Of a DNA stretch of 17,423 nt, positions 1 through 17,423 are shown piece after piece. The notes under the pieces were generated by a model. That model searched no databases. It was not told the origin of the DNA and saw only the letters and a list, made by a program, of their open reading frames with translations. The translations under genes and the position numbers were made by a program. Location of the stretch: assembly GCA_041586955.1 (NCBI GenBank), contig JBFGZE010000075.1, forward strand, positions 1 through 17,423. Reading direction: 5' to 3'. How positions within the stretch are numbered: the stretch's first letter is position 1; each line of letters opens with the position of its first letter. This DNA is from Bacteriovoracaceae bacterium. Its GTDB lineage: Bacteria; Bdellovibrionota; Bacteriovoracia; Bacteriovoracales; Bacteriovoracaceae.

Positions 1-2063
1 CTTAATATTCCATTTGAAGCGTGAGACACTATACTATACGTTAATCCATCACCTTCCTTGTCTTCCCCTTTTAAGACAAATCCCAATTTCTGATCCTGGT
101 TAACTTTTAATATAAGATCATTGGCCTTTGGCGCTGAATTTACCGATGGTTCCGCGAACTTTTTAACGATTATTGAAATCGTCGCCAAGTCAGAAACAAC
201 CTTTCCATCGTGAGCAGAAAAGGTAAATATATCACTTCCACTAAAGTTTTTATGTGGAGTATAGGTAAAATTATTCCCTGATAATCTCACATCACCGCTT
301 ATCGCCTGAGACGTAATTTTATAGGATAAAGAATCCCCATCCTTATCTCTTGCATTAAGTTGTCCCGAAACAGATTTATTATGATCAAGCTCATAAGAGG
401 CCCCTCTTGCCACTGGCCTGTTATTGGCAGATAACTGAGGCGTTACCGCTTCACCATATAATTTATCACCTTCCATAATAGCATTATAAATATTGATATT
501 GGCGCCGGTGACAAGCATATTGGTAATGTTTTGATTTTCGACCGCCGATTGATAAATAAGATCAATCATTTGTTTATAGCTAATATTTGGAAAACGATTG
601 TAGAGAACTGTTAAAACACCAGTAACATGGGCCGTCGCCATCGAAGTTCCACTCATATTTTGATAACGATTTCCACCAATTACTGTTGAATAAATATTTA
701 CCCCCGGCGCCCCGATGTCAACGTGTGGGGCCCCATAATTGCTAAAGCTGGCCAGTCTATTGTGACGATCAATAGCAAGAACGGAAACAATATTATCATT
801 ATCATAGGCAGCAGGATAAACTTTACGCGAGCTACTCTCATTACCGGAAGCGGAAACAACGATAATATCTTTGTATTTAGCATAATCAATAGCACCAATT
901 AAGGCACGTGAAGTCGCTTTTCCTCCCCATGAATTGTTTATGATTTTGGCGCCCATATGACGGGCATATTCAATCCCCTTAACAACATCTGAAGTTCTGC
1001 CAGAACCATGCGCATTAAAAACTTTGACGGGCAGAATTTTGGCCTTCCTGGCAACCCCTGCGACCCCACGAGTATTATTACCAATAGCACCAATGATTCC
1101 CGCACAATGAGTGCCGTGATCATTATCATCCAGTCCATTACCTTTATCGGCAATGAAGTTAGCACCATAATAATCGTCGACAATACCGTTATTATCGTCA
1201 TCTCTATTATTATTGGGAATTTCTTTGGTATTGAGGTAGATATTATCTTTAAGGTCTTCGTGATTATAATCAATACCCGTATCGATTATCGCCACAATCG
1301 GGCCAGGACCATCAGTTTGAAGGTCCCATGTTTTCGCAGCACCAATATTTTGCATCCCCCATAATTTGCTATAAAATTTATCGTTCGGGGTAGAGCTTAT
1401 TTTATTTTTGGTCTGACTGATCGTGATGATTTCATCACCTTCAGCGAAAAAGGCATCCTGAGAACTGTTTATAATCTTTTGAAATTCTTCATATTTTTCC
1501 AATTGATGATGGGGAATACGAACGAGGAAATTCCCCGTTTTTCCCAATTCCTTGACTACTCTTAATTCATATTTTTTAGCATAAGCTTTAAAGCTCTCAA
1601 GGTCATTAATTCTAACCATTAAGTGATCAGCAACGTATAGAATAGAACTCTCTATTCCATTTTTATCGATTATACTTTCAACGCGAACATAGGGACTTTG
1701 AAAGTCTGTTTTGACAATAAGAACTTTTTTATCATGTGGCCCTTCGCGGTAATTATACTCGGCGACAACTTCAAGAATTTTGATTTTTGTTTGAGGAATA
1801 TAAAGATGGTGCTCACCTTTCTCTTGCTCCCTTTGCCGCGTAACTATTTCTCTAAAAGGAGCAACTCGTTCAACTAATTCTTTTTTTTTGACCTCGAAAT
1901 TTTCCCTAACAATGTGTCTGTGCCAATGGCGATCTTTAAATAAATCTTTAGTGTGCCTCAAAGCGACTTGAACATATTTTCCCGTTGAGTACAAATGATA
2001 GTTCACGTATCCGATCAGGCCTACCCCCATAATAGCGATGACTAATTTACCTGGTGTTTTCAT
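1..2063 (-). CDS. S8 family (subtilisin-like) serine peptidase with N-terminal anchor/propeptide and C-terminal Ig-like (Big_9/cadherin-like) repeats; runs off the left edge
   Basis: Hand-translated open frame from ATG 2063, with GGAG just upstream. Starts MKTPGKLVIAIMGVGLIGYVNY. Catalytic motifs: VAIIDTG (Asp codon 1281-1283), HGTHCAG (His 1116-1118), ASGN oxyanion Asn, SGTSMA (Ser 642-644). Tail repeats: NNRPVA...ARDKDGDSLSY...FTYTPHKNFSGSDIFTFSAHDG and NSAPKA...GEDKEGDGLTY. Absent from the ORF track because the stop lies outside the window. Confidence 0.93.
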   Translation of the reverse strand, partial: MKTPGKLVIAIMGVGLIGYVNYHLYSTGKYVQVALRHTKDLFKDRHWHRHIVRENFEVKKKELVERVAPFREIVTRQREQEKGEHHLYIPQTKIKILEVVAEYNYREGPHDKKVLIVKTDFQSPYVRVESIIDKNGIESSILYVADHLMVRINDLESFKAYAKKYELRVVKELGKTGNFLVRIPHHQLEKYEEFQKIINSSQDAFFAEGDEIITISQTKNKISSTPNDKFYSKLWGMQNIGAAKTWDLQTDGPGPIVAIIDTGIDYNHEDLKDNIYLNTKEIPNNNRDDDNNGIVDDYYGANFIADKGNGLDDNDHGTHCAGIIGAIGNNTRGVAGVARKAKILPVKVFNAHGSGRTSDVVKGIEYARHMGAKIINNSWGGKATSRALIGAIDYAKYKDIIVVSASGNESSSRKVYPAAYDNDNIVSVLAIDRHNRLASFSNYGAPHVDIGAPGVNIYSTVIGGNRYQNMSGTSMATAHVTGVLTVLYNRFPNISYKQMIDLIYQSAVENQNITNMLVTGANINIYNAIMEGDKLYGEAVTPQLSANNRPVARGASYELDHNKSVSGQLNARDKDGDSLSYKITSQAISGDVRLSGNNFTYTPHKNFSGSDIFTFSAHDGKVVSDLATISIIVKKFAEPSVNSAPKANDLILKVNQDQKLGFVLKGEDKEGDGLTYSIVSHASNGIL

Positions 2064-2564
2064 GGATGCTCCACAGTATTTAGTCTCTCCACTAACTTGC
2101 GTTCAAGGCAATATTGGCCTATCAATTTACAGTTCACAAACAGCTCTTATTCTAAGCTCTTTAGCGAATTTTATTCAAAAAACTTACTCAAATTGGAAGA
2201 AATAGCTAAAAATATGAACTTTTCATGTCCCCTGCGGCCATAGCACTTTTAAAATTTCTGGTTTGAGATTGGCCCACGAAATTGGCAGAATTTAATTGTA
2301 TAACTCATTAAAAATAGAAACTTTATCGCCAAAACCGTGTATCCCTTTAGTATTAAAGAAAAAGTTGCATATAGAAGAGAGTCAAGAAAGGCCACCACTC
2401 TTAAATTTCAATAACATTAATAGAACAAAATGATCTCAAGTAAAACAATGCTTATCCAAACCTATCTCATTTTAAGATAGGGTTCATGCGCTAATTAAAC
2501 TTGTTCATACGCCAAAAGAGAGATAAAAAAATTTCCTATCATAATAAGAAATAGGTGGAATAAA

Positions 2565-3233
2565 ATGAAATTACTCCTAATGACGATTATCATGCCAATT
2601 TTGGTACTCGTGTGCCCACTTTTTGCAATGCCTCAAGAATTGACCATTAACGTTCACGGCCAGAAACTCCCGGATTATTCATCGATCCTCATCCCTATTA
2701 AATTAACGATTGTTAATAGGCCTGGGATTGTCCAGGCCGCCTCACAGCTGGGCAGTGAATTTAAAAAAATTATCGTTTACCGTGGCCTGACCCCAGACAA
2801 TGCAAATATATGGGTCGATCATAAGAGTTCAAGGGGCGTTCAATCCCAAAAAAGAATTTATAAGGCCTTCCACAACTATATCATTCAACAAAATGAGTAC
2901 CGAGATGATAGTGATGAAGAAGAAAAGGAACATTTAATAGGTCAAGATTATTGTCAGCAAGACTTTCAAGCGGAAGGCGATACATTAGACTTTTTTCTAT
3001 CGCGCTCAGCTATTGATGATATCGATATTAAAATTCAGGCCTATCAAAACTTTTTTAGATCCCTCGACTATACCAGCAAGGGAGAATTGCGTTTACCTTT
3101 AAGAACAATGATTTGCGAGACTTCACCATCAAGTGTTAACTTTTTCCACGGTTTTATTGTCGCCAAAACTCCGCCGCAGAAACCAGACCGTAGTTTTTAT
3201 TTCGTTTTATTAGTGGATACTTACCAAGAATAA
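2565..3233 (+). CDS. Hypothetical exported protein (222 aa) with N-terminal signal peptide
   Basis: Long ORF with AGGTGG RBS. MKLLLMTIIMPILVLVCPLFA resembles a Sec signal. No family recognised. Confidence 0.75.
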   Translation: MKLLLMTIIMPILVLVCPLFAMPQELTINVHGQKLPDYSSILIPIKLTIVNRPGIVQAASQLGSEFKKIIVYRGLTPDNANIWVDHKSSRGVQSQKRIYKAFHNYIIQQNEYRDDSDEEEKEHLIGQDYCQQDFQAEGDTLDFFLSRSAIDDIDIKIQAYQNFFRSLDYTSKGELRLPLRTMICETSPSSVNFFHGFIVAKTPPQKPDRSFYFVLLVDTYQE

Positions 3234-3276
3234 ATTCCTAAATTGGCCCCACAATAAGAACCTGCATAATAAATAT

Positions 3277-3696
3277 TTAGATAGAATAGCGTTTAGAAAT
3301 CCAACGCTTAACCAAAACTCCTAAAATGAGAAAAACCATAAATAATAGCATTTTAGGCCTTAAAGTTACCATATTGACCAATCCAGGACCCGGACAAATT
3401 CCAACCAGGCCCCAGCCGATACCAAAAATAATGGATCCGACAACCAAGGGGGCATCAACTTTGGTGTTTTGCGGTAAAGACATTTCCCCACCACAGACAG
3501 GAGCTTTCCTTTTCATTAAAAAAGGAAAAGTAATAAGATTAACCACCACTGCCCCCCCCATAACGAAGGCCAAGTCCGGGTCCCATTGTCCAAAAATATC
3601 GAGAAAGCCAATGACTTTATTGGGATTAATCATTCCGGAAATAATAAGGCCAATAGAAAATAGGCCACCTGATATAAATGCCGTCAATAATCTCAT
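3277..3696 (-). CDS. YeeE/YedE family sulfur-compound transporter subunit (DUF6691-type half)
   Basis: Hydrophobic protein with GLIISGM.NP.KVIGFLD...WDP.LAFVMGGA and FGIGWGLVGICPGP motifs. AAGGAG RBS spacing favours ATG 3696 over 3699. Confidence 0.9.
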   Translation of the reverse strand: MRLLTAFISGGLFSIGLIISGMINPNKVIGFLDIFGQWDPDLAFVMGGAVVVNLITFPFLMKRKAPVCGGEMSLPQNTKVDAPLVVGSIIFGIGWGLVGICPGPGLVNMVTLRPKMLLFMVFLILGVLVKRWISKRYSI

Positions 3697-3705
3697 CATG
3701 ACTCC

Positions 3706-4107
3706 TTAAAATAATTGCACGATAACGATCCCCGCTATCATAAAAATAATGGTGGCCATAATAGAACGCTTTGATCGCCGCGGAATGCCGCAAACACCGT
3801 GGCCACTGGTGCAGCCCCCCCCCAATCTTGTTCCAACGCCGACTAAAAAACCGCCCAGTCCAATGCGAAAGAAATCCTCATTTAATGAATAATTGAAAAA
3901 TTCAGGGAACCAATTGAGGCCAATAATGGAAGTGATAAAGAGTCCTAATAAAAAGGAGTATTGCCAGTCAATACTTGCAGGGGCCCACTTTAAAGAAGAA
4001 TCCAAAATACCACTTAGTCCCATTATTTTGCCGTTAAAGAGCAATAGTATTGAAGCCGCCACCCCAATTAAAATGCCTCCGAGAAGTGGGTATAGATAGT
4101 TTTCCAT
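3706..4107 (-). CDS. YeeE/YedE family sulfur-compound transporter subunit (N-terminal half)
   Basis: LLGGILIG...NGKIMGLSG and LVGVGTRLGGGCTSGHGVCG...S.RS motifs. Starts 1 bp after the dioxygenase stop. Confidence 0.92.
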   Translation of the reverse strand: MENYLYPLLGGILIGVAASILLLFNGKIMGLSGILDSSLKWAPASIDWQYSFLLGLFITSIIGLNWFPEFFNYSLNEDFFRIGLGGFLVGVGTRLGGGCTSGHGVCGIPRRSKRSIMATIIFMIAGIVIVQLF

Positions 4108-4108
4108 T

Positions 4109-4972
4109 TCAAGACTCCTGTAAGCTCACGGGAATTTTAATATAACTTTGTCCATTACTTTCGCTAGTAGGAAAATGGCCACCATCAATATTGATTTGAA
4201 TCGATGGCAATAATAATCGCGGGGCAGATAGTTCTGCATCACGCTTGGTGCGAAAACTGATAAATTCCTCTCGCGTCGTCTCTGCATTTAAATGAATATT
4301 ATGCGCCTTCTCTTCACCGATAGAACTTTCCCATCTCAACTCGCGTCCACCAGGCCTATAATCGTGCCCAACATAAACTTTAGTTTCATCTGGCAATTTG
4401 TATAATTTCTCGGAAATGGAATCATATAAATCACTCGCTGAACCGTCGGGAAAGTCACAGCGTCCCGTTCCAAAGTCGGGAATAAAAATAGCATCCCCCG
4501 TGAAAAGACAATCCTCGATAAGATAGGAGCTACAGGCCGGCGTATGTCCAGGTGTAGAAAAAACCTTGACTGAGAATTGCCCGATTTCCCAGGTTTCTCC
4601 GTCTTTTAACAAACGGTCAAATTGAGCACCATCTGTTCTCATCTCGCTCAGATTAAAAACATTTTTAAAAGTCTTTTGAACTTTACAAATACCTTCCCCA
4701 ATCCCCACCAGGGCATCAGGATAACGCCTTTTTAATTGGGCCGCTCCAGTTATATGATCGGCATGAGCATGAGTCTCCAAGATTGCACACAGCACCAATT
4801 TTTTATCTTTAAGAAATTGACCCACAGAATTAATGCTGTCCAGCCGGCATGTCGATGGGCCAGAATCATAATTAAGGACAGGATCAATGACAAGGGCATC
4901 CCCTCCCTCTTGCTGGTAAACAATATAGGTAAATGTACTGGTGTCTTTATCAAATAACGCTTCAACCTTCAT
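4109..4972 (-). CDS. MBL-fold persulfide dioxygenase (ETHE1/Sdo/Blh-like)
   Basis: IDPV, ETHAHADH, TPGHTPAC, FTGDAIF.PDFGTGRCDFP, GHDY and C-terminal KRDAELSAPRLLLPSIQIN motifs. GGAGG RBS. Adjacent to the YeeE/YedE pair. Confidence 0.92.
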   Translation of the reverse strand: MKVEALFDKDTSTFTYIVYQQEGGDALVIDPVLNYDSGPSTCRLDSINSVGQFLKDKKLVLCAILETHAHADHITGAAQLKRRYPDALVGIGEGICKVQKTFKNVFNLSEMRTDGAQFDRLLKDGETWEIGQFSVKVFSTPGHTPACSSYLIEDCLFTGDAIFIPDFGTGRCDFPDGSASDLYDSISEKLYKLPDETKVYVGHDYRPGGRELRWESSIGEEKAHNIHLNAETTREEFISFRTKRDAELSAPRLLLPSIQINIDGGHFPTSESNGQSYIKIPVSLQES

Positions 4973-5233
4973 AAATCCTCCGTCAATTCAGCCTATTATG
5001 CCTTAAACGATTCAAGACAGCCAGGCCATTTGCGGCATCGCCGAATAAGTGGATTACGTTTGAGACTATTGATCAAAGTATCAGTCTAAAGGCACTCTAT
5101 GTAAAATTTAACAACGAGTCGCGCCACTCAACCTAATTTAAAGATGTTAACCCCTGCTCGAACAAAGGCCAATATTGTCAAATCCTAGTTGATGGGGTTT
5201 ACCTTAGTCATAGATAATCAATAGGAGTTTATC

Positions 5234-5407
5234 ATGAAAAAACTTATCGCTTTAATTGCTCTTGCGGCCTCTGTTTCGACATTTACCAGTGTTCCTCGTA
5301 GCTTTTGTCTTCGTTTTCTTCCTGACAATTTTCCAGCTTTTAAAGCTTGTATGAATGGTGATTACGATAGTCCTGCTACTCCAGCTGCTCCTGTTTCTGG
5401 CAATTAA
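5234..5407 (+). CDS. Small secreted protein, 57 aa (MKKLIALIALAASVSTFTSVPRSFCLRFLPDNFPAFKACMNGDYDSPATPAAPVSGN)
   Basis: Below the ORF-track cutoff. AGGAG at 5223-5227, typical MKK plus hydrophobic signal sequence, stop at 5405-5407 followed directly by a hairpin. Confidence 0.75.
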   Translation: MKKLIALIALAASVSTFTSVPRSFCLRFLPDNFPAFKACMNGDYDSPATPAAPVSGN

Positions 5408-5413
5408 TTTTTG

Positions 5414-5446
5414 AAAAAGGCTTCTTTTTTAAAGAGAGGCCTTTTT
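5414..5446. terminator. Putative bidirectional intrinsic terminator between convergent genes
   Basis: AAAAAGGCTTCTT pairs with GAGAGGCCTTTTT (two G-U pairs), with A/T tracts at both ends. Overlaps the glycosyltransferase stop codon. Confidence 0.55.
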
Positions 5447-6526
5447 AAAAATATCATCATAAGTTGATATTAATTGACGCCAATCGTAGCGCTCCATCTT
5501 TTCACTTAAAAATATTTCTGGCACACCATCAATTAATAAAGCTTCAAGCTTATCTTCTAATTCCTGCTCTTGCTCATAGAAAAATTGTGGGTACTCTTCG
5601 GAGTTTATATGTTCAGGGTAGGCCAAGCGCTTGGGAAGAATTGGATAAGCTCCTGCATAAATTGCCTCCACCACACTGATTCCAAAAAAATCATGAACAG
5701 AGGTGACAGGAATAATATCGCATTGCCGAAGCCACCAACAATAAGTTTGATAGGACTTGCAATGACCCCATTGGACAATATGATCTTTGAGTCGCTCCTG
5801 GGCCTCTTTAAAAATAGCAGGGTATTTTTTTTGCCCTTGACCTAAAACGACTAACTCAAAAGCGAATCCTTTTTCTTTCATGGTAAATAATAATTCGAAA
5901 AATTGATCAGGGTTTTTATCATGTTCCCAGCGGTGATTCCATAAAATGCGAGGGACACGCCCCTTATGGCGATCGAGAGAAGCAAGTATTCGCAAATCAA
6001 GGCCCAAAGGGAGCACCTGTGACTTGGCAGTAATATCATCGACAATTTCCAATTCTCTATAATCTGGCATAGAGGTCAAAAGCTTCTGCGCCCCCTTCAA
6101 GAAAGTAGAACGATTATACTCACTATTAAAAAGAACCTGCTCAGAGGCGTGCGCGGTGGTGAGGTTTTTAAAGGCGTAATGCTGGTCGCGCTTAAGACGC
6201 ATATCTTCACAACCATCAACCCAGGGATAAGAAAATTGATTTTCATGAAAGTATGTAATGAGAGGAATTTGTTGATAGCGAGGGAGCAAAAGCCCTTTAA
6301 ATGTGGCGACATCGAGCATATCACTGGCGACAAAGAGGTCAATTTTCCCCTTTGACTCATTCACCATTTTAGCGAGAGTCACAGCGCCTCCATAACTACG
6401 CCATTTCCAAAAGCGACCAGGCATAGAAAATAGAGTACTCTCATGCTGACTGAGTTCCATCAATTGATCGAGCCAAGTGAGATGGCTGCCACTATAAAAT
6501 GGTTCTAAAAAAGCTATTTTACTCAT
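5429..6526 (-). CDS. DUF3524 GT-B glycosyltransferase, homologue of GTDC1/QTMAN (tRNA-queuosine alpha-mannosyltransferase family)
   Basis: LEPFYSGSH, MPGRFWKWR, YFHENQFSYP, FNSEYN, ILWNHRWEHDKNP, HDFFGISVVEA and P.RLAYPE motifs. Strong GAGGAGG RBS. Confidence 0.88.
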   Translation of the reverse strand: MSKIAFLEPFYSGSHLTWLDQLMELSQHESTLFSMPGRFWKWRSYGGAVTLAKMVNESKGKIDLFVASDMLDVATFKGLLLPRYQQIPLITYFHENQFSYPWVDGCEDMRLKRDQHYAFKNLTTAHASEQVLFNSEYNRSTFLKGAQKLLTSMPDYRELEIVDDITAKSQVLPLGLDLRILASLDRHKGRVPRILWNHRWEHDKNPDQFFELLFTMKEKGFAFELVVLGQGQKKYPAIFKEAQERLKDHIVQWGHCKSYQTYCWWLRQCDIIPVTSVHDFFGISVVEAIYAGAYPILPKRLAYPEHINSEEYPQFFYEQEQELEDKLEALLIDGVPEIFLSEKMERYDWRQLISTYDDIFKKASL

Positions 6527-6959
6527 GGCCCCTCCTCAGTTTAATCGGCGATCAGCATACCGAATAACCATCACTTGTTAGTTCATACCCAGAAACATGA
6601 ACCTGACATCAAAAAAAGTTATGCACTTTTGGCCATTTTTTTAAAAAGAATGCTAGATTTTTGATCATGATAAAAAAACCACAAGTTAAGTTCAATGCAA
6701 AAACATATGCCTAAAGAAGAGAACCATAGATAAGTCTATTTTTCCAGTGGCGAGAACACATTTCAAAAGCAAAAACACGACATCGATCACGGGTACACTT
6801 CTTTCATAAATATCAACTCTTCCGAAGTTTTGGTTTTAATTATTAGCAGAAACCAGAACCAGACTGAATGGCCATGATATTATTTTATTTCTGATTATTT
6901 TGCCCCGCATATTTCTTTACCACCTATCCCTTTATAATAACGTTAATGGGAGTTTCAAG

Positions 6960-7160
6960 ATGATTCGAATTCTTTTTCTTTTCGCTTTTTTATGTTCTTG
7001 CGCCAATGTCAAACAAATCGACCGCGGTCGCCTCTCCAGTCGCCTGATGCAATTTGACCCCACACCGGAAGAATCTCTCTTTATCAACAAGGTAAACTCC
7101 TACAGAGAAGGCGCAGCAGGCGGTAATGCTGCCGTTGGAGGTGGATGTGGATGCAATTAA
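6960..7160 (+). CDS. DUF4266 family small lipoprotein (66 aa)
   Basis: ATG 6960 with GGGAG RBS. Lipobox-like FLCSC and the diagnostic C-terminal YREGAAGG...GGGCGCN. The ORF-track start at 6900 is too early. Confidence 0.9.
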   Translation: MIRILFLFAFLCSCANVKQIDRGRLSSRLMQFDPTPEESLFINKVNSYREGAAGGNAAVGGGCGCN

Positions 7161-8298
7161 AAGGAAGGTCTTACTTTGTTGTTTACTCATTTTCGGCCAA
7201 AACAGTTGGGCGATCGGAAAGGGTAAGGCCAAGTGGGTGCTTAATTTATATGCACAAAATGGTGACGGAGGTCATCAAATTTTCGATAATTCTAAAAATG
7301 AAGAAGCTTATGCCTTCGAACCCATGCTTTTTGTGGCCTACCAAATCAATAAAAAAACAAATATAAGTGGCCATTTTGTTTTTGATACCTGGACTGCAGC
7401 GAGTGACACCAAATTGGATGAAAGTACTGGTGCGAGTGGAGAGGGGATAAAAAGTCAGTCCAGGACGAGCGGTAGTCTAGCAATATCCAGAGATCATAAG
7501 AGCTGGAGATGGTCCTCTCAATTAGGAGTCTCCAGCGAATATGATTATCGCTCGCTCAACTTTGGAGGTAATCTTCAAAAGAGTTTTGCCCAAGATAATT
7601 TCGTTCTCAGTTTATCTCCACAAATTTACCTTGATCAGGCACGTGACTTTGATATTGCCTCTAATCAAACCCTCAACTTCAAAGGTAGAACCATCTGGTC
7701 AATGGATTTAAGTGGCAGTCAATTATTGACACCCAATGATGTTATTCAAGTCAGCTACACCTTTATTCATATGAATGGCATGCTTAATAATATCTCAAAC
7801 TCAGTTCATGTTTCATCAAATCCCTATAATAATAATTTTTCTCGTTATGACGAACGTTTACCCGATAAGCGATTAAGGCATGCACTTTCATCTAAATTAG
7901 TCCATGCTTTTAATGATGAAAATGCGGGCCATATTTCGTATCGCTATTATGAGGATAATTGGGATATAAATGCTCAAACTGCAGAGCTTGGCCACCGCCT
8001 CAGTTTTAACGATGATAAAAGTTTTCTGATGCTGACTTATCGTTTTTACGATCAAAGTCAAAGTCAGTATTTTAAAGAAAGTTTTCAGGTGGTCGAAACT
8101 CATATGACAAGTGACTCAGACCTAGCAAACTTTACTTCTCACCGCTTTGGTGGCCATTATTCTCATAAGATTGAAGATTCACAAATATTTGGAATGCTAT
8201 TAGCAAATATGGAATGGTCAGCTGCTACCTATTTTTCCTCCAGAAGTAATGGTCTCCAATCCCAAATTCTACAGGCCGGATTGGGAGCGGAGTTTTAA
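7147..8298 (+). CDS. DUF3570 family protein, predicted outer-membrane beta-barrel
   Basis: Overlaps the DUF4266 tail, with a probable GTG start at 7147 after GGAGG. Signal peptide ends ...QNSWA. Motifs DTWTAASD, SSEYDYRS, ERLPDKRLRH, SYRYYEDNWDI, YRFYDQS, TSDSDLANF and a C-terminal Phe. Confidence 0.88.
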   Translation: MDAIKRKVLLCCLLIFGQNSWAIGKGKAKWVLNLYAQNGDGGHQIFDNSKNEEAYAFEPMLFVAYQINKKTNISGHFVFDTWTAASDTKLDESTGASGEGIKSQSRTSGSLAISRDHKSWRWSSQLGVSSEYDYRSLNFGGNLQKSFAQDNFVLSLSPQIYLDQARDFDIASNQTLNFKGRTIWSMDLSGSQLLTPNDVIQVSYTFIHMNGMLNNISNSVHVSSNPYNNNFSRYDERLPDKRLRHALSSKLVHAFNDENAGHISYRYYEDNWDINAQTAELGHRLSFNDDKSFLMLTYRFYDQSQSQYFKESFQVVETHMTSDSDLANFTSHRFGGHYSHKIEDSQIFGMLLANMEWSAATYFSSRSNGLQSQILQAGLGAEF

Positions 8299-8655
8299 AT
8301 GAGTGATCATTTGGTTCTCATTAAAGAAAAGCATAGGGATTGTAAATTTTCTATTCAATGCTCCCCCTCTTATGTAGCACAGAGCAAGTTAAAGAGATCA
8401 TTCAATAAGATTTTCAGGAAATCGCGCGAATCGAAAATTTATGTACCGTTTTTCGCTTTGGACCATTCAATGAAGTTAATAATCACGCTGGAATATAACC
8501 CATCCAAGTGAATGACGAATTATTTAGGTTAATCCAAAAAGCACAATGATATTCAAAAGTATCACTAGGCATTGTTGATATTAATTATGCATCTGTTGGC
8601 CAATTATGGCGACAAGCAAAGTCTTAAGGGACTTGGGGGAATAAGAAAAGGCCTT
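8299..8655 (+). pseudogene. apbE: Degenerate FAD:protein FMN transferase (ApbE): frameshifted, multiple stops, internally deleted
   Basis: ATG 8299 directly follows the DUF3570 stop. After a frameshift near 8365-8372 the frame reads EQVKEIIQ*DFQEIARIENLCTVFRFGPFNEVNNHAGI*PIQVNDELFRLIQKAQ*YSKVSLGIVDINYASVGQLWRQAKS*, with stops at 8406, 8496, 8547 and 8625. This matches the ApbE N-terminal pattern. GLGGIRKG at 8629-8652 matches the ApbE LGGI.KG motif. Confidence 0.8.
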
Positions 8656-8745
8656 AGGAATTGCAGATCTGCCACAAACTATTCTATTGGGTAAAGATGG
8701 CAAATCAAATTTCAAGGAATTAGGCCCTTCCAAAAACGCTTGAAT
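8648..8745 (+). pseudogene. C-terminal remnant of a TlpA/thioredoxin-like gene
   Basis: KALGIADLPQTILLGKDGK then, after a frameshift, KFQGIRP. This resembles the cis-Pro 'G+..+P.T.L+d.dG.I' end of TlpA proteins. No CxxC half is present. Confidence 0.55.
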
Positions 8746-8758
8746 AATTCCTTTTCTA

Positions 8759-9184
8759 TTATTTTAATAATTGCGGGAGGGTTATTATTTTTTTTGAAAT
8801 TTCATCCCGTACGCGACGATAAACATTAAGGATTTCCTCTTCGTCGAGCATCTCTTGAGTCAAGCGTGGGGGATCATCAAACCCCATATGAATAATTTTC
8901 CCTCCTGGAAAGAGAGGGCACGTTTCATGAGCATCTGAGCAAACTGTAATGACATAATCAAAATGAATTTTCGGCAATTCATCTACGGTTTTTGATTCTT
9001 GAGAAGATATATCGATCCCTATTTCCTGCATCACTTGAACGGCCCTTGAATTCAGCCCATGCTTTTTAATTCCTGCAGAATAGGCATTAAATTGATCAGA
9101 CAAGTGATGACGGCAAATCCCCTCGCTCATCTGTGAACGGCATGAGTTCCCTGTGCATAAAAATAATATATTTTTTTTATTCAT
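8759..9184 (-). CDS. arsC: Thioredoxin-coupled arsenate reductase ArsC (LMW-PTP fold)
   Basis: P-loop C10-TGNSCRSQM, redox cysteines C82 (ITVC) and C89 (ETCP), FDDP motif. Confidence 0.88.
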   Translation of the reverse strand: MNKKNILFLCTGNSCRSQMSEGICRHHLSDQFNAYSAGIKKHGLNSRAVQVMQEIGIDISSQESKTVDELPKIHFDYVITVCSDAHETCPLFPGGKIIHMGFDDPPRLTQEMLDEEEILNVYRRVRDEISKKIITLPQLLK

Positions 9185-9192
9185 TGGTACTC

Positions 9193-11436
9193 CTACTCAT
9201 GATCACTTAATTGACGAGAATCAAAGGACGAAATGATAGGTGAAACTTTTCCAGCGTAGAGTACCCATAATTGGTGAATGGCGCGAGTGGCAGCGAGATG
9301 CAACCTTTTACGCGCACGAGGAGTATCTGGGTAGGCACTATGGTCACCATCGGGAATGATCACATAATCAAACTCCAGACCGCGAATTTGTTCGACAGTC
9401 GTGACATCTATACCTGGCCTAAAAGTAAAATCTGCATCTTCAACTAAACGCACCTGCCCTAAGTCTTTCAAACGCGAATAAAAATTGCGCGCAGTTTCCA
9501 TTTTTGAGCATATAATCGCGATTGATGCCTTTGGTTCGCGAATAATAAGATCATCTAAGGTATCAAATAAAATAATAGAACCGTGGGCCATATGCTGAAT
9601 TTGATTGAGACGGACCGGTGCCCCTTGCCTTGGGCTGGTAGGCATGGGGCCTGAAATTAAATCCCCAAGACAATTATGGGCGAATTCGACAATTGATTGT
9701 GGCGACCGATAGGAAATGGTCAACTCATTGGCACTCACGCCTTTAATATCTAAGTGCCCTAATAATTGTTCCCATGAAGAAAAACTAATACTCTCATCCA
9801 CCTGTTGAGCGGCATCACCAGCAATCGTAAAGGTTCCCTGAGGGTGAAGACCCTCTTTAAAGGCCATCAATTCCACCGGTGCCAACTCTTGCGCTTCATC
9901 AATGACCATATGGCGGTATTTTTTAATATGGCCTTTTGCTGTTCTGGAACCATTCGTTTTCAACTTTAATAAGTAGATAAGTAAGGAATGGTCTTCCAAA
10001 TCAATGGTATTATGAATAGCAAAGGCCGAGCCATCATCTGCACTCTGACCATCCAAAGTGGTATGGCCGTCATCTGATTGAGCATGTAATTGGCGAGCGG
10101 AATGAAGAAAGGTTGTTTCAACCATACGCTCGGTGATCACCCCATCACTTAATAAGCATGCTTTTTTTAACCGCTTGCGATTCGTCAAAATACTGCGTAA
10201 ATCGGTTAGAACATCGAAGACAATATTTTTTTCTTCATTTACTTTTATCTTCTGGATCGCTGTCAAAGGAATTTCTCTTTCTATCTTTTCAATACGCTCT
10301 AAAATAGAAAGTTCTGAATATTGACGAAAACACTCTCCAAGATGATGATCCCGAGACAAACGGTCCAAGCGCGAGGCGATCTCATCAATTTGCTCATTAA
10401 TATATTCCTGACATATCTTGAGAAAACAAAGGTGCCTTTTTAGAAGACTCGTCCCCAACGGGGTCGCCAAACAAATTCTTCTGGGGATACCAGGAAAGAG
10501 ACGTTCGGCCTGTTGCTGAATCCAATTCTCTCCAATTTTGATGCGCACCCGTTTAAGGCCAATCTTTTTTAATAATTCCTCGGATAAATGAATAAGACCT
10601 TTATGGGGAACAATAACCAAAACATCATGGGGCATCAGTTTTTTACGCTTACATAGCGTTGCAATGCGATGTAGAGCGACTGTGGTTTTCCCTGAACCAG
10701 CACCGCCAATAATAAGAAGCGGTTCTTTAAAACTGCGGTTCAATAGCTCGTATTGGGTATGATCTAGAAGACCGACAACTTCTGGTCCTTTAAAATTTGT
10801 CAGTCCCGTGCCAAAGGTTAGGTCACGACATGCACTACCTTGGCCACCGCCTAATTTAATATTTTCCTCTTCCAAACTGGTCCAGCGATCTTTGATTTTG
10901 ACAAAAGATTGACCATTACGATCCACACGTATCAATTTTTCATTTTCGATCGTAAGAATACTTAATTCGTGAACCACTCCTTCAAGTTCATTATCCCCTA
11001 TATCAATGTCGTAATCATCGCCTTCCCCATATTGATAAAAGACTTGCGAGATGGGTGCCTTTTTCCAATCCACAATACGAATATTATTTTTACCATCTAA
11101 AAAACTCACATGCCCTAGAAAAATATGTTTCTTGCGTTCATTTTCCAATAAGCACATATGGCCAAAATAAGGCGAATGCGTGTCAGGCAATGGTTCGGGT
11201 TGTGATAATTTTGATGCCAGGGAATATTGAAGATTTAATTGGTGATAGAGACCGGGTAAATCATCGGGCTTAGCATCTTTTATCTCTTCTTTTAATTGGC
11301 GGATATTATCGGCAATTTCTTTTAAATCGATGGGATTATCATTCGTTTTTAGGCGAATACTTTGAACAATATTGGCCAAGAATCTTTCCTGTCCCTCAAG
11401 GTATATAAGATCATTGTCACCAATCACAGTGCTCAT
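9193..11436 (-). CDS. HelD-like / UvrD-family superfamily 1 helicase-like ATPase (747 aa)
   Basis: HelD-type N-terminus (SPYFGHM...IVDWKKAPISQVFY), Walker A GGAGSGKTTVALHRIA, Walker B IDEAQE, AGDAAQ, LTISYRSP, RGLEFD and LAATRA motifs. Confidence 0.85.
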   Translation of the reverse strand: MSTVIGDNDLIYLEGQERFLANIVQSIRLKTNDNPIDLKEIADNIRQLKEEIKDAKPDDLPGLYHQLNLQYSLASKLSQPEPLPDTHSPYFGHMCLLENERKKHIFLGHVSFLDGKNNIRIVDWKKAPISQVFYQYGEGDDYDIDIGDNELEGVVHELSILTIENEKLIRVDRNGQSFVKIKDRWTSLEEENIKLGGGQGSACRDLTFGTGLTNFKGPEVVGLLDHTQYELLNRSFKEPLLIIGGAGSGKTTVALHRIATLCKRKKLMPHDVLVIVPHKGLIHLSEELLKKIGLKRVRIKIGENWIQQQAERLFPGIPRRICLATPLGTSLLKRHLCFLKICQEYINEQIDEIASRLDRLSRDHHLGECFRQYSELSILERIEKIEREIPLTAIQKIKVNEEKNIVFDVLTDLRSILTNRKRLKKACLLSDGVITERMVETTFLHSARQLHAQSDDGHTTLDGQSADDGSAFAIHNTIDLEDHSLLIYLLKLKTNGSRTAKGHIKKYRHMVIDEAQELAPVELMAFKEGLHPQGTFTIAGDAAQQVDESISFSSWEQLLGHLDIKGVSANELTISYRSPQSIVEFAHNCLGDLISGPMPTSPRQGAPVRLNQIQHMAHGSIILFDTLDDLIIREPKASIAIICSKMETARNFYSRLKDLGQVRLVEDADFTFRPGIDVTTVEQIRGLEFDYVIIPDGDHSAYPDTPRARKRLHLAATRAIHQLWVLYAGKVSPIISSFDSRQLSDHE

Positions 11437-11466
11437 TAAATGGAACTCCCTAAAAATAATTAGAAA

Positions 11467-11504
11467 CTTATAAGAGAATTTCTAGGGGCTCGCAAGGAAA
11501 TTCT
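11467..11504 (-). promoter_or_regulatory. Putative sigma70 promoter for the helD-like/arsC operon with an overlapping inverted repeat
   Basis: Minus strand TTGCGA (11495-11490), 17 nt, TATAAG (11472-11467). Inverted repeat AGAATTTC (11475-11482) / GAAATTCT (11497-11504) brackets the -35 element. Confidence 0.4.
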
Positions 11505-11605
11505 ATAAACAATCAAAATTATTAGTAAAAATGGCAATTTTCATTACTCTTTGATGCCACACAAAGCTGGAATAAATGAAGTTTTATTGATACTCTTCTC
11601 GGTCT

Positions 11606-12937
11606 ATGAAGGCCATAAAAAGTAATAATGTTCTTATTAATTCTAAGTTAGTTCCCGCCTGCTTGATTATTCAAGATGGCCTCATTGACGATATCATTCT
11701 AGACACCCCCGCAGGGTTTCAGGGAGAAATTATTGATATGGGTGACTTAGTCGTCATGCCAGGCATTATAGATACTCATGTTCATATCAATGAACCAGGT
11801 CGAACTGAATGGGAAGGCTTCAATACGGCCACCAAGGCGGCTGCAGCAGGAGGAATTACTACTGTTGTCGATATGCCTCTCAATTGTATCCCCGCCACCA
11901 CAACCAAAAAAGCGCTTCAGGAGAAAGTTGAAGCGGTTCAAGGCCAATTATGGGTAGACGTTGGCTTTTGGGGTGGCGCTGTTCCCGACCAAATTGACCA
12001 GCTTGACCAATTACTCAAGGCCGGAGTTATGGGCGTAAAGTCCTTTCTTATAGATTCAGGCGTTCCAGAATTTCAAATGATGACTGAAGCGGACCTCCAT
12101 AAGGCCATGCCAATAATCGCCGCGAATCAATTGCCTTACCTTATTCACGCTGAAATTGACGACGGCCACCAAGAAGAAGTCACAGGAGTGTATCAGACTT
12201 TTCTCAATAGCCGTCCTCGTCACTGGGAAAATGATGCGATTAGCTTGATGATCGCTCTCACCGAAAAATACCGTACTAAAACTCATATTGTTCATTTATC
12301 TAGCTCCGATGCCCTTGAACGCATTCAAAGGGCCAAGGAACAGGGACTTTCCTTCACCGTGGAAACCTGTCCCCACTACTTAACGTTGGCCTCCGAAACA
12401 ATTAAGGATGGCCAAACTATTTTTAAATGCTGCCCGCCAATTAGGGAAGAAGATAACCGCCAGGCCTTATGGGAAGGCGTAAAGTCTGGCATTATCGATT
12501 TTATTGTCTCTGACCATTCCCCTTGTACGCCTCAATTAAAATTGATTAAGCAAGGTGATCTTGACAAGGCTTGGGGCGGAATTTCTTCCCTCCAATTTTC
12601 ACTTTCCCTCGTATGGACGGAGGCCAGAAAAAAAGGACTCTCCATCGGCGATCTCTCCCGCTTAATGAGTGAGCAGACGGCCCAATTCATAGGTATCGAT
12701 CATTTGAAAGGTACTATTGCGAAAGGAAAACAAGCTGACCTTGTCGTTTGGAACCCTGAAGAAAAGTTTACGATTTCACCAGATCTTATCCAACACCGCC
12801 ATAAAGTGACACCCTATGAGGGTAAAATGGTCTATGGAAAAGTACATGCCACCTTACTAAAAGGTGATTTTATTTTTCAAGAAAATCATTACCAAGGGCC
12901 AAAAGGCTCTCTCCTATTAAGAGGTCAAAATGTCTGA
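11606..12937 (+). CDS. allB: Allantoinase (metal-dependent amidohydrolase, AllB/DAL1 type)
   Basis: DTHVHINEPGRTEWEGF, AAAGGITTVVDMPLN, GVKSF, IHAE, HIVHLSS, VETCPHYL, FKCCPPIR, SDHSPC and AWGGIS motifs. Purine-catabolism context. Confidence 0.95.
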   Translation: MKAIKSNNVLINSKLVPACLIIQDGLIDDIILDTPAGFQGEIIDMGDLVVMPGIIDTHVHINEPGRTEWEGFNTATKAAAAGGITTVVDMPLNCIPATTTKKALQEKVEAVQGQLWVDVGFWGGAVPDQIDQLDQLLKAGVMGVKSFLIDSGVPEFQMMTEADLHKAMPIIAANQLPYLIHAEIDDGHQEEVTGVYQTFLNSRPRHWENDAISLMIALTEKYRTKTHIVHLSSSDALERIQRAKEQGLSFTVETCPHYLTLASETIKDGQTIFKCCPPIREEDNRQALWEGVKSGIIDFIVSDHSPCTPQLKLIKQGDLDKAWGGISSLQFSLSLVWTEARKKGLSIGDLSRLMSEQTAQFIGIDHLKGTIAKGKQADLVVWNPEEKFTISPDLIQHRHKVTPYEGKMVYGKVHATLLKGDFIFQENHYQGPKGSLLLRGQNV

Positions 12938-13949
12938 AGTTATAATCAAGGCCACGGAGCATAATTCAATATACTCCGACCAATACATCAACCTCGCGGC
13001 CGAGCGTCTTGGAACAAAAGTGCTCTTTAGCACAGATGATTTTTTTGCCCCTAAAGAAAATCTTATCAAGCCTGGTCGCGGCATCTTTATTGTGGATAAA
13101 TATACAGAAAACGGCAAATGGATGGACGGCTGGGAATCGAGACGCAAGAGGGTCGCCGGTCATGATTACGCCGATATTCGCTTAGGACTTCCTGGCGTCA
13201 TTAAGGCGATCGATATCGATACGAATTTTTTCACCGGTAACCACCCACCCTTTGCTTCTATTGAGGCCTGCTCTTGCCACAATAGTGATCCTAACGAACA
13301 AACTGAGTGGACAGAAATCTTAGCAAAATCCGCCTTAGGCCCTGGTTGCCAAAATCTTTTTGATATTAATAACAAGCAAATGTTTACTCATATCCGCCTC
13401 CATATTTATCCTGATGGCGGTGTCGCTCGTCTTCGTATTTATGGAGAGGTTAAAAAGGATTGGTCTCAAGTGGGCCAGGACGATATCATTGATTTGGCCG
13501 CTGTCGAAAATGAAGGAAAGGCCGTCATTTGTAATGATATGTATTTCTCGCATAAAGATAATATTAATATGCCTGGGCGAGGCATCAATATGGGTGATGG
13601 CTGGGAAACCAAACGCAAAAGAGAACCTGGTAATGATTGGCTTATCCTAGCGCTCGGGAAAAAAGGCCATATATCACAAGTAATCGTAGACACCGCCCAT
13701 TTTAAAGGTAATTTCCCTGATAGCTGCTCTTTAGAAGGAGCGTTATTAGAAGAAGGCCAAGTCGATCAATTAGAAGATCCCCAAATTGAGTGGAAACCAT
13801 TATTACCTCAAGTGAAATTACAAGCTGACCATATCCACGACCTCTCATCACAATTAATTCATATTGGCGCTATTACTCATGTGCGCTTGCAAATTTATCC
13901 TGATGGGGGTGTCAGCCGGTTGCGATTATTTGGCAAAATAAGCGAGTAA
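12930..13949 (+). CDS. alc: Allantoicase
   Basis: Two allantoicase repeats: MDGWESRRKR/MGDGWETKRKR, DT.FFTGN/DTAHFKGN and IYPDGGVARLR/IYPDGGVSRLR. Overlaps allB by 8 bp. Confidence 0.96.
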   Translation: MSEVIIKATEHNSIYSDQYINLAAERLGTKVLFSTDDFFAPKENLIKPGRGIFIVDKYTENGKWMDGWESRRKRVAGHDYADIRLGLPGVIKAIDIDTNFFTGNHPPFASIEACSCHNSDPNEQTEWTEILAKSALGPGCQNLFDINNKQMFTHIRLHIYPDGGVARLRIYGEVKKDWSQVGQDDIIDLAAVENEGKAVICNDMYFSHKDNINMPGRGINMGDGWETKRKREPGNDWLILALGKKGHISQVIVDTAHFKGNFPDSCSLEGALLEEGQVDQLEDPQIEWKPLLPQVKLQADHIHDLSSQLIHIGAITHVRLQIYPDGGVSRLRLFGKISE

Positions 13950-13952
13950 GTA

Positions 13953-14462
13953 ATGACTCTAAAAGAACTCAATGAAATTCCAAGAGAAGAATTTTTAGCA
14001 AAGATGATGACCTGTTGTACTAGTACAAACTGGGGCCAATTAATGGAGGCATCGCGACCTTTTAGCGATCAAAAGCAACTTAAAGACAAGGCATTGGCCC
14101 ATTGGCAAACCCTTACCAAAAATGATTTTCTAGAGGCCTTTGATGGCCATCCAAAGATTGGTGACGTGACCTCATTGAAAATGAAATATGCCAATACCAA
14201 GGATCTCGCCAGTAATGAACAAAGTGGCGTCAACCACGCTAGTGACACTATTATTGAAGAATTGGCGGTTTATAACCAAACCTATGAACGCCGTTATGGA
14301 TTTATTTTTATTGTCTGCGCCACAGGAAAGAGTGCGGAAGAAATGCTCGCAATTTTGAAAGAACGTATAAATAATGAACCTAACGACGAATTACAGATTG
14401 CCGCTCGCGAGCAAGCAAAAATCACAAATATTCGTTTGGAGAAATTATTATGTCACCCATAA
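13953..14462 (+). CDS. uraD: OHCU decarboxylase
   Basis: EAFDGHPKIG, ASNEQSG, YERRYGFIFIVCATGKS and EQAKITNIRL motifs. Confidence 0.95.
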   Translation: MTLKELNEIPREEFLAKMMTCCTSTNWGQLMEASRPFSDQKQLKDKALAHWQTLTKNDFLEAFDGHPKIGDVTSLKMKYANTKDLASNEQSGVNHASDTIIEELAVYNQTYERRYGFIFIVCATGKSAEEMLAILKERINNEPNDELQIAAREQAKITNIRLEKLLCHP

Positions 14463-14800
14463 CCACTCATATTCTCGATACAGAGGCCGGAAAACCTGCA
14501 AAAGGAGTGATTACCACTCTCGAACTCATGAGCTCTCATAATGAGTTCCAAAAAATAGGTACTGGTATGACTGACGGTGATGGACGTATTAAGGACTTAT
14601 TGTCAGATACCCATTCGCTTGTCCCTGGTATTTACCGTCTCACTTTTCAAATCAAGTCCTATTTTGAAAAAATGGAACGCAAAAGCTTTTACCCTCTTGC
14701 CCAAATTGTTTTTGAAATAGAAGAAGGTAAAACAGAGGAACACTATCACGTCCCTCTCCTTTTAAGTGGTCACGGCCATACAACTTATAGAGGGAGCTAA
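14450..14800 (+). CDS. uraH: 5-hydroxyisourate hydrolase (transthyretin-like, no signal peptide)
   Basis: ITTHILD, TDGDGRI, FYP, HYHVPLLLS and the C-terminal YRGS signature. Overlaps uraD by 13 bp. Confidence 0.96.
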   Translation: MSPITTHILDTEAGKPAKGVITTLELMSSHNEFQKIGTGMTDGDGRIKDLLSDTHSLVPGIYRLTFQIKSYFEKMERKSFYPLAQIVFEIEEGKTEEHYHVPLLLSGHGHTTYRGS

Positions 14801-14813
14801 CACCCACTCATTT

Positions 14814-16445
14814 TTATTTAAACTCAAAGTCAATAACTTCATCTTGGCCATCAAGATGAATGGTTTTGGTCACAGCTCCTAATTTTTCATGCCACGCTTC
14901 AACGATATATTGACCAGAGGGAACACCCTTTAAATGAAAGGTACCATTACCTTTGGTCACATCGAAATAAGGATGATCAACAACGGCAATATGTCCCCCC
15001 ATCCAAGGATGAACTGAGCATTTAGTCATGACCGTAATCTCAGGTTTGCTAAAGACCTTCACGATTTTTCTTTTCTTGGCCGGCATGGGGTCATTAAATT
15101 TGCGGTTTAACTGAGTGATGGCCTTAACGTTATGAAAAATAGGATCACTATTGAGAATATGGACAGGGCGATTCACGCGTGTCCCAATAACGCGAGGTTT
15201 ATAAAGGCAGCCAATTTGATCTAAAACGACAGGTGTTTGATCTACTGGTGGCAACAGTTCTCGATCGACCCCTTTGGTAATACGAACCAAGGCATTTTTA
15301 AGTAGGCCTTTATCCACTAATAATGAATTGTCAAAGGCCCCATTAGCGTGCTGGACAGCACAGGCCTTCGGCAAGCGTAACCTTTTAGGGGCAGGAACAT
15401 TCCCATCAAAACGGACAATACCCTTAATAGAATAGCGAGTCGCCTCCGTACCAGTAGAAACTTTCTCTTTAACTGGCGCTCCTTGCTCACCCTTATGTTC
15501 AACGGAATTATTTTGTGAGACCTCTGCCAAAGGAGTGCTATCCTGTTGAGTCATAAACACGGCCGCTACAATAAAGGCCACTCCAAAAAGAATAAAGCGA
15601 TAAAGAGACCTACCCTTTTTATGTTTGACGTTAAAGAAATGACGAATGAGTGCTCCTGATAAGGAAATGATAATGAGGACAAACCAATTTTGTTCGTGCC
15701 CATAAGTGGCAGGAAAATGATTGGAAATCATAATAAAAAGCAGCCCGAGGGTGAAATAATTATTATGGGTTGAGCGGTTTTTTGCATTGACACCCCAATT
15801 TTGGTTCACGGGTCGTCCCAACTTCGATTCTTCAATCATCTTGGCCTGACGAGGGAGAATTCGAACCCAGACATTTCCAACCATCCATGTGCCGATGATC
15901 GCGGCAACGTGGTAATAGGCAGCTCTTCCGCTCAATGTCTGACAAAGTAAGTAAGTGATGCCGCAAAAATAACTGACCGTTAATAAATGCGCTAAATAAG
16001 TCGATTCGGCCAAAGCTGATTCCCACAAAAGATCATAAAAAATCCATGAAACGACAATCGAGGTAATAGACAGAGAAACTGCGGTGCCAAAGGAAATGTC
16101 CGAAATGGTTTCATCTAAAAGAAAGGTACCATTACCGCTATAAAAGATGAGTCCTAAAAGAAGTATTCCAGTTAGCCAGGTAAAGGCGGCTTCCCAGCGG
16201 AACCAATGGAGATGCTTAGGTACCTCGTTAGGACCAATTAAGAGTTTTTGAACATGGTAAAAACCACCTCCATGTACCATATGGAGGTCTCCCACATGAC
16301 CCTCTTCGGGTTTTTTATCAGGACGCGGAATAAAGCTAGCATCCAACCACATAAAAAAGAAAGATTCACCAATCCAACAAACTCCTGTAATAATATGTAG
16401 CCAGCGAACCGTTAATAAAAGCCAATCGTAGAGATTCTCACCCAT
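14814..16445 (-). CDS. puuD: Membrane urate oxidase/hydroxylase PuuD (DUF989) domain, aa 1-~298, fused to a C-terminal cupredoxin-like / carboxypeptidase-regulatory-like domain instead of cytochrome c
   Basis: RWLHIITGVCWIG.SFFF.WLD, MVHGGGFY, LHWFRWEA..TWLTG, SGRAAY.HV, M..NV..RILP.Q, RSTHNNYFTL..LFIMISNH and IRHFFN motifs. No CxxCH anywhere in the protein. C-terminal LDQIGCLYKPRV, NSDPIFHNV, KCSVHPWM and YIVEAWHE motifs. Confidence 0.92.
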   Translation of the reverse strand: MGENLYDWLLLTVRWLHIITGVCWIGESFFFMWLDASFIPRPDKKPEEGHVGDLHMVHGGGFYHVQKLLIGPNEVPKHLHWFRWEAAFTWLTGILLLGLIFYSGNGTFLLDETISDISFGTAVSLSITSIVVSWIFYDLLWESALAESTYLAHLLTVSYFCGITYLLCQTLSGRAAYYHVAAIIGTWMVGNVWVRILPRQAKMIEESKLGRPVNQNWGVNAKNRSTHNNYFTLGLLFIMISNHFPATYGHEQNWFVLIIISLSGALIRHFFNVKHKKGRSLYRFILFGVAFIVAAVFMTQQDSTPLAEVSQNNSVEHKGEQGAPVKEKVSTGTEATRYSIKGIVRFDGNVPAPKRLRLPKACAVQHANGAFDNSLLVDKGLLKNALVRITKGVDRELLPPVDQTPVVLDQIGCLYKPRVIGTRVNRPVHILNSDPIFHNVKAITQLNRKFNDPMPAKKRKIVKVFSKPEITVMTKCSVHPWMGGHIAVVDHPYFDVTKGNGTFHLKGVPSGQYIVEAWHEKLGAVTKTIHLDGQDEVIDFEFK

Positions 16446-16477
16446 TTTCCACTTACCTTTTTAAACTTTAGCCTAAT

Positions 16478-16506
16478 AAAATAGCCCATGCAGATGGGCC
16501 TGCCAA
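16478..16506 (-). promoter_or_regulatory. Candidate puuD promoter with a palindrome filling the spacer
   Basis: Minus strand TTGGCA, 17 nt, TATTTT. The spacer contains GCCCAT-N4-ATGGGC (16484-16499). Confidence 0.3.
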
Positions 16507-16593
16507 GAATAAATCCGCTTTGGCACTACGCTCTCCTCACAAATAAGAAATAGGTGATATAATGCTGTAGGAATATTACTTGAGATCCTTAAA

Positions 16594-16890
16594 ATGGCAC
16601 GACTGAAAACAAGAGACCTTTATCAAATAAATGGCAACTGCGGTATTTGTGGTCACCGTATTTTAAGGTTAAAGCACGCCAATATAGACCATATTATCCC
16701 TAAAAGTCAGGGTGGCGGTGATTATGATCATAATCTGCAAATAAGTCATCGCTGGTGTAATCAGGTAAAAGGCAATCTCCGCAGAGACCAAACTTTTAAA
16801 CCCACTTTTGCATGGAATATTAAGATGATGGCCCTTTTTGAGATGGGTCTTTTATCTTTTGGGCACGATCATAAAAGGCCACCCTCTTAA
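16594..16890 (+). CDS. Small stand-alone HNH endonuclease-domain protein
   Basis: CGICG...IDHIIPKSQGG...NLQISHRWCNQVKG, with a CxxC/HxxC zinc site and the HNH core. Confidence 0.85.
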   Translation: MARLKTRDLYQINGNCGICGHRILRLKHANIDHIIPKSQGGGDYDHNLQISHRWCNQVKGNLRRDQTFKPTFAWNIKMMALFEMGLLSFGHDHKRPPS

Positions 16891-17017
16891 TTCGCTCCTT
16901 CTCGCAGGAGGCTAACCACCTAATTTTACAATCATAATAACGAATTTTAGGTAAATAGTGGGGCCATTAGCTTAAATAAATATATATAAATCAATAAAAA
17001 AGCCGATAGGAAGGTGG

Positions 17018-17423
17018 ATGAAGAATTCTAAAAAGCACCTTTCTATTTCGAATAAATTTGGTTTTATGGCCGGGTCCATGGTGCTACTTATTTTCATTAA
17101 TTTAGGAACCCAATTTTATACAAAAAAAGTTAACGATAAATTAGAAGCAATAGAACATTATTCAATGGAATCAGTTCAGGTTGCCAATCGCCTTAATGTC
17201 GCCATGTATGAGATGCTTGTCGATCACAAAGATCGCTTTGATGATTCTTACACTCTGCAAGTCAAGAATGATACGGAAAGACTGGACCACCTCCACCGGA
17301 CGATCTCCTTTTATATTAATAAATATCAAAATTATTGGTGGCTCCAAGATCAAAAAAACTTTTCTGGTTATGGATATAGATGGAAGGAACATTTATTACC
17401 TAGATTAAAGCATATCATCAAAG
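17018..17423 (+). CDS. N-terminus of a membrane-bound sensor (histidine kinase or chemoreceptor-like); runs off the right edge
   Basis: Open frame from ATG 17018 after AGGAAGGTGG. MKNSKKHLSISNKFGFMAGSMVLLIFINLG gives an S-I-x-x-K start and a TM helix, followed by a helical extracytoplasmic segment. The output domain is not in the window. Confidence 0.65.
   Translation, partial: MKNSKKHLSISNKFGFMAGSMVLLIFINLGTQFYTKKVNDKLEAIEHYSMESVQVANRLNVAMYEMLVDHKDRFDDSYTLQVKNDTERLDHLHRTISFYINKYQNYWWLQDQKNFSGYGYRWKEHLLPRLKHIIK

Follow-up and report, generated by a model that had tools for sequence, protein, structure and literature searches.

We conclude, with a probability of roughly 0.8, that a gene in the 17,423-nucleotide stretch of Bacteriovoracaceae DNA analyzed here (the window) encodes a PuuD-family integral-membrane urate oxidase with a type-1 (blue) copper centre as its periplasmic one-electron carrier instead of haem c. 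The open reading frame occupies positions 14814..16445 on the minus strand and, by the translation in the ORF list, comprises 543 amino acids plus a stop codon. From the comparisons below we infer copper binding, a disulfide, a route for electrons across the membrane, and both the direction and the destination of those electrons.

A complete PuuD membrane domain beside genes of urate breakdown

The earlier note had read the N-terminal part of the protein as a complete PuuD membrane domain. Urate_ox_N (DUF989, Pfam PF06181) indeed matches aa 5-298 (15552..16433, minus strand) with E=1.2e-102, scoring 343.8 bits against a cut-off of 26.9 and spanning profile positions 3-293 of 295. This membrane part is 36% identical to that of a classical, cytochrome c-bearing PuuD of Pseudoalteromonas, and H17, H58, H179, H227, and H243 are conserved across both PuuD types, copper and cytochrome c. 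The full-length relatives listed are 47-61% identical to the whole ORF at 96-100% coverage.

Hydropathy analysis gave eight peaks, with 16 Lys and Arg residues on the predicted cytoplasmic loops versus 1 on the periplasmic segments. The strongest peak (2.9) is the eighth transmembrane helix (TM8), at aa ~283-301 (15543..15599, minus strand), which extends in part past the end of the Pfam match and, by the positive-inside count, leaves the C terminus outside. The DUF989 domain has eight helices in the AlphaFold2 model too, and a helix at aa 278-299 of the full-length model is TM8. The C terminus of the copper-type PuuD is hence predicted to lie outside, with loops I-II and V-VI in the cytoplasm; the periplasmic location that the earlier note had proposed to check agrees with these counts and with the published PuuD topology, in which the C-terminal domain is outside according to the sections of that paper at hand (PMC4562309).

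Searches for solved relatives of the membrane domain were negative. phmmer returned 0 matches at E<=10, a profile of 47 fused proteins had no PDB match within positions 1-300, and the matches listed by Foldseek for the full-length model were all cupredoxin-fold, with none for the membrane domain. The ESM Atlas held no usable membrane-domain look-alikes outside PF06181.

Four enzymes of the urate pathway are encoded next door on the plus strand, and all four pass the NCBIfam equivalog cut-offs against which we judged them: an AllB-type allantoinase (11606..12937; TIGR03178, 550.6 bits, cut-off 357.85), an allantoicase (12930..13949; TIGR02961, 449.1 bits, cut-off 277.9), an OHCU decarboxylase (13953..14462; TIGR03180, 172.8 bits, cut-off 139.4), and a hydroxyisourate (HIU) hydrolase (14450..14800; TIGR02962, 127.2 bits, cut-off 87.45). 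The HIU hydrolase gene is convergent with puuD, the two stop codons lying 13 nt apart, and it and the OHCU decarboxylase gene are both within 900 nt of puuD in the window. The association recurs elsewhere: HIU hydrolase adjoins puuD in 73 of the 80 best genome loci, the 7 misses being loci that end at or just after puuD, and in one locus (L057) puuD leads an operon of urate genes that all run in the same direction. Rfam gave a single miRNA match in the window, at chance level, and promoter-like sites were at shuffle level (15 versus 13.4). Terminator-like sites in the window exceeded shuffle level (16 versus 5.9).

The tail combines a cupredoxin core with a second beta-sandwich

Following the membrane domain is a polar, variable linker at aa ~302-336 (15438..15542, minus strand). 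In the full-length AlphaFold2 model, aa 304-332 have pLDDT<50, and conservation is lowest here: the mean majority-residue fraction is 0.25 in the linker, 0.78 in the membrane part, and 0.67 in the module that follows. Across 47 relatives, the number of residues between aa 301 and 347 varies from 30 to 63. A polar linker of ~40 aa had been proposed for this region. Its disorder and poor conservation stand, while its length comes to ~35 aa, since the first strand of the tail is 337-346 and the module therefore starts at aa ~337.

The module itself, aa 337-543 (14817..15437, minus strand), is a predicted periplasmic domain of ~207 aa that comprises a cupredoxin and a beta-sandwich. The tail model (208 aa) is all-beta, with pLDDT 96.8 and pTM 0.92, in keeping with the beta-rich domain claimed before; the start is refined to aa ~337. 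By the secondary structure of the models, its N-terminal part, aa 337-399 (15249..15437, minus strand), holds the long first strand, a short helix with C362, and a strand at 386-391. The cupredoxin core lies at aa ~400-490 (14976..15248, minus strand), as delimited by profile searches of the PDB and by Foldseek. The last segment, aa 491-543 (14817..14975, minus strand), is a CarboxypepD_reg-like beta-sandwich carrying conserved D-H491-P and W518-H519-E520. H491 and H519 are candidates for a second metal site; a distant homologue in Sinorhizobium meliloti is without both and retains the H/C/H/M quartet.

The assignment of that last segment comes from Pfam PF13620, which scores 19-21 bits on the ORF tail, below its cut-off of 32.3, and covers profile positions 29-80 only. 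It exceeds the cut-off in 4 of 5 relatives scanned (P0016, P0022, P0058, and P0056; 34.0-35.3 bits) and falls below it in P0003 (30.1 bits). The module profile also matches the sandwiches of NOMO2 and EMC7 in the PDB. The CarboxypepD_reg match in relatives does not begin until profile position 13-33, which leaves the first strand or strands to be supplied from elsewhere; aa 337-391 would complete the C-terminal sandwich, giving a nested architecture. The tail had been read as a type-1-copper-type domain. Profile and fold bear out the cupredoxin core, but not a plain cupredoxin: over ~200 aa the tail joins this core to a CarboxypepD_reg-like beta-sandwich.

Candidate copper ligands align with those of amicyanin

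The residues singled out in the earlier note are present. By regular expression, HNV begins at 438 and CSVHPWM spans 476-482, and the protein has six cysteines (23, 161, 168, 362, 413, and 476), of which three (362, 413, and 476) lie in the tail. H438-N439 (15132..15137, minus strand), the first proposed copper ligand and the Asn after it, aligns with the His of amicyanin PHNVH. The loop C476-S-V-H479-P-W-M482 (15000..15020, minus strand) aligns with the C-x2-H-x2-M of amicyanin and with CTLHPWM of 9cck. The amicyanin-like pattern noticed earlier thus recurs in HMM alignments, which put H438, C476, H479, and M482 in ligand columns.

Searched against the PDB, the module profile found 9cck (5.6e-7), 5fc9 (1.6e-6), and amicyanins (from 1.4e-5), the His, Cys, His, and Met columns coinciding. 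When only the fused proteins went into the profile, 5fc9 was again found (3.3e-6), and amicyanin chain residues 14-104 fell on profile positions 404-493. Foldseek with the tail model gave 68 PDB matches at E<=1e-3, those listed being all cupredoxin-fold, and the full-length model gave the same picture (52 matches). For the predicted model, rmsd was 2.0 A over 85-86 columns to amicyanin (3ie9 and 3ply), and 1.9 A to plastocyanin 7pcy (TMt 0.75); plastocyanin 1bxu reached TMt 0.79. By contrast, Pfam Copper-bind (PF00127) had no match on the ORF protein at E<=10, and in 2 of 5 relatives scanned it reached only E 0.019 and 0.029 (15-16 bits, cut-off 21.2). As far as sequence goes, the cupredoxin homology of the tail is visible only to family-specific profiles.

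How close is the module to known cupredoxins? It shares its fold with Paracoccus amicyanin, plastocyanin, pseudoazurin, and Nitrosopumilus 5fc9 (TMt about 0.7-0.79), and with amicyanin and other single-domain cupredoxins it shares His-Asn followed by C-x2-H-x2-M in aligned columns and a periplasmic location, which for the module is predicted. It differs in being ~20% identical, in having Trp for Phe in the loop, and in having its core embedded with a CarboxypepD_reg-like sandwich, two extra invariant cysteines, and further conserved His residues. Amicyanin is the type-1 copper acceptor of methylamine dehydrogenase; the PuuD module differs in being covalently joined to its presumed electron donor.

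The two extra cysteines, C362 (15360..15362, minus strand) and C413 (15207..15209, minus strand), are proposed disulfide partners. Like the proposed ligands, they are invariant in an alignment of 47 full-length relatives (A1) and in one of 63 module sequences (A2). Both positions hold Cys in 384 of 389 modules and Ser in 2; the two cysteines are kept or lost together. A C362-C413 disulfide probably staples the module.

The module takes the place of a cytochrome c

The earlier note had stated that characterized PuuD consists of DUF989 plus a C-terminal cytochrome c. This is how the Agrobacterium fabrum enzyme is described, as a DUF989/COG3748 membrane urate oxidase with a C-terminal cytochrome c whose CXXCH is stated to be invariant, in the available parts of Doniselli et al. 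2015 (PMC4562309). The copper type resembles A. fabrum PuuD in its Urate_ox_N domain, its eight-helix topology, a C-terminal domain outside (predicted for the copper type), its genomic association with HIU hydrolase and OHCU decarboxylase, and a variable linker leading to a small one-electron redox domain (putative in the copper type). Identity to classical PuuD over the membrane part is 35-40%.

In contrast to the A. fabrum enzyme, the copper type has neither CxxCH nor a cytochrome c domain, and carries the ~200-aa cupredoxin and beta-sandwich tail instead. The absence of CxxCH noted earlier held throughout: regular-expression searches found none in the 543-aa translation, and among the 120 relatives listed CxxCH occurs in 0 and C..H..M in 120. 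Classical PuuD has CxxCH in its tail and aligns over the membrane part only: of 257 plasmid records, none reaches 80% coverage of the query. In the tree, a single branch separates the copper type from the cytochrome c type (SH-aLRT 99). The copper-type clade conflicts with the invariance of CXXCH in PuuD as stated in the sections at hand (PMC4562309).

We propose the following mechanism. The eight-helix DUF989 domain would oxidize urate at its cytoplasmic face, yielding 5-hydroxyisourate. Electrons would then cross the membrane domain, where conserved His residues are predicted near both faces (H58 and H227 cytoplasmic; H17, H179, and H243 periplasmic). Their acceptor would be a copper ion held by H438, C476, H479, and M482 in the amicyanin-like cupredoxin, on its flexible linker of ~35 aa. 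The copper would hand them on to an acceptor in the periplasm or the membrane, a terminal oxidase being the likeliest. The neighbouring genes encode the enzymes that would process the product of urate oxidation: HIU hydrolase, OHCU decarboxylase, allantoinase, and allantoicase.

Might a genuine copper centre instead supply electrons to the membrane domain, with the enzyme working as a hydroxylase that consumes reducing equivalents, or have some other redox role, such as removing superoxide that arises from urate oxidation? No computation fixes the direction of electron flow, and NCBI names relatives "urate hydroxylase PuuD" (JGI has "uncharacterized membrane protein/plastocyanin"; automatic annotation recognizes the copper type in part). 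Even in the cytochrome c type, coupling to respiration is unproven: in the excerpts at hand azide did not inhibit specifically, and the scavenging of superoxide is weighed as another possibility (PMC4562309). However, the same excerpts report that wild-type PuuD oxidizes urate without the catalase rise seen with an H2O2-forming oxidase, and transfer by way of the cytochrome is the reading that their authors prefer (PMC4562309). The proposed active site lies on the cytoplasmic side, in so far as the published account at hand covers it, whereas the module is periplasmic; moreover, many modules are fused to the electron-entry subunit of cytochrome oxidase, where a donor to the oxidase would sit. 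We consider the reverse or scavenging role unlikely.

Exchange between haem and copper carriers has parallels. Comparable cases are the caa3-type oxidases and the exchange of plastocyanin and cytochrome c6, and like the oxidases with a carrier fused to subunit II, the module is itself found fused to CoxII. In the portion of the NirK literature used here, nitrite reductases are known that bear an extension, either cytochrome c at the C terminus or a cupredoxin at the N terminus (PMC4770552). The likeness is a one-electron partner fused to a redox enzyme, with haem and copper versions interchangeable. The difference is the other catalytic domain, and the NirK extra cupredoxin is possibly off-path, being reported there as too far from the catalytic core (PMC4770552).

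The module also occurs alone and in other fusions

Stand-alone "carboxypeptidase regulatory-like" or cupredoxin relatives, mentioned in the earlier note, were found, some of them under the name "plastocyanin". At E<=1e-3, 10,248 representative clusters (50% identity) match the module over its whole length. Stand-alone proteins of ~230-270 aa align over the whole module at 33-47% identity and share its invariant residues, and the ligand loop is present in 117 of 118 short relatives. Automatic annotation names them "carboxypeptidase regulatory-like domain-containing protein," "plastocyanin," or "methylamine utilization protein"; we found no characterized member among them. By eye, 7 of 11 stand-alone N termini inspected have a signal sequence with a lipobox-like Cys, which argues that the module is extracytoplasmic elsewhere too. 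What anchors these proteins is a signal sequence or lipid, where the PuuD module has the PuuD membrane domain. They may be linked to MauL of methylotrophs; the MauL literature examined held nothing on the module domain. A link to methylamine genes was rejected for a Caballeronia plasmid gene named "methylamine utilization protein," which is not in a mau cluster.

Three further fusions were seen. In P0197 the module is N-terminally fused to cytochrome oxidase subunit II; of the 120 relatives of this protein listed, 66 cover >=91% of its length and 55 have the module loop and the CuA motif together. P0188 joins the module to a PQQ_2 propeller, and P0219 to a multihaem cytochrome, in an 1805-aa protein with 8 CxxCH motifs. 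These partners support an electron-transfer role for the module family, and so lend independent weight to the suggestion, made before from the PuuD fusion by itself, that electron transfer is the role of this domain.

Might the module instead be a copper chaperone or delivery domain, supplying a copper site that belongs to the membrane domain or to oxidases? On the S. meliloti plasmid pSymA, a distant stand-alone homologue adjoins the gene for an SCO-family protein, with cbb3 oxidase genes nearby, an arrangement that copper handling would fit as well, and the CoxII fusion can be read as an assembly aid. Yet in its ligands and their spacing, down to the Asn that follows the first His, the module has the pattern of electron-transfer cupredoxins; in structure it matches amicyanin, plastocyanin, and pseudoazurin best; and it stands at the very position in PuuD otherwise held by cytochrome c, a pure electron carrier. 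Nor did the membrane domain match CopD: scanned with Pfam at E<=10, it gave Urate_ox_N and noise, and a CopC-CopD-like copper importer was rejected. We consider a copper-delivery role unlikely.

The ligand quartet and the fusion are conserved

The tail could also be a metal-free, structural or binding beta-sandwich in which the motif is coincidental. All Pfam matches of the tail are to CarboxypepD_reg-type families, and the NCBI name of stand-alone relatives says the same; CarboxypepD_reg, however, spans the last ~50 residues only. The H-C-H-M quartet is retained in 382 of 389 modules (H438 in 387, N439 in 380, C476 in 387, H479 in 388, W481 in 388, and M482 in 383). H519, found in 388 of the 389, H491, and W481 show much the same degree of conservation as the ligands. 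When the tail was shuffled, C..H..M arose in 400 of 200,000 shuffles, and together with an upstream HN in just 68 of 200,000. Together with profile E values of ~1e-6 to solved copper proteins, these figures make a metal-free tail very improbable.

Fusion by assembly error, which the earlier note had named as a possible refutation, or by gene-calling artefact is scarcely credible: all 120 relatives listed have the same architecture and a length of 529-582 aa, the tail is in frame after the membrane domain in 80 of the 80 best genome loci, including the complete chromosomes of Bdellovibrio sp. HCB337 and Peredibacter sp. HCB2-198, and GC content is even across the domain junction (0.41-0.43).

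These loci were the best 80, and 300 further genome relatives were left out. Among the 75 ORFs recovered from the 80 loci, 73 have the ligand loop, and in the other 2 a contig end truncates the ORF. Regarding taxonomic spread, the fusion is common, not rare, and typical of predatory Bdellovibrionota, to which most of the fusion-bearing proteins belong, both among the relatives listed and in the best 80 loci. In keeping with the earlier expectation, no description of a PuuD-cupredoxin fusion was found in the literature searched, and the haem-to-copper tail swap in PuuD seems never to have been described before.

Implications for PuuD and for the module family

PuuD has been described as depending on cytochrome c without exception; a whole clade with a copper-type domain in its place corrects that account. 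Two chemically unrelated one-electron carriers at the same position argue for one-electron transfer rather than haem-specific chemistry, and the copper-type PuuD is a direct route to testing the still unproven electron-transfer step of PuuD. The copper version needs no cytochrome c maturation system and could ease heterologous expression of an H2O2-free urate oxidase.

For the very large "carboxypeptidase regulatory-like"/"plastocyanin" family, the fusion provides a first functional anchor, with which the recurring CoxII fusion agrees. We regard it as an even bet that the module represents a very large uncharacterized class of membrane-tethered blue-copper carriers that serve in place of cytochrome c when Bdellovibrionota, Omnitrophota, Acidobacteriota, and others respire aerobically, either free or fused to donors (PuuD, PQQ propeller, and multihaem cytochrome) and to an acceptor (CoxII). 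If this is true, copper-type PuuD would wire purine breakdown straight to respiration via copper, and would be a natural experiment showing the periplasmic domain of PuuD to be a plain outer-sphere electron relay.

Domain architecture of the window PuuD

The gene at 14814..16445 (- strand) joins a PuuD membrane domain to a cupredoxin-type module that is predicted to face outward, and it lies in a urate-to-ureidoglycolate gene cluster. Its translation is 543 aa long. Pfam assigned aa 5-298 to Urate_ox_N (DUF989; E=1.2e-102), which bears out the DUF989 membrane domain that an earlier note had read from aa 1 to ~298. A CarboxypepD_reg match on aa 492-541 was weak and below threshold, and NCBIfam models returned no match. 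By regex, the translation contained HNV at 438, CSVHPWM at 476-482 and no CxxCH, with cysteines at 23, 161, 168, 362, 413 and 476; all the motifs listed in that note, C362 and C413 included, were thus at their places. When the 208-aa tail was shuffled 200,000 times, the C..H..M pattern arose in 400 shuffles and was accompanied by an upstream HN in 68.

Hydropathy analysis gave eight peaks. Lys and Arg totalled 16 in the loops that follow TM1, 3, 5 and 7, against 1 in the N-terminus plus the loops that follow TM2, 4 and 6. Together these predict an N-out/C-out topology, in line with the proposed periplasmic C-terminus and the same as that published for PuuD: PMC4562309 describes loops I-II and V-VI on the cytoplasmic side and an external C-terminal domain. 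In an AlphaFold2 model of the full-length protein (mean pLDDT 81.5, pTM 0.74), eight long helices are followed by disorder over aa 304-332, and a well-modelled beta module starts at aa 337. Five histidines are common to copper-type and cytochrome c PuuD: H58 and H227 near the cytoplasmic face, and H17, H179 and H243 near the periplasmic face.

Just upstream of puuD, on the opposite strand, a 98-aa ORF (16594-16890, +) encodes a stand-alone HNH endonuclease that weakly resembles the HNH in models of IscB/Cas9.

The tail is a cupredoxin core combined with a second sandwich

We folded the tail alone with 62 stand-alone relatives. The model was all-beta (pLDDT 96.8, pTM 0.92), as expected of a tail described as beta-rich. 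Foldseek against the PDB gave 68 matches at E<=1e-3, and all those listed were cupredoxin-fold: NirK 6hbe, amicyanins, the Nitrosopumilus cupredoxin 5fc9, plastocyanins (7pcy, TMt 0.75, rmsd 1.9 A; 1bxu, TMt 0.79), pseudoazurins and CuA models. The full-length model gave the same picture, with 52 matches that included amicyanins 3ie9 and 3ply at rmsd 2.0 A.

At the sequence level, the Pfam Copper-bind model did not detect the tail domain, and a single-sequence PDB search gave a mere hint of copper-protein homology (5fc9, E=0.1). A profile of the module matched 9cck (5.6e-7), 5fc9 (1.6e-6) and amicyanins (from 1.4e-5), and a profile built from fused PuuD proteins only gave unchanged PDB matches, at positions 404-493. 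In the profile alignments H438 fell on the His of amicyanin PHNVH, and C476, H479 and M482 fell on the amicyanin C-x2-H-x2-M loop; the amicyanin-like ligand spacing claimed earlier therefore holds on the amicyanin ligand columns.

The earlier description of the whole tail as a cupredoxin stood for a core at aa ~400-490 and failed for the last ~50 residues, which match NOMO/EMC7/CarboxypepD_reg-type sandwiches. In relatives, every Pfam match to CarboxypepD_reg misses about the first 13-30 positions of the profile; in the models, a long strand (337-346) opens the module and a further strand lies at 386-391. From these incomplete matches and strands we infer that both module ends together form a sandwich and that the cupredoxin either sits inside it or packs onto it.

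Conservation was scored over 389 modules from 383 proteins. The proposed copper ligands H438, C476, H479 and M482 were kept together in 382. The C362/C413 pair was C/C in 384 and S/S in 2, and this joint loss fits a putative disulfide. Among 47 aligned full-length relatives, H438, N439, C476, H479, P480, W481, M482, C362, C413 and W518-H519-E520 were invariant. Three residues besides these four were conserved about as well as the proposed copper ligands: H519 and W481 (388/389 each) and H491 (368/389). Conceivably they make up a second site or a patch through which electrons leave. A distant Sinorhizobium meliloti homologue lacks H519 and H491 and retains the H/C/H/M quartet.

Relatives and gene context

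A whole-protein search scored 8000 candidates, 2357 of them at E<=1e-3. All 120 proteins listed, query included, had 96-100% query coverage, 529-582 aa, the C..H..M pattern and no CxxCH. Identity to the window PuuD was 47-61% for the other 119, and no relative above 61% was among the matches listed. Their domains are PF06181 plus a CarboxypepD_reg type, and JGI labels them 'uncharacterized membrane protein/plastocyanin'; NCBI labels relatives 'urate hydroxylase PuuD' (Bdellovibrio sp. HCB337, HCB2-146, several MAGs). Across 185,579 species genomes scanned there were 380 relatives, of which the best 80 were examined. The loop was present in 73 of the 75 ORFs recovered from these loci, and the remaining 2 end at contig ends. 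An assembly chimera can be dismissed: GC content is even on both sides of the junction, and the tail recurs in 80/80 best loci and in 120/120 listed full-length relatives.

In the best 80 loci, puuD was followed by HIU hydrolase in 73; 64 had an allantoicase-like sequence and 35 an OHCU decarboxylase. At two loci, L002:8962-13662 (Bdellovibrio sp. HCB337) and L033:9030-13757 (Halobacteriovorax marinus), a single ORF of ~1570 aa follows puuD and the HIU hydrolase gene. It carries malate synthase, OHCU decarboxylase, beta-lactamase-like hydrolase and allantoicase domains and looks like a multi-enzyme leading from the purine ring to malate. In L002 the next ORF encodes a polysaccharide deacetylase similar to PuuE.

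Elsewhere in the window, 3277-4972 (-) encodes a Blh-like persulfide dioxygenase (metallo-beta-lactamase fold), then two short ORFs, each matching one half of a sulfur transporter of the YeeE/YedE type (Sulf_transp, DUF6691). The intervals 5429-6526 (-) and 8759-11436 (-) hold a glycosyltransferase with a tRNA-queuosine mannosyltransferase N-terminal domain (QTMAN_N, E=9e-56), a thioredoxin-type ArsC and a 747-aa HelD-like helicase.

Copper-type and cytochrome c PuuD separate in the membrane domain

Classical PuuD proteins (plasmids, Alpha- and Gammaproteobacteria) matched only over aa 1 to ~300-350, with 35-40% of residues identical. Query coverage stayed below 80% in all 257 plasmid records, and all six plasmid proteins checked contained CxxCH. 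For a tree we used just the membrane domain (IQ-TREE quick, LG+G4), with 6 cytochrome c and 77 copper-type rows; L043, L064, L066 and L070 were left out because the ORF filter missed them. The two types split on one branch (SH-aLRT 99), the cytochrome c sample being small and from plasmids only. Going by record titles, Bdellovibrionota supplied 70 of the 76 copper-type locus rows, including 45 Bacteriovoracia, 20 Bdellovibrionales and 4 Oligoflexia; the others were 3 Pseudomonadota and 1 each of Myxococcota, Acidobacteriota and Planctomycetota.

The window PuuD and that of L057, a Planctomycetota MAG, fell outside the clade of the other 75 copper-type rows (support 99). L057 also has the gene set closest to the window's, with neighbours 53-56% identical; its operon reads puuD-allantoinase-allantoicase/OHCU decarboxylase-HIU hydrolase, and the neighbouring urate-pathway genes of both loci form one common set. 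Since Bdellovibrionota dominate the clade of the other 75 and the two loci share these genes, the window may come from an organism outside that phylum. The allantoicase/OHCU decarboxylase gene of L057 codes for a single 508-aa fusion protein, and a DUF6986 gene comes after HIU hydrolase (10044-11570, 11971-13419).

The module beyond PuuD

Searched against 1.84 billion cluster representatives, the tail alone matched 10,248 at E<=1e-3, 4856 at <=1e-10 and 475 at <=1e-30, mostly end to end; the majority of the best 150 were 230-300 aa long. The stand-alone relatives mentioned in the earlier note do exist: short proteins are 'plastocyanin' at JGI and 'carboxypeptidase regulatory-like domain-containing protein' at NCBI. 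One Atlas cluster bears the name 'Methylamine utilization protein family'. Read by eye, 7 of 11 stand-alone N-termini had a signal sequence that includes a lipobox-like Cys.

A Pfam scan of 37 longer representatives found 17 Urate_ox_N fusions. In other representatives the module lies N-terminal to COX2_TM and COX2 (P0197), behind a PQQ_2 propeller (P0188) or after a sulfatase fragment (P0269), and it forms the end of P0219, which has 8 CxxCH motifs. The CoxII fusion is a recurrent one: among 120 listed relatives of P0197, 66 covered >=91% of it, 55 had the module loop upstream of a CuA motif, and some, from Candidatus Omnitrophica MAGs, carry the name cytochrome c oxidase subunit II. The arrangement mirrors, in copper form, a subunit II to which cytochrome c is fused.

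In the full-text literature, few subscription journals included, we found no description of a copper or cupredoxin domain on PuuD, as the earlier note had supposed of the fusion, and no characterisation of the module. Hundreds of such sequences are already in databases, with 'plastocyanin' in the automatic JGI label; the architecture is therefore visible, yet not interpreted.

A probable electron-transfer role

In Agrobacterium fabrum, urate use requires PuuD, and the mutant is rescued by a cytosolic urate oxidase. Catalase is not induced in the wild type, and the authors propose electron transfer through the cytochrome c; as presented there, the link of haem-type PuuD to respiration is a proposal (PMC4562309). 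By analogy, the putative copper centre would take the role of the cytochrome c.

A role in copper trafficking, though less likely, would also fit the module. The distant stand-alone homologue on S. meliloti pSymA (L081:6044-7615; 29% identity, H/C/H/M kept) adjoins an SCO-family gene, and genes for a cbb3 oxidase, hemA and groEL lie near. A fused cupredoxin may, moreover, stand aside from the electron path, as PMC4770552 reports as possible for NirK.

In its probable role as electron carrier, the centre would pass electrons onward, most likely to a terminal oxidase, a destination suggested by the fusion of the module to that oxidase subunit through which electrons enter. H58, H227, H17, H179 and H243 would be candidate, if speculative, cofactor ligands along a trans-membrane route. 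To our knowledge, outer-sphere one-electron transfer is the sole property that haem c and type-1 copper have in common. That the two seem to replace each other therefore speaks against the periplasmic domain of PuuD having a task that only haem could perform.
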